A DNA stretch of 56,053 bases, taken from an uncultured Thermoprotei archaeon (GTDB taxonomy: Archaea > Thermoproteota > Thermoprotei > Thermofilales > B15-G2). Under the pieces are notes generated by a model that ran no database searches, was not told the DNA's origin, and was given only the letters and a program-made list of their open reading frames with translations. Every line of letters starts with the position of its first letter. The stretch's first letter is position 1. Location of the stretch: assembly GCA_965367815.1 (NCBI GenBank), contig CBDUKN010000019.1, positions 1 to 56,053 of the forward strand. Reading direction: 5' to 3'. The position numbers and the translations under genes were made by a program. Below, one piece after another: positions 1-56,053 of the stretch.

Positions 1-70
1 AATGATACGGCGACCACCGAGATCTACACCGTCTAATTCGTCGGCAGCGTCAGATGTGTATAAGAGACAG
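1..70 (+). other. Illumina P5 + i5 index (CGTCTAAT) + Nextera read-1/Tn5 mosaic end adapter (artefact)
   Basis: Exact AATGATACGGCGACCACCGAGATCTACAC-[CGTCTAAT]-TCGTCGGCAGCGTCAGATGTGTATAAGAGACAG. Confidence 0.99.
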
Positions 71-1245
71 AGTGAGATCAGCCACGGGATCTGAAGCAAC
101 ACTTGACTGTACACAAACGCAATCATAGAAACGATAAAGCCGATCACTATTACTCTCGAGGATAATCCTTGGATTTTTTCGCCAGATACTGATGCCTTAA
201 ACACAGCCCAGATACTTCTGCGGTATAAACCTATGAACCCGATTACCAAACCGATACTAGCACCTGCGACCAGAAAAGTCTCTATTTGAAAACCCATAGG
301 TGATGCTATTGTCCCCCTCCTAGCATAAACGTGAAAGTATAGAGATGAACGGTCTGGAGGTAGTGGCAAAATGCCACTCATAACTTCAATTGGAGGGATG
401 ATCCACCAGAATATCAAAGCAAAGATTGTCGTAGACAAGAGAATGTCTGTAGGAGCTAGCATAAACATATAGATTAAGATTGGATCATAGCTGAGCGATG
501 CTACGGCACCTGGAAGCACGGTATATAATGTGGGAACGAGATCCACGCTAGCAGAAAACGCGGGTAACGATGGATCTATATGGGATAATGGACCTAGAAA
601 TAACTGGATTAGAAAGGCGAAGAGAAAGCCGCCCAATATCACTCGGCCCTTAACTCTAGTGTAAGACTCTTTCTCTATAACGGTTTTTGTTACGAGAAGC
701 ATCGGGAAAGGTATTCTCTCGGTTATTATCAATGAAGGCGAGACTATAAGACCAAAGAAGCTGGTCATTAAGATAAATGATCCTATATGTAGCATGACCC
801 ATAGGATTGGGATGGTCCACTCGCTCCAAGGTACAGCGGAACCCCCTAGAACCATTCCTTGCATAACCTCTAGATTTGATGGAACCATTATGCCTATAAA
901 CTCTGGCCAAGTGTCACGTACGTATGGCGACGGATTCAAGATAGCTTGATATATGAAGCCTCCATCGATATAGAACGCCCAGAAATAGCCGACACCAATA
1001 GATGAAAGGAGCATAGCGTAGATTATGGTGAATTCTCCCTTCCTCAACTTGTCTCCTAAGGCTCTAGAGATTATGTAAAAGATTGTTAAGAGAAGTAATG
1101 AGTAGGCACTAGGATAAGTTGCGGTTTCTATGTGGTTGCTAGCATAAAATCCTGCACGAAGCCCCCATAGAATGTTCCAGAGGACCACTAAAACTAAGCC
1201 TATCAGAAAAGCGCGTGCAGTTAAACCGGTTTTTTCTTCGTTCAA
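71..1245 (-). CDS. Polytopic membrane protein, OPT-like/DUF6785-type putative peptide transporter, 3' end truncated by the contig edge
   Basis: Translated by hand from TTG 1245: MNEEKTGLTARAFLIGLVLVVLW...ERIPFP..., about 390 codons with many hydrophobic segments. The frame runs into the adapter without a stop, which is why the ORF track omits it. Confidence 0.75.
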
Positions 1246-1402
1246 TTTTGAAATCCCCCTTCTTTTAGTAATAGAATTATTTTACTTTTACTAGTAATTC
1301 TAATCATTTACTTCTAGTTAATTTAAATATGAATGTATGGTTTTCTTAGTAATTTTGGTACTTAAATTAAATAGAAAATATTTATTGATAATGTAGCATA
1401 AG

Positions 1403-1410
1403 TTTATTAA
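1403..1410 (+). promoter_or_regulatory. Probable archaeal TATA box for the small ORF at 1438
   Basis: TTTATTAA ends 28 nt upstream of ATG 1438, the spacing expected for a leaderless transcript. Confidence 0.45.
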
Positions 1411-1437
1411 TCTCGAATTAGTATTATTACTGAGATT

Positions 1438-1587
1438 ATGATTAAGAAAAGGAGAAGAATAAGGAGAAGAATTCGGATACACAATCCTAAAGCATTAGTT
1501 TGTGTAAAATACATCCAGAAAAATGGTCCTAGACATCGAGGAGGTCGATTTATGAAGAGATGGAATCCTGGCTGGAGGAAAAAGTGA
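1438..1587 (+). CDS. 49-aa very basic small protein of unknown function
   Basis: MIKKRRRIRRRIRIHNPKALVCVKYIQKNGPRHRGGRFMKRWNPGWRKK; 20 K/R, no D/E; TATA-like box upstream; fills an intergenic gap. Confidence 0.6.
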   Translation: MIKKRRRIRRRIRIHNPKALVCVKYIQKNGPRHRGGRFMKRWNPGWRKK

Positions 1588-1641
1588 AGCAGGGAATGCT
1601 GTCAGCTAACTATTATATATTCTTGTGTATGAGGAAGACTG

Positions 1642-2244
1642 ATGTTTGAGGAAGTTAAGCGCAGATACGTTAGAGAGCTCGCTGAGGAAACTTTAGAAAA
1701 TTTGAGGAAGAGAGGCTGGATCACGTTCTATGCTGAAAACGCTGAAGAATGTAAAGCTGAGGTCTCGGAAATACTGCGTGGTGTTAAAAGAGTAGGTATA
1801 CCCGGAAGTGTTACTGTAAGAGAACTTGGATTAATCCAATTGCTTAAAGAAAATGGTTTTGAAGTAGTTGAGCACTGGAATACTAAGAGTGTAGAAGAAG
1901 CAAATAAACTTAGGCGAGAAGAAGTTTTCTGTGAAGCTTTCATACATAGCCCTAACGCTGTTTCAGCTGACGGACACTTAGTGGTCTTAGACTACTACGG
2001 CAACCGTATTGCCGGGAGTATTTTAGGGCCAGAGAAACTAGTCTTTATAGCGGGATACAATAAAATAGAGTCCTGCTTAGAGAGAGCTATCGAAAGAGCT
2101 GAGAAAGTTGCAGTTAAGCTCAATGCGATGAGATTCGGTATTCCAGTAGAGGAAATGAAGTACAATGTGCTCATACTCAAGATTAAGCCTCCCGCCATTA
2201 AAGAAGGCTACGTTATACTAGTGGGAGAACCTTTAGGGTTTTAA
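1642..2244 (+). CDS. LUD-domain (LutC/YkgG-like) protein
   Basis: PGSVT, SPNAVSADGHLVVLDYYGNRI and GYNKI motifs typical of the LUD family. Confidence 0.8.
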   Translation: MFEEVKRRYVRELAEETLENLRKRGWITFYAENAEECKAEVSEILRGVKRVGIPGSVTVRELGLIQLLKENGFEVVEHWNTKSVEEANKLRREEVFCEAFIHSPNAVSADGHLVVLDYYGNRIAGSILGPEKLVFIAGYNKIESCLERAIERAEKVAVKLNAMRFGIPVEEMKYNVLILKIKPPAIKEGYVILVGEPLGF

Positions 2245-2294
2245 GCTAAATTGCCGTTAAGTAGTGATTTATTGCTTAACATATTATTATTACT

Positions 2295-3152
2295 GTGAAG
2301 AAGTCAATTAAAATTGATTCGTGCAAAGTAGAGCTGTATGAGTTTGGTTCGGGGAAGCCCGAAGTATTTATAGTGGCTGGTATTCATGGAGATGAAGCTA
2401 CAGGAGTCTACACTGCCTTCAGGCTAGTAGAGTTTCTTCAAAATAAGGACTTGAAAGGTAAAGTGAAAATAGTGCCTGTGGCTAATCCTCCGGCTTTCCG
2501 CAGAAAAACTAGAACTACGCCTATAGACGGCAAGGACTTAAATAGAGTTTTTCCTGGATCAAAGGATGGTAGTTTTTCCGATAAATTGGCGTTCTCTTTA
2601 TGGAGTATTGCAGTAGAATCAGACTATATTCTTGATCTTCACTGTTGCGGATTAAACTGCTGTCCTTATATTCTAGCTCTTCATCAAGAATACAGTTATG
2701 TGAAAGAGTATGTTTCAAAAATACCTTTACTCTATTGTGTAGAGTCTACAGGTCTAAGAGGTCAGCTTTTCATAGAGGCTTCTCATAATAAAATACCGGC
2801 TGCTATAATTGAAGTCAAGGGAGGCAACGGCACATACGATGAAGAGCACTCGAAAATACTTTTAAGAGCTGTTTTAAGTCTTTTAGCAAATTTAGAATTA
2901 ATTAAAGCGTTTAAAATGCCTGGATCACCAGTATTTCTCGGCAAAATAAGGCAAATAGAGTCTCCAACTGAAGGCTTCTTTAAGCCTCTTCTCGCGCCTG
3001 GCAATTTAGTTGACGAAAGTACGGTCATCGGATTAATTGAAGGAATACTAGTTGAAGCAGAAACAAGAGGAGTTCTAATAAGCATTATGCAGTCTTCATA
3101 TGTGTTGGAAAAAGAGAAAATAGCCAATATAGCGCCTCTCATGGACAAATAG
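2295..3152 (+). CDS. Succinylglutamate desuccinylase/aspartoacylase-family (M14-like) hydrolase
   Basis: AGIHGDE, DLNRVFPG and LDLH motifs. Confidence 0.9.
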   Translation: MKKSIKIDSCKVELYEFGSGKPEVFIVAGIHGDEATGVYTAFRLVEFLQNKDLKGKVKIVPVANPPAFRRKTRTTPIDGKDLNRVFPGSKDGSFSDKLAFSLWSIAVESDYILDLHCCGLNCCPYILALHQEYSYVKEYVSKIPLLYCVESTGLRGQLFIEASHNKIPAAIIEVKGGNGTYDEEHSKILLRAVLSLLANLELIKAFKMPGSPVFLGKIRQIESPTEGFFKPLLAPGNLVDESTVIGLIEGILVEAETRGVLISIMQSSYVLEKEKIANIAPLMDK

Positions 3153-3334
3153 TACTAGCGCTTAATTAGTGCCAGAATGCTGCTATTTGTGTATTATTAC
3201 TAGAGCCTATTAGGTGCTTGTAGAGAAGGCTTATATGCCGTTATGTTTGTCCAAGGAAGCTGTGCTTATGCTAGAAAGGGACTCCTTTGATGATAGTTAG
3301 TGTATTAAATGTTCGATGAGCTAAGGTATCGGTA

Positions 3335-4354
3335 GTGTACATGGATAGAAAATTATATTTCGCGATTGTAGGAGCAGGCGGAATGGGCTCTTTTTACACT
3401 AGAATTTTAAAAGAACTGCCTGAAGCAGAAGTAGTTGCTGTAGTTGATGTAAATGAGTCTCGTGCAAAAGAAGTAGCTCGCCAGTACGGTGTAAGCGAGT
3501 ACTATTCTGACTGGCGTAAAGTACTTGAGAAAAACTATGTGGATGCTGTGGCAGTATGTACTCCAGTTAGGTTCCATAAAGAAATCACTGTAGCTGCTCT
3601 TGAGGCAGGTAAACACGTGATATGTGAAAAGCCTCCGGCAATGAATGCTGCTGAAGCAGAAGAAATGGCTGAAGCAGCTAAGCGAAACAAGAGAATATTG
3701 CTCTATGGTTTTCAGTGGAGGTTTATGGAGGCCTCAAAGTACGTCAAAAACTTGATTGAGAAAAACTACTTAGGTCACGTATATAGGGTTAGAGTACACT
3801 ACTTAAGGAAGTCGATACCGCTTGGCGCTGGAAAATGGTTTATACGCAGAGAGTTCGCTGGAGGAGGAGTATTGATAGACTGTGGAGTCCATTTCATTGA
3901 TTTAGCTTACTGGCTTTTAGGTAGACCGAAGCCCGCTGAAGCTTTCGGCGCAAGCTACGACTACCTAGGGAAGCAAATAGAGGGATTCAGTGTAGAAGAC
4001 ACTTACATAGGAATGGTTCTCTTTGAAAACGGAACTACATTAGTCATAGAGAGCTCTTGGATACAGAACTGGCGTGAAGAACACGGCTTCACGCTTTATG
4101 GTACACAAGGATCTGCGAGCATTTATCCGAGCCTAGAGGTTTACTTGAATCTCGAAGGAAAGTATTCTTTCATAAAGCCTGAAGTAAAGGAAGTTGAGCC
4201 AACAATGCTCAAACTCAAGCATTTTATAGAGACAATTGAGAAAGGCTACAGCGATATTTCACCTAGACCGGAGGACGGAGTAGTAGTAATGAAAATAATA
4301 GACGCACTATATGAGTCGGCGGTTAAAAGAAAATCTGTAGAAATTTCAGTTTAA
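3335..4354 (+). CDS. Gfo/Idh/MocA family oxidoreductase
   Basis: IVGAGGMG, HVICEKP and GGGVLIDCGVHFID motifs. Confidence 0.93.
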   Translation: MYMDRKLYFAIVGAGGMGSFYTRILKELPEAEVVAVVDVNESRAKEVARQYGVSEYYSDWRKVLEKNYVDAVAVCTPVRFHKEITVAALEAGKHVICEKPPAMNAAEAEEMAEAAKRNKRILLYGFQWRFMEASKYVKNLIEKNYLGHVYRVRVHYLRKSIPLGAGKWFIRREFAGGGVLIDCGVHFIDLAYWLLGRPKPAEAFGASYDYLGKQIEGFSVEDTYIGMVLFENGTTLVIESSWIQNWREEHGFTLYGTQGSASIYPSLEVYLNLEGKYSFIKPEVKEVEPTMLKLKHFIETIEKGYSDISPRPEDGVVVMKIIDALYESAVKRKSVEISV

Positions 4355-4406
4355 TTAAACGGTGGTTAAGAAAACTTCGCTCCAGCCGATAGTTGATTAT
4401 ATTGTT

Positions 4407-4792
4407 TTAAATTTCTCTTAAATCAACTACAACTATTTCTAAGTCATTGGCGTGCTCTATAATATACTTGTCGCTTGTAGGCAAAGGAAGTCCATAGTAC
4501 TTTGCTGTAGCTATATGAAAAGAATCGAAGTAGCGTAGTTTCCTCGAGCCGCCATGTTTGCTGTAGTAAGTTAGCGCCTGAGTAGCTATTTCAGTGTTAG
4601 GGGTAAAGGCTTGTAAGGAACACCGTTACTTCTAAGTATTGAAACTATATCATCATAAATTTCTGAAGAAACATAAGCGCTGAGAGCTTCCGAGGCAATA
4701 CTTTTAATAACTTTAGCACTATGTTCAAAAAGTTTATCACCTATAAGATACGATACAAAAATATCTGCGTCGAGAAGAATATATTTATACGT
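4407..4792 (-). pseudogene. VapC/PIN toxin pseudogene
   Basis: Hand translation: YILLDADIFVSYL..., a frameshift near 4600, then ...YFDSFHIATAKYYGLPLPTSD; the apparent start codon is ACG. Confidence 0.75.
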
Positions 4793-5036
4793 AAACGCCG
4801 CCGGTCCTTTTCAGTAGGTATTTTTCCTGTACTTCTTCTAGTTCCTCTAATTCATTGTACTTAAGTAAGCGCTTAAACTTGCCAGCTAATTCTAAGACCT
4901 CGTTTACAGGAGGCTTCAGCAAAATACTGACATCATCTCTCAATTCAAGGGAAAAACACTTTGACCTTAATTTTCTTCCTAATATTAGCTGGGATAAGTA
5001 TTCTACCGCGATCATCCATAGAGACTATTATCCCAC
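4785..5036 (-). pseudogene. AbrB/MazE-type antitoxin, frameshifted
   Basis: One frame gives MDDRGRILIPANIRKKI (AbrB signature); the C-terminal half is in the 4785..5015 ORF frame; overlaps the PIN gene start. Confidence 0.7.
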
Positions 5037-5137
5037 TACCCATATTAATGCTGCTTTATACGGATGTAAGTCTAATACCTTAGTAATTTACCATAGATTA
5101 CAATAGCTTAAATAGACATTAAATTAAAGTAAGAGAA

Positions 5138-6304
5138 CTAGTACTCCACCTTGATTACAGTTCTTTTTGAGAGATTAAAGCATAAGTAAATTCTCTGATC
5201 CATTATAGTCCATGTATTTGGCTTCAATTCTGTTGAATAAATTAAAGTCCTTCCATTAATCTCGATTTTCCTAATAGGCTTGCTTACCTCAAAACTTAAC
5301 GTAAAGTTTTCGCAGGTAAATAATGGCTTGAGTATTATTCTAGTTTCTTGATTACTTTCGAGAACTTCATGTTTTGTTGTCTTAGTTGCAGCGAAGTATC
5401 TGGCTATTTGACTGCACTTCATCCAAACTACATTAAAGTACCTGTTTATTCTTGCAATAGTCTCTTTCAAAGCCCTTATGCTTTCTTCATCTTGTATACT
5501 CCACCAGTGGGTATGAAATATTATGTAAGACATGTTTCTATAAACGTCAACTAGTCTTCCTTTACTGCCGTCTTCGCTTATCCAGTTGTCAATAGATTTA
5601 AACGGATCTTCGCTTCTAGCTAAATGATCTTTAGAACAGCTCGGTATACTTATTACAGCTTCCTTGTTTTCTTTATCAAAATACATTAGTCTGGGTGTTA
5701 CTCGCCTAGAGCACCGCTCTACATTTAGGAAATACCATGTTAGCTTAATTCCATAGATTTTCTTTTCTGCTTCAAGAACAGCTCTCGCGTAAATACCCTC
5801 TACCTCTCTACCGAAGTCGCAGGGACTTGTTACTCCGTTAGCTACAACTCCTATGTCTTTTAATATTTCGAGAGCTTTAGCAATATACTTTGTGAGCGTT
5901 TCTAAGTCTTGGCTTTGCGACCACTCCCACTCTTTTTCGCTTAGAGTTTTATTAGATTCAGTATCTACTACGAAGCTGTGGGTAAGTATCTCGGGAGTAA
6001 TATCGAAGTACTTGACTGCTTTCTCTCTAATAAGTCTCAATGTTTCAGCTAATTCGTTGTCGGGGAGTCCCTTTATTTCCTTGTTTACATAGCCGAGAAT
6101 TTCTCCACTAGAACTTACTATGCAAGGTACTAGCGAAAGTTTTCCCTTTACGCCTAGATCCAAGAGACTAAGCAGTATTTTTCGCATTTTCTTGTATTCT
6201 ACTTCGCCTTGTTCATTAAGACACACTACACTCCAGTCATCTATAATTAGAGAGGCTGGAACCCTAAGTAGAGGATACTCGTATCTAATACTTGAAGTCA
6301 TCAT
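5138..6304 (-). CDS. Hypothetical protein, polysaccharide-deacetylase-like fold
   Basis: 388-aa ORF with LIIDD, DITPEILTH and FHTHW motifs. Confidence 0.6.
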   Translation of the reverse strand: MMTSSIRYEYPLLRVPASLIIDDWSVVCLNEQGEVEYKKMRKILLSLLDLGVKGKLSLVPCIVSSSGEILGYVNKEIKGLPDNELAETLRLIREKAVKYFDITPEILTHSFVVDTESNKTLSEKEWEWSQSQDLETLTKYIAKALEILKDIGVVANGVTSPCDFGREVEGIYARAVLEAEKKIYGIKLTWYFLNVERCSRRVTPRLMYFDKENKEAVISIPSCSKDHLARSEDPFKSIDNWISEDGSKGRLVDVYRNMSYIIFHTHWWSIQDEESIRALKETIARINRYFNVVWMKCSQIARYFAATKTTKHEVLESNQETRIILKPLFTCENFTLSFEVSKPIRKIEINGRTLIYSTELKPNTWTIMDQRIYLCFNLSKRTVIKVEY

Positions 6305-6406
6305 GATGTTTAACTGCGTATGAAATATTAATAAGTTTATAGCATGAAATAGTCCTCGAACTTCTAGGAATTCAGCTATATAAGTGCTTAACTTAATTAT
6401 TAACGT

Positions 6407-7468
6407 ATGTCAGTTTATAGAAGTAGCTTTAAAATTTCTGTAAAATACCCGAGAGATATTAAGGACTATGCTCAGGCCACGAAGAAAATAGCTGAAGAAA
6501 CTCTCAGTTTTCTTAAAGAAAGGTACGGATATGTTGTCAAACAAGTAGAGATAGTATTTCTTAAGACAGGAAACTTCAACTTCTACGCTAGACCAGGCAG
6601 AGTATTCATCGAGTACTATGAAGGAGCATTCGAAAAAGAGCCTACTTACGCTGAGGGTATAGGAGTATACTTTCCTAGTTCACCTTACCTTATAGTGCAT
6701 GAAGTATGCCACAATGCCTTTGGCTTCTGCACATATGAAGGTCTCGCAGAAACATTATCAACTATAGTTTGCAGAGAACTAGGCGATTTATTTGCTGAAC
6801 TTTGGCCTACTGAAATTAGGGTAAAGGAATATGCTGACATGAGACATAATAGAATAATGCAAGCAGATTTCAGTAAACCAGAAATAAAGGGACATCATTT
6901 TGGAGGAACACATGCCTTTTTCATTAATTTAGAAAAGAAAATAGGAGGAAAGAAAATAGGAGAATTTTTGAGAAAAATACACGTAAAATACGTAGAAATT
7001 TCCCAGCCGAGCTTTGTGACTGAAATAAATTCTGATAAGCAAGTCTTTAATTTACTGAAATATTATGGAGATACTAGCATGTATCCAATGGTCTTTTGGA
7101 AACTTCCTTTAGATTGGCTTCAAAGTAGATTAAATTATGTTAAAAAGATGCTTGAGGAGAAAAATCCTAGTGAAGCACTCAAAGAAATAAACACACGAAT
7201 ATATCCTGAGTACATAGTGTCTACTGGGAGTATATTGGAAAACATAGTTATGTGGCTACAAGTGTTAAAATGTAGCTTTAGTATTAATTACTACGACTAC
7301 AGCAGAACAGAAGTAGTTGCTAAACTCGAATCCCCGATTTTTAAAGAAGTCCCCCTACCTCCTTTTGAAATATTTAGAAGAATATTATATATAAATAAAG
7401 ATAAATTTAAAGTATTAATTGATAAACATAACAATTACTGTAAAATTTCAATAGTTACCATGCTCTAG
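6407..7468 (+). CDS. Putative gluzincin-like zinc metallopeptidase
   Basis: HEVCH followed by YEGLAE. Confidence 0.6.
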   Translation: MSVYRSSFKISVKYPRDIKDYAQATKKIAEETLSFLKERYGYVVKQVEIVFLKTGNFNFYARPGRVFIEYYEGAFEKEPTYAEGIGVYFPSSPYLIVHEVCHNAFGFCTYEGLAETLSTIVCRELGDLFAELWPTEIRVKEYADMRHNRIMQADFSKPEIKGHHFGGTHAFFINLEKKIGGKKIGEFLRKIHVKYVEISQPSFVTEINSDKQVFNLLKYYGDTSMYPMVFWKLPLDWLQSRLNYVKKMLEEKNPSEALKEINTRIYPEYIVSTGSILENIVMWLQVLKCSFSINYYDYSRTEVVAKLESPIFKEVPLPPFEIFRRILYINKDKFKVLIDKHNNYCKISIVTML

Positions 7469-7589
7469 AATATTATCCATAAATAACACCACTTTAGAAA
7501 CATAAGAAGTAAATCACCTATGCAAAAATCGAGGAAAACTTTAATAAAACACTAAATCGAAGAAAAGTCGACTTAAAAGAAGGCTTCAT

Positions 7590-8570
7590 ATGTCTGCTAA
7601 GCATTGCTTGAAATTCACTTGCTCTTTAAGAAAACTTTTTAACAGTTTAATCTTAGTGGTCACTGTGGTAGCGAGAAAGATTATGATTCAGGCGACAGGT
7701 TTTGGTACTGGTGTTGGGAAAAGCTTTATAGTAGCTTTACTTTGTAGGCTTTTCAAAGAGAATGGATATAGAGTAGCGCCCTTTAAGACATTAAACTTGA
7801 CTCCTGTAACTTATGTTAAGAATGGGAAAGAATTTGGCTATGCTCAAGCGTTACAGGCTATAGCTGCTGGAGTAGAGCCAGATTATAGAATGAATCCTTT
7901 TACTCTAAAACCTTTAGGTGATGGTAAATTCGACATATTTCTAGAGGGTGTATGTATTAAGAGAAACTATGATCCGACGAAAGATTTTATAAAAGCGAGT
8001 TTAAAACGAATGCTAGGATTTAAAGAAGAATATGAATACATAAAAGATACTGCAAGAAGATGCTTAGAAAGTTTATTGGAGGAATATGATATTATCTGTA
8101 TTGAGGGTTCAGGATCAGTAAAACTCTTCGGCTTCGGCCCCTTCAGCAAATTGCTTGAAATAGCTAATATGGAAACAGCTAAAATTGCGGACGCCCCCGT
8201 CGTTTTCGTTACTGATAACTTAGATTCAATTCTAGGAGTATTATCTTATTTAGAAAAAGAGGAAAGAAGAAGAGTGAAGGGTGTAATATTAAATAAATTT
8301 AGAGCCGACGAGCTTTTAGGTATGGGAATAGAAGAAAAATACATAAGGCTTGGAATAAGGAGACTTAAATCAGTTTACCAGAAAAAGATTGGAATAGATA
8401 TTTTGGGTATTGTTCCATATTTTCCAGAATTAGTGGAGCTCCCGGATCTAGATCCAATTAAGCCCTCACCAAGAATTCCTTTTGACATTTGGAGAAAAAT
8501 AATTAAAAGTATTGTAGAAAAGGCAAGAGAGTATATAGATCTAGATAAAATTTATAAGATTATGTACTGA
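7590..8570 (+). CDS. CobQ/cobyric acid synthase-like ATPase lacking the glutaminase domain (likely start GTG 7665)
   Basis: IMIQATGFGTGVGKS, VAPFK, AQALQAIAAGVEPDYRMNP, EGSGS and GVILNKFR motifs; only about 300 aa. Confidence 0.8.
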   Translation: MSAKHCLKFTCSLRKLFNSLILVVTVVARKIMIQATGFGTGVGKSFIVALLCRLFKENGYRVAPFKTLNLTPVTYVKNGKEFGYAQALQAIAAGVEPDYRMNPFTLKPLGDGKFDIFLEGVCIKRNYDPTKDFIKASLKRMLGFKEEYEYIKDTARRCLESLLEEYDIICIEGSGSVKLFGFGPFSKLLEIANMETAKIADAPVVFVTDNLDSILGVLSYLEKEERRRVKGVILNKFRADELLGMGIEEKYIRLGIRRLKSVYQKKIGIDILGIVPYFPELVELPDLDPIKPSPRIPFDIWRKIIKSIVEKAREYIDLDKIYKIMY

Positions 8571-8611
8571 AGACTAGCTACTACGACTACAGTGAAGTAA
8601 ATGTGGTTACT
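8570..8611 (+). repeat. Degenerate direct copy of 7280-7321 (3' part of the HEXXH gene)
   Basis: Identical TACTACGACTACAG at 7289-7302 and 8579-8592; flanking mismatches are almost all transitions; NYYDYSRTEVVA vs SYYDYSEVNVVT. Confidence 0.6.
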
Positions 8612-8814
8612 GTAGGAAGGAATTTTAGAAGAGGTGTAGTGAGCTCTAGGTATTAAGAGTAATTAAAGGATATAAAATGGTAGAGAATGCCATAACCTTG
8701 CGTTTTACTCTTCTCATAGATACAAAAGCTATAGTTTTAAGCAAAATGAAGTAGTGAAAGTAGAATAGCCAAGTATATTTAAATATAAATTTATATTTAG
8801 TATTACGTAAGCCT

Positions 8815-9144
8815 ATGAGTTCATCTAAAGTTTTTCTATACTTAAATGATGTTTTCATTAAGATTCACTGGTCCTTAAGTGATATTCTTGAGGCATGGGA
8901 AAAGGATCACTTAAAGCCCTTCGAGCTTATTAGGGGTATCGTAGAAAATGAACTTGGAGAAATATTAGATATTAGACTTCATGATACTTATCTTAATTTC
9001 GAAAAAATGATTTTAGTTTTAGACTATATGGTTGACTTTAAAAGCTTATATGCTCGAGGAACCCAGGGAGTGAAAATTATCTACGCGAAGAACCCTAGAG
9101 AAGCTTTAATAGAGTACTATAGATCAAAAAGAAAACCAGATTAA
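8815..9144 (+). CDS. Hypothetical protein
   Basis: 109-aa ORF with plausible composition and an upstream AT-rich TATA-like box. Confidence 0.6.
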   Translation: MSSSKVFLYLNDVFIKIHWSLSDILEAWEKDHLKPFELIRGIVENELGEILDIRLHDTYLNFEKMILVLDYMVDFKSLYARGTQGVKIIYAKNPREALIEYYRSKRKPD

Positions 9145-9173
9145 GCATCTAGTTCTCTAGTAAATACGAAGAA

Positions 9174-10115
9174 TTACTTAGGAGAAAGCAGTAGTTCTAT
9201 TGACTTTTTTATAGTGAACCTTGCTAAATTTATTTTATCTTCGATAGTTTTCATTACTGTATTTGTCACTTCTACTTTAATACCCACTTTTTCTATTTCT
9301 TTTTTAAGATGTTTATCTACTTCGTCTATTATGAGTAAATCTAGAAAGTCTTTGTAGAGAACAGCAATGCTGTAAGCAGAAGGCTCTATTCCCAAGTCTC
9401 TCATAAGTCTGTCTGTAGGACCTTTCAGCGCTTTTCCTCCCACAATAGGGCTTATAGCGGTTACTTTCTTTCTTCTCAGCTCTTCTCTAATTTCTCTGAG
9501 AGATATAATAGGTCCTATACTCAGGATCGGATTACTTGGACAAACTATTACTAAGTCTGCTTCTCTTAAAGCCTGTAGTGCTTCAGGAGAAGGAGTTGCT
9601 TTTTCTACGCCCTCATAGTATACTTTCTTTACCTTTACTTTGGTTTTTTCTCTTACGAAATATTCTTGGAATTTTAGTACTCCTCTATCTGTTACGATCA
9701 TTGTTCTGACTCTATTGTCGGTCATCGGTATTACCTTTGCTTTTACCCCAAGTTTCTTTGCAATGTCTTCAGCTACTTCAGTAAGCCTACGGCCCTGCTT
9801 AAGTAGTAGTGTTCTGTGAATATGTGTAGCTAAGTCTTTGTCACCGAGCTTAAACCATGTTTCGTAGCCGTATTTTGAGAGCATTTCGAGGCAGTTGAAA
9901 GTGTCGCCTTTGATTCCCCATCCCTTGTTCTTATCGACTATACCTGCTAAAGTATAGGTTATTATATCGAGGTCAGGGCACACGTAGAGTCCGTAAAATT
10001 CTTCATCGTCGCCTGTATTAACTATTATTGAAATGTTTTCTTGAGGTACTATTCTGACTAATCCTTCGAGAAACTTTGCTGCACCAACACCTCCGGCGAG
10101 AGCAGTAATCTTCAC
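9174..10115 (-). CDS. cofD: 2-phospho-L-lactate transferase CofD/FbiA (F420 biosynthesis)
   Basis: LAGGVGAAKF, VNTGDD, VCPDLD, WFKLGDKDLATH, FQEYFV and PSNPILSIGPI motifs. Confidence 0.96.
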   Translation of the reverse strand: MKITALAGGVGAAKFLEGLVRIVPQENISIIVNTGDDEEFYGLYVCPDLDIITYTLAGIVDKNKGWGIKGDTFNCLEMLSKYGYETWFKLGDKDLATHIHRTLLLKQGRRLTEVAEDIAKKLGVKAKVIPMTDNRVRTMIVTDRGVLKFQEYFVREKTKVKVKKVYYEGVEKATPSPEALQALREADLVIVCPSNPILSIGPIISLREIREELRRKKVTAISPIVGGKALKGPTDRLMRDLGIEPSAYSIAVLYKDFLDLLIIDEVDKHLKKEIEKVGIKVEVTNTVMKTIEDKINLARFTIKKSIELLLSPK

Positions 10116-10741
10116 TTACAACCCCACTTATTTAGAAACACTACTTCACTTAATGGTTTTCGGGGAGGAGGCCGAGGAGATTCAGCAGGATATCCCACTG
10201 CAATAATTGCTTGAGGCTCGACGTGCTCAGGTATATTCAGTATTCTTCTCACTTCTTTCTGGCAAAAGAGAGGCGCACAGTACCAGCAAGCCCCTAGGCC
10301 TAAAGCATGCAGTGCAAGTAAGAGATTCTCTATTGCCGCAGCTAGGCTCTGAACACCCATTATGTATTCAGCGAAGCACCTTCTTTCGTCCGGATACCTA
10401 TGTAAAACACTTTTATCTAAACAAGCTATGATTAAGTACGGCGGCTCAAGAAAACGCCTAAAAGTTTCCTCTTCAATAGTTTCCTCAATAACGTGTTCAG
10501 GTACTCCGTCGCGCAGCATATCTCTTCTCCAAGCTTCAGCCATTGCTTCAGCAAGCTTTAATCGAATACTCTTATCTTCAAGCACTATAAAACGCCAAGG
10601 CTGAGCATTATGAGCATTAGGAGCCCATATTGCCGCCTCCAAAGCCGTAAGTACTAACTCTAAGTCAGGAGCTTTACAGCTAAACTTCCTTACACTTCTC
10701 CTAGTCTTAATGAGGCTAAAAAATTCCTCAACATTCTTCAC
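10112..10741 (-). CDS. Nitroreductase-family protein resembling the FbiB C-terminal domain / FbiE (candidate dehydro-F420 reductase)
   Basis: RRSVRKF, APNAHNAQPWRF, AWRRDMLRDG, HRYPDERRCFAE and LGACW motifs; its stop overlaps the cofD start by 4 bp. Confidence 0.8.
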   Translation of the reverse strand: MKNVEEFFSLIKTRRSVRKFSCKAPDLELVLTALEAAIWAPNAHNAQPWRFIVLEDKSIRLKLAEAMAEAWRRDMLRDGVPEHVIEETIEEETFRRFLEPPYLIIACLDKSVLHRYPDERRCFAEYIMGVQSLAAAIENLLLALHALGLGACWYCAPLFCQKEVRRILNIPEHVEPQAIIAVGYPAESPRPPPRKPLSEVVFLNKWGCK

Positions 10742-10793
10742 GTAGACACCTTCAATTAATCATAGGTAATGAAAGAAAAATCTATACGTTAGT

Positions 10794-11558
10794 TCAGTAT
10801 ACTGCTACATAGTCTACTTCAAGGAAAGTTCTTTTACGGTTTTCTTGTGTAACATGTCTGAAGACTCTTCCGGCATCCTTTTTATCTAGTATGAATACAG
10901 CGTTGTCAAGCCATATGTCTGCTCTCGCTTCAACATTTTCTCCGCTGAAAGGTATCGTGGCTACAAGTTTTTCATCAATATAGAATTTAACTACATCTTT
11001 CCACTCTATTTTATATACATGCCATTTACTTAAATCAAGGTCCTGCATTACTGGATTAATTGAAATTATTTTGATTCCTACAAATTTCTCAGATATTTTC
11101 GATAAATAGTATGCTACCTTAAATAACCTATTTTTCTCAAATAGAATTATTGGCTGGAAAATATTTTTTGCTTGCACAAAGAACCCTTGCAGAGGATAAG
11201 GTCCTCTTGCTCTTAAGTAAATGAACCATATGGGTACACATGTGTCTACTACCATTGTGTGGTTCCAGAAACCCCATCCCGCGCTACCGTAGTGTGTTCC
11301 CTCGAGTCTTATTTTTGCCTCAAATGTTTTCTTGCTCCAGGGAAGGTCATCGAACTTGCCGTCGGAAATTTCGGCGTTAGAATAGTATAGTGCCTCAGTA
11401 GGCCCCATCCATATTCTCAGAACACTATCCTTGACTTCGAATCCAGCGTAGTTATCTATTCTCCAGTTCCAGTAAGGAGACTTTTTGTTAAAATCATCTT
11501 TAATAGTGCCTCTTTCTACTGCTTCTTTTCTTAATTTCGAGCGAATATCTTCTGTCAA
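10794..11558 (-). CDS. Concanavalin-A/GH16-like beta-sandwich protein
   Basis: GSAGWGFWN, WHVYKIEW...VKFYIDE and WLDN motifs. Confidence 0.6.
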   Translation of the reverse strand: MTEDIRSKLRKEAVERGTIKDDFNKKSPYWNWRIDNYAGFEVKDSVLRIWMGPTEALYYSNAEISDGKFDDLPWSKKTFEAKIRLEGTHYGSAGWGFWNHTMVVDTCVPIWFIYLRARGPYPLQGFFVQAKNIFQPIILFEKNRLFKVAYYLSKISEKFVGIKIISINPVMQDLDLSKWHVYKIEWKDVVKFYIDEKLVATIPFSGENVEARADIWLDNAVFILDKKDAGRVFRHVTQENRKRTFLEVDYVAVY

Positions 11559-11691
11559 AGAGACCCCTATTTAATGTCTCTCGATGAATAAAAATCATTA
11601 TTTTCTTTAAGAACTTGTCTACTAAGCGTGAATTGAAAGACTTCTTTATGGCATGGTAGAAAGTAATAAGTACTTCTAGTTAAAGTATGTT

Positions 11692-12564
11692 GTGCGGTCG
11701 AGTAATTTAAAGGGCCTTTTGGCGCTAATAGGCACTACGGTTCTCTGGGCTACATCTTTTCCAGCGATAAAAATTGTTATGAGTACTTTAGATGCATATA
11801 CTTATACTTGGCTGAGAAGCCTTATAGCTGCTTTAAGTCTCTTGCCTTACATAGTATACTCTTACTTTAAAGGTAAAGTGAGCGTAGAAGCCGTTAGGGG
11901 AGGATTATTTGTAGGAGTAGCTTATGCTCTCGGGCTATGGCTTCAGGGCTGGGGCACTAAATACACTACTGCTTCTAACTCTGCTTTCATTACAGGACTA
12001 AACGTCGTCTTTGTGCACCTTTATGTATCCTTAGTAGAGCGAAGATACTCGCTGAACCTCTTCTTGTCGCTTATGCTCTCTGCTACTGGTCTCTATTTGC
12101 TGACTTCTCCCCAAGTGTCGGTAAATATTGGAGATATTCTAGTTTTAGCTGGTGCTGTAGCATGGGCTGCTCAAGTAGTACTTTTATCAAAGTGTTCTAG
12201 ACACGACCCTGTGGTCATAACTTTTTTTGAAATGTTGCCTGCAGTAGTTTTTGTTGTACCGAGTGTAAGCTACCTAGAGGCTGAGACCTTTTCTCAGACT
12301 ATAGTTTTAGCAATAGTGTACTTGGCGCTAGTCTGTGGGAACAGTGCTTTTATACTGCAGGCTTATGGCCAGCGCTTTATTGCACCTGAGATAGCTTCAC
12401 TGATTTTTCTGCTTGAGCCGGTATTCGCTTCAGTTTTCTCCTATATTGTTTTAAAAGAGGCACTTGAGCCGCTACAAGTCTTAGGGGCAGGGCTAATAGT
12501 AGCGGGTATGGCTATAGCAGAAATTAGTGGTTTAAAGAAAAAATCTAGTAAATTTAGCCGGTAA
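11692..12564 (+). CDS. DMT/EamA family transporter
   Basis: About 10 TM segments in two repeats; LWATSFPAIK, TTASNSAFIT and LLEPVFA motifs. Confidence 0.93.
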   Translation: MRSSNLKGLLALIGTTVLWATSFPAIKIVMSTLDAYTYTWLRSLIAALSLLPYIVYSYFKGKVSVEAVRGGLFVGVAYALGLWLQGWGTKYTTASNSAFITGLNVVFVHLYVSLVERRYSLNLFLSLMLSATGLYLLTSPQVSVNIGDILVLAGAVAWAAQVVLLSKCSRHDPVVITFFEMLPAVVFVVPSVSYLEAETFSQTIVLAIVYLALVCGNSAFILQAYGQRFIAPEIASLIFLLEPVFASVFSYIVLKEALEPLQVLGAGLIVAGMAIAEISGLKKKSSKFSR

Positions 12565-13864
12565 TTCTTACTTTTTCGAAGAGTATTGAAGGAGTTATAA
12601 TAGAGCCTAGTTGCGTTTTATCTGAAGCTACTTCAACTATACTCTGCATAAGTGCGTAGGCGTTTCCTGCAACCATGCCCCATCTAACTGGTTTAGTTAA
12701 TTCACCATTTTCTATGAGAAAAGCTTGCCTTAGTTCTGCCGAAAAGTCTCCTGTAATCGGGTTAATGAATGTTGGTGGAAGTCGTGGAATATAAACTCCC
12801 TTCTTTACTTCACTTACTAAGTCTTCGAAAGACTTTGCTCCAGCCTCAATAATAAGATTTGTTGCAGCTATTGCGGGGAAAGGTCTACTCAGCGAAGCGT
12901 TTCCAGTGCTCTCTGTATTCATTAGTCTTGCAGTGTAGTAGTCGTAAAGATATGTTTTCAGGACACCCTTTTCTATAACTGTCTTCTTTTTCGTGGGATA
13001 TCCTTCTCCATCACATGGAGCTGTTCTTACTCCACGCGGAAGAGTACCATCGTCTACTACTGTGAGCTGTTTTGACGCGACTTCTGTGTTTAAGCGCTCA
13101 GCCCAAGGAGACCTCTTTTTTCTAACGTTATCGGCGTTCGCGGCGAAAGCTATTACCGAGATTATTTGGCTGACGGCATCGGGCGCCATTAGCACTGTAT
13201 ATTCTCCTGGCTCTATTTTCTCGGGACTCAAGGTTTTATGTGCTAGTTCAGCTAGTTCTCCGACATTTTCTTCGAGCTTTAGGTCTTCCCAATATATTGT
13301 GCTTCTTTCTCTGAAGCTTTCCGAGCCTCCTGACTTTCCGTAGGCTGTAAGAGTAATAGAGAAACTAGCTCTTGTCTTACTGTACTCTACGTCTACTCCT
13401 TCGCTGTTAACTAAGCGCAGAGTACTTACTCCTAAGTATACTTCACCTTGAGTAATTACAGTTTTCCCGGCTTTAGCTTTCTCGACTGCCTTAAGGACAT
13501 AGTCTACTACTTCAGAAGGCTCTGCTGAAGCTATTTTGTTATCGAAAATTTCAGAGACCGCTGATAGAGGCTTAGGCGAAATAAGTGTACAGAATTCAGG
13601 GTCTGGTCTAGATGTTTTCATAAAGGCTACTGCAGTTTGAACAGCTTCACGTATTCTTTCTTCAGTTAGACTATTTACTGAAGCTAAACCTACGCGCTTT
13701 TCTTTAACAACCATTACTCTGAGACTATTTTCACTTGAGGTTTCGAAGTAGACTACTTTATTGTTCTCTACGAGTACTCTCCGGAAACTACTTGATATCT
13801 CCAATACTTCTGCTTGATCGGCTTCTTTAAGTGCTTCTTTAAGAGCCTTTTCAGCCCACATCAC
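12554..13864 (-). CDS. pmbA: TldE/PmbA family protein
   Basis: DGEG, STGNA and NPITGDFS motifs, no HExxxH; coupled to tldD. Confidence 0.88.
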   Translation of the reverse strand: MMWAEKALKEALKEADQAEVLEISSSFRRVLVENNKVVYFETSSENSLRVMVVKEKRVGLASVNSLTEERIREAVQTAVAFMKTSRPDPEFCTLISPKPLSAVSEIFDNKIASAEPSEVVDYVLKAVEKAKAGKTVITQGEVYLGVSTLRLVNSEGVDVEYSKTRASFSITLTAYGKSGGSESFRERSTIYWEDLKLEENVGELAELAHKTLSPEKIEPGEYTVLMAPDAVSQIISVIAFAANADNVRKKRSPWAERLNTEVASKQLTVVDDGTLPRGVRTAPCDGEGYPTKKKTVIEKGVLKTYLYDYYTARLMNTESTGNASLSRPFPAIAATNLIIEAGAKSFEDLVSEVKKGVYIPRLPPTFINPITGDFSAELRQAFLIENGELTKPVRWGMVAGNAYALMQSIVEVASDKTQLGSIITPSILFEKVRITG

Positions 13865-15270
13865 CTACCACCTACACCCACAATCATTTCAGATACTCTA
13901 ACAGTAGGGCCTCCAGTAGTCACAGGCACGTAGTCTCCAGCATAGCCTTTGCCACAGAACCCTGGCTCGAGTACAAAGTTTTTACCTACTGCATCTACTT
14001 TCTTCAATATATCGAGGGCTCTGCCTGAAATAGACACTGCTCTTAAAAGCTTCTTTAGCTCACCGTTCTCGATAAGCCACGCTTTAAGCGCAGATACCTG
14101 GAAACCTCCTCCAACAGGATCTTCCATTCCTCCTAAAGCTTTTTCAACGTAAACTCCGTGCTTAGTATCCTCGATTATTTCTTCTGGACTCCAGTTGCCT
14201 GGAGCAATAAAGGTATTAGACATTCTGACGTAGACTCGGTGTCTCGGGTCTTGTGCTCTGCCGTTTCCTGTAGACTTTACTCCCATTATGCCTGCTGTTT
14301 CTCTGCTGTGCATGTATGTTTTCAAGACACCTTTTTCTAGGAGAACTTTTCGCTGAGCTGGAACACCTTCGTCGTCGTAGAAGTAGGAGCCGTAGGCTCC
14401 CGGCACAGTAGCGTCGTCTACTATAGTCACTTCGTCTGAACCTATTTTCTTTCCTACTAGTCCGCTAAGAAAAGACTTCGCGTTAAGTATATTGTCGGCT
14501 TCGGCAGCGTGCCCAAATACTTCGTGAGCAAAAGTGCCGCTGACTCTACCATCCATGACAACAGTCATTGTCCCTCCCTTAATAGTTTCGGCAGAGAGAA
14601 GCTCTACTGCCTCTTTGCCCAGTTTTAAGCCCAGCTCGTTTATATCTAGTTCACGTATTTTCTCGTAGCCGTACTGTCCTCCAATTGCCTCATATGAGGC
14701 TTGAGTTTTCTCAGCCTCGCGGGCTACTGCCGAAGCATAGAGAAAAACTGACGGGAGTTTCTGGTAAATAGAAGCTCCCTCGCTATTTAAGTAAAGGATT
14801 TCACGACTAGAGTCGCTGTAAGTTGTTCTGCAGTTGACGATACGGCTATCAGTGTTCCTAATAATTTTATTGAACTCAAGTACAAGCTTTATTTTCTCCT
14901 CTACATCTACGTCACTAGGACTTATTTTGACTGAAACTTCCTTTGAATCAGAATAGACTTTTTCTTCAGATAACTTTACTTCGCCTCCGGCTCTACTCGC
15001 CAAGGCTTTAGCGGAGGCAATAGCTTCTCTAAAAGCCTTTTTAATAGATTCTGGTGAAAAATCGTCAGTAGACCCTATGCCCCAGCATCCTTTAACAAGT
15101 GCTCTTATACCTATAACACGTGAATTGGCTTTGTTCAGTCCCTTTAAGACACTGTTTTCTACGCTAGTCGAGAAAGAAGTCAAGAATTCTGCTCTTACGT
15201 CAATGAATTCTGCTTCACTTGAAAACTCCTCTATAGTTCTAGCCAAAAAGTCCTGCAGCTCCCTTAGCAC
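13861..15270 (-). CDS. tldD: TldD family metalloprotease
   Basis: HEVFGHAAEAD, YDDEG, RMSNT and CGKG motifs. Confidence 0.93.
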   Translation of the reverse strand: MLRELQDFLARTIEEFSSEAEFIDVRAEFLTSFSTSVENSVLKGLNKANSRVIGIRALVKGCWGIGSTDDFSPESIKKAFREAIASAKALASRAGGEVKLSEEKVYSDSKEVSVKISPSDVDVEEKIKLVLEFNKIIRNTDSRIVNCRTTYSDSSREILYLNSEGASIYQKLPSVFLYASAVAREAEKTQASYEAIGGQYGYEKIRELDINELGLKLGKEAVELLSAETIKGGTMTVVMDGRVSGTFAHEVFGHAAEADNILNAKSFLSGLVGKKIGSDEVTIVDDATVPGAYGSYFYDDEGVPAQRKVLLEKGVLKTYMHSRETAGIMGVKSTGNGRAQDPRHRVYVRMSNTFIAPGNWSPEEIIEDTKHGVYVEKALGGMEDPVGGGFQVSALKAWLIENGELKKLLRAVSISGRALDILKKVDAVGKNFVLEPGFCGKGYAGDYVPVTTGGPTVRVSEMIVGVGGR

Positions 15271-15444
15271 ATGAAGTACTCGTTTCTGACACTATATTAG
15301 CTTTAGCCGCGTAGACAAAAGTAGGTCTCCGCCTAACGCCATCAAGACTCTTTTTCAAAAAGCTTAAAGCATAGTAAATTTAACACAAGCATAGCAAGTA
15401 TAGTTTTTATTACATTTAATTGCGAAGAAATTAGAGGTGGTGGG

Positions 15445-16767
15445 ATGGATTCATCTAAACCTAAAATTACTATAGTTGGCGCCGGAAGTGTATTAACGCT
15501 GAAGCTGCTGGGAGATTTTTATAGAGTCGGAGATCTCTGGGGCAGTGAATTCGTTTTATACGATATAAATGAAGAAAGACTTAAAGCAATGTATACTGCT
15601 GTCAAGCGATATGTTGAGAAAACTAATGTGGATCTCAAAGTCTCTATGACTACAAATAAGACTGAGGCGCTAGAAAACGCGGATTTTGTTATAGTGGCTA
15701 TTAGAGCTGGAGGACTTAAAGCGACTAAAGCCTCTATAGAGATATCCTTCAAGTATGGCGCTATACCCATTACAGGAGACACTACAGGTCCAAGCGGAAT
15801 ACTCAAAGCAATAACAGAAATCCCGGCAATACTAGATATCGCGTGGACTCTCGAAGATGTCTCACCTAAGGCCTTAATCTTGAATCACACTAATCCCGTG
15901 ACAGCAGTCTGTACAGCTGTCTACATGGCTTCTAAAATTAGTATTGTGGGAATGTGCCACGGCTATCCTTTAACAAAATTCACTTCCGCGTTACTCGACC
16001 TCGAGTACGAAGCCTTGAAGTCTACGGTAGCTGGAATAAATCACTTAACGTGGCTTACAGAAATTACTTACAAAGGTGAAAGCATATTAGAGGAGCTTAA
16101 AGAAGCTGTAATTCAGGGCCGCAAGTGGGACGTCATAGAGAATAATCCCTATCTAGTAGGTAGACAGCTTCTAAAAACATACGGCATGCTTGTTTCTGTT
16201 TCAGATAGACATACTGCAGAATTCTTCCATTATCTTTATGACTGACTAAACGACCCCAAGATAGGTAAAGTTCTCAGAAAAATTAGCCGCGTAATAGACT
16301 ATGAGAAAGGAACTTTATCTGAAGAATTTTTCCGCAAAAGAGAAGCTGCCTGGCAGAAAGTACTGAGAGTCGCTAGAGGCGAAGAAAAAGTCGAGCCCTC
16401 AGATCTCTTCTACTTAGACATCATATCGTCGATAGTCAATGATATTAAAAGAGAAACAAGAATAGCTAACATACCTAATCAATCCTATATTGAGGGAATA
16501 AAGGACGGAAGAATAGTTGAAGTACCCTGCACAGTAGATAGAAGCGGACTAAAGGGCAAGAAAGTAGGCAGATTAACTCGCCCCGTTTTAGCTATTCTAA
16601 ATCTGCATTTAGAGAAATTCGAGATTCTCGCTCAAGGCATATTAGAGAAAGATAAAGAACTAATACTAGAAGCCATGGGCATCGACCCTACTACACCTTC
16701 ACCCGAAAAAGCCGAAGCTATATTAAACGAATATCTCTCCGTGATAAATCCTTTCAGTAAAACCTAG
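15445..16767 (+). pseudogene. Family 4 glycoside hydrolase (alpha-galactosidase-like) with one in-frame TGA
   Basis: KITIVGAGS, NHTNP, GMCHG and AGINH motifs; TGA at 16243-16245, after which the same frame stays open (ANIPN...IVEVP...IDP) to TAG 16767, giving 440 codons. Confidence 0.85.
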
Positions 16768-16834
16768 CTTCAAGAGAAATAATTTCAATACTTATAGTTA
16801 AACTTTATTTTTTAAGGTTTAACTGTTTACTTGA

Positions 16835-17085
16835 ATGTTTAGCGAAGCAAAATATGTTGTTAGAGTACATAAAAAGGGTTAATAGTGCTGCCAGCAGAGT
16901 TGCGCAGAAAATATGGCATTAAGGAGGGGTCAGAAGTAGTCTTGATAGATAATAAAGGCTACTTAATTATGATACCTAGGCGAAGTATTACTGAACTCTA
17001 TGGTTCAGCTAAAGAGTACGGCGATATTATTGATGAAATGATAAGAGAGATTCACGAGGAGAGAAAGCGTGAAGTTGGCGGTTGA
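16835..17085 (+). pseudogene. AbrB/MazE antitoxin, frameshifted near 16880
   Basis: MFSEAKYVVRVHKKG, then a frame change to IVLPAELRRKYGIKEGSEV. Confidence 0.75.
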
Positions 17086-17200
17086 TACTGGAATACTTTT
17101 ATTAATTTAAAGGAGATCCCAGAATTAGAGAAGTTACTAAAAATTAACTAGGGGAGCTAAAGCTTATATAGCTGTAACGAACTTAACGGAATTAAGGGTT
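17069..17200 (+). pseudogene. VapC/PIN toxin remnant
   Basis: GTG-KLAVDTGIL overlapping the antitoxin end, later AYIAVTNLTEL; interrupted and truncated. Confidence 0.55.
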
Positions 17201-17215
17201 AATGAGAAAAAGAGT

Positions 17216-17668
17216 TTACTCTGCGTCTTTTGTACTGCGGAAGCAGGTTCTTAGCGAGAGTACTTTAGCTATTTCGGCCAATAATTCATCTACATTGCGA
17301 TATGCTATGAGAATGAAATTGCTCCAAGTTATTCCTCTTATGAGAGCTGAAGTCTTGTCTAGTCTATCTTCTCTACAGTAGGCTATAACTTTCTTGCCTT
17401 TAAGAAGAGCATATGCTATTTCAAAGCCTACGCCTAAGCTAGGATAAGACACATCTGCTATGAGAACATCGCACTTGTCGAGCATCTCTAAGTCTCTCTC
17501 AAATATTTCTTTGGGCGAAGCTCCTCTCTCAATATCCAGTATTTCTTCGAGAACCCACTCAGTGAGTATTTCGCAGCCCATGGCTTTGAGTACTGAAGCT
17601 ATTTTCTTATTGTCCTCTAGGTTAGAGCGATCTCCGAGCATTGGTGCTGCGAAATATACCTTAAGCAC
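17216..17668 (-). CDS. Nucleoside 2-deoxyribosyltransferase / DNPH1 (Rcl)-like N-glycosidase
   Basis: KVYFAAP, IFERD, DVLIADVSYPSLGVGFEIAYA and SALIRG motifs. Confidence 0.9.
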   Translation of the reverse strand: MLKVYFAAPMLGDRSNLEDNKKIASVLKAMGCEILTEWVLEEILDIERGASPKEIFERDLEMLDKCDVLIADVSYPSLGVGFEIAYALLKGKKVIAYCREDRLDKTSALIRGITWSNFILIAYRNVDELLAEIAKVLSLRTCFRSTKDAE

Positions 17669-17699
17669 GTTAATTTCCTTCGGTAAAGCTAGTTAAAGC

Positions 17700-19628
17700 T
17701 TACTTTAGTGCCTCGTAAAGTATTCTTCCGTCGCATTTCTTAGGCTTCCTTAAGCCCATCAGGCGAGCCACTGTCGGAGCAATATCTGTTAGCCTAATAG
17801 GTTCCTTAAGCTTCAGTCCTTCTGCTACGCCGGGCCCTTTCATTAAGAATATTCCATTTACCGTGAAGTCTCCTAATCTAGCTCCAGGCGTGTAGTAAGC
17901 ATGTGTACCGAAAATTTTCTTAGCTCTCCATATGACAGGTCCTTCCATTTCCTCTTTGCCCATTGTCTCGCTATCTAGCATTGAGACTTCTCCGTCCCAG
18001 AACTGGTAAGACGGCTTAAGGTAGTACAGTATGTCCCCTACAGTCTCTGCTTGAGGTTTACCGCCTATATAGGGATCTTCTTCTCTTCTCACAGCTAACT
18101 CGAAGGGACAGGTATTTGTCTCAGGATCTTTAGTGCTCTTCAGGACACTCAAGACCTCGTCTCTAATATCTTCATACTTACTTGGCTCAACTACTCCACC
18201 AGCTTCTCTTCCCTTCAGATTAACCCATATGTATGAAGGCTCGTAGTACGGGTAAGCTAGAGTTTTCTCCAGTACTACTCTATATCTCTTCAAGTTATCG
18301 TCCCACTTGTATTCGAGGAGACCTGCTTCGACGAGTATTTTTCTAAGCGAAATCATCTTCCATGAAGGCAAGCACCCGTGATCCGATACAACAACCACTA
18401 GTGTATCTTCATCACAGAATTTTTCTAATATTTCTCCGACGAACCTATCTGCTATTTTCCATCCCAGCTCCATTACTTCTAGGGCTTTCTCGTATTTTTC
18501 TTCAGTATATGCTGGCAGATCCTTGTAGAGATACCCTAAGTAGTGGTGATTAAGAGAATCAAATATATGGTAGTGGAGAAAACATAGCCTCCACTTCAGC
18601 TTATTGTCAATATAAGTCAAGAGCTTTAGGAGAGCTCTTGCGTTCTTAGCATAGCTTAAAAGAATAGGGTAGTTTAGGTATGCTTTATCTTCGTTAGCTA
18701 CTTTTTCTAAACTAGCGTCCGGCAAAATACCTTTCTCAACGAGCTCTCTACAGAGAGTCTCTGGATAGGCCCACTTTTCGGCAGCAAATATTTCAGTGAG
18801 CTTAATTTTAACAGACTTCCCGTTCTCTGAGAGTTTCTCTAGTTTAGCTCTAAACACGCCTTTAACGCTTCCAGCTGAAGTCTCAAAAACACAGGTAAGC
18901 CAGTTACTCCACTCACCTACCTTAACTGTATGAGCAGAATTATCTTGGACAAACAGTACTGCGTCATATTTCTCGCCGCTAATGCTAATAGCATAGAACT
19001 CTATGAAGACTGTTAGCTCTTCTTCAGTGAAATCTCGGTAAAGCCACTCGCTTCCAGCAATCCTTGAGGCTTTGACGCTTAGTCTATACTTTAAGGCGGG
19101 AAGCTTACTTAGATCTAATTTTTCTTCACCGAGAAACACTAAAGGCTTTTCTTCGGGAGAAGGACTAGTGCTGTAGGTACATGAGTCTGATAAAATTTTC
19201 GGAGGAGCCCCGGGCATGTACCATTCGCCGCTAATTATCGCGCCGTGCTTTAACTCCATGCCCCATCCTGAAGGATAGTTTACTACAATAGACGGTATTC
19301 CATTTTCATCGGCTATTTTCCACAAGTATTCTGCTTTACAGTATTTAGCTAACTGGCTTCTAAATCGGTATTTTTGCCCATAGGGGAGAGTTTCTCCGGG
19401 GAGATGTAGATAGAAGCTAGTTACGCCATGTGTAGCAGTGTCTGCTCCCGTAGCTATTGTAGTCCAATTAGTAGGAGTATCTGTTGGTGGAGAGGGAACA
19501 GCTTCGGCGAAAACTCCTTCTGATAGAAGCTTCTCGAAATTAGGGAGCAGTCCCTCCTCAACATATTTCTTAATAAAGTAGGGTATTGCGCCGTCGAGAC
19601 CTATAATAATAGCTTTCCTATAAACCAC
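17700..19628 (-). CDS. Alkaline phosphatase superfamily phosphodiesterase/nucleotide pyrophosphatase
   Basis: IGLDGA, TPTNWTTIATG, VVSDHG and DIAPT motifs. Confidence 0.9.
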   Translation of the reverse strand: MVYRKAIIIGLDGAIPYFIKKYVEEGLLPNFEKLLSEGVFAEAVPSPPTDTPTNWTTIATGADTATHGVTSFYLHLPGETLPYGQKYRFRSQLAKYCKAEYLWKIADENGIPSIVVNYPSGWGMELKHGAIISGEWYMPGAPPKILSDSCTYSTSPSPEEKPLVFLGEEKLDLSKLPALKYRLSVKASRIAGSEWLYRDFTEEELTVFIEFYAISISGEKYDAVLFVQDNSAHTVKVGEWSNWLTCVFETSAGSVKGVFRAKLEKLSENGKSVKIKLTEIFAAEKWAYPETLCRELVEKGILPDASLEKVANEDKAYLNYPILLSYAKNARALLKLLTYIDNKLKWRLCFLHYHIFDSLNHHYLGYLYKDLPAYTEEKYEKALEVMELGWKIADRFVGEILEKFCDEDTLVVVVSDHGCLPSWKMISLRKILVEAGLLEYKWDDNLKRYRVVLEKTLAYPYYEPSYIWVNLKGREAGGVVEPSKYEDIRDEVLSVLKSTKDPETNTCPFELAVRREEDPYIGGKPQAETVGDILYYLKPSYQFWDGEVSMLDSETMGKEEMEGPVIWRAKKIFGTHAYYTPGARLGDFTVNGIFLMKGPGVAEGLKLKEPIRLTDIAPTVARLMGLRKPKKCDGRILYEALK

Positions 19629-19740
19629 GATAGTAACACAGCAAATCTAAATAAAACACTAAGTCAGCGAAATATTCTTGCATACTTGAGCAGGTAAGCT
19701 AAATCTTTAATACCGCTTAGGTTATTCCCTAGCGAGAAAC

Positions 19741-20949
19741 ATGAATTTAGCTATTAAGGGAGGTAAGCCTCTGCGTACTAAGCCTTGGCCTAAGTGGCCC
19801 ATATGGGATTCTCGCGAAGAAAAACAGCTTCTCGAAGTACTTCACAGCGGGTACTGGGGTATTGGAGGCAAGAAAAACGAGGAGTTCGCTAAAAAGTTCG
19901 CAGAGTATCAGGGAGCAAAATACGGAGTTACATGTGCTAACGGCACAGTAGCTATCGAAATAGCTCTCCGTGCACTCGACATAGGATACGGAGACGAAGT
20001 CATAACAACAGCCTATACATTCATGGCTACAGCTCAAGCAATACTATACGTCAACGCGAAGCCTGTTTTCGTAGATATTGAAGAAGACACCTACAACATA
20101 GATCCCTCTCAGATAGAGGAAGCGATAACCGATAGAACTAAGGCAATAATACCTGTACACGTAGGAGGAGCTCCAGCAAACATGGATGAAATAATGAAGA
20201 TAGCCAAAAAATATAACCTGCACGTTATTGAAGACGCTGCTCAAGCCCATGGAGCTAAGTGGGGAGACAGAGGCGCGGGAACAATAGGAGAATATGGTAC
20301 GTTCAGCTTCCAGTCGAGTAAGAATCTGACAGCAGGCGAAGGAGGAATAATACTCACTAACAGCGAAGAGCTGGCCGATAGAGCATGGTCTTATATGAAC
20401 TGCGGTAGAGTAAGAAAAGGTAAGTGGTATCAGCACGTAGTGCTGGGATCAAACTACAGAATGACCGAGTTCCAAGCAGCCATTCTGTTAGCTCAGCTCG
20501 AGCGTGCAGAAGAACTATTCAAAAAGAGGGAAGAGAACGCTAGGTATTTAACTAAAAGACTAGAGGAAATTGAGGGCATTGAGCCTCTCAAGTATCCTAG
20601 TAAAGCTCGGCCAGCATACCACCTTTATATCTTCAAGTACAAAAAAGAGTACTTCAATAATCTCCCGAAGCACAAGTTTATTGAAGCAATGGTTGCCGAA
20701 GGAATACCCTGCAAACCTGGCTACATACCGCTGTACAAGATGGAGGCTTTTACAAACTTCAAGTTACCTTGCGGCGAAGGAAAGTTTGGAGACTACTGCT
20801 CGAAGCTACATTTACCAGTAACAGAAAAAGCGTGCTACGAGGAGGCAATATGGTTGCCACAGTTTGTTCTTCTGGGAGAGAAAGAAGACATGGATGATAT
20901 AGCTGAGGCAATAATTAAGATAAAAAAGAATATTAGAGAACTAACTTAA
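19741..20949 (+). CDS. DegT/DnrJ/EryC1/StrS PLP-dependent aminotransferase
   Basis: NGTVA, IEDAAQAHG, FSFQSSKNLTAGEGG and GSNYRMTE motifs. Confidence 0.95.
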   Translation: MNLAIKGGKPLRTKPWPKWPIWDSREEKQLLEVLHSGYWGIGGKKNEEFAKKFAEYQGAKYGVTCANGTVAIEIALRALDIGYGDEVITTAYTFMATAQAILYVNAKPVFVDIEEDTYNIDPSQIEEAITDRTKAIIPVHVGGAPANMDEIMKIAKKYNLHVIEDAAQAHGAKWGDRGAGTIGEYGTFSFQSSKNLTAGEGGIILTNSEELADRAWSYMNCGRVRKGKWYQHVVLGSNYRMTEFQAAILLAQLERAEELFKKREENARYLTKRLEEIEGIEPLKYPSKARPAYHLYIFKYKKEYFNNLPKHKFIEAMVAEGIPCKPGYIPLYKMEAFTNFKLPCGEGKFGDYCSKLHLPVTEKACYEEAIWLPQFVLLGEKEDMDDIAEAIIKIKKNIRELT

Positions 20950-23693
20950 TGCTTTAAAACTATTTTTAATGTAATTATTTTATGTGCACCTAATTTCACT
21001 TTAATAGTGTTGCCTTCAATACTATTTAGTTCATTCACTATTTCTTCGTTCAAGTTAGTTATCCACGCTTTAGCTACTTCACTTGAGAAAGTTATTTTTG
21101 CTTCTGTTTCTTTGCCGCTAATGTTAAATAGCCTCAATATAATGCTATCGTCGTCTTCTGCTTTCTTGAAAGCGCTTACTACTGCTTCGCTGGGCTCTAT
21201 TTTCATGAAAGAGTATACTGGCTCTATTTCTCCGCTGTGCGGGAAGTCTTCGTGGACTAGTACTGGTACAATGAAGTTTCGGGCAGTCTTGTAGACTTCT
21301 GCTTCAAGCCATGTACCTGAATGCGGTATAATAGAGTACTCGAAGACCCAGATTCCTATCATCTGGGAGTCTTTTGTAGGTATGTGGGGGCCTGCTCCTC
21401 CAGGTCTTGTAAGCAAATCTGATCTAGAGAGCCAGCCAATGCATCTCATTAGTGTGACGAGAATTTCTGTCTCGCCGTTCTTTTTTCTCACTTCGTATTC
21501 GGGGAGACCCTTAGTGGCCACACAGAGACCTTTCTTGCCGTCGTTTACGTCGATCCAGAGTCTAGTCGGCTGAGTAGCTATGTAAGCTTTCGTTCCGTCG
21601 CGGCGTATATAGTAGTATATGGGCTTGTTTGGTCTCTCTACTACATAGAAGTGTGTTTCAGCGAAATGTGTGTCGACATCTACGCCTACTGGAAACTTTA
21701 CGCGGAGTCTATGGTCTTTCGCGTAGTTTTCTACAACTACCTTGACGTCTATTCTAGGTACTTTGCTGTAAAGTGAGACAAATACTGTTATGGGTAGCTT
21801 TACTTTTTCATTGCTCCGAGCTTTTCTGTCTTCAGTGAGACCTCTAGGTATTTCCATTACTGTTGTTACTTTAGCTGTCGCTACGTAGGGTCCTTTCTCG
21901 ATTATTTCTACTGAGGCCTTGAAGTCGCTGCTTTCTACTATGGTGTCTTGGGCTGGAGGCGAATAATCGTACTCGTCTCCTATGTCGCCGCCGTCCTCGA
22001 ATATATTTAAGTCTTCGTAGACAGCGCCAGTTCTCTTGTCTTCTATGCGTATAGCTCCTCCGTGGTCTTCATTGAAACTTACTTTAAAGAACTCGTTTTC
22101 AATCCAGTTTTCGCCTACCTTGATATCGGTTTCTACTTTTTCTTCTCCTCTGGGGACTAGAGCATAGGCCTTGAGGCCGAAGGAGGGAATGTCGTCTACC
22201 CATACTAGCTCGAGGCCGCCGTCTTCTAGTTCTCTAACCTGATAAGGTATGATTTTTCCTTCAAGAGTCTTGAGAGCATACTTTCTGTAATCTATTACTA
22301 GTTTTTCTCCAATCTTATTTTTCAGCGACTCGGGAGGCTTCTTAATTAAAATCTTCTCGAGATTCTCTAAGTACTCTCTAGTCAGCTCTAATTCAGGTCT
22401 AGTTCTAAACCTTACTATTTCTCGTCTAGGCCACGGCAGAGTGTTGTAGGCTACTAAGTATAGTACAGAGTCTTCGCTGAAGTCTAGCTTGACGTGGGAG
22501 TTGATTACTGGTAGAGCATATTTCTTGAAGTTTATGCCAGCGTACTTAGTGAAGTAGTTTATTACATTGAATAGTTTTCCAGTGCACTCGAGAAGCTCGT
22601 CTGCGAGAGTACTCGCTTTAAGTAGTCTTGACTCAACTTCTTTATGTACTTCATCTGTACTGCAGCCGCATATAGAGTCGTGTGGCTGGGAGAGAATAAG
22701 GTACTTCCAAGCCCTCCATATGAATTCTGATGGATATATTTTCTCTAGAAGCCAGGCGAGCGCCCATAGAGGTTCTACTAAGTGAGTTAACTTAACTTCA
22801 CTGCCGAAGCACAGCTGTTTCAAGTATATTCTAGCAGACCAGACGCCATATAGGCAGGAATGATAGTGGCTACTTAGCAGTTCTCCTTTATATTCTCCTA
22901 GCTTTTCTTCACTAGACTTCATTACCTCTACTACGTCTTCGAGAGAACCCTGCTCGACAACAAAAGGCAGGTCTTTTTTGCGAGCATAGTTCTCTACATT
23001 TGGAACCCATTCTTTCGGGAAAGCGTGGTCGCAGCCAATCATTCCAGGTATTACGGGAACATTTGCTCTATCTTTCAGCCTTTCTACAAGTCCTCTGATC
23101 ATTTCAGTAGCTTTCTCGGGGTCATCGGGTAATCCTAGTAGAGTACCGTAGCCTCCATAAAGGAAAACTGTGTAAACGTAGTCTCCGCTCGGAGCAACCC
23201 ACTTAAAGTACATTCCTAAATTCTCGAACTCAGGCCCCATTCCTCGGTGGAAGAAGAAATTGTCGATGCCAAATCCTCTTAGAATCTGCGGCATCTGCGC
23301 AGTATGCCCGAAGATATCGGGCAAGTAGCCTACTTTCATGTAGCCGCCGTACTTTGACGCAGTTCTTATACCGAGCATAAGGTTTCTTACGAGAGATTCT
23401 CCTGAAACGAGGAACTCGTCTGGCTGAATATACCATGGCCCGATTTTTATCCTGCCTTTACTAATGTACTTGACTAACTTTTCTCTGTTCTCTGGCCTTA
23501 CTTCAAGGTAGTCTTCTATTGGAGCTACTTGGCCGTCAAAAACAAAGCACTTGAAGTCCGGTTTTTTCTCCAGTATTTCTAGGAGCTTATCTACGCATGC
23601 TACAAGCCTGTACCTGTATTTGTCGAAGGTGTAGTACCACTCACGGTCCCAGTGAGTATGAGATATTAGTACTACTTTCGTTTTCGCCTTCAT
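20946..23693 (-). CDS. GH38 alpha-mannosidase
   Basis: SHTHWDREWY, GYLPDIFGH and QPHDSICGCS motifs. Confidence 0.95.
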   Translation of the reverse strand: MKAKTKVVLISHTHWDREWYYTFDKYRYRLVACVDKLLEILEKKPDFKCFVFDGQVAPIEDYLEVRPENREKLVKYISKGRIKIGPWYIQPDEFLVSGESLVRNLMLGIRTASKYGGYMKVGYLPDIFGHTAQMPQILRGFGIDNFFFHRGMGPEFENLGMYFKWVAPSGDYVYTVFLYGGYGTLLGLPDDPEKATEMIRGLVERLKDRANVPVIPGMIGCDHAFPKEWVPNVENYARKKDLPFVVEQGSLEDVVEVMKSSEEKLGEYKGELLSSHYHSCLYGVWSARIYLKQLCFGSEVKLTHLVEPLWALAWLLEKIYPSEFIWRAWKYLILSQPHDSICGCSTDEVHKEVESRLLKASTLADELLECTGKLFNVINYFTKYAGINFKKYALPVINSHVKLDFSEDSVLYLVAYNTLPWPRREIVRFRTRPELELTREYLENLEKILIKKPPESLKNKIGEKLVIDYRKYALKTLEGKIIPYQVRELEDGGLELVWVDDIPSFGLKAYALVPRGEEKVETDIKVGENWIENEFFKVSFNEDHGGAIRIEDKRTGAVYEDLNIFEDGGDIGDEYDYSPPAQDTIVESSDFKASVEIIEKGPYVATAKVTTVMEIPRGLTEDRKARSNEKVKLPITVFVSLYSKVPRIDVKVVVENYAKDHRLRVKFPVGVDVDTHFAETHFYVVERPNKPIYYYIRRDGTKAYIATQPTRLWIDVNDGKKGLCVATKGLPEYEVRKKNGETEILVTLMRCIGWLSRSDLLTRPGGAGPHIPTKDSQMIGIWVFEYSIIPHSGTWLEAEVYKTARNFIVPVLVHEDFPHSGEIEPVYSFMKIEPSEAVVSAFKKAEDDDSIILRLFNISGKETEAKITFSSEVAKAWITNLNEEIVNELNSIEGNTIKVKLGAHKIITLKIVLKH

Positions 23694-23780
23694 TGATGAA
23701 ATAGTCTACTAGTTTATTTAAATAAATTCTCGCGGGCAAAACACGCATTCAGCTCATTACGTGAAAAATAGTAAATTCTA

Positions 23781-24602
23781 TTACTCGGAAACTAGGCGGC
23801 AGTACTTGTCGCCTACAGCGATGCAGCGTGTTTCACGGAAACGTATACTCTGGTCAAGTACCGTGCTGAAGAGTCCGCTTAAATATCCTCTAACAAGATT
23901 ACTTGAAGGCTTATACCTGTATTTCAGAGCTTTACATTCAAAGTTTTCGTATAGTTTTAAAGAGATACTAGGTCTAGTCAAATTCATTTCTTCTACTTCG
24001 ACTAAAGCCCAGCCAGCAGCCTGGAGGATTTTAAGAAGCTCTATTAGAAGTTTTTCTTTACCTATTGTCTTCAACTTATCTACCATTATTTTAGCTATAA
24101 ATACACCTCCACCATATCCGAGGTTATAGAGAATAGATGCAGTAACATCACCGTACTTATCATAAAGCGCTTTAAGCATACTTCCTACTTCCTCTAAGGA
24201 AAAGAGCAGTACTCTTGTGTGAAGATCCAAGTAAATAGGGAAAGCCAATTCGCTTACAAGAAAGCCTTTAATAACATTCTTCTTAAACAGCACTTTTCCT
24301 ACAGTATTTGCCTCAAGCTCTTTAAGCATCTGTTTAAGCAGATTATCGTCTATATCAGTTACATCTACTGCAAGAGTTATTGTAGCTTGATTCCATGTTG
24401 GATGAGAATAGCCTATAGTGCTAACTATATTGACTCCATACTTAGCTATAATCTGCAGAGCTTTAGCTAGTTCACCGGGCCTATTTTGTACAGTAAAACA
24501 AAGCTCACCTAGGTCACGGTCCTCTGCAAAGATTATCCACGGTAAATACCGTGGATACGCTTTCTTCATCCGGTACCCTTTAGAAAAGATTTTCTCAAGC
24601 AA
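23781..24602 (-). CDS. ACT + V4R domain protein (paralog 1)
   Basis: NRPGELAKALQIIAKYGVNI (ACT); GW, NFEC, RGYLSG and ETRCIAVGDKYC (V4R). Confidence 0.85.
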   Translation of the reverse strand: MLEKIFSKGYRMKKAYPRYLPWIIFAEDRDLGELCFTVQNRPGELAKALQIIAKYGVNIVSTIGYSHPTWNQATITLAVDVTDIDDNLLKQMLKELEANTVGKVLFKKNVIKGFLVSELAFPIYLDLHTRVLLFSLEEVGSMLKALYDKYGDVTASILYNLGYGGGVFIAKIMVDKLKTIGKEKLLIELLKILQAAGWALVEVEEMNLTRPSISLKLYENFECKALKYRYKPSSNLVRGYLSGLFSTVLDQSIRFRETRCIAVGDKYCRLVSE

Positions 24603-24678
24603 CTTAAAATTATCGCTTACTTTTAAAAATTAAAGAAATCCCAATAACAGATAAATTCCTTAATAGCATATATTTTTC

Positions 24679-25743
24679 GTGAAGTTTGAAAAAGTACTGT
24701 ATTCTCTTCATCCTCAGCAAGTATGTTCTCTTTTAGCCGTAATTCATGGAGCTAAGCCCTCAGCTATAGTAGAGTCTGTGCTAATAGAATCTTGGAAAGA
24801 ATTCGTACATTTTATTCTTTTCTATAAACTTTCATTAGCATATGAAGCATGCCATGGTTTTGTCTTTTTGTTAAATAGTCGTGAAGCATATTTAGTAAAT
24901 AAGAGTACTTTTAATAAACCTTTAAGCGAAGTAGATTTTTCTACAGCTACTAGAATCGACTTAAGTAAATTAGCTTCTATTAAACCTGTAACAAGAAATA
25001 ATATCGACTACGGCGACCTGTTTGTCTCTCAAGACTCTCATCTTTTATTGGAATTAGTTTACTACTATGTTCTGATCAGGAAAGGTAGGAGAACACCTGA
25101 AGTAGATTACAAGCTTGGAGGTCTCTTAGGCTACCCTGAGTGTTGTGTAAAAAGTTATGTGAAGAGAGGACCTGCTAAAGCATGGTATTGCTATCAGAAA
25201 GAACTTATTGAACTTGGTTTAGATCAGGAAATGCCTATAGAGCTGTGGGCAATATACCATGCTCCATGCTCAGCTACTTGCGAAGCTTCAATAAAACTCG
25301 GAGAAGAATACTTGATAGCTGTTAAAGGGGCTTCAGAGAAACTTTATAGAAAAGTTGTCAGCGAGCTTTCTTCAAGTCACTTAGCGTACTCTGTTGGAAG
25401 AAGATTTCTAGACTTCCATGAGACTAAAAGAAGCATAGAGCCTAGCGTAGAGAAATTCGTGACAGAGAAATTGCTTGAGCCCTACTATATTCTCTACGGT
25501 AAGATTCTAAGACCATTTATTTACTGCAAATGGGAAGAAGGAGAGTTTAAACTAAATATTACACGCGAAATAGAAGGCTATAAGTATATAGCATACTCGC
25601 CTGGCGAAGGAGTATTAGTCTTCGATAATAGCCTTAAAATATACATTTACTTAACTAAAAAAATTCTAAGAAAAGATAGTGTTCAATATTCTTTAACAGC
25701 CTTCCGTGTTTATAGAACTAAGCTAGGTTCTCTCGAGCACTAG
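24679..25743 (+). CDS. DUF483-like cysteine-motif protein
   Basis: LGGLLGYPECCVKSY and HAPCSATCEASIKLG motifs. Confidence 0.65.
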   Translation: MKFEKVLYSLHPQQVCSLLAVIHGAKPSAIVESVLIESWKEFVHFILFYKLSLAYEACHGFVFLLNSREAYLVNKSTFNKPLSEVDFSTATRIDLSKLASIKPVTRNNIDYGDLFVSQDSHLLLELVYYYVLIRKGRRTPEVDYKLGGLLGYPECCVKSYVKRGPAKAWYCYQKELIELGLDQEMPIELWAIYHAPCSATCEASIKLGEEYLIAVKGASEKLYRKVVSELSSSHLAYSVGRRFLDFHETKRSIEPSVEKFVTEKLLEPYYILYGKILRPFIYCKWEEGEFKLNITREIEGYKYIAYSPGEGVLVFDNSLKIYIYLTKKILRKDSVQYSLTAFRVYRTKLGSLEH

Positions 25744-26520
25744 TTTACAGTATGGGTCCCCTACAGCAGTACACTTAACTTCTACAAACCTATACTGTTT
25801 TTTGAGTACAGCCGTAAAAACACCACTTAAGTATCCTCGTATGAGATGGCTCGACGGTTTTCTTCTAAATTTAAGTGCTTCACATTCAAAGCTACTAAAT
25901 AACTTCAGCGAAGCCTTTGGAGCAGCTAAGTCTAAGTCCTCTATTTCTACTTTACACCATCCTGTGGCCTGAGGAAACTTAAGTAGCTCTGCTACTATAT
26001 TTTCTAACTCAATTCCCTCTAGTCTTTTCAGCATTTTCTCAGTAAGAGCTTTTCCTCCGCCGAAAGCAAAGTTATATAAAATAGACGCGGCTACATCACC
26101 GTATTTTTCATAAAGACCCTTTAGCATATTCTCAACAACTTCTTCAGAAAGCATTAGTGCCCTAATGTTGGGAGCAACATACATCGGAAAACTTAACTCA
26201 TCGATAATAAACCCTTTTACAGTACTTTTCTTATACCTCACTTTAGACCCAGTTACTCTTTCTAATTCGTTAACTAATGAAGAGAATTCTTTTTCGCTTA
26301 AATTAGATACATCGATAAAGAGTATTATTGGAGCGTATTTCCAGGATGCATGAGAGTACCCAGATGTAGACAGAATATTTACGTGGTATTTGGCTAATAC
26401 CTCTAGTGCTCTAAGCAGGCCTCCAGGTTCGTTTTTGACGAAGAAGCACAATTCACAAAGCTCTCTTCCTTCTACATGGAGCATCCACGGAACATAGCGT
26501 ACTAGTATTTTTTCAACCAT
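25723..26520 (-). CDS. ACT + V4R domain protein (paralog 2)
   Basis: NEPGGL...VNI (ACT); SFEC, RGYLSG and EVKCTAVGDPYC (V4R); clearly homologous to 23781..24602. Confidence 0.85.
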   Translation of the reverse strand: MVEKILVRYVPWMLHVEGRELCELCFFVKNEPGGLLRALEVLAKYHVNILSTSGYSHASWKYAPIILFIDVSNLSEKEFSSLVNELERVTGSKVRYKKSTVKGFIIDELSFPMYVAPNIRALMLSEEVVENMLKGLYEKYGDVAASILYNFAFGGGKALTEKMLKRLEGIELENIVAELLKFPQATGWCKVEIEDLDLAAPKASLKLFSSFECEALKFRRKPSSHLIRGYLSGVFTAVLKKQYRFVEVKCTAVGDPYCKLVLERT

Positions 26521-26773
26521 GTGCCTCTTTATTAACTTGGATTAAATATAATTAAATTTTACGCTAGGCTTTATATCAATATATACTAGTTTAAGGAATA
26601 TTTTCGGTGCTACAGATTGAGAAATAGTAGTTCAAAAAATAAGAAATAGTTTAATTAGATATTTTAAGGCGACACAACATTTAAGTATCGTTATTTAAGT
26701 AACGACTTAACTTAACAGATAGCTAATTCATACTCAGATCAAAGTTTATACATTAAATTAAATATTCATAATT

Positions 26774-26983
26774 GTGAATTATAGGACTACTATAACGATT
26801 TCCGTAAAGACTAAGCAGGCTCTTGAATCACTTAAAGGGGATAAGAGTTGGGATGAGTTTTTATTGGAGCTTGTTGCAGAAGTTCAGCGAGTGAGAAGAG
26901 AAAAGAATAGAGAAAAGCTTGCTGAACTTCTTGAAGCTGAGTTCGATGAAGTGAAAGTGAGAAAATGGGCGAGAGAATACTAG
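26774..26983 (+). CDS. VapB-type antitoxin
   Basis: TTITIS..TKQALESLKGDKSWDEFL; overlaps the PIN gene. Confidence 0.8.
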   Translation: MNYRTTITISVKTKQALESLKGDKSWDEFLLELVAEVQRVRREKNREKLAELLEAEFDEVKVRKWAREY

Positions 26984-27333
26984 TTGACACAGATATTTTT
27001 ATTGACTATTATAAGAGCAGACTAGATCTTCCTCTAGGAAACATCTACTTTATTTCAGTAATATCGCTTTACGAGTATATTAGAGGCACCAAGAATCCTC
27101 AGTTAGCAAAAAAGCTTCTTGAAGAATCTTTTACTATAATACCCCTGACTAACAGTATTTTAGTAAAGGCTTCTGAAATATGGCGTGATTTAAGGAAGAA
27201 AGCTATGATTATAGATGATAGAGACTTAATTATTGGAACTACGGCAATTGTTTTTGATTTAAAGCTTTTAACAAAAAATGTTAAGCATTTTAGTAGGCTA
27301 AAGGACTACGGCCTAGAATTTTACTACTTATAA
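26965..27333 (+). CDS. vapC: VapC PIN-domain toxin
   Basis: ILVDTD, SLYE, DLIIG and TKNVKHF motifs. Confidence 0.9.
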   Translation: MGERILVDTDIFIDYYKSRLDLPLGNIYFISVISLYEYIRGTKNPQLAKKLLEESFTIIPLTNSILVKASEIWRDLRKKAMIIDDRDLIIGTTAIVFDLKLLTKNVKHFSRLKDYGLEFYYL

Positions 27334-27369
27334 CGGAAGTATTATATTTTCATCGATGTAGTCTGCTCT

Positions 27370-29268
27370 GTGAAGTACTCTAAATTTAAGCTACTTTTCG
27401 GAGATATTCATTGTCATTCAAATCTCTCGCTGTGTGGTGTTTGCAGAGGTAAAAAAGACTTGCTGGAAAAAGACTTCTATTTTCACGGCAGCATACTAAG
27501 AGATTACTTTGAGGAAAAAGATGCATACGAGTCTGTCGACTTACTATATGAGTATGCTAGAGATAAAGCTAAACTAGATTTCGCGGCGATAACAGACCAT
27601 GATTTCTCTATGACCGACGAAATGTGGGCTTTTATTAGAAGGAAGGCTTCAGAATGGTATTCTCCAGGAAAATTCACTACTTTCAGCGCATACGAGTGGA
27701 CTTCGTATGCCTACGGACACAGAAACGTCTATTTCCTTACGGACGACAAACCTATATTCAGGTGCGTTAACTATGGCAAATATCCTTCAAGCACGAAAGG
27801 CTATAGTCCAGCCGATCTATGGAGCTTCTTGAGGAAAGTTGAAGCTAAAGCAATTACGATACCTCATCATCCATCTATAACTCAGTTTCCAGTAGACTGG
27901 AGCTACTATGACCCAGAGTTCGATCGACTAGTTGAAATAGCTTCAATATGGGGTGTCTTCGAGTACTATGGAAACCCCGTGTACTGTATGTCTTCAGATA
28001 ATCTGCCCCGCTTCTTCGTAGTAGACGCACTTGAAAAAGGATATAGGCTAGGCATTATAGGAGGCGGCGACACCCACGACTGCTACCCTGGGTCTCCATT
28101 TAGACCAGTTATCATTAAAAACAGGCCCCCTCAAATGAAGTACTTGAACTCACTTACAACAGGTTTCGTAGAGTACTTTCTATACAATCCTTTTGGAGCA
28201 GGACTAGCGGCAGTATATGCCGAGCACAATACTAGAGAAGACATATTTAGAGCGCTCTACGAGAGAAGAGCATACGCGGTCCTAGGAACAAGACTGAGAC
28301 TAGAGTTCAGCATTGATGACTACTTAATGGGCTCCGAGATAAAAGTCTCAGATCCAAACTACAAGCCCGAAATTAGCGTCAGAGTAGAGAGCGATGAGCC
28401 CATAGATAAAGTAGAGTTAATACGCAACGGCAAAGCAATTTACCGTGAATACGGGCCTAGAAGAGCGATTTCATTTAAGTATATTGATGAAGAAAAGCCT
28501 TGCCGGAGACTCAACTACTATTATGTGAGAGTACTTGAGCGCACAGGAGGCAGAGCTTGGTCTAGTCCAATATGGATCTACTATACAGGGCTCCGAGACC
28601 TGATAGCAGAAGTAAAGTTAAGGAAACTAGTACTGAGGCTCGGTGACATGAGAGAAGTGGAAGTATTCTTCAGCAAAACAAAGCCCATTAGAACCATGAA
28701 GCCTCCTAACTTAAGCAACTATAGTAGAGGCAGTTTTTTCTGGATAGAAGAAACCAAAGACTATAGTGTAGTTCTTAAAGCACGATTCAAGAGCTATGAG
28801 CCTGTGAACTTCAAGGGTAGGCTAAAGATAAGTGGCTTCGACACATATACAGTTGAGCCAGTAAACTTCGCTATATGGAAGTACGGAGGAGACCTATTCA
28901 GAGATAACTACGCTGGCATAATAGAATGGGATGTCACTCCATCATCTAACCTAAATCTACTAGATACTAGTAGCGTAAAGGGACTAGACATCCATATTCA
29001 GTTAAACTACAGAGAAGACTGCATAGCAGAAGTAGAAGCTTATCAAAACGGACTAAAAGTACCCGGTGAAACACATGTTAACGGCATAAAAGTACCTAAA
29101 ATACCCTTCAAAATAGTAATATACAGTAGAAAAGACTTAAAGACTCATAAAATATATCTCACTAACGAAAAAACAATAAAAATACCAGCTGACACAAAAT
29201 ACTGCATAATTTATCCAGCATACTTCACTAAAACAAAACTAAAAGAAGCAATACTATCTATCCAGTAA
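27370..29268 (+). CDS. PHP-like (CehA/McbA, DUF3604-like) metallohydrolase
   Basis: GDIHCHS, AITDH, GHRNVY, IPHH, GGDTH and AWSSPIW motifs. Confidence 0.85.
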   Translation: MKYSKFKLLFGDIHCHSNLSLCGVCRGKKDLLEKDFYFHGSILRDYFEEKDAYESVDLLYEYARDKAKLDFAAITDHDFSMTDEMWAFIRRKASEWYSPGKFTTFSAYEWTSYAYGHRNVYFLTDDKPIFRCVNYGKYPSSTKGYSPADLWSFLRKVEAKAITIPHHPSITQFPVDWSYYDPEFDRLVEIASIWGVFEYYGNPVYCMSSDNLPRFFVVDALEKGYRLGIIGGGDTHDCYPGSPFRPVIIKNRPPQMKYLNSLTTGFVEYFLYNPFGAGLAAVYAEHNTREDIFRALYERRAYAVLGTRLRLEFSIDDYLMGSEIKVSDPNYKPEISVRVESDEPIDKVELIRNGKAIYREYGPRRAISFKYIDEEKPCRRLNYYYVRVLERTGGRAWSSPIWIYYTGLRDLIAEVKLRKLVLRLGDMREVEVFFSKTKPIRTMKPPNLSNYSRGSFFWIEETKDYSVVLKARFKSYEPVNFKGRLKISGFDTYTVEPVNFAIWKYGGDLFRDNYAGIIEWDVTPSSNLNLLDTSSVKGLDIHIQLNYREDCIAEVEAYQNGLKVPGETHVNGIKVPKIPFKIVIYSRKDLKTHKIYLTNEKTIKIPADTKYCIIYPAYFTKTKLKEAILSIQ

Positions 29269-29789
29269 ACAGATAAACTTCTCATCATCTATTAAGCCGC
29301 TGGCTGCTAGAGGTGAAAAGTCATGTAATTTTAAAACAAGAGAGGAAAAATAATATAACTACTATTAGAAATTGCGCAGAGAATATAGAAAATAGAATGT
29401 TGGAGTATTATTAAATGTGCTTGCATTTTCATAGCTAGTGGCTTTCTTGCTTTTTTACTTAAATATAGCACCAAGGATATAAGACCTCTCTTAGTGAACT
29501 ACCTTAAAGTTCTCTCAGATACATACTCAATAGGACTTATATGGACACTCAATGAAGTAATAAAACTTTTAAAATACCCATAGTTTTCAAAAGATAAAGC
29601 GAAGACAACTATCTCTATAAGGATATTAGGTAAGTGCTCAGTCTAACTAGGAGCCTCAGTAGACAAGCGTACTTGGTGAAGCTTTAGCTCGTACTAGTTT
29701 CAGCTAGGAGTCATAGTGAAGAGCTTAGCTTCTGAATGGGTTATAGGGTAAGTGGGTGTAGTACAGTCTAGAGCTAGGTCACTGTATAG

Positions 29790-29815
29790 ATGGTACTAGT
29801 ATCTACTAGTACCAT
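29790..29815. repeat. Perfect 12-bp inverted repeat (hairpin) in a degenerate intergenic region
   Basis: ATGGTACTAGTA-TC-TACTAGTACCAT. Confidence 0.7.
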
Positions 29816-30090
29816 TCTAGTACGCTCCCTCCTTTAGGTGTCTTTCTGAATCTTTGAGAAAAAGATCCATTCTTCTATCCTTGCATAACTTTCTAGTGTT
29901 TATTCCTAGTTTTCTTTATACAAGCTTAGTAATTCTTCGATTGCCGAAGGAGCTAGTAGTAAATCGACAAGACCTTGACTATTTCCAGTAGACTATTAAG
30001 GAGACGAAAGTTAGCCTTTCAACTCTGGTAAATCTCCTCTCTAACATCGATTTCAACAAATTCTTTTGTAGAGAAAATATTTTTAGAAAT

Positions 30091-31452
30091 TTAGCTCGAT
30101 AAACCCTGGCTTTTAAGTTTTTTGTAAGCGTTTAATGCTGCAGTTATTATTGGATATGCTATTGGTGAGGGTGTGAGAAATGGATGAGTTCCATATTGCA
30201 TTGTGTAAAGATCATAAAGGGTCATATGTCTCTGAATAGCCAAAGCTATTAAGTTTATAAACTCTCCTACACAGCTACCACCGCAGGCTTCTCCACCTAA
30301 AAGGTAACCGCCATCTTTACTGAAGATTAATTTAACCTCAATTTTTCTAGCTCCGGGTAGTGTTCCAGGATGCTTATCTACAGTTTCGGCTTTTCCTGTA
30401 ATAACATCGAATCCCATTCTTTTAGCTGCAGATTCCGTTAACCCTGCAACTCCAAAAGCTTCTCCTCCTATCTTCGTTAAAAATACTCCTACAACTCCAA
30501 GAACTGTTCGAGGAAGTCTAAGTCCAGCTATATTTGCTGCTACTATTCTGGCTTCAAAGGCCGCTACAGAGGCAAGTAATGTAGGAGTTGGTGTACCTGT
30601 GAAAAAGCTATGTTTTTCTGCACAGTCTCCAATCGCATAGATATTTGGATCGCTTGTTCTCATGTATTCATCTACGGCAATACCTCTTTCACCAATTTTC
30701 AAACCCGCTTTTTCAGCTAGACTGGTATTTGGTCTGACTCCAACAGTTACAATTACAACATCCGCAGGAATAGTTCTACCATCTGAGAGTCTAACAGCTT
30801 CGACTTTTTCTTTACCTAAGATAGCCTCAACCTTACAATTGGTCATAATTTTTACTCCTTTACTTTTAAGGATTTCTTCAACCTTAACGGCAAATTCTTC
30901 ATCGAAGTTTAAAAGTAAGCAGTGAGACAGAATTTCAATAATAGTTACATCCTTTTTTAGGTTACTTAGGTCGTCTGCAAGTTCTACGCCTATAAATCCT
31001 CCACCAATAATAACAATTTTTTCAGCTTTCCTAACAGCTTTTTGTAGTTCTTGAAGAATCTCCCATTTCTTTATAATTTTATAAACGCCCTTAAGATTTA
31101 TTCCCTTTATCGGTGGAGTAGAGGGTGTCGAACCTGTAGCCAGGATAAGTTTTCTATATTTAAACTTTAAGCCTTTAGCAGTTTCAATAGTTTTAGCTTC
31201 TCTATTTATATTTAAAACTTCATCTACAACAATTTCAACTCCAAGTTTTTTCAAAGGTTCATCTGGAAGGATATTTTTATCACAAGTTTCAAGTGTTGCA
31301 GCTAAATAAGGGATTGCACAGGGTACCTGAACTCTCTCGTCAGCTCTAATTAAGAGGACGTCCAGATCACTACGTAGTGTTCTTAAGGTTAAAGCTGCGG
31401 TATATCCTGCAGCACCACCACCAATTATTATCACGTCATATGTATCTTTCAT
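30091..31452 (-). CDS. FAD-dependent pyridine nucleotide-disulfide oxidoreductase (NADH oxidase/CoA-disulfide reductase family)
   Basis: GGGAAG, single redox Cys in VPCAIPY, LATGS, GGGFIGVE and TSDPNIYAIGD motifs. Confidence 0.92.
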   Translation of the reverse strand: MKDTYDVIIIGGGAAGYTAALTLRTLRSDLDVLLIRADERVQVPCAIPYLAATLETCDKNILPDEPLKKLGVEIVVDEVLNINREAKTIETAKGLKFKYRKLILATGSTPSTPPIKGINLKGVYKIIKKWEILQELQKAVRKAEKIVIIGGGFIGVELADDLSNLKKDVTIIEILSHCLLLNFDEEFAVKVEEILKSKGVKIMTNCKVEAILGKEKVEAVRLSDGRTIPADVVIVTVGVRPNTSLAEKAGLKIGERGIAVDEYMRTSDPNIYAIGDCAEKHSFFTGTPTPTLLASVAAFEARIVAANIAGLRLPRTVLGVVGVFLTKIGGEAFGVAGLTESAAKRMGFDVITGKAETVDKHPGTLPGARKIEVKLIFSKDGGYLLGGEACGGSCVGEFINLIALAIQRHMTLYDLYTMQYGTHPFLTPSPIAYPIITAALNAYKKLKSQGLSS

Positions 31453-31573
31453 TTTCGGTCACTAAACAGTGTTCTTAATGTATTTATTAACATTTCTCAA
31501 TAAATCTCTATAAGACCTAGGAGCTGCCCTCATATTAGGAAATTAATACTTCAAAGGAGATTAAATTTAGATT

Positions 31574-31801
31574 ATAGTTTCTTTGGAGATACTAGGAGTT
31601 ATGTTACGCTTTGTTAGGGGAATCACGTGGCTAGTCTTTATACATTTTTCACCTTAACGTATGTTTCGCTCAACACTCTTACTTTATTTTGGTGAACTTC
31701 TACTTCTGCTATGCAGTCTTCTCTGTAGTTTAACTGAATGTAAATACCTAACCCTTAGTAAAGTGCGGTAACATAACTCCTAGTATCTCCAAAGAAACTA
31801 T
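31574..31801. mobile_element. MITE-like element with 34-bp perfect TIRs enclosing a captured gene fragment
   Basis: ATAGTTTCTTTGGAGATACTAGGAGTTATGTTAC (31574-31607) is the exact reverse complement of 31768-31801; interior 31697-31739 is the reverse complement of 28996-29038. Confidence 0.65.
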
Positions 31802-31803
31802 TC

Positions 31804-32040
31804 TCATTCTTTGAACCATCCATACATGTGTTTTCCTGCTCAGCATTTGTGTATGCTTTTTCTTTACTAACATGTAGTTTAATTTATTGAATTCTTTAGA
31901 GCATCAAAAACAAGCTTGAAGACTATTTCACAGTCTCTTCTTTCTACAATGAGCACATCTCCGGGTTTAAGTCCTTCTCTAAGCTCAGTTGGTATTATTA
32001 CGTTCCACTTACTATCTATCTTAACTTTTCTTACTCTCAC
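31804..32040 (-). pseudogene. AbrB/MazE antitoxin, probably frameshifted, with its toxin partner lost
   Basis: MRVRKVKIDSKWNVIIPTELREGLKPGDVLIVE; first stop at 31879; an ATGA junction at 31807-31804 leads into MRIV, which runs into the inverted repeat. Confidence 0.65.
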
Positions 32041-32086
32041 GCCCACTCCTACTTTTCGACTATGTAAAGCTGTACTCTCTTAAAGA

Positions 32087-32757
32087 ATGAAATTTAAGCC
32101 AGAATTGAGAAATAGTTATGTGAGTAAAATAACTATAGCTGTAGTTATTGTCGCTATAGTGGCGATTATAGGCATTGCTCTGGTCTATATGTTTAGCCAA
32201 GCCGGACCCAAATACGACCTGAAGGGAAAGAAAGTACTAATAGTAATCTTCACAGGGTACAACGACATAGAGTACTCTACTACTAAATCCTATTTAGCTA
32301 AATGCGGCGCCGAAGTAACAGTTCTCGCTATGCATAAAGGAGTAGGCACAAAGTACGATATCTACGTAGGAGACATCAAAGACATAAATAGGCTAGCTGA
32401 CCAGTATGACGCTGTAGTTTTCATAGGAGGCCCTGGCGTCTACAGTAGAGTTATAGGTGAAATAAAAGACGGGAGCGTAGAAAAAGCACAGAAATAGCTA
32501 CAGCTTTTTACAGCAAAGGCAAGTTAGTTGTAGCAATATGCGCCGCGCCAGGAATTCTAGCTAAAGCAGGAATAATCAAAGGAGTAAAAGTAACATGCTT
32601 CAGCGACTCTACGCTAATAAATATCATTAAGGCAAGCGGAGTACAGTACACAGGACAACAAGTAGTAAAAGACAAAAATATTATAACAGCAAACGGCCCC
32701 AATGCTGCTAAAGCTTTCGCAGAAGAGATAGCTAAAACACTTTCAGGTAAAACTTAA
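32087..32757 (+). pseudogene. Membrane-anchored DJ-1/PfpI family protein with a single frameshift
   Basis: N-terminal TM helix, GYNDIEY and YDAVVFIGGPG; after a 1-nt shift near 32490 the reading continues as GKLVVAICAAPGILAKAG...IITANGP to TAA 32757. Confidence 0.85.
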
Positions 32758-33140
32758 TCAGTTAACTCTACTCTAATTTTTTCTCCCTCTTTAACCTTTT
32801 TAAATACCTTAGGATCCCCTTCAATTTTACCGAAGACATTCACTGGGCTAGCAGGCCTTATCTCATTCTCGCTGGGACTTATCGGCGTAGGACCAAAGAA
32901 AATACATATGCTTTGACCAGGAGGCCAATAAGCAACATCACCTATTTCAACAACCTCTTGGGCATTTTCTTCTTCTATTTCAACGGGAGTACTGAAGTAT
33001 ACTTCATCGCCCCACAGCATAGCAGTGCTCTCAATAGGCAGAGCCTTCACTATAGCCTCGACAGTCTTAGGATTCTTGTTTAAAAGCCTAACGTAGACTT
33101 CACCTACCGAAGGAGAAATAATCTTTATTCTCTTAACCAT
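32754..33140 (-). CDS. Cyclophilin-like fold protein (TM1367/DUF369-like)
   Basis: WGDEVYF, GDVAYWPPG and IFFGPTP motifs. Confidence 0.88.
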   Translation of the reverse strand: MVKRIKIISPSVGEVYVRLLNKNPKTVEAIVKALPIESTAMLWGDEVYFSTPVEIEEENAQEVVEIGDVAYWPPGQSICIFFGPTPISPSENEIRPASPVNVFGKIEGDPKVFKKVKEGEKIRVELTD

Positions 33141-33247
33141 AATATTAAGCCTTAAGCCAAGTATTTAAAACTAAACTCGGAAGTAAAGCTGTATTTACAG
33201 CAAAAAGTAAAAACTTAAATAAAGTTGTTTACTAGGAAATAGTAGCA

Positions 33248-33487
33248 ATGGCTAATATTAAGACGAGCTTGGTCATACCAGAGGATATTTACCGAGAATT
33301 AAAGAAACGAGCAGCTGAAGAAAATAGGTCAATTAAAAGCATAGTAATAGAAGCGCTAATAGAATATTTATCTAAAAGTCAAAGTAGCAGAGAAACAAGA
33401 CGTAAATTAATTGAAATCATTACGTCTCCAGTAGAAGGAGCAGGACCCGAAGACTACAAAGAATATGATTACGAGGACTTGGACTAA
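33248..33487 (+). CDS. Ribbon-helix-helix antitoxin
   Basis: KTSLVIPEDIYRELKKRAAEENRSIKSIVIEAL; lies upstream of a PIN gene. Confidence 0.82.
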   Translation: MANIKTSLVIPEDIYRELKKRAAEENRSIKSIVIEALIEYLSKSQSSRETRRKLIEIITSPVEGAGPEDYKEYDYEDLD

Positions 33488-33489
33488 CT

Positions 33490-33969
33490 ATGATTAACGC
33501 AGTAATAGACACCGAGATATGGGCTTTGGCTAAGAAAAAGCCTGTAGCAGCTAGATTCAAGTCGAATGAAGAGTACAAAAGGTATCTTCGAATGCATAGC
33601 AAGGCTGTAGAATTCTTTAGAGAAAAAGTACCCGAAATTAGAATATATATGTCGCTACATCAGCTACTAGAAATATTTCATGTATTAGCATTCAGAGGAA
33701 CAAGGATTTCTTTAGCTGAGGCTCGAAAAGTAGTAGAAATAATACTTCAAGACAAAAACATAGTAAAAGTACCTGTACTACAATCTCATGTTAGGAAGGC
33801 AGTCGAAGATAGCTCTAAGATAGGAATACACGTATGGGACTTCTTATGTATAATCCCTGTAGTAGACTTCATTGATGTCGCGTACTCGTGTGATAAACAT
33901 TTCGTAAAAATTTGCGAAGAATATGGGATCAAGTTAGTTAATCCTGTGGAAGAATGGATAGAAATTTAG
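33490..33969 (+). CDS. PIN-domain toxin
   Basis: AVIDTE, QLLE, VWDF, SCDKHF and VNP motifs. Confidence 0.85.
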   Translation: MINAVIDTEIWALAKKKPVAARFKSNEEYKRYLRMHSKAVEFFREKVPEIRIYMSLHQLLEIFHVLAFRGTRISLAEARKVVEIILQDKNIVKVPVLQSHVRKAVEDSSKIGIHVWDFLCIIPVVDFIDVAYSCDKHFVKICEEYGIKLVNPVEEWIEI

Positions 33970-34014
33970 CGGTAGCTAAAATTTATTTGGGGTCTATGTT
34001 ATACTATTGAGTTC

Positions 34015-34689
34015 ATGAAAGTTTGTGTACTCTACTCAGGCGGAAAGGACTCCAATTTGGCATTACTTAAAGCCAGCAGAGTATTCGATGTAGTGTGCTT
34101 AGTAACGCTCATACCTAGATCAGAAGCAAGCTATCTTTTTCACTATCCTGCAGTAAACCTAGTTGAACTACAGGCAAAGGCTCTTGAACTACCTTTAGTA
34201 AAGGAACTTACTCCTGATGAAGAAGAAGGGGGTTTAATAGCGCTGAAAAATGTTTTAATGAAAGCTAAGAAAATATATGGAGTAGAAGGAGTAGTCACAG
34301 GGGCTATTAGGTCTACTTACCAAGCTTCACGTTTCCAGAAAACATGCTGGGATCTCGACTTATGGTGCTTTAATCCGCTTTGGCTGAAAGATGAAGTATC
34401 TTTGCTTAGAGAAATGCTTACTGAAGGCTTTAAAGTAGTTTTCACTAGAGTAGCAGGCTATCCCTTAAGAAAATCCCTAGTAGGTAGTCTTCTAGACGAA
34501 AATACTGTACGTTTCTTTGAGAAAATAAGGCAATATGTTAATCCGTCAGGTGAAGGAGGGGAGTACGAGACTTTTGTATTAGATATGCCTTTATTTAAAA
34601 AGAGGATAGAGTTACTTGAGTATGAAGTAGTAGGCTCAGACTATGACGCGACACTAATAGTTAAAAAAGCGAGGCTTACAAAAAAATGA
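34015..34689 (+). CDS. dph6: Diphthine--ammonia ligase (Dph6, ATP_bind_4 PP-loop)
   Basis: LYSGGKDS, SYLFH, GAIRSTYQ, PLW and GEGGEYETFVLDMPLF motifs. Confidence 0.9.
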   Translation: MKVCVLYSGGKDSNLALLKASRVFDVVCLVTLIPRSEASYLFHYPAVNLVELQAKALELPLVKELTPDEEEGGLIALKNVLMKAKKIYGVEGVVTGAIRSTYQASRFQKTCWDLDLWCFNPLWLKDEVSLLREMLTEGFKVVFTRVAGYPLRKSLVGSLLDENTVRFFEKIRQYVNPSGEGGEYETFVLDMPLFKKRIELLEYEVVGSDYDATLIVKKARLTKK

Positions 34690-35228
34690 TACTCCTAATA
34701 TCTACATGTAAATACTCGTTAAGTGAAGAAGAATTTGTCGAGCCGATAGCAGCTATAGTTAGAGAAACAGGCTGCAAGTACTCTATAAGAAGATACTATG
34801 AGAAAATAAATTTCAGTGAATTCGATAAAATAATAATATGTGGAACAGCTCTAAAAGACTTCAATTACTTAAAGTACCTAAGCAACTTCAAGCCTCTACT
34901 AAATTACTCAGGTAAAGTACTTGGAATATGTGCTGGATACCATATTCTAGCCAAAATACATGGAGCCTCTTTAAGTAAAGTAGAGAAGATAGGAGTCTAT
35001 GAAGTAAAAGTAGTTAAAGAAAATCCTCTTCTCGATAAGAAAGTTGTTCGAGCATATTTTCTTCACACATTAGCGCTAACAGAAGCCAATAGTTTTCTTG
35101 AGCCTATAGCTTTTCAAGACAGAGAAATATGTATGTTTAGAGTCCGCGGAAAAGATTTTTACGGTACTGCATTTTACCCTGAAGTGCTTAATAAAGAGGT
35201 TATAGTAAAGTTTATTGAACTCAAATAA
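34686..35228 (+). CDS. Class I glutamine amidotransferase-like protein (catalytic His replaced by Tyr)
   Basis: KIIICG, VLGICAGY nucleophile elbow, and FYGTAFYPE in place of the usual xQFHPE; ATGA overlap with dph6. Confidence 0.8.
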   Translation: MILLISTCKYSLSEEEFVEPIAAIVRETGCKYSIRRYYEKINFSEFDKIIICGTALKDFNYLKYLSNFKPLLNYSGKVLGICAGYHILAKIHGASLSKVEKIGVYEVKVVKENPLLDKKVVRAYFLHTLALTEANSFLEPIAFQDREICMFRVRGKDFYGTAFYPEVLNKEVIVKFIELK

Positions 35229-35273
35229 CCTCAAGAAAATAACTTTATTAAGATTTTACCACTACCTATTTTT

Positions 35274-35636
35274 GTGAACAAGGAAGAGAGAGAACATGTC
35301 TCGGGTTTAGTCTTTGTAGCACTGATGTTTATTGGAGCAGGAATAGGGCTCCTTTTTGGAAGACCTGATGTTGGTGGAGCGATAGGAATGGGTCTAGGGT
35401 TCTTAGCGATGGCTATTCTAAGATATCATAGAATTAAAATAGAGGCTGAGAAATGCGTTTCTATAAGAGGAGCCTTCGGATCTATCATTTTAGCATGCAT
35501 TGGGATAATGTTCATTCTAGGCGGTGTATCACTATTGCTTAACTTAGAGTACTTGATGAAATACGTCGCCGGAATAATAGCTATAGCTATTGGCCTAGTT
35601 TTCCTAGCAGCAGCTTTCAAAATAATCTCGAGATAG
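35274..35636 (+). CDS. Small membrane protein (about 4 TM)
   Basis: Gly-rich hydrophobic segments such as MFIGAGIGLLFGRPDVGGAIGMGLG. Confidence 0.75.
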   Translation: MNKEEREHVSGLVFVALMFIGAGIGLLFGRPDVGGAIGMGLGFLAMAILRYHRIKIEAEKCVSIRGAFGSIILACIGIMFILGGVSLLLNLEYLMKYVAGIIAIAIGLVFLAAAFKIISR

Positions 35637-35691
35637 AGTACTTGTATTTTAAAGTTTCCGATAACTTTAAATTCTTCTCACGTTTCTTGCT

Positions 35692-36867
35692 GTGATGTCT
35701 GAAAACATTGTACTAGAAATGTTCATAGTCTTCATATTGATCCTAGTTTCACCTATACTATCTAGACTACTTAAAATGCCTGTTATAGTTATTGAAACTT
35801 TATTTGGAATACTGCTAGGCCCAAGTATTTTAGGAATATTTGAAGAAGAGCACTGGCTTTTAACAATGGCTCTAGTAGGTTTCATTTACTTAATGTTTGT
35901 AGTAGGCTTGGAAGTAGAGCTAGGTCTTTTAAAGAAAAAGTTCTCGAAAGTAGTGGCTATAAGTTTAGGATCTTTCTTAGTGCCGCTGACAGTAGGATAT
36001 ATAGTAGGACTATATTATGACTTGCCTCCAGAGTTCATTGGAGTAGCGTTATCGACAACCTCGATGGGTGTAGTCCTGCCGACAGTTAAAGAATATGCTG
36101 AAAATAAGCCTGAAATGGCGCAAACTCTTCTAAGCGCAGCAATACTAGTAGACATTATAAGTATGCTTGCATTAGCCTACGTTATTGAAAGAGAGTATCT
36201 TTCCCCAGATAAACTAGTATTTTTCTTAGCGTCAGTATTAGGCCTAATCGTAGCCATAGCTATTTTAAAGGAATGGAAGCCTGCTAAAAATAAAATAAAA
36301 GCTTTGACAGGAGGCTATCACTTAGACATAAGGCTTTGTATAGCCTTAATTTTCGGATTTGCCGCACTTGCAGAATTTACTGGTGTTCACGCCATAATAG
36401 GTGCTTTCGCCGCCGGACTGGTGGTCTCTGAAATAGGAGAAAAAGTAGAGGGGCTTATAGAAAAACTATTAAGCTTTGGTTACGGTTTCTTTATACCAAT
36501 TTTCTTCATAACAGTAGGCATTAAAACAGACTTGAGGCTAGTTTTCGGAAACATAAGAGGCATAGAGATATTGTTAGCGCTAATAGCAGCAGGGTTCTTA
36601 GGAAAAATACTTGGAACATATACTATATCTAGAGCAACAGGATTTACAAAATACGAAAGTTTGTCTATGAGTTTTGCTATGAGCGCTAGACTCAGCTTAA
36701 TAATAGCGGCAGCCGAGTTAGGATTAGCCTCCGGAATAATAAGTTCCGAAATATATTCAATATTAGTGTTGCTAGCTATAATTAGTGTATTATTGTCACC
36801 TACTCTTTCAAAAATAATAATAGGCAAAGAAATACCTAAAGTGCCAGAAGAGATGCCTTTACCTTAA
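35692..36867 (+). CDS. CPA2 family cation:proton antiporter
   Basis: GILLGPS, LMFVVGLE, STTS, GAFAAGL and GFFIPIFF motifs (hydrophobic ORF, possibly starting slightly upstream). Confidence 0.92.
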   Translation: MMSENIVLEMFIVFILILVSPILSRLLKMPVIVIETLFGILLGPSILGIFEEEHWLLTMALVGFIYLMFVVGLEVELGLLKKKFSKVVAISLGSFLVPLTVGYIVGLYYDLPPEFIGVALSTTSMGVVLPTVKEYAENKPEMAQTLLSAAILVDIISMLALAYVIEREYLSPDKLVFFLASVLGLIVAIAILKEWKPAKNKIKALTGGYHLDIRLCIALIFGFAALAEFTGVHAIIGAFAAGLVVSEIGEKVEGLIEKLLSFGYGFFIPIFFITVGIKTDLRLVFGNIRGIEILLALIAAGFLGKILGTYTISRATGFTKYESLSMSFAMSARLSLIIAAAELGLASGIISSEIYSILVLLAIISVLLSPTLSKIIIGKEIPKVPEEMPLP

Positions 36868-37205
36868 TTGCACTTAGGCAACATTGCCTAATTTTATATC
36901 AATTTGACGATGCGAGGAATCTTCTTTTTATATTTTTATAATCTTAGCAAAGCATAAATGTCTATGTTTAAAGGATATTCTAAGCCAGCGAGTCTACATT
37001 CCGATGGAGACAGTATAAATATAACACGAGAATTTTTAAGTCTATGAATTACCTCTAAATACTTAATTCTGATAATACTTTAGGATCAGATATGTATCCT
37101 GCACTATAAAAGCCATAGAAACTATTAACTTAATTTCACGTTTATTATCTGTTTAATTCATAATAAAAGATTTTCTTCAACTTAAAACAAACAGAAGTTA
37201 AAGCC

Positions 37206-39545
37206 TTAATCTAGTATGAGTACTATTTCAGCAATTTTTATTTTCTCTGGAACTTTCAGCTTTATATACGTTTTTCCCTTAAATTCAAGTGTCTCAAAGC
37301 ATATTTTCTTATTGTTTATTAAAGCTCGACTCACTCCCTTCAATGAACCAGTTATGACTTCGGCTAGCACATAAGGCTTACGAAGAGTTAAATGAATTGT
37401 ATTTTGCTCTTTTTTGTATTCATAGCTTACTGGCCCATATCTAGTGAAGTAATTTTTTACTGAAAAATAATTCCAGCTTGATGGTATTCTCGGCTTAATA
37501 GTAATTTTGTCTCGACTATGAGATATTCCACACATTAAATCCACTATGAAAAGAAAGTAGCTCATGTGAACTAAGTTTCCTGGATTACATGGCCAGCCGG
37601 GAAGTTTCTCAGACACACTGGTGTACAGCCATGGGGCTCTCTTTTCGTGCTCTCTTCTAGCTTTCTCATAATCTTCTCTACGAGATTTAAGTACCACTTT
37701 CTCTGGAAGCATGTACTTCAGGCTTGTGGATTCCGCGTATTTTAGAATCTCATTTAGAAATCTCCAAGCGTCGTCAACTGCTCCTAAATTTAATAGAGCC
37801 GCTACTGTGCCTAGCTGAGCATAGCTGGTGCTTAAGTGTCCTGTTCCTCCAGTTACAGCCCAGGGGTTATTTGGTTCTGTGCATTGATCTTTTATTATCT
37901 TCATTGTCTCAGATACGAGATCGTCGAGGCTATGTTCTTCAACCTCAGGATCTAGAAGAAAGCAGCCTGGAGCTGGCATAGAGTATGTAGAGAGCCTCGG
38001 TTTTTCTCCATCAATGTATACTAGGTCTCTAAAGTAGCCAATTTCCCGTAAAGTCTTTTAAATCCCTTTAATTGTCTTTTAAAAACTATTTCAGCTCGAC
38101 GGCTTAATTCTTTCTCTCCGCATTCTTTCAAAGCCTTTGATACTACTCTCAACCCCGCCATACATATACTCTGAGAATATGGGTTTCCCACGAGCCTTTC
38201 TGATCGACAGTGGTCAACAGCTTCAGTTTTGTCAAAAAGAAGGCCATTCCAGTGAGTAGAGTAGTCCAGCCACGTTACTGCCTTTTCTATACCTCTCTTG
38301 AAATCTTTGTCAAAAAGATCAGGTCTTCGTAGGAGAATTTTGCCTGCCTGAAATAAATAAAATCCTATACCGTCATTAGAAATAGAGACCAGAGGATTAG
38401 AGAATACCTCCTGACCATATAGAGAGTATGAGTCAAAGAGAAAACGATATTTCTCTAAAAGATACCCAAATGCTTTAATCATTTTAACACCTATTTCCCG
38501 AAAACCAAAGCAGAAGAGATCATAGGCGTAAAGATTTCTAGGCCAGAATCCATGATGATATATCATTTCTCCTCTAGGATCCTCTTCAGGAACCACATTG
38601 AAAATTCTTCTTTGAAGTATTGAGCGAATATATTCTACGAAGACTCCGTTAAAACGAGAATCAGAAGACTTGACAACAGTGGGAAGCACTAGGATATCGA
38701 AAATAGAAAAGTACAAAAAATCTTTTCCCTCTACTAAAACCAGAAGAGGAACAATACCGGAATACTTTGGCCTAAATTTGACAGTTAACTGGCATTTACC
38801 TTGCTTAAAAAGAAGACGACGCTTTAAACTCACAAGTCCATAGAGACTTATTTCTGCAGACTCTATGTCTCTTGGTATACCCTCAACCTTAAGCTTTATT
38901 TCAGTTTCTTCATCTTTCTCTAGGTACTGGCCAGGCTGAGTAATATCAGGCTCTAGAGATATTAAAATGCAAGGGTTTCTCTTGATTTTTTCAAAATATT
39001 CGCCGAAACAAATAACATATCCGTAGTCCTTGCCTTCGACCGAAAATTTTATCTCATTTTCTTTTTACGCTTACATCGACTGCTGTACTGAATATAATGC
39101 ATATTTTTTGATCACGTAATTTAAGAATATGGTCCTGTATTTCAATGCATTTAATAGGTTTACTGAACTTCAGTGTCTCTTGAAGTATTTCTGAAAGTCT
39201 GTGAAACTTTCGGCGTACTATAATACACGTATAATCACTTGGATGCAGATAGTAGTGAGTTACAGCATTTTTCCTGTAAACTGAGTTCCAGTCTTTTGTT
39301 TTAAAAACTCCTCGGCCATGACTTCTAACAAAGTCTAAATCCTCTAGCTCTTCTGCGCTTAGGTCTAGAAACCATCCTTTTGGAAGATTACACTCAATAG
39401 TAAGATCTCGATAATTAATCTTCTTTAAAGGAGATCCTGTTTCTATGCCTTCAACTCTATAATAGCATTTTAGTGAAAAATTACTTATTAAGGCTTCAGC
39501 GGATATTTTCTTGGGAATACAGCCTTCAACAAACTTTTTAATCAT
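37206..39545 (-). pseudogene. Large multi-frameshift pseudogene, probable six-hairpin glycosidase-like protein
   Basis: ORFs 39054..39578, 38021..38833 and 37206..37979 join through shifts near 39060, 39010 and 38040; YHHGFWPRN, LPEK and ITIKPRIPSSW resemble (alpha/alpha)6 glycosidase elements. Confidence 0.6.
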
Positions 39546-39744
39546 TATTCTGCGCCCCCTGCAGTATTTTGTGCACATAAGCTTTAAATAACAAATTTCT
39601 TTAAACTTCGCTAATCTAGTATCCTTACTGAAATATTGCCTCTATTAAAGATATATTTGTAATGCAAGGATAATTGTAAAACACCAAGAGATTTCTGTAA
39701 AGTTAACAGTTCTAAGAAAGTCTTCACGATTCACAAAGACTTCT

Positions 39745-40515
39745 ATGCAAAGCCTGAACCCGACTTTAGTTGTAGAGTATTTAATCTGGCAAAGTATAAT
39801 ATATTTTCCTTTCAAATTAAGATTTATGGGCTATTGCTTAAAAATAATAGTACTAGTAGACAATGAGCCTGGCCCGCAGCTTTTTGGAGAATGGGGATTA
39901 AGCATGTACACAGAGAAAGAAAACGTGAAAATACTTTTTGACGCAGATACTAACCCGGCTATACTAGATCATAACGCTAAGAAACTAGAAGTAGACTTAA
40001 GTAAACTTGATTTCGCGGTACTCAGCCATTATCACTACGATCACTCAAACGGCTTTAGGCTTGTAGGAAAACTAAAGCACGGCCTACCAATATATGTTCC
40101 GCCAGGCCCTAGCTACCAGCTAGAAGAAATAGGCCTAAAGCCTATAGTAGTTAAAAAGACTACAGAAGTCTGTGAAGGAGTATACGTAGTGGGGCCTCTT
40201 GAAGCATGGGAAAACTTCTACGAAATAGCCTTAGCAATAAAAATAAAGGATAGAGGACTCGTTCTGCTTGTAGGCTGCAGCCACCCCGGGGTAGATAAAA
40301 TAGCTCTGAAGGCTCGTGAAGACTTAGGTATCAATGTATATCACGTAATCGGCGGATTCCACGGACCATCAAAAGAAATTCTAGATAATTTAGCAAAAAT
40401 AGCGACGTATATTTCGCCTTCACATTGCACTGGAAACACTGCTAAAAACTACTTGAATCAAAAGTATCCTGAAAAATATCGTGAAGTAAGAACAGGAACA
40501 GTGATAGAATATTAG
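39745..40515 (+). CDS. MBL-fold metallo-hydrolase (likely start 39826)
   Basis: LVDN, EWGLS, ILFD, SHYHYDHS, GCSHPG, GGFH and HCTG motifs. Confidence 0.88.
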   Translation: MQSLNPTLVVEYLIWQSIIYFPFKLRFMGYCLKIIVLVDNEPGPQLFGEWGLSMYTEKENVKILFDADTNPAILDHNAKKLEVDLSKLDFAVLSHYHYDHSNGFRLVGKLKHGLPIYVPPGPSYQLEEIGLKPIVVKKTTEVCEGVYVVGPLEAWENFYEIALAIKIKDRGLVLLVGCSHPGVDKIALKAREDLGINVYHVIGGFHGPSKEILDNLAKIATYISPSHCTGNTAKNYLNQKYPEKYREVRTGTVIEY

Positions 40516-40561
40516 GTAAATTGAAGTCAATATTTTATATTTCCTTAGGTACTTTTCTTCT

Positions 40562-41875
40562 GTGAGAAAACCTCGAGTAGGATTAATTTTCTCAGCTGTT
40601 CCATCTGAGCGTAGAACATGGCCTTACGTAGGATATAACTACAAGAAGAGAGCAGAAGAACTCGAGAAACTAGTTAAGGAAAATCTCCCTGAAATAGAGT
40701 TTGTAGCAAAATTAGTTCAAAGTAGAGAAGACGTAGAGAAAGCTTTAAAGGAAATAGGTGAGGTTGACGGCTACGTAGTATACTATATTGGCATATGGCT
40801 TGGAGCAACTGAAATAATACTAAAGAAAAATAAGCCGACTATACTTGTGGACGATCTATACGCAGGATCAGGAGAATTTCTACTAGAATATTCAAGAGCT
40901 AAAAAGAAGGGGTATCCTGTCCTAGGAGTTGCTGCATCTAATATAAAAGATATCGTTAAGTACATAAGACTTCTTGGTGTAGTCTATAAATTCAAGAGCT
41001 CGAAAATAGTAGTAATTACTGACCGAAAAATAAGCGACGAGTACAAGAGAATGCTTAAAGAAACCTACGGGTTAACATTAATACAGTATCTGTCAAGCGA
41101 CTTAAATAAAATATATGAAGAAACAAGCGATAAAGAAGCAGAGTACTGGAAAGAACAGTGGATTAGCGAAGCCGAGAGAGTACTTGAGGTAAGCGAAGAA
41201 GAGATTTTCAAATCTGCTAAAATGTACTTAGCACTTAAGAAAATTATTGAAAAGGAGAAGGCAGATGCTATTACAGTAGATTGTCTAACACTAGTTTACG
41301 GTGGAAAAATACCAGCTTATCCCTGTTTAGCTTTCTTCCAGCTTAATAACGAGGGATATGTAGCCACATGTGAAGCAGATATAGACTCTACAGCTACCAT
41401 GCTTCTTGTAAAATATTTGACTGAAAGACCAAGCTTCGTATCTGACCCCGTAGTAGACTTAAGCTCAGATCAAGTAATTTATGCTCACTGTGTAGCTCCA
41501 TCTAAAGTCTACGGGCCGGAAGGCCCCAGCGCCAAGTACATTCTGAGAACTCATGCTGAGGACAGGTCAGGAGCATCTATTCAAGTACTAATGCCTCTCG
41601 GAGAAAAAGTCACTACAGTTAAGCTGAATTTGAGGGAAAAAGCATTGAGTATTCACAGCGGCAGAATAGTGGCAAACGTTGAAGAAGAAAAAGCCTGTAG
41701 AACGAAAGTGGCTGTAGAAACAAACGCATACAGTATTCTAGAAAACTGGAATAGGAAAGTCGACTTCGGTTGGCATAGAGTAACTGTTGTCGGTGACTAC
41801 CGCAGAGAGTTCATTAGTGTTGCTAGACTACTTGGACTCAAAGTAATTGAAGAAGATAAAGAGCAGTACTTGTAG
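40562..41875 (+). CDS. L-fucose/L-arabinose isomerase-like protein
   Basis: DAITVDC, PCL, CEAD, YAHC and CRT motifs. Confidence 0.75.
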   Translation: MRKPRVGLIFSAVPSERRTWPYVGYNYKKRAEELEKLVKENLPEIEFVAKLVQSREDVEKALKEIGEVDGYVVYYIGIWLGATEIILKKNKPTILVDDLYAGSGEFLLEYSRAKKKGYPVLGVAASNIKDIVKYIRLLGVVYKFKSSKIVVITDRKISDEYKRMLKETYGLTLIQYLSSDLNKIYEETSDKEAEYWKEQWISEAERVLEVSEEEIFKSAKMYLALKKIIEKEKADAITVDCLTLVYGGKIPAYPCLAFFQLNNEGYVATCEADIDSTATMLLVKYLTERPSFVSDPVVDLSSDQVIYAHCVAPSKVYGPEGPSAKYILRTHAEDRSGASIQVLMPLGEKVTTVKLNLREKALSIHSGRIVANVEEEKACRTKVAVETNAYSILENWNRKVDFGWHRVTVVGDYRREFISVARLLGLKVIEEDKEQYL

Positions 41876-43765
41876 CACTAGGCCTCCAGTAAATCCTTTA
41901 ATTAGTTTTTCTAGAAATTTTATAATGTTCTCTATAATCGAGATAAGTACTCTAGGTATCTGAACTATTATATCCCATATCGACTGAAGAGGACTACTTG
42001 GCTTAGATGGCTGAGAAGGAGATTTCTTTGAAGGACTAGAGCTCCCACTGCTCTGTGTTACTGTACGTTTGTGTTTTTCTTTAATAAGCGAGAGAAGAGC
42101 CTTAGAGTACATTGAGGCAAGCTTATAGTAAAGTATTTTCCGGGCGTAGTTACTTGAGTACTCGGCGTACTCGAAGTACGCGTAGGCGAGAGCAGGGTCT
42201 ACGTAGCACTTTACTTCAGCAATAGACTTCAAGGCAAGTATCTTTGAGTAGTTTAAGTATTGGCTTAAAGCACCGCTAATTTGAATAGACATTAAGTTGA
42301 GGTCTGTAGTAGCATAGGCTACTGCTCTCAGCGCACGTTCGCATGTGAGTAAGTAGTGTTGATCCATGTAGGCGCTTCTAGCTAACTCAAATAAGGCTTC
42401 AGCTTCTGATAGGAAATCTGAGCCCGATGTAAGAGTCATAGCATAGGCTATTGCAGACTTAGCTTCGCTCAGCAAGAGAGCAGCCTGCTTTTCTAAGTCA
42501 AGTACGCTAATATTAGCTGAAAGAATCCCTGCAACTACTTCGGCGCACTTAATGTGAGCTCTAGCTTCACTCAACTTATATAAGAACTGCTGTAGTGTAC
42601 TGAGGAAAGGTATTTCTTCAAAAGACTTGTAATACTGGAAAGCCTTATCTAAAGCTCTCTGAGAATTCGTTACTTCCTGACAGAGTAGTAGCGCGTAAGG
42701 TATATCACTTGAGTAAACTCTGTCGGCTAGAGAAGAAAGCTCGCTTATTTTATTGCGAATAGAGTCTATAATTTTCTTTACGTCACTTACCTCTCTCTTA
42801 CTCCACTTTCCAGATATTTCATCGTAATACATTTTAATTAAAGCTGTTTTGAGAGTTAGGTAAGCCAAGTAGGGCTTATTATCTTTAATTAACTTTAATG
42901 CATCACTGATAATCTTATTGACCGCTTTTCTGGTACTATTACCTACTATTCCGGATTTTTCTTCAAGTAGTGCCTGTACTTCTGTTAGCACTTTCTCAGC
43001 GATACTTTCCATTTTACTCAAGTATTCTTTAGAAGGCTTTTCCTCGTATACAGTCTTTGGGAAAGTTTTACCTGTAAAGTACTCTATTGCTTGCTCCAAG
43101 TTCCATACTTCGACTACCTTAATACTCCATTTCTCGCGAGCTACTTCAGCTACATTAACTTTCTCTCTAACAACAGTCGAGAGTGTGAAGGGGCCTACTT
43201 TCCTAGTAACTATTTTCAGCTGATAGTCTACTGTCTGGCCCACTGGAACAAGAAATGTTTCAACGCCAATACTTGCCGCCGCCTCTATCTTCTCGAGTAT
43301 TCCGCCTACAGGTCCTATGCTTCCATCAGGAGCAATAAAGCCAGTCATAGAGACGTCTTTCCGTAGAGTCAAGTTAGCTAAAAGCGCGTAGATTGCCACA
43401 GCTACGTACGCTGAGGCAGAAGGTCCTCCAACAATTACTGCTGGCGACTTAATATAAATCAAGTAATCGTACTCAGAGAAAGGTATTCCTGCGAGCTCGT
43501 GAGCCACTTTAGCTGCCGTGTAAAGCGAAGCCTGCATATTTACTTCTGTTAGAGGCATTGTCGAGACATACACTCTACCCGAGCCAGGATGCAGAAGCGT
43601 TATAGTAATTTCGATAAGTACTCCTTTTTCACCTAAACTCGTTCTAGCTACGGCAGGAGCATATATCTTAACAGTTTTTGCTTCAAGATGCTGGTAAGGT
43701 GCAGCTTCACAGAGAGTAAACAAGAGTAATAATGTTAGGAGAACAACAGCTCTAGTTCTCATCAA
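41828..43765 (-). CDS. Secreted archaeal S16 (Lon-like, ATP-independent) serine protease
   Basis: Signal peptide, GPSAS catalytic Ser, MTG..PDGSIGPVGGILEK, and a Ser/Pro-rich linker near the C-terminus. Confidence 0.88.
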   Translation of the reverse strand: MMRTRAVVLLTLLLLFTLCEAAPYQHLEAKTVKIYAPAVARTSLGEKGVLIEITITLLHPGSGRVYVSTMPLTEVNMQASLYTAAKVAHELAGIPFSEYDYLIYIKSPAVIVGGPSASAYVAVAIYALLANLTLRKDVSMTGFIAPDGSIGPVGGILEKIEAAASIGVETFLVPVGQTVDYQLKIVTRKVGPFTLSTVVREKVNVAEVAREKWSIKVVEVWNLEQAIEYFTGKTFPKTVYEEKPSKEYLSKMESIAEKVLTEVQALLEEKSGIVGNSTRKAVNKIISDALKLIKDNKPYLAYLTLKTALIKMYYDEISGKWSKREVSDVKKIIDSIRNKISELSSLADRVYSSDIPYALLLCQEVTNSQRALDKAFQYYKSFEEIPFLSTLQQFLYKLSEARAHIKCAEVVAGILSANISVLDLEKQAALLLSEAKSAIAYAMTLTSGSDFLSEAEALFELARSAYMDQHYLLTCERALRAVAYATTDLNLMSIQISGALSQYLNYSKILALKSIAEVKCYVDPALAYAYFEYAEYSSNYARKILYYKLASMYSKALLSLIKEKHKRTVTQSSGSSSPSKKSPSQPSKPSSPLQSIWDIIVQIPRVLISIIENIIKFLEKLIKGFTGGLVLQVLLFIFFNYFESK

Positions 43766-43847
43766 CTATACTCACTGCTTGCCTAACTTAAGCTTTCCGG
43801 ACACAGAATACATGTTTAGCCACAAAAAGCAAAAGAATAGTAAAATA

Positions 43848-44717
43848 CTAAGTAGATCCACCTACTTTCACAATAGTACCCACATGAGCCTCCAAGTAGT
43901 GCTCAGAGTACTTTGATTCAAGAACCTCTCTAATAGTATCGCCGCTGCAGTGTATAGGAGCAATAAACTTTACGTTTCTCTTAAGCAGCTCTTCAGTAAC
44001 TTTAATGCAGGTATCCCTAGAGCAAGAAACCATATGAAATCCACCTATCACCAAATAGGGAGTACTCTTAATTTCCTTAACAGCCTTGTCAACAATACTA
44101 ACTACACCGGGGTGACTACAGCCAACAAGCACTACAAGGCCTTTTGCAGTATTTACTACAAGCGCTTGTTCCCAAGGAGGCCCATAAAGCTCACCTAAAA
44201 TAACAACACCTTTCGTTATAACAGTAGTCTCTTTTACTTCAATCAAAGTCAAGTTAAGGCTCTTAATCCAGTTCTTAGTAAAAGAATTCATTCCAGAAGG
44301 CACATAAACTCTACACCCTGGCTTAACTTTCGCTAAATAAGGCAGCCCACCTACATGATCACCGTGCTCGTGAGAAATAACAACAAAATCTACTTCACTT
44401 AAATCTATGCCCAAAACTCTACAATTATACTCGAGGACTTCAGGAGACGGACCGGTATCAAATAGTATAGTTATATTACTTGCCTTAACTAGCATTGAAA
44501 TACCCCAAGCAGGCTTAAGATTAGGCTTCAAGGGATTAGGATAATTATCCACCAGAACTATAATTTCCACTAAGTTAACGTAACTGCACTTAACTTCCGT
44601 GTACTTCATCTCCTGTTTCTGGCTAAACATGAAGTAAAATAAAGTAGCCGTCAGCAAAATTCCCAGCATTAAGATAGCTAGCTTTAAGCGCATGTTTCCC
44701 ACTAATAAGTTACTCAC
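43848..44717 (-). CDS. MBL-fold metallo-hydrolase with an N-terminal TM anchor (paralog of 39745..40515)
   Basis: LFDTG, SHEHGDHVGG, GCSHPG, GGFH and HCSG motifs. Confidence 0.9.
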   Translation of the reverse strand: MSNLLVGNMRLKLAILMLGILLTATLFYFMFSQKQEMKYTEVKCSYVNLVEIIVLVDNYPNPLKPNLKPAWGISMLVKASNITILFDTGPSPEVLEYNCRVLGIDLSEVDFVVISHEHGDHVGGLPYLAKVKPGCRVYVPSGMNSFTKNWIKSLNLTLIEVKETTVITKGVVILGELYGPPWEQALVVNTAKGLVVLVGCSHPGVVSIVDKAVKEIKSTPYLVIGGFHMVSCSRDTCIKVTEELLKRNVKFIAPIHCSGDTIREVLESKYSEHYLEAHVGTIVKVGGST

Positions 44718-44761
44718 TCCTGTATTAATGCTATTGTGTCTGCTGGATATGAAATTAAGTT

Positions 44762-45497
44762 TTATAGCTGTATGTTTAATAATGCTTGTTTGTTTATTTT
44801 TCTCCAGTAGTAGTTGAAAAAGGGATTTAGTATGAATCCTTTTTCAGTTATCTTGTCGTACCTATCTATTATTTTGTAAGCATAATCGAATGCAGTATTT
44901 GTTACTTCGAATAATTCTTTAAGAGATACTTCTCCTTTAACGTATTTGTCTCTAAGTTCTTTAGCTAGTTTTTCTAGTTTCTCTTCGAGTTCTTCTACTT
45001 CTTTCCTTATTTTTGGTGCATAGGTGCTGTATCGTGATAGTAGTTTGCGGTGAAGTTTTTCGTGTTTCCACCAGAGTGTCTTGGGATCGTATGTTCCTTT
45101 GGGCTTGCCTATGTTTGGTAGTCCTGCGGATATGAATACTGGCTTATATAGGCTTATGCAAGGTGTTGAGGTAGCTGTTACCCAAGATAATTATAGGTCT
45201 TCGTAGAGTAGGACTATTAGTGAGCCTGCTGTCTGCGAGGGTCTTGTTAAGCCGCCTGCGTGCATGCATATGTCTTTCATTGAGCCTCTGACTGGATCGT
45301 AGTTTGAACCTGTGTAGTGGCTTCTCATTATTTTCTTTATGTAAGCGAAGTCTATTTCGCCTATTTTTTCTTCGAGCATTCGTTGAGTATATTTTTGTCT
45401 TATTCTGCCTTTAGCGAAGAATATGTAGAATCGATCTGAAGCCCAGTATTTGCCAGCTGTTTCGAGAACCCATGCTTCCCGCGGATCAGCTATAATG
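44762..45497 (-). pseudogene. C69 dipeptidase/secernin-like pseudogene, 3' part
   Basis: MRSH, ICMHAG, SQTAGS, an in-frame TAA at 45191, then WVTATSTPCISLYKP...LWWKHEKLHR to TAA 44762. Confidence 0.85.
45361..45497 (+). repeat. Left copy of a direct duplication (internally deleted) of 47270-47553
   Basis: 45361-45439 matches 47270-47348 (79 bp, 1 mismatch); 45441-45497 matches 47497-47553 (57 bp identical). Confidence 0.95.
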
Positions 45498-45531
45498 CTT
45501 TCCTCAATATAGTATTTTTCAGCTTCTCTGA

Positions 45532-45891
45532 AAGACTGTTTGCCTTTTATGAGTGCGCACCACTCTGGTATGGTTGTGTTTGTGAGGTGTTTTGGGCTTA
45601 GGAGGCTCTGGTGCTTGTTTGGCTTTTAGAGGCTTTTTGAGTAATAGGAGTTCTGGCTCAGGCCTTTTCTTAAGCTTTAGCCCTTTTCTGATTGCTTCAC
45701 GGATTCTTTTAACGCCTCTTTTCTCTAGTTCTTTGGCGACTTGTCTCTGGGCTCTAGGCCTAGAGGAATAGAGATATATTGCTTCAAGTATTATGTTGTA
45801 TGGGGTTCGCTGTCTGTAGAATGGCTTATTTGCTGTCTTGTTCATAAGCTAGAGACAGCGAACTCCCACAAAACTTTAACCGTACAGTCTC
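45532..45891 (-). mobile_element. Internally deleted IS remnant, probably IS6/IS240-like
   Basis: ORF 45519..45845 reads FYRQRTPYNIILEAIYLYS...RQVAKEL...EAIRK, like an IS6-type transposase N-terminus; ends GAGACTGT.../AAGACTGT... are weak TIRs. Confidence 0.55.
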
Positions 45892-45934
45892 TAGCCAAAA
45901 GTAAAGCTTATATCTTTCTGATTAAATAAAAACT

Positions 45935-47260
45935 ATGGAGGAAAATGTGAAAAAATATTTGCCTATTATTCTGCTAATAACTCTATTGATATTAGGCTAC
46001 GTCTATATTAGTGCAAGTACAAGCAGTTATCCGAAAGGAGTAGAAAAAATAGTTCTACGCTTTGATCATCCAATAATAATAGAAACGTATTATTCTGAAA
46101 GCTGGGGTCCATGGCTCGATGAATTAACATTAGTTATTAAACTACTTAAACCTAGAATAGAAAAGGAACTACTATTTTACATTAGAGTATATAATTTAAC
46201 CGAAAATGGTGCAGTAAAAATAGCTGAAATATGTACTCTAAAGGATACTGCAACTATACAAATAAAAATGTGGAAAAAGCTCCTAAGAATAGATAAGAAA
46301 GAAGAAAAAATAACTAAACAAGTGAAAATACATGGAGTAACAGTAAATCAGACTATAGGCGAGAGGATAATATATCTCCCAGTTTTCCAGAAATACGGAA
46401 TATTCGTATATGCTATAGCATATGACGAAAACTTAAAGAAAATATATACTGCTTCGTGGAGCGCGAGTCTAGATCCATATTATAATAAAACAACCTATGT
46501 TTCACTACATATTAAGGTATTAGGTTCAAGATATGTTTACGGGGAAAATGTACCCGAGCCTGGGCAAACAAAAACAGAATATAAGACAGGGCCGAACATA
46601 TGCGCTATTAATATACCAGAATATGTAAAATACCTCTACAATATTCCAGTTGGAATGTCTGTTTACTGTAGCGTAAAGAAAAAGAGCTGGTATATGGTAG
46701 AGGGCGAGGATCCAACCGATCCTAATTCTCTATGGGAGGAAGAGGACTGGGAGAATTCGGGAACAACGATAGTCACTATAGATCATAGTGCATCTAGTGG
46801 TTGGACGAGTGGCCCAGTATCTCTAACTTGGTATGTACACAACGTGAAAGTGGTTCACTCTACAGTAGCTGAGACTACACCATTATATCACGTAATGCTA
46901 CTATCATACGCCGTTGACAGACCTAACGATGATAGAGTGAGTAGCAGAATAGGATTTCCTTCGGGCTCGAAGTCTCTCATAAATACTATTGCTAAAGGCG
47001 ATTCAGGTGAATATCCCTATGATTTTGCAACTGTTTACTATGTAAGAGTAGGTCCATTTACTATAACACTAGGAGCAATAATAGGCGGAGGTGCCAAAGT
47101 ATCTATATCAGGAAGTGTGTCGTTTGATATAAAAGTTGATAGAGGATACTTTAAGATAAAAGTACCTGATTGGAGTCAGGTACCATCTCAGTATAATTGC
47201 CTAAAAGTATATGAAGTTGGAGGCAAAAAGTCACAAATAAAAGCCGAATTCTCTGGTTAA
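45935..47260 (+). CDS. Secreted or membrane-anchored hypothetical protein
   Basis: 441 aa, KKY followed by a hydrophobic signal segment, beta-rich Ser/Thr/Gly C-terminal half; TTATAT box upstream. Confidence 0.75.
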   Translation: MEENVKKYLPIILLITLLILGYVYISASTSSYPKGVEKIVLRFDHPIIIETYYSESWGPWLDELTLVIKLLKPRIEKELLFYIRVYNLTENGAVKIAEICTLKDTATIQIKMWKKLLRIDKKEEKITKQVKIHGVTVNQTIGERIIYLPVFQKYGIFVYAIAYDENLKKIYTASWSASLDPYYNKTTYVSLHIKVLGSRYVYGENVPEPGQTKTEYKTGPNICAINIPEYVKYLYNIPVGMSVYCSVKKKSWYMVEGEDPTDPNSLWEEEDWENSGTTIVTIDHSASSGWTSGPVSLTWYVHNVKVVHSTVAETTPLYHVMLLSYAVDRPNDDRVSSRIGFPSGSKSLINTIAKGDSGEYPYDFATVYYVRVGPFTITLGAIIGGGAKVSISGSVSFDIKVDRGYFKIKVPDWSQVPSQYNCLKVYEVGGKKSQIKAEFSG

Positions 47261-47269
47261 ATTTTCCTT

Positions 47270-47995
<726 letters not shown>

Positions 47996-48028
47996 AAATA
48001 AGGGGGTAGAGAAACTAAAAATACTTTA

Positions 48029-49123
48029 TTAAATTGAAGTGAATTCTTTTACTTTTTCTTCATCTAGTCTCTTAATTATTTCGGCTATTAGTCTGACAGC
48101 GTTTTCTAAGTCGTCTCTGTGGAATACTCCTACGTGGCTGTGTATGTGGCGTGTCGGTACGCCTATGACTATGCTTGGTCTACCTTCTTTATATAAGTGG
48201 AGTCTGCCAGCATCTGTTCCTCCACCTGGTACTACTGAGAGCTGGTAAGGTATTTTGGCTTCTTCGGCTACTTGTATAACGAATTCTTTTAGCTTCTGGT
48301 TTGGTATCATTGAGGCATCGAAAGTAACTATACTTGGTCCTTTGCCTAGTTTAGTTGGGGCTTCTTGTGGCTTTATTCCGGGTACGTCTCCAGCGATATC
48401 TACTTCGACTATTATGGCTATGTCGTGTTCAGCTACCCAGCCTACTGTAGTAGCCCCTCTTAAGCCTACTTCTTCTTGTACAGTCGCGGCAGCATAGTAA
48501 GTGTTCGGGTGATCTATATTAGCTTCCTTAAGGTACCTTAATACTTCTACTGCTACGAAAGCGCCGAGTCTGTCGTCAAATGCTTTACCCATATATGTTT
48601 TGCCCTGGCTAGACTTCATGAAAGGTGACCAAGGCGCAATAGGGTCTCCTATCCTAATGCCCATTTCTTTTACTTCTTTCTCGCTTGTAGCGCCGACGTC
48701 TATGAACATATCTCTTATCTTGATTACTTTGTCTCTTTCTTCGGGTCTAAGTAAGTGTGGTGGCTTAGACGCAATAACACCTATTACTGGCCCCTTGTTG
48801 CCCATAATTACTACTCTTTGGCCTAATAGTACTTGGCTAAACCAGCCTCCGAGCGGGTGGAATGTAATGTAGCCTTCTTTAGTAATGCTAGTGGCTATGA
48901 ATCCTACTTCGTCTACGTGCCCGGCTACAAGTATTTTAGGAGACTCTTTTGAGCCCTTTTTAACGAATATAAAGGAACCCAGTTGGTCTCGCTTAATTTC
49001 GTCAGCATAGGGTTTAGCGTATTCATAGATTTTCCTGAGAACACGGGTCTCGAAGCCCGGTGGACCGAATTCTTCACATATCTCTTTCAGAAACTCTATT
49101 CGGGATTCGTCTAGTGTGTACAC
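48029..49123 (-). CDS. M42 family (TET) aminopeptidase
   Basis: AGHVDEVG, KAFDDRLG, TVQEEVGLRGA, GGGTDAG and RHIHS motifs. Confidence 0.95.
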   Translation of the reverse strand: MYTLDESRIEFLKEICEEFGPPGFETRVLRKIYEYAKPYADEIKRDQLGSFIFVKKGSKESPKILVAGHVDEVGFIATSITKEGYITFHPLGGWFSQVLLGQRVVIMGNKGPVIGVIASKPPHLLRPEERDKVIKIRDMFIDVGATSEKEVKEMGIRIGDPIAPWSPFMKSSQGKTYMGKAFDDRLGAFVAVEVLRYLKEANIDHPNTYYAAATVQEEVGLRGATTVGWVAEHDIAIIVEVDIAGDVPGIKPQEAPTKLGKGPSIVTFDASMIPNQKLKEFVIQVAEEAKIPYQLSVVPGGGTDAGRLHLYKEGRPSIVIGVPTRHIHSHVGVFHRDDLENAVRLIAEIIKRLDEEKVKEFTSI

Positions 49124-49214
49124 TTTTACATTTTTCTAATGAGGTTAAAATACTTACTGCTCTAATCATGGTAAAAGTTTATATGGGCGGCGAGCGAGAC
49201 TTTTCTTTGAGAAT

Positions 49215-50288
49215 ATGTTACTCCTGCCTGTATGGGGGATAGTTAGCGGACTAATAGCTATGCTTGCTAGCTTACTGATAGTAATCATTGTATCTACTAG
49301 AGCAGGCTCATTCCTCACTTGGAGACCTCGAAGCTTAGGAGGCCTCGCTGCAGGAATGATCTTTACTGCTATAGCGATTGTTGCAGCCTCAATGCTAGTA
49401 CTCTACTTTATAGCCGAATACTTTGGCCTAGGGCTGACACTTCTACACTACTCTCTCTTTATAGGGGCGTTTATGCTCATTCAGTGGCTTATCTCACCCT
49501 ATATAATCGAGCTATTTTACGGTGTTAGAGACGCAGACCCATATAGAGAGGGATGGCTAATAGAAAGTGTACACAGACTCGCCGAGAAAGCTGGAATAAA
49601 GCCACCTAAAGTCAAAATCGCTGAAATAGATATACCTAATGCTTTCGCCTACGGATCTCCTCTCAGCGGACCTAGAGTAGCTGTAACAAGAGGTCTTCTC
49701 GAAATAATGCCTAGAGAAGAAATAGAGGCTGTAATAGGCCACGAGCTAGGTCACTTAAAACACAGAGATGTCCAGACGCTCCTCTTAATAGCCTTCTTGC
49801 CCACTCTAATATATTATATAGGAAGAGTGTTAGTTGAAATAGGGTTCTGGGGAGGCTATGACAGAGACAGAGAGGAAGGAGGAGCAGGTGCACTAATGCT
49901 TGCTGGGCTAGTGGCACTGGTGGCTGGAGTAATTTTCCAGTTCATTGTAATGCACTTCAATAGACTTAGAGAATACTATGCCGACGCACACAGCGCACTC
50001 CTTTTGGGAACAGGTAGACCACTACAGAGAGCTCTAGCTAGATTAGATCTCGCTTATAAGCGTAGACCACGCTTCCTCAGACTACTTTCCAGAAACAGAA
50101 CTGCAGCTCTGCTCTTTATCTATGCATTCGCCGACGTATTCTATGACCCAATAGATGCTCACATAAGGAGATTAATGAGAGAAAAAGTGCCAGCAATAGT
50201 AGAGATTTTCTCAAGTCACCCACCAATACCAAAGCGCCTCCAGTTCCTAGAAGACCTTGAGGCAAGAGCTTTGAGCTCAAGCCCATAA
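49215..50288 (+). CDS. htpX: HtpX-like M48 membrane zinc protease
   Basis: PNAFAYG, HELGHLKHRD, RLREYYAD and FSSHPP motifs. Confidence 0.92.
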   Translation: MLLLPVWGIVSGLIAMLASLLIVIIVSTRAGSFLTWRPRSLGGLAAGMIFTAIAIVAASMLVLYFIAEYFGLGLTLLHYSLFIGAFMLIQWLISPYIIELFYGVRDADPYREGWLIESVHRLAEKAGIKPPKVKIAEIDIPNAFAYGSPLSGPRVAVTRGLLEIMPREEIEAVIGHELGHLKHRDVQTLLLIAFLPTLIYYIGRVLVEIGFWGGYDRDREEGGAGALMLAGLVALVAGVIFQFIVMHFNRLREYYADAHSALLLGTGRPLQRALARLDLAYKRRPRFLRLLSRNRTAALLFIYAFADVFYDPIDAHIRRLMREKVPAIVEIFSSHPPIPKRLQFLEDLEARALSSSP

Positions 50289-50515
50289 AAACTATCTTCT
50301 GTAGATTTTATTAAAAGTATTTTTATCGTATAGTAAAGTAGTATAGACAAAAATACCTTCATATTCTTAAACTTTAGTTATTTTATCTTTAAATCTACTA
50401 TAATAAGCTGTTAAAATAACTAATATATAGTGTAATGAAAATTGTTTAATTAAAATAATTCGCTTTATGTTCTCTTTAGACTAAGCCTCCAGGGAAGTAA
50501 GATATGTTTATATAG

Positions 50516-50560
50516 GGTAACCATAATTACCGTAACTGTGGTTACCGTAACCAGGGTTAT
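50516..50560. promoter_or_regulatory. Three tandem 15-bp quasi-palindromic units directly after a TATA box; candidate operator
   Basis: GGTAACCATAATTAC / CGTAACTGTGGTTAC / CGTAACCAGGGTTAT following TTTATATA at 50507-50514. Confidence 0.55.
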
Positions 50561-51761
50561 AGATATTCTTAATCTCAAGAAACTAAAGCCGCCTATTTTA
50601 TTCTATGGTAGAAGAAAGACTGGGAAAACTTTTCTAGTTAAAAGTTTCTATAGAAATGCAGAGTACTTTTTTGTAAAAAGAAATAGAACAATTTTCTGGG
50701 AGAATAGGAAAACTACTCTTAATTATGATGAATTAATTAAAATAATGGATGTTGCATTAAAGGACAGACTCATAATAATTGACGAGTTTCATAGGCTGCC
50801 GGAAGACTTTTTAGATTACTTGCACTTTAAACAACTCAATAACATTATTTTAGTAACATCTACTCTTTACTTAGTCAAGAATTTACTCACAAGACGGTCT
50901 CCTATTTTAGGGCTGTTTCTCGAGTATAGAGTAGACCTTATAGATGAACGAGATATATTAGTAAATCTTTCTGAATTATTTAGCGGAAAAGAATTAATTG
51001 AAAAATCTGTTTTCTTAAGAGAACCAATACTACTTCAATGGGCTGACCTCGATTTAATCAATGTACTTGAGAGATTAAAGCTCACTGTTCCTGCATTAGT
51101 AGGCGAAGTTTTTATCGAAGAAGATAGAGAGCTTAGTGAAAGATATGAAGGAATTTTGCGGGCAATTGCATCCGGTAAACAAACTATAGGCGAAATAACA
51201 GACTACTTGTATGCTAGAAAACTTATAGAGAAGCAGTCGACTTCTCTTGTCAAAAGCTACATAAAGAACCTACTATCTATGGGGCTCCTTAAAAGATACA
51301 AGGAATATGGAAGAGAGAAATACTACTACCTCATAGACTCGCCTATAATAGACTTGTACTTTTACTTAGATGAAAAATATAATTTCTCCGAAACAAGGCT
51401 TCCTAGAGAATATTTCTTAGAGAAAATACCCTTTTATGTTGAAGACTTTTTTAGAACTCTTTTCGCCAAACTTACAGGATACAGAGTATTTATTGTAAAG
51501 AAGCCTGATCTTGAAGTAGATGCTGTATTAGGAAAATTTCAACAGGCCAAGGTAATTATTGAAGTAAAGTGGAGGAAGAGGCTTTCTAAAGGCCAAATAA
51601 CTAAAATTGAGGAGAAATTATCAAGATTTAAAAATGTTAAAAAAATATTAATTGTTCCAGATAAAAGTGAAATGGAGTATATTTCAAGTAAAATCGAAGT
51701 ATTAGATGTTAATGATATTTTAGAAAAAGTTCTTAAATCTTATCCGAGGCTCTCTAATTAA
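50538..51761 (+). CDS. Archaeal ATPase (AAA + wHTH + DUF234-like PD-(D/E)xK domain)
   Basis: YGRRKTGKT, IIIDEFHRL and LEVDAV...IIEVKW motifs. Confidence 0.88.
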   Translation: MVTVTRVIDILNLKKLKPPILFYGRRKTGKTFLVKSFYRNAEYFFVKRNRTIFWENRKTTLNYDELIKIMDVALKDRLIIIDEFHRLPEDFLDYLHFKQLNNIILVTSTLYLVKNLLTRRSPILGLFLEYRVDLIDERDILVNLSELFSGKELIEKSVFLREPILLQWADLDLINVLERLKLTVPALVGEVFIEEDRELSERYEGILRAIASGKQTIGEITDYLYARKLIEKQSTSLVKSYIKNLLSMGLLKRYKEYGREKYYYLIDSPIIDLYFYLDEKYNFSETRLPREYFLEKIPFYVEDFFRTLFAKLTGYRVFIVKKPDLEVDAVLGKFQQAKVIIEVKWRKRLSKGQITKIEEKLSRFKNVKKILIVPDKSEMEYISSKIEVLDVNDILEKVLKSYPRLSN

Positions 51762-51799
51762 ATATTTTAAAGATTCCATACTAGCTGTTAACTGCCACT

Positions 51800-52990
51800 A
51801 TGCAGTGTTTCGAACTAAGTAATGGACTTAAAGTATATGTCGACAAAAGAGAATCAGAGACAGTAGGCATGGCAATAGCTATTGGAGTAGGGTCACTTTA
51901 CGAAGATCCTGAGAAGAGAGGTTTAAGCCACTTAATTGAACACATGTTGTTTAAATCAAATGAAAAGTACTCTGCGTTAGAAATATCGAAGATAATAGAG
52001 TATTCGGGTGGGGAAGCTAACGCGTTTATAAGCTATGATGCAATAATAATTGTTGCTGAAGTACTGCCTGACGTCTACTCCAGGGTCATAGACGTTTTGT
52101 ACAGCATGTATGTTAACAATAAGTACCTTGAAAAAGAATTTGAAGACGAAAAGCACGTTGTATTGACTGAAGTCAAAAAGTACATGAATAATCCTGAAGA
52201 CTGGATAAGCTATCTCGGCTTAATAGCTCTTTTCGGCAAAAGCGACTACGGTGATCCCTGTACAGGATACCCCGAGACTTTGGAGAATATTAGTTTAGAT
52301 GAAACGCTAGAGTTTAAAGAGAAACACTTTATTGCAGAAAATACTGTAGTTGTTTTAACTGGAGCTGTGTCAAATAAAATAATTGAAGAGACTTTAAAAT
52401 ACTTTAGTAATGTGCCTTCAGGTAAGGTTTATAGGAAGAAACCTGTGCGCAGTGAGAGCAGGGAAATAGTTGAGAAAAGAGACGATATTGATCAAGCATA
52501 TCTTTCTTTTGCTGCAACTACTCCGGGCTATACTGTGCCAAACTACATTATTTCAGACTACTTGACATTTAATTTGACCGAGGGAGCTACAAGCCTGCTT
52601 TACACTAAGCTTAGAGAAGAAAGAGGCCTTGTATACGATTTTTATAGCGAATACGATTTGTTCGCTGATTTAGGCTACTTGCAAGTAACTATTCCGGGAA
52701 TTCCTTTAAGTAGGCTATATGAAGTAATTTCACTTACTGAAGATATTTTGAATCAAATTAAATTAGGTGAAATAGAGTCAGATTACTTTGAAAAGAGAAT
52801 AAAGTACTACGAGTACACAATTAGAACTAGCTATAGGTCTATGTTCAGTAGAGCTCTCTTGGAAGCTCACACGGCGATTAAAGGCAGTATCGTAGAGCCA
52901 GAATATTTTATAGAAAAACTTTTTCTGGAGAAGCTTTATGACTCAGCTATTACGAGCAACTTTATTAAAGCGCTTATTTTGCCCAACTGA
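51800..52990 (+). CDS. M16 family zinc peptidase
   Basis: GSLYE, HLIEHMLF, NAF and LREERGLVY motifs. Confidence 0.93.
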   Translation: MQCFELSNGLKVYVDKRESETVGMAIAIGVGSLYEDPEKRGLSHLIEHMLFKSNEKYSALEISKIIEYSGGEANAFISYDAIIIVAEVLPDVYSRVIDVLYSMYVNNKYLEKEFEDEKHVVLTEVKKYMNNPEDWISYLGLIALFGKSDYGDPCTGYPETLENISLDETLEFKEKHFIAENTVVVLTGAVSNKIIEETLKYFSNVPSGKVYRKKPVRSESREIVEKRDDIDQAYLSFAATTPGYTVPNYIISDYLTFNLTEGATSLLYTKLREERGLVYDFYSEYDLFADLGYLQVTIPGIPLSRLYEVISLTEDILNQIKLGEIESDYFEKRIKYYEYTIRTSYRSMFSRALLEAHTAIKGSIVEPEYFIEKLFLEKLYDSAITSNFIKALILPN

Positions 52991-54851
52991 CTTCACTTGA
53001 CAAGACTTTATGTATAAAAGCAAGTATGTCGGCTTGTTCTCTCTGCTTAACTACTGGCGCGGCTCCAGCGTGTCCGCTACATGTTTCTACTCTAAGGTAC
53101 ACTGGCGCTCCTACTTCCTTTAATTTTGCAGCAAACTTCAGTGCATGGCCTGGATGTACTCTATCATCATGTAATCCAGTGTAAATGAGTACTGGAGGAT
53201 ATTTTCTTTTCTTCACGTTGTGGTAAGGCGAGTACGCGGCCAAGTATTTCAAGTCCTCAGGGTTTTCTGGATTTCCGTATTCTGGCACCCATGCTTTACC
53301 TATGTAGAGTTTATGGAAGCGGAGCATGTCTGTGAGAGGATACCCTATTATAGCGCAGTCTACTAGCTCGGGGCTTTGAGTGAGTATAGTTGCTACTAGA
53401 AGTCCTCCGTTGCTTGAGCCTATCGCCGCTACTCTGTAGCCTTTTTCTTTAAAATACTTTAGTACTGCCTTAAAGTCTTCAAAGACATTCTGCTTATTTT
53501 CTTTCATCCCGGCTTTATGCCATTTTTCGCCGTACTCTCTTCCGCCTCTAATATTCGCTATGACATATACTCCTCCTTCATCTATAAAGGGCATTATATG
53601 GGGAGAGTAAGCTGGTACAAGTGATATACCGAAGCCGCCGTAGCCGTAGACAATGGCTTTCTTTAAGTAGTTCTTTTTTCTCAGTATGAAGAAATGTACT
53701 TTAGTTCCGTCATAGGATTCAGCGTAGTCTTCCTCTACAATATACTTGCCGTCCAGCGCCTTAGAGTCAAGTATCTTTAAACCTTCTTTAGGCCTATATA
53801 CGTAAAGTCTGTAAGGTACAGTAAATGATGTATAGCAGAAAACTAGCTGCATTCTATTCGAGTTCATCGAGTAAATCCACCCTGGCGGATAGAAGCTTAC
53901 TTCATTTAAAGGCTCTCCTTCAATAGTATAAAGCTTGATCGAAGAAGAAGCATTCCTAAGGTAATGTACGAGTATCTTCTCTCCTACTACAGCGGCGTTT
54001 TCTAAGGGATACTTGTTTTCCTCTACAACTACTTCTTTTTCACCTGATTCATCTACTTTTATCAGAGTCCCATAGCCTTCTCCACTATAAGATATAATGA
54101 AGTAGCCTTCTTTAATGCAGTCGACGGGTTTAGCTAAACACTTCTCGTCGTATATTTTAGTCCAAGTTGTGTAATCGTCTAGTTTACCTCCATGAAGTAC
54201 TGCTTGGCTCCACCCGTAGCTCACAGTTACTAGAATATGCTTGTTATCTGTCGACGGGTGAAGAGATATAAAGTGTGCTGTAGGGAGTTTTTCCCCGAAA
54301 ACTAGTTTCTCTGACCCGTTTTCTCTGAGAAATACTCTTGAAGTAGGAGGCTCTACTCCATCAGGAGCTTTTTCCCGACGATATGTTCTCACATAGTAGT
54401 ACTTGTTTTCATCTATCCACACGACATTACCTACAGACCCCTTTACTTCATCTAATATCTTTAGGCTACTGGTGTCAAGTACTCTAAGCACCATTTCATC
54501 AGACCCTTTAATTGAGTAAGAGTAAGCTAGTCTAGTTCCCTTGGAATTAACGTAGAAATATGTTAATACAATATTCTCACCCAGCTTATCGGAATCAACC
54601 AGTTTCACAGATTTACCGCTACGGCTAAGCAAGACTATTTTCTGACTCTTCTTTTCACGAACCAAAATAAAGTATCCTTTCTCCGTTACCCTAGCTAGTC
54701 TTATGCTCGGATAAGAATAGTATTTCTCTAACTTCTTAAAGTAAACTAAAGATGATTCCCTTAGAAATTCTCTCGTTCTTCTATTTTCAGAATTAATCCA
54801 TTCAATTACATTAGGGTCACTTAGGTTCTCGAGCCATAAATAGGGGTCCAC
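52974..54851 (-). CDS. Prolyl oligopeptidase (S9A)
   Basis: DPYLWLE, YGYGGF, GSSNGGLL, DDRVHP and GH motifs. Confidence 0.95.
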   Translation of the reverse strand: MDPYLWLENLSDPNVIEWINSENRRTREFLRESSLVYFKKLEKYYSYPSIRLARVTEKGYFILVREKKSQKIVLLSRSGKSVKLVDSDKLGENIVLTYFYVNSKGTRLAYSYSIKGSDEMVLRVLDTSSLKILDEVKGSVGNVVWIDENKYYYVRTYRREKAPDGVEPPTSRVFLRENGSEKLVFGEKLPTAHFISLHPSTDNKHILVTVSYGWSQAVLHGGKLDDYTTWTKIYDEKCLAKPVDCIKEGYFIISYSGEGYGTLIKVDESGEKEVVVEENKYPLENAAVVGEKILVHYLRNASSSIKLYTIEGEPLNEVSFYPPGWIYSMNSNRMQLVFCYTSFTVPYRLYVYRPKEGLKILDSKALDGKYIVEEDYAESYDGTKVHFFILRKKNYLKKAIVYGYGGFGISLVPAYSPHIMPFIDEGGVYVIANIRGGREYGEKWHKAGMKENKQNVFEDFKAVLKYFKEKGYRVAAIGSSNGGLLVATILTQSPELVDCAIIGYPLTDMLRFHKLYIGKAWVPEYGNPENPEDLKYLAAYSPYHNVKKRKYPPVLIYTGLHDDRVHPGHALKFAAKLKEVGAPVYLRVETCSGHAGAAPVVKQREQADILAFIHKVLSSEVSWAK

Positions 54852-54890
54852 ACGAATTTCTCTTAAGCAAGTAAATATTCTTATCGAAGT

Positions 54891-55106
54891 CTACCCCAGT
54901 ACTTTCAATTTAAACTCCTTTCTAATACTTTTAATTACTTTAAAATGATTATCGAGAGTCTCGAGCACTAAGTCTCTATTTAAAGCAACTGCCGCAATAA
55001 CCATGTCTACTGCAGGAAAGAGCAACAGTTGTGCAGCCTTCCAGAGTTCTACAGCCTTCTTTATACTTCTTTATTAAAGTTGATTATCATAGAGAACCTC
55101 TTCCAT
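54891..55106 (-). pseudogene. VapC/PIN toxin remnant with an internal deletion and stops
   Basis: MEEVLYD..., stops, then PAVDMVIAAVALNRDLVLETLDNHF. Confidence 0.7.
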
Positions 55107-55336
55107 TCTTTCTGTCTTGCTTCTCTATAGTATTTCTCGGCTTTCTCTAAGCTTATTTCACTTAGTTCTTTAGCATAGTCTTCTCCGAGCTCTTTAAGAA
55201 GCTCACTTATTTCAGTCACTCCCTCTAATCTACGTAGGTACTCTACTATAGCTTTTCTAGCTACTTTACTCCACTTAACTTCAGGATACTTTTTCATCCT
55301 CCTATAGATTTCTTCAGAGTAATATTTATTATACAC
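55061..55336 (-). pseudogene. Antitoxin (VapB-like), N-terminus apparently damaged
   Basis: EEIYRRMKKYPEVKWSKVARKAI; overlaps the toxin remnant. Confidence 0.6.
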
Positions 55337-55450
55337 GAATTATGTGAGTCCACATATACTTACACTTTAGGTTTACTAAAATCTGCTTAAAAAGTACACA
55401 GAAATTAATGATAGTGAATAAATTTTTGATGTAAAAAGAAAATTAAAAAT

Positions 55451-55984
55451 CTAGGACTTTACTTCTAGTTTAAGCCACCCTACAGGCTTCCGCTTAGCTA
55501 CTTTAATATAGTTGTCAGTGTCGGTAGGCTTCATTACTGTATACTCGTCTATGAGTGTACATACGTAAGTGCCATTGTACATAACTACATATATCACGAC
55601 TATTATCTTATCTCCGGGCTTAAGCTCTATACCCGACTTTTCTCTGCCTATAACTTCACCCAGTCTTGAGTCGTATACGAAGCTATAGCCATAGCCTGCT
55701 AAGAAGTCGAACTCACATCTTTCAATGAAATCCTCTATTTCTTTTCTCGAGGGATGAGGAAGATTTAATACATATTTCTTCAATAAGTATTCTTTTGTTA
55801 CTTTTGGATACTTACTTAAAAGTTTAGTAAACAACATCCATGCCTCAGAGAAATTTGCCTTAACTATTAACTTGTTGGTAGGAGAAGTCTTTAGCGAAAT
55901 TGTCTCTTGTTTATTTAGAGGTATTTTTGAATAATATTGAAAGTACGCGAAACAGAATATTAATGCAGCAGAAATAATTAGAGC
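55451..55984 (-). CDS. Hypothetical protein with an N-terminal TM/signal segment, 5' end truncated
   Basis: Open frame ALIISAALIFCFAYFQY...; the listed MYKRQ start is adapter-derived. Confidence 0.65.
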   Translation of the reverse strand, partial: ALIISAALIFCFAYFQYYSKIPLNKQETISLKTSPTNKLIVKANFSEAWMLFTKLLSKYPKVTKEYLLKKYVLNLPHPSRKEIEDFIERCEFDFLAGYGYSFVYDSRLGEVIGREKSGIELKPGDKIIVVIYVVMYNGTYVCTLIDEYTVMKPTDTDNYIKVAKRKPVGWLKLEVKS

Positions 55985-56053
55985 CTGTCTCTTATACACA
56001 TCTCCGAGCCCACGAGACCTCTCTACATCTCGTATGCCGTCTTCTGCTTGAAA
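55985..56053 (+). other. Nextera mosaic end/read-2 adapter + i7 index (CTCTCTAC) + P7 (artefact)
   Basis: CTGTCTCTTATACACATCTCCGAGCCCACGAGAC-[CTCTCTAC]-ATCTCGTATGCCGTCTTCTGCTTG-AAA. Confidence 0.99.

Follow-up and report, generated by a model that had tools for sequence, protein, structure and literature searches.

A probable small invertible segment formed from a chromosomal rearrangement junction in an uncultured vent archaeon of the Thermoprotei

What kind of element is a short stretch of DNA in which two perfect inverted repeats enclose an inverted piece of a neighboring gene? The structure considered here occupies 228 bp (positions 31574-31801) of a 56,053-nt contig from an uncultured Thermoprotei archaeon; this contig, analysed over its whole length, is referred to as the window. 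An initial annotation of the window had offered two readings, a cargo-carrying miniature transposon (Pack-MITE) or a stem-loop RNA presenting an antisense sequence to the neighboring mRNA. Our comparison with related genomes and metagenomes points in another direction. The structure is probably a chromosomal rearrangement junction that has turned into a small invertible segment.

The anatomy first described for the locus was confirmed. The two 34-nt arms (left arm 31574-31607, plus strand; right arm 31768-31801, minus strand) are 100% complementary with 160 nt between them, and in the predicted fold the pairing extends inward, imperfectly, over ~13 further positions with a 3-nt bulge. Within the 160-bp interior (31608-31767), positions 31641-31750 are the reverse complement of 28985-29094 in a nearby gene (110 nt, 76%); blastn reports the same match as 99 nt at 78.8%. 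The 43-bp core of this match is exact, 28996-29038 being identical to 31697-31739 on the minus strand, and it was also recovered in the whole-genome inverted-repeat scan described below. Identity beyond the core is ~61% (41/67 positions). Here too the annotation was right that the diverged flanks are codon-colinear, with tblastn giving 69.7% over 33 aa and the colinear frame open. The host gene, which contains 28996-29038, is an ORF of 632 aa at 27370-29268 on the plus strand. It had been called PHP/CehA-like; Pfam places it in DUF3604, which is PHP-like (E 1.2e-25). The DUF3604 family is not known to be linked to variable surface or restriction functions. The TA dinucleotides at the outer edges of the arms, which had been taken as a possible target duplication, turned out to be uninformative because TA is part of the palindrome (ATAG...CTAT) and is its own complement.

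We compared the structure with the rest of its source genome (G000; 2.45 Mb, 99.4% complete) and with 40 other genomes of the order, which include one genome of the same genus (G001; 85% complete). Further copies of the arm, proposed as a check for a transposon family, did not appear. Only two matches to the 34-mer were found in the source genome with up to 3 mismatches, and both are the arms themselves; among the 40 other genomes the arm was found in G001 only, as a single copy upstream of a gene. Four of the 41 genomes (G000 included) gave any match at all, the hairpin itself being matched in G001 only and two others giving weak matches to the flanks (E 0.002-0.004). A word-7 blastn search of the whole intergenic region against G000 returned nothing else above chance, and a search of viral contigs with flank and arm together returned 0 matches.

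The gene downstream of the single G001 copy is PAPS-reductase-like, and we refer to it as gene X for the purpose of comparison. It has at least 501 codons in G001 and a PAPS_reduct domain according to Pfam. The G001 copy lies on contig C79 (locus L009, 1501-1569), where the upstream piece is followed by the leader and then by ATGTTGCCGCGCTTTACTAAGGG. The sequence there is unbroken from A+T-rich upstream DNA through a leader with GGAG into ATG TTG CCG CGC TTT ACT AAG GGG. Window positions 31554-31605, comprising left flank and arm, align with L009 1501-1551 at 92% over 52 nt, and the right arm together with its inner 16 nt (31752-31801) aligns with G001 at 88% over 50 nt. Seen against this alignment, the left arm is made up of a 27-nt leader with GGAG and of ATGTTAC, the first 7 nt of the X coding sequence. 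The right arm is its reverse complement and comes without the TATA-like piece found upstream of the left arm. Both arms carry the same 5 differences from the single copy in G001, and immediately inward of them identity falls to ~65%.

More of gene X can be recognized on both sides of the interior. At 31608-31628 (plus strand), beside the left arm, codons 3-9 of an X-type gene survive in diverged form; this remnant has a 3-nt deletion, is nearest to the source genome's own X on contig C10 and forms an 18-codon ORF with the ATG of the arm. Next to the right arm, on the minus strand, are X codons 3-8 (31752-31767; 1 mismatch in 16 against G001 X). The right arm and these inner 16 nt read MLPHFTKG on the minus strand with a stop codon next, and an AAGGG shared by both marks the join between this X piece and the DUF3604 fragment. 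By alignment, each arm is a copy of the X leader with the first 7 nt of the gene, the two copies being inverted relative to each other, and neither is a transposon end.

The source genome also has an intact X (contig C10, 52186-50684), which is 79% identical to G001 X in amino acid sequence. It shares homology with G001 X from 3 nt before the ATG and none further upstream. At the DNA level the two X genes (C10 52186-50684 and L009 1544-3047) are 77% identical, which is below the values for the DUF3604 gene (85%) and the oxidoreductase gene (91%) of the same two genomes. A toxin-antitoxin-like pair and a 289-aa gene that lie upstream of X in G001 have no match in G000.

The DUF3604 fragment in the interior (31629-31751, minus strand) is roughly 125 bp long and corresponds to codons ~537-575 in the alignments and tblastn. 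Its minus-strand frame stays open until a stop codon, 19 codons past the core. The fragment is 78-79% identical to the DUF3604 genes of both G000 and G001, and these two genes are 85% identical to each other overall and ~93% identical in the stretch covered by the fragment (estimated from the alignment). At the sites where the two genes differ, the fragment sides with G001 at 5 and with G000 at 4. On this comparison, the fragment was not copied recently from the resident gene.

A second DUF3604 paralogue is present in G001 (loci L011 and L017, from G001 and G001-like contigs), with 52-53% amino acid identity to the window gene; a tblastn search of G000 turned up no counterpart. We considered this paralogue (53% aa) as a source of the fragment and ruled it out, the match being 35% over 23 aa. 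Gene X was found beside the G001-type paralogue in 0 of the 8 loci searched.

The flanking DNA leads to further loci. The G001 contig that carries the oxidoreductase gene follows window 29890-31553 colinearly (91%); past this point its sequence is unrelated to the window. The piece that follows in the window (31554-31573, plus strand) is A+T-rich and TATA-like, with ATTAAATTTA at 31560-31569. It is homologous to DNA just 5' of gene X in G001, occurs on the left side only and is a candidate orphan promoter. On the other side of the hairpin, the homologue of window 31797-31909 lies 33 nt past the DUF3604 stop codon in a G001 contig, and the same spacing is seen in a 41-kb G001-like metagenome contig (L014). 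This stretch includes a predicted terminator on the plus strand (31822-31865), made up of a terminator-like hairpin (31822-31855) and a T-run (31857-31865) and identified by its fold and by G001 homology. It looks like the former terminator of the DUF3604 gene. Relative to G001, the source genome has ~2.5 kb extra (29270-31796) between the DUF3604 gene and this putative former terminator, and the extra DNA holds 620 nt of unique ORF-poor sequence, the oxidoreductase gene and the hairpin.

By homology to G001, three loci meet at this junction. The hairpin is made up of an orphaned upstream end of X, a second and inverted X start, and a fragment of DUF3604. Mapped against G001, it has the upstream region of the oxidoreductase gene on one side and the putative former DUF3604 terminator on the other.

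Several smaller features surround the junction. The unique DNA of ~620 nt (29270-29889) reaches from the DUF3604 stop codon to the 3' region of the oxidoreductase gene and includes a near-palindrome of 26 nt at 29790-29815; it has no ORF of at least 50 aa, no Rfam match and no homologue in the G001 loci compared or elsewhere in G000. To the right of the hairpin is an AbrB/MazE-like gene (31879-32046, minus strand; 55 aa) with no toxin gene downstream, that place being taken by the hairpin. In G001 only the last ~30 nt of this gene and the DNA downstream of it have a homologue, and the ORF is absent. After the DUF3604 stop codon in G001, 9 nt (TTAGTAAAG) match the X 5' end exactly and are a candidate relic of it. 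This match is marginal, as 41 of 2000 shuffles score equally, and it may simply be junction microhomology. For a 41-aa ORF across the right junction, the protein collection yielded no relative.

The DUF3604 protein matched 10 metagenome loci, and one of these (L013, on an 86-kb metagenome contig) is 99% identical to the window. L013 1-9237 is colinear with window 22370-31607 (98.85%), and L013 9398-11896 is colinear with window 31768-34265 (99.36%). Colinearity breaks exactly at the inner ends of the arms, the flanks and arms being the same in both contigs. L013 9204-9431 is the reverse complement of 31574-31801 at 227 of 228 bases, and the single mismatch is a variant at 31621 that is also carried by the public sequencing runs X1-X3. 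Across 11.9 kb the flip of the interior is the sole structural difference between the two contigs. The 160-bp interior lies in opposite orientations in two conspecific assemblies that are ~1% divergent.

The flip changes what can be read at the locus. On the left side of L013 the leader is followed by ATGTTACCGCACTTTACTAAGGG, which makes a contiguous G001-like X start, and the ORF after the leader has 18 codons in one orientation and 8 after the flip. In L013 the DUF3604 fragment is in the sense of the gene, so that one strand contains the 43-mer two times. Each orientation has been seen in a single assembly, not the two within one population, and a single inversion that was fixed in the past would give the same picture.

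The initial annotation had raised the possibility of an amplification or assembly chimera, in which case sequences would fail to span the junctions. Thirteen public runs contain part of the stretch, six of them with at least half of the sampled words, and 0 of the 13 are RNA. In all four of the runs that we followed up (from 2018, 2018, 2022 and 2025), contigs include every junction between flank and arm and between arm and interior. In one strain (X3) the interior differs by 3 substitutions (31621, 31627 and 31668), while arms and core are unchanged. Since all four runs contain the junctions and an independent 86-kb contig has the structure, it is not a one-off assembly chimera. The run contigs are 31-mer graphs, which break only at the 34-bp arms and the 43-bp core. 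Because such a graph must break at these repeats, the run contigs are blind to the orientation of the interior. In X1 we also noted a joint between opposite strands (depth 12), which was set aside; judging from its loose ends, it comes from the single X upstream region of a G001-like organism.

We propose that the perfect 34-bp arms act as a recombination substrate through which the 160-bp interior would be inverted. The flipping most likely relies on general homologous recombination across the arms, or on template switching there during replication, with no dedicated invertase involved. We infer general recombination because the 56-kb window holds no recombinase gene. Recombinase and transposase families were matched by 0 of the 50 window ORFs scanned with Pfam (7 in one scan and 43 in a second); 14 of the 43 have no Pfam family, and an unrecognised recombinase may be among them. 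Short inverted repeats can invert the spacer between them without a dedicated enzyme, and Sulfolobales are able to recombine on very short homology.

Both the 34-bp arms and the 43-bp core are islands of perfect identity in copies that are otherwise 35-40% diverged. The proposed short-repeat recombination, working as short-tract gene conversion, would explain both, and on the sequence comparison it is the best account of them; selection on an RNA would fit the islands as well. The earlier suggestion that a perfect core hints at conversion or selection stands, as the 43 nt compare with a longest exact run of 30 nt between the orthologous DUF3604 genes. Of 1857 segments of 43 nt compared between these orthologues, 90 attain the 41/43 of the core.

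We scanned the 2.45-Mb genome for perfect inverted repeats of at least 20 bp within 3 kb and found 17. The longest three are the 43-bp core pair, a 41-bp repeat at a contig end and the 34-bp arms, a ranking that sets the repeats of this locus above chance. The 41-bp repeat is G+C-rich with a 7-nt spacer, lies at the start of contig C11 (9-97) and could be either a real hairpin or an artefact of the assembly end. Two other repeats were considered as sister invertons and rejected. One is a 28-bp repeat on C10 (44286-44562, L030), which encodes the NPPSGCKFH(P/T)RCP motif of two ABC-transporter ATPase genes and reflects the conserved C-terminus of convergent paralogues. The other is a 23-bp repeat with a 237-bp spacer on C8, which sits among the iteron-like repeats of an integrated element. 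That region (C8 ~102500-105800, L031) is integrated-element-like; it encodes a homologue of tyrosine recombinases, and its GTCATTGCAGA-type, iteron-like repeats form a cluster overlapped by a 446-aa ORF.

Could the segment also be transcribed? The orphan X promoter and the DUF3604 terminator might together form a predicted transcription unit of ~270 nt around the invertible segment, composed of the TATA-like sequence (31560-31569), an expected start at ~31590 and the terminator (31822-31865). In the orientation of the window, the RNA made from this unit would be exactly complementary over 43 nt to the mRNA of DUF3604 (28996-29038) and would lower the level of that mRNA. In the flipped orientation the RNA would be sense and inert, and selection would keep the arms and core perfect. 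On the plus strand in the window orientation, the complementarity resembles that expected of a trans-antisense RNA, with 43 nt exact and ~110 nt at 76%.

Several observations are consistent with such an RNA. The promoter piece is conserved at 92% of 52 nt with G001, against 83% for the upstream region of the oxidoreductase gene, and a terminator-like hairpin and T-run stand immediately downstream. The exact 43 nt lie within flanks of 61% identity and exceed the best run of the orthologues (30 nt), and the core is mostly unpaired in the centroid fold. Regulation in trans by antisense RNAs derived from repeats has been reported for a hyperthermophilic crenarchaeon (PMC3674436). However, promoter and terminator are recognized by homology and motif alone, gene conversion accounts for the perfect islands without any function, and the structure was not found in the other genome of the genus (G001, 85% complete). 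Moreover, an RNA starting at ~31590 would include only ~18 nt of the left arm, and a perfect arm of 34 bp would then not be explained by selection at the RNA level. In the folds predicted for the two orientations (-76.6 and -72.9 kcal/mol; z -5.8 and -4.0) the arm stem is the dominant structure; since this stem follows from the repeat itself, it is not independent evidence. A search of Rfam gave 0 matches at the gathering score in the whole window and 0 at E <=1 for 29200-32100. Taken together, we consider an antisense transcription unit unlikely. The fuller proposal, a phase-variable antisense switch built from genomic debris in a hyperthermophilic archaeon and flipped by recombination across the arms, appears rather unlikely as well.

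A different question is whether the inversion is that of a classical inverton, in which a site-specific recombinase encoded at a distance would recognize the arms and flip the segment reversibly and at high frequency, giving phase variation. The dimensions would fit (34-bp repeats and a 160-bp interior), and the orientation varies within the species. The source genome has five tyrosine-recombinase homologues (PF00589) and one serine-recombinase homologue (PF00239), all on other contigs, and invertible regions without an adjacent recombinase are on record for bacteria (PMC9881135). Against this, the 56-kb contig carries no recombinase gene, and at least one of the six recombinases (on C8) belongs to the integrated element. 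The other perfect inverted repeats of the genome are trivially explained and have no motif in common with the arms, which gives no sign of a regulon of sites. On balance a dedicated inverton system seems improbable here, and general recombination across the arms remains our preferred reading.

The difference between the two contigs might also be an error, with the interior mis-oriented in one of the two assemblies. There would then be no inversion, and the locus would be a static scar. The orientation of DNA between perfect repeats is a classic assembly ambiguity, and the public 31-mer contigs do stop at the arms. But both contigs span the locus by tens of kilobases (56 and 86 kb), and the flip is exact at the arm boundaries. 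Ordinary reads are also longer than an arm of 34 bp, as are the word sizes with which the usual metagenome assemblers finish. We therefore regard mis-orientation as very improbable and a true inversion as the better account.

A Pack-type MITE moved by an IS630/Tc1-type transposase with a TA target duplication has in its favor the inverted terminal repeats, the small size and the gene fragment inside, but its supposed ends come from a cellular gene, of which they form the leader and start. We give this reading almost no credence. The left 'end' is no insertion boundary, because G001 homology continues across it unbroken, and no target-site duplication can be recognized there. The 99.4%-complete genome has 0 matches to the IS630-type transposase family DDE_3 (PF13358), which was searched genome-wide; other transposase families were searched within the window ORFs. 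The initial annotation had itself named a single-copy arm with no cognate transposase as the outcome that would speak against a Pack-MITE, and this is what we found. On the sequence evidence the Pack-MITE reading is rejected.

The locus is thus a clean candidate for an invertible segment in an uncultured vent Thermoprotei lineage, and one whose origin can still be read. For bacteria, one of the main routes to reversible heterogeneity is the small invertible segment; in archaea such segments have received very little attention. Here the repeats were supplied by the duplicated 5' end of a gene and the cargo by a gene fragment. This suggests that the scars of a rearrangement can give rise to an invertible element, and possibly to an antisense regulator, without a transposon or a dedicated invertase. 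If the antisense switch were true, cells would toggle between an antisense RNA and a harmless sense RNA, with selection keeping the arms and core perfect while the rest decays. There is also a caution for genome scans, in that perfect terminal repeats with 'cargo' resemble a Pack-MITE and in this case are not one.

Among known systems, the MITEs of archaea and bacteria and the Pack-MITEs of plants are similar to the structure in being small and non-coding, with terminal inverted repeats and a captured gene fragment. They differ from it in that our structure is single-copy, has no matching transposase, shows no target duplication distinguishable from the palindrome and has the leader of a cellular gene at its ends.

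Inversion polymorphism between close genomes of deep-sea-vent archaea has a parallel in Thermococcales. The inversions reported there are large-scale and attributed to a plasmid integrase (PMC5495485), whereas the present one is 160 bp long with no integrase nearby.

Gene-altering programmed inversions are another known system. Candidates for these have been defined by a repeat of at least 22 bp and a flanked region of at most 15 kb (PMC9881135). In the orientation of the window, the DUF3604 gene and its partial copy, with their 43-bp inverted repeat 2658 bp apart, fall within these limits and recall a shufflon-like arrangement. In contrast to such systems, the 2.66-kb region is not inverted in the two assemblies compared (L013 is colinear with window 22370-31607), the partial copy has only 19 codons after the core, and there is no recombinase nearby.

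The locus behaves like the invertons, which in archaea have been called minimally investigated, with 12 putative cases in 42 long-read data sets according to one preprint (10.1101/2023.03.11.532203). The locus shares with them a short segment (228 bp in all) bounded by inverted repeats (34/34), with both orientations in one species as seen in two assemblies. It may also share a promoter-like element at one edge, so that a flip would alter the transcribed sequence. It differs in having no nearby recombinase gene, in that the orientations are those of separate assemblies and not of one population, and in its long arms (34 bp), which are recognisably a duplicated gene 5' end. The promoter candidate, moreover, is outside the flipping part here and not inside it.

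For the possible RNA, the nearest counterpart is the RNA-257 family of Sulfolobus solfataricus, where, as in our locus, a diverged extra copy could yield an RNA complementary to an mRNA (PMC3674436). The target of that family is a 3' UTR and its source a transposon, whereas in the present case the complementary stretch would lie in a coding region and its source would be a gene fragment.
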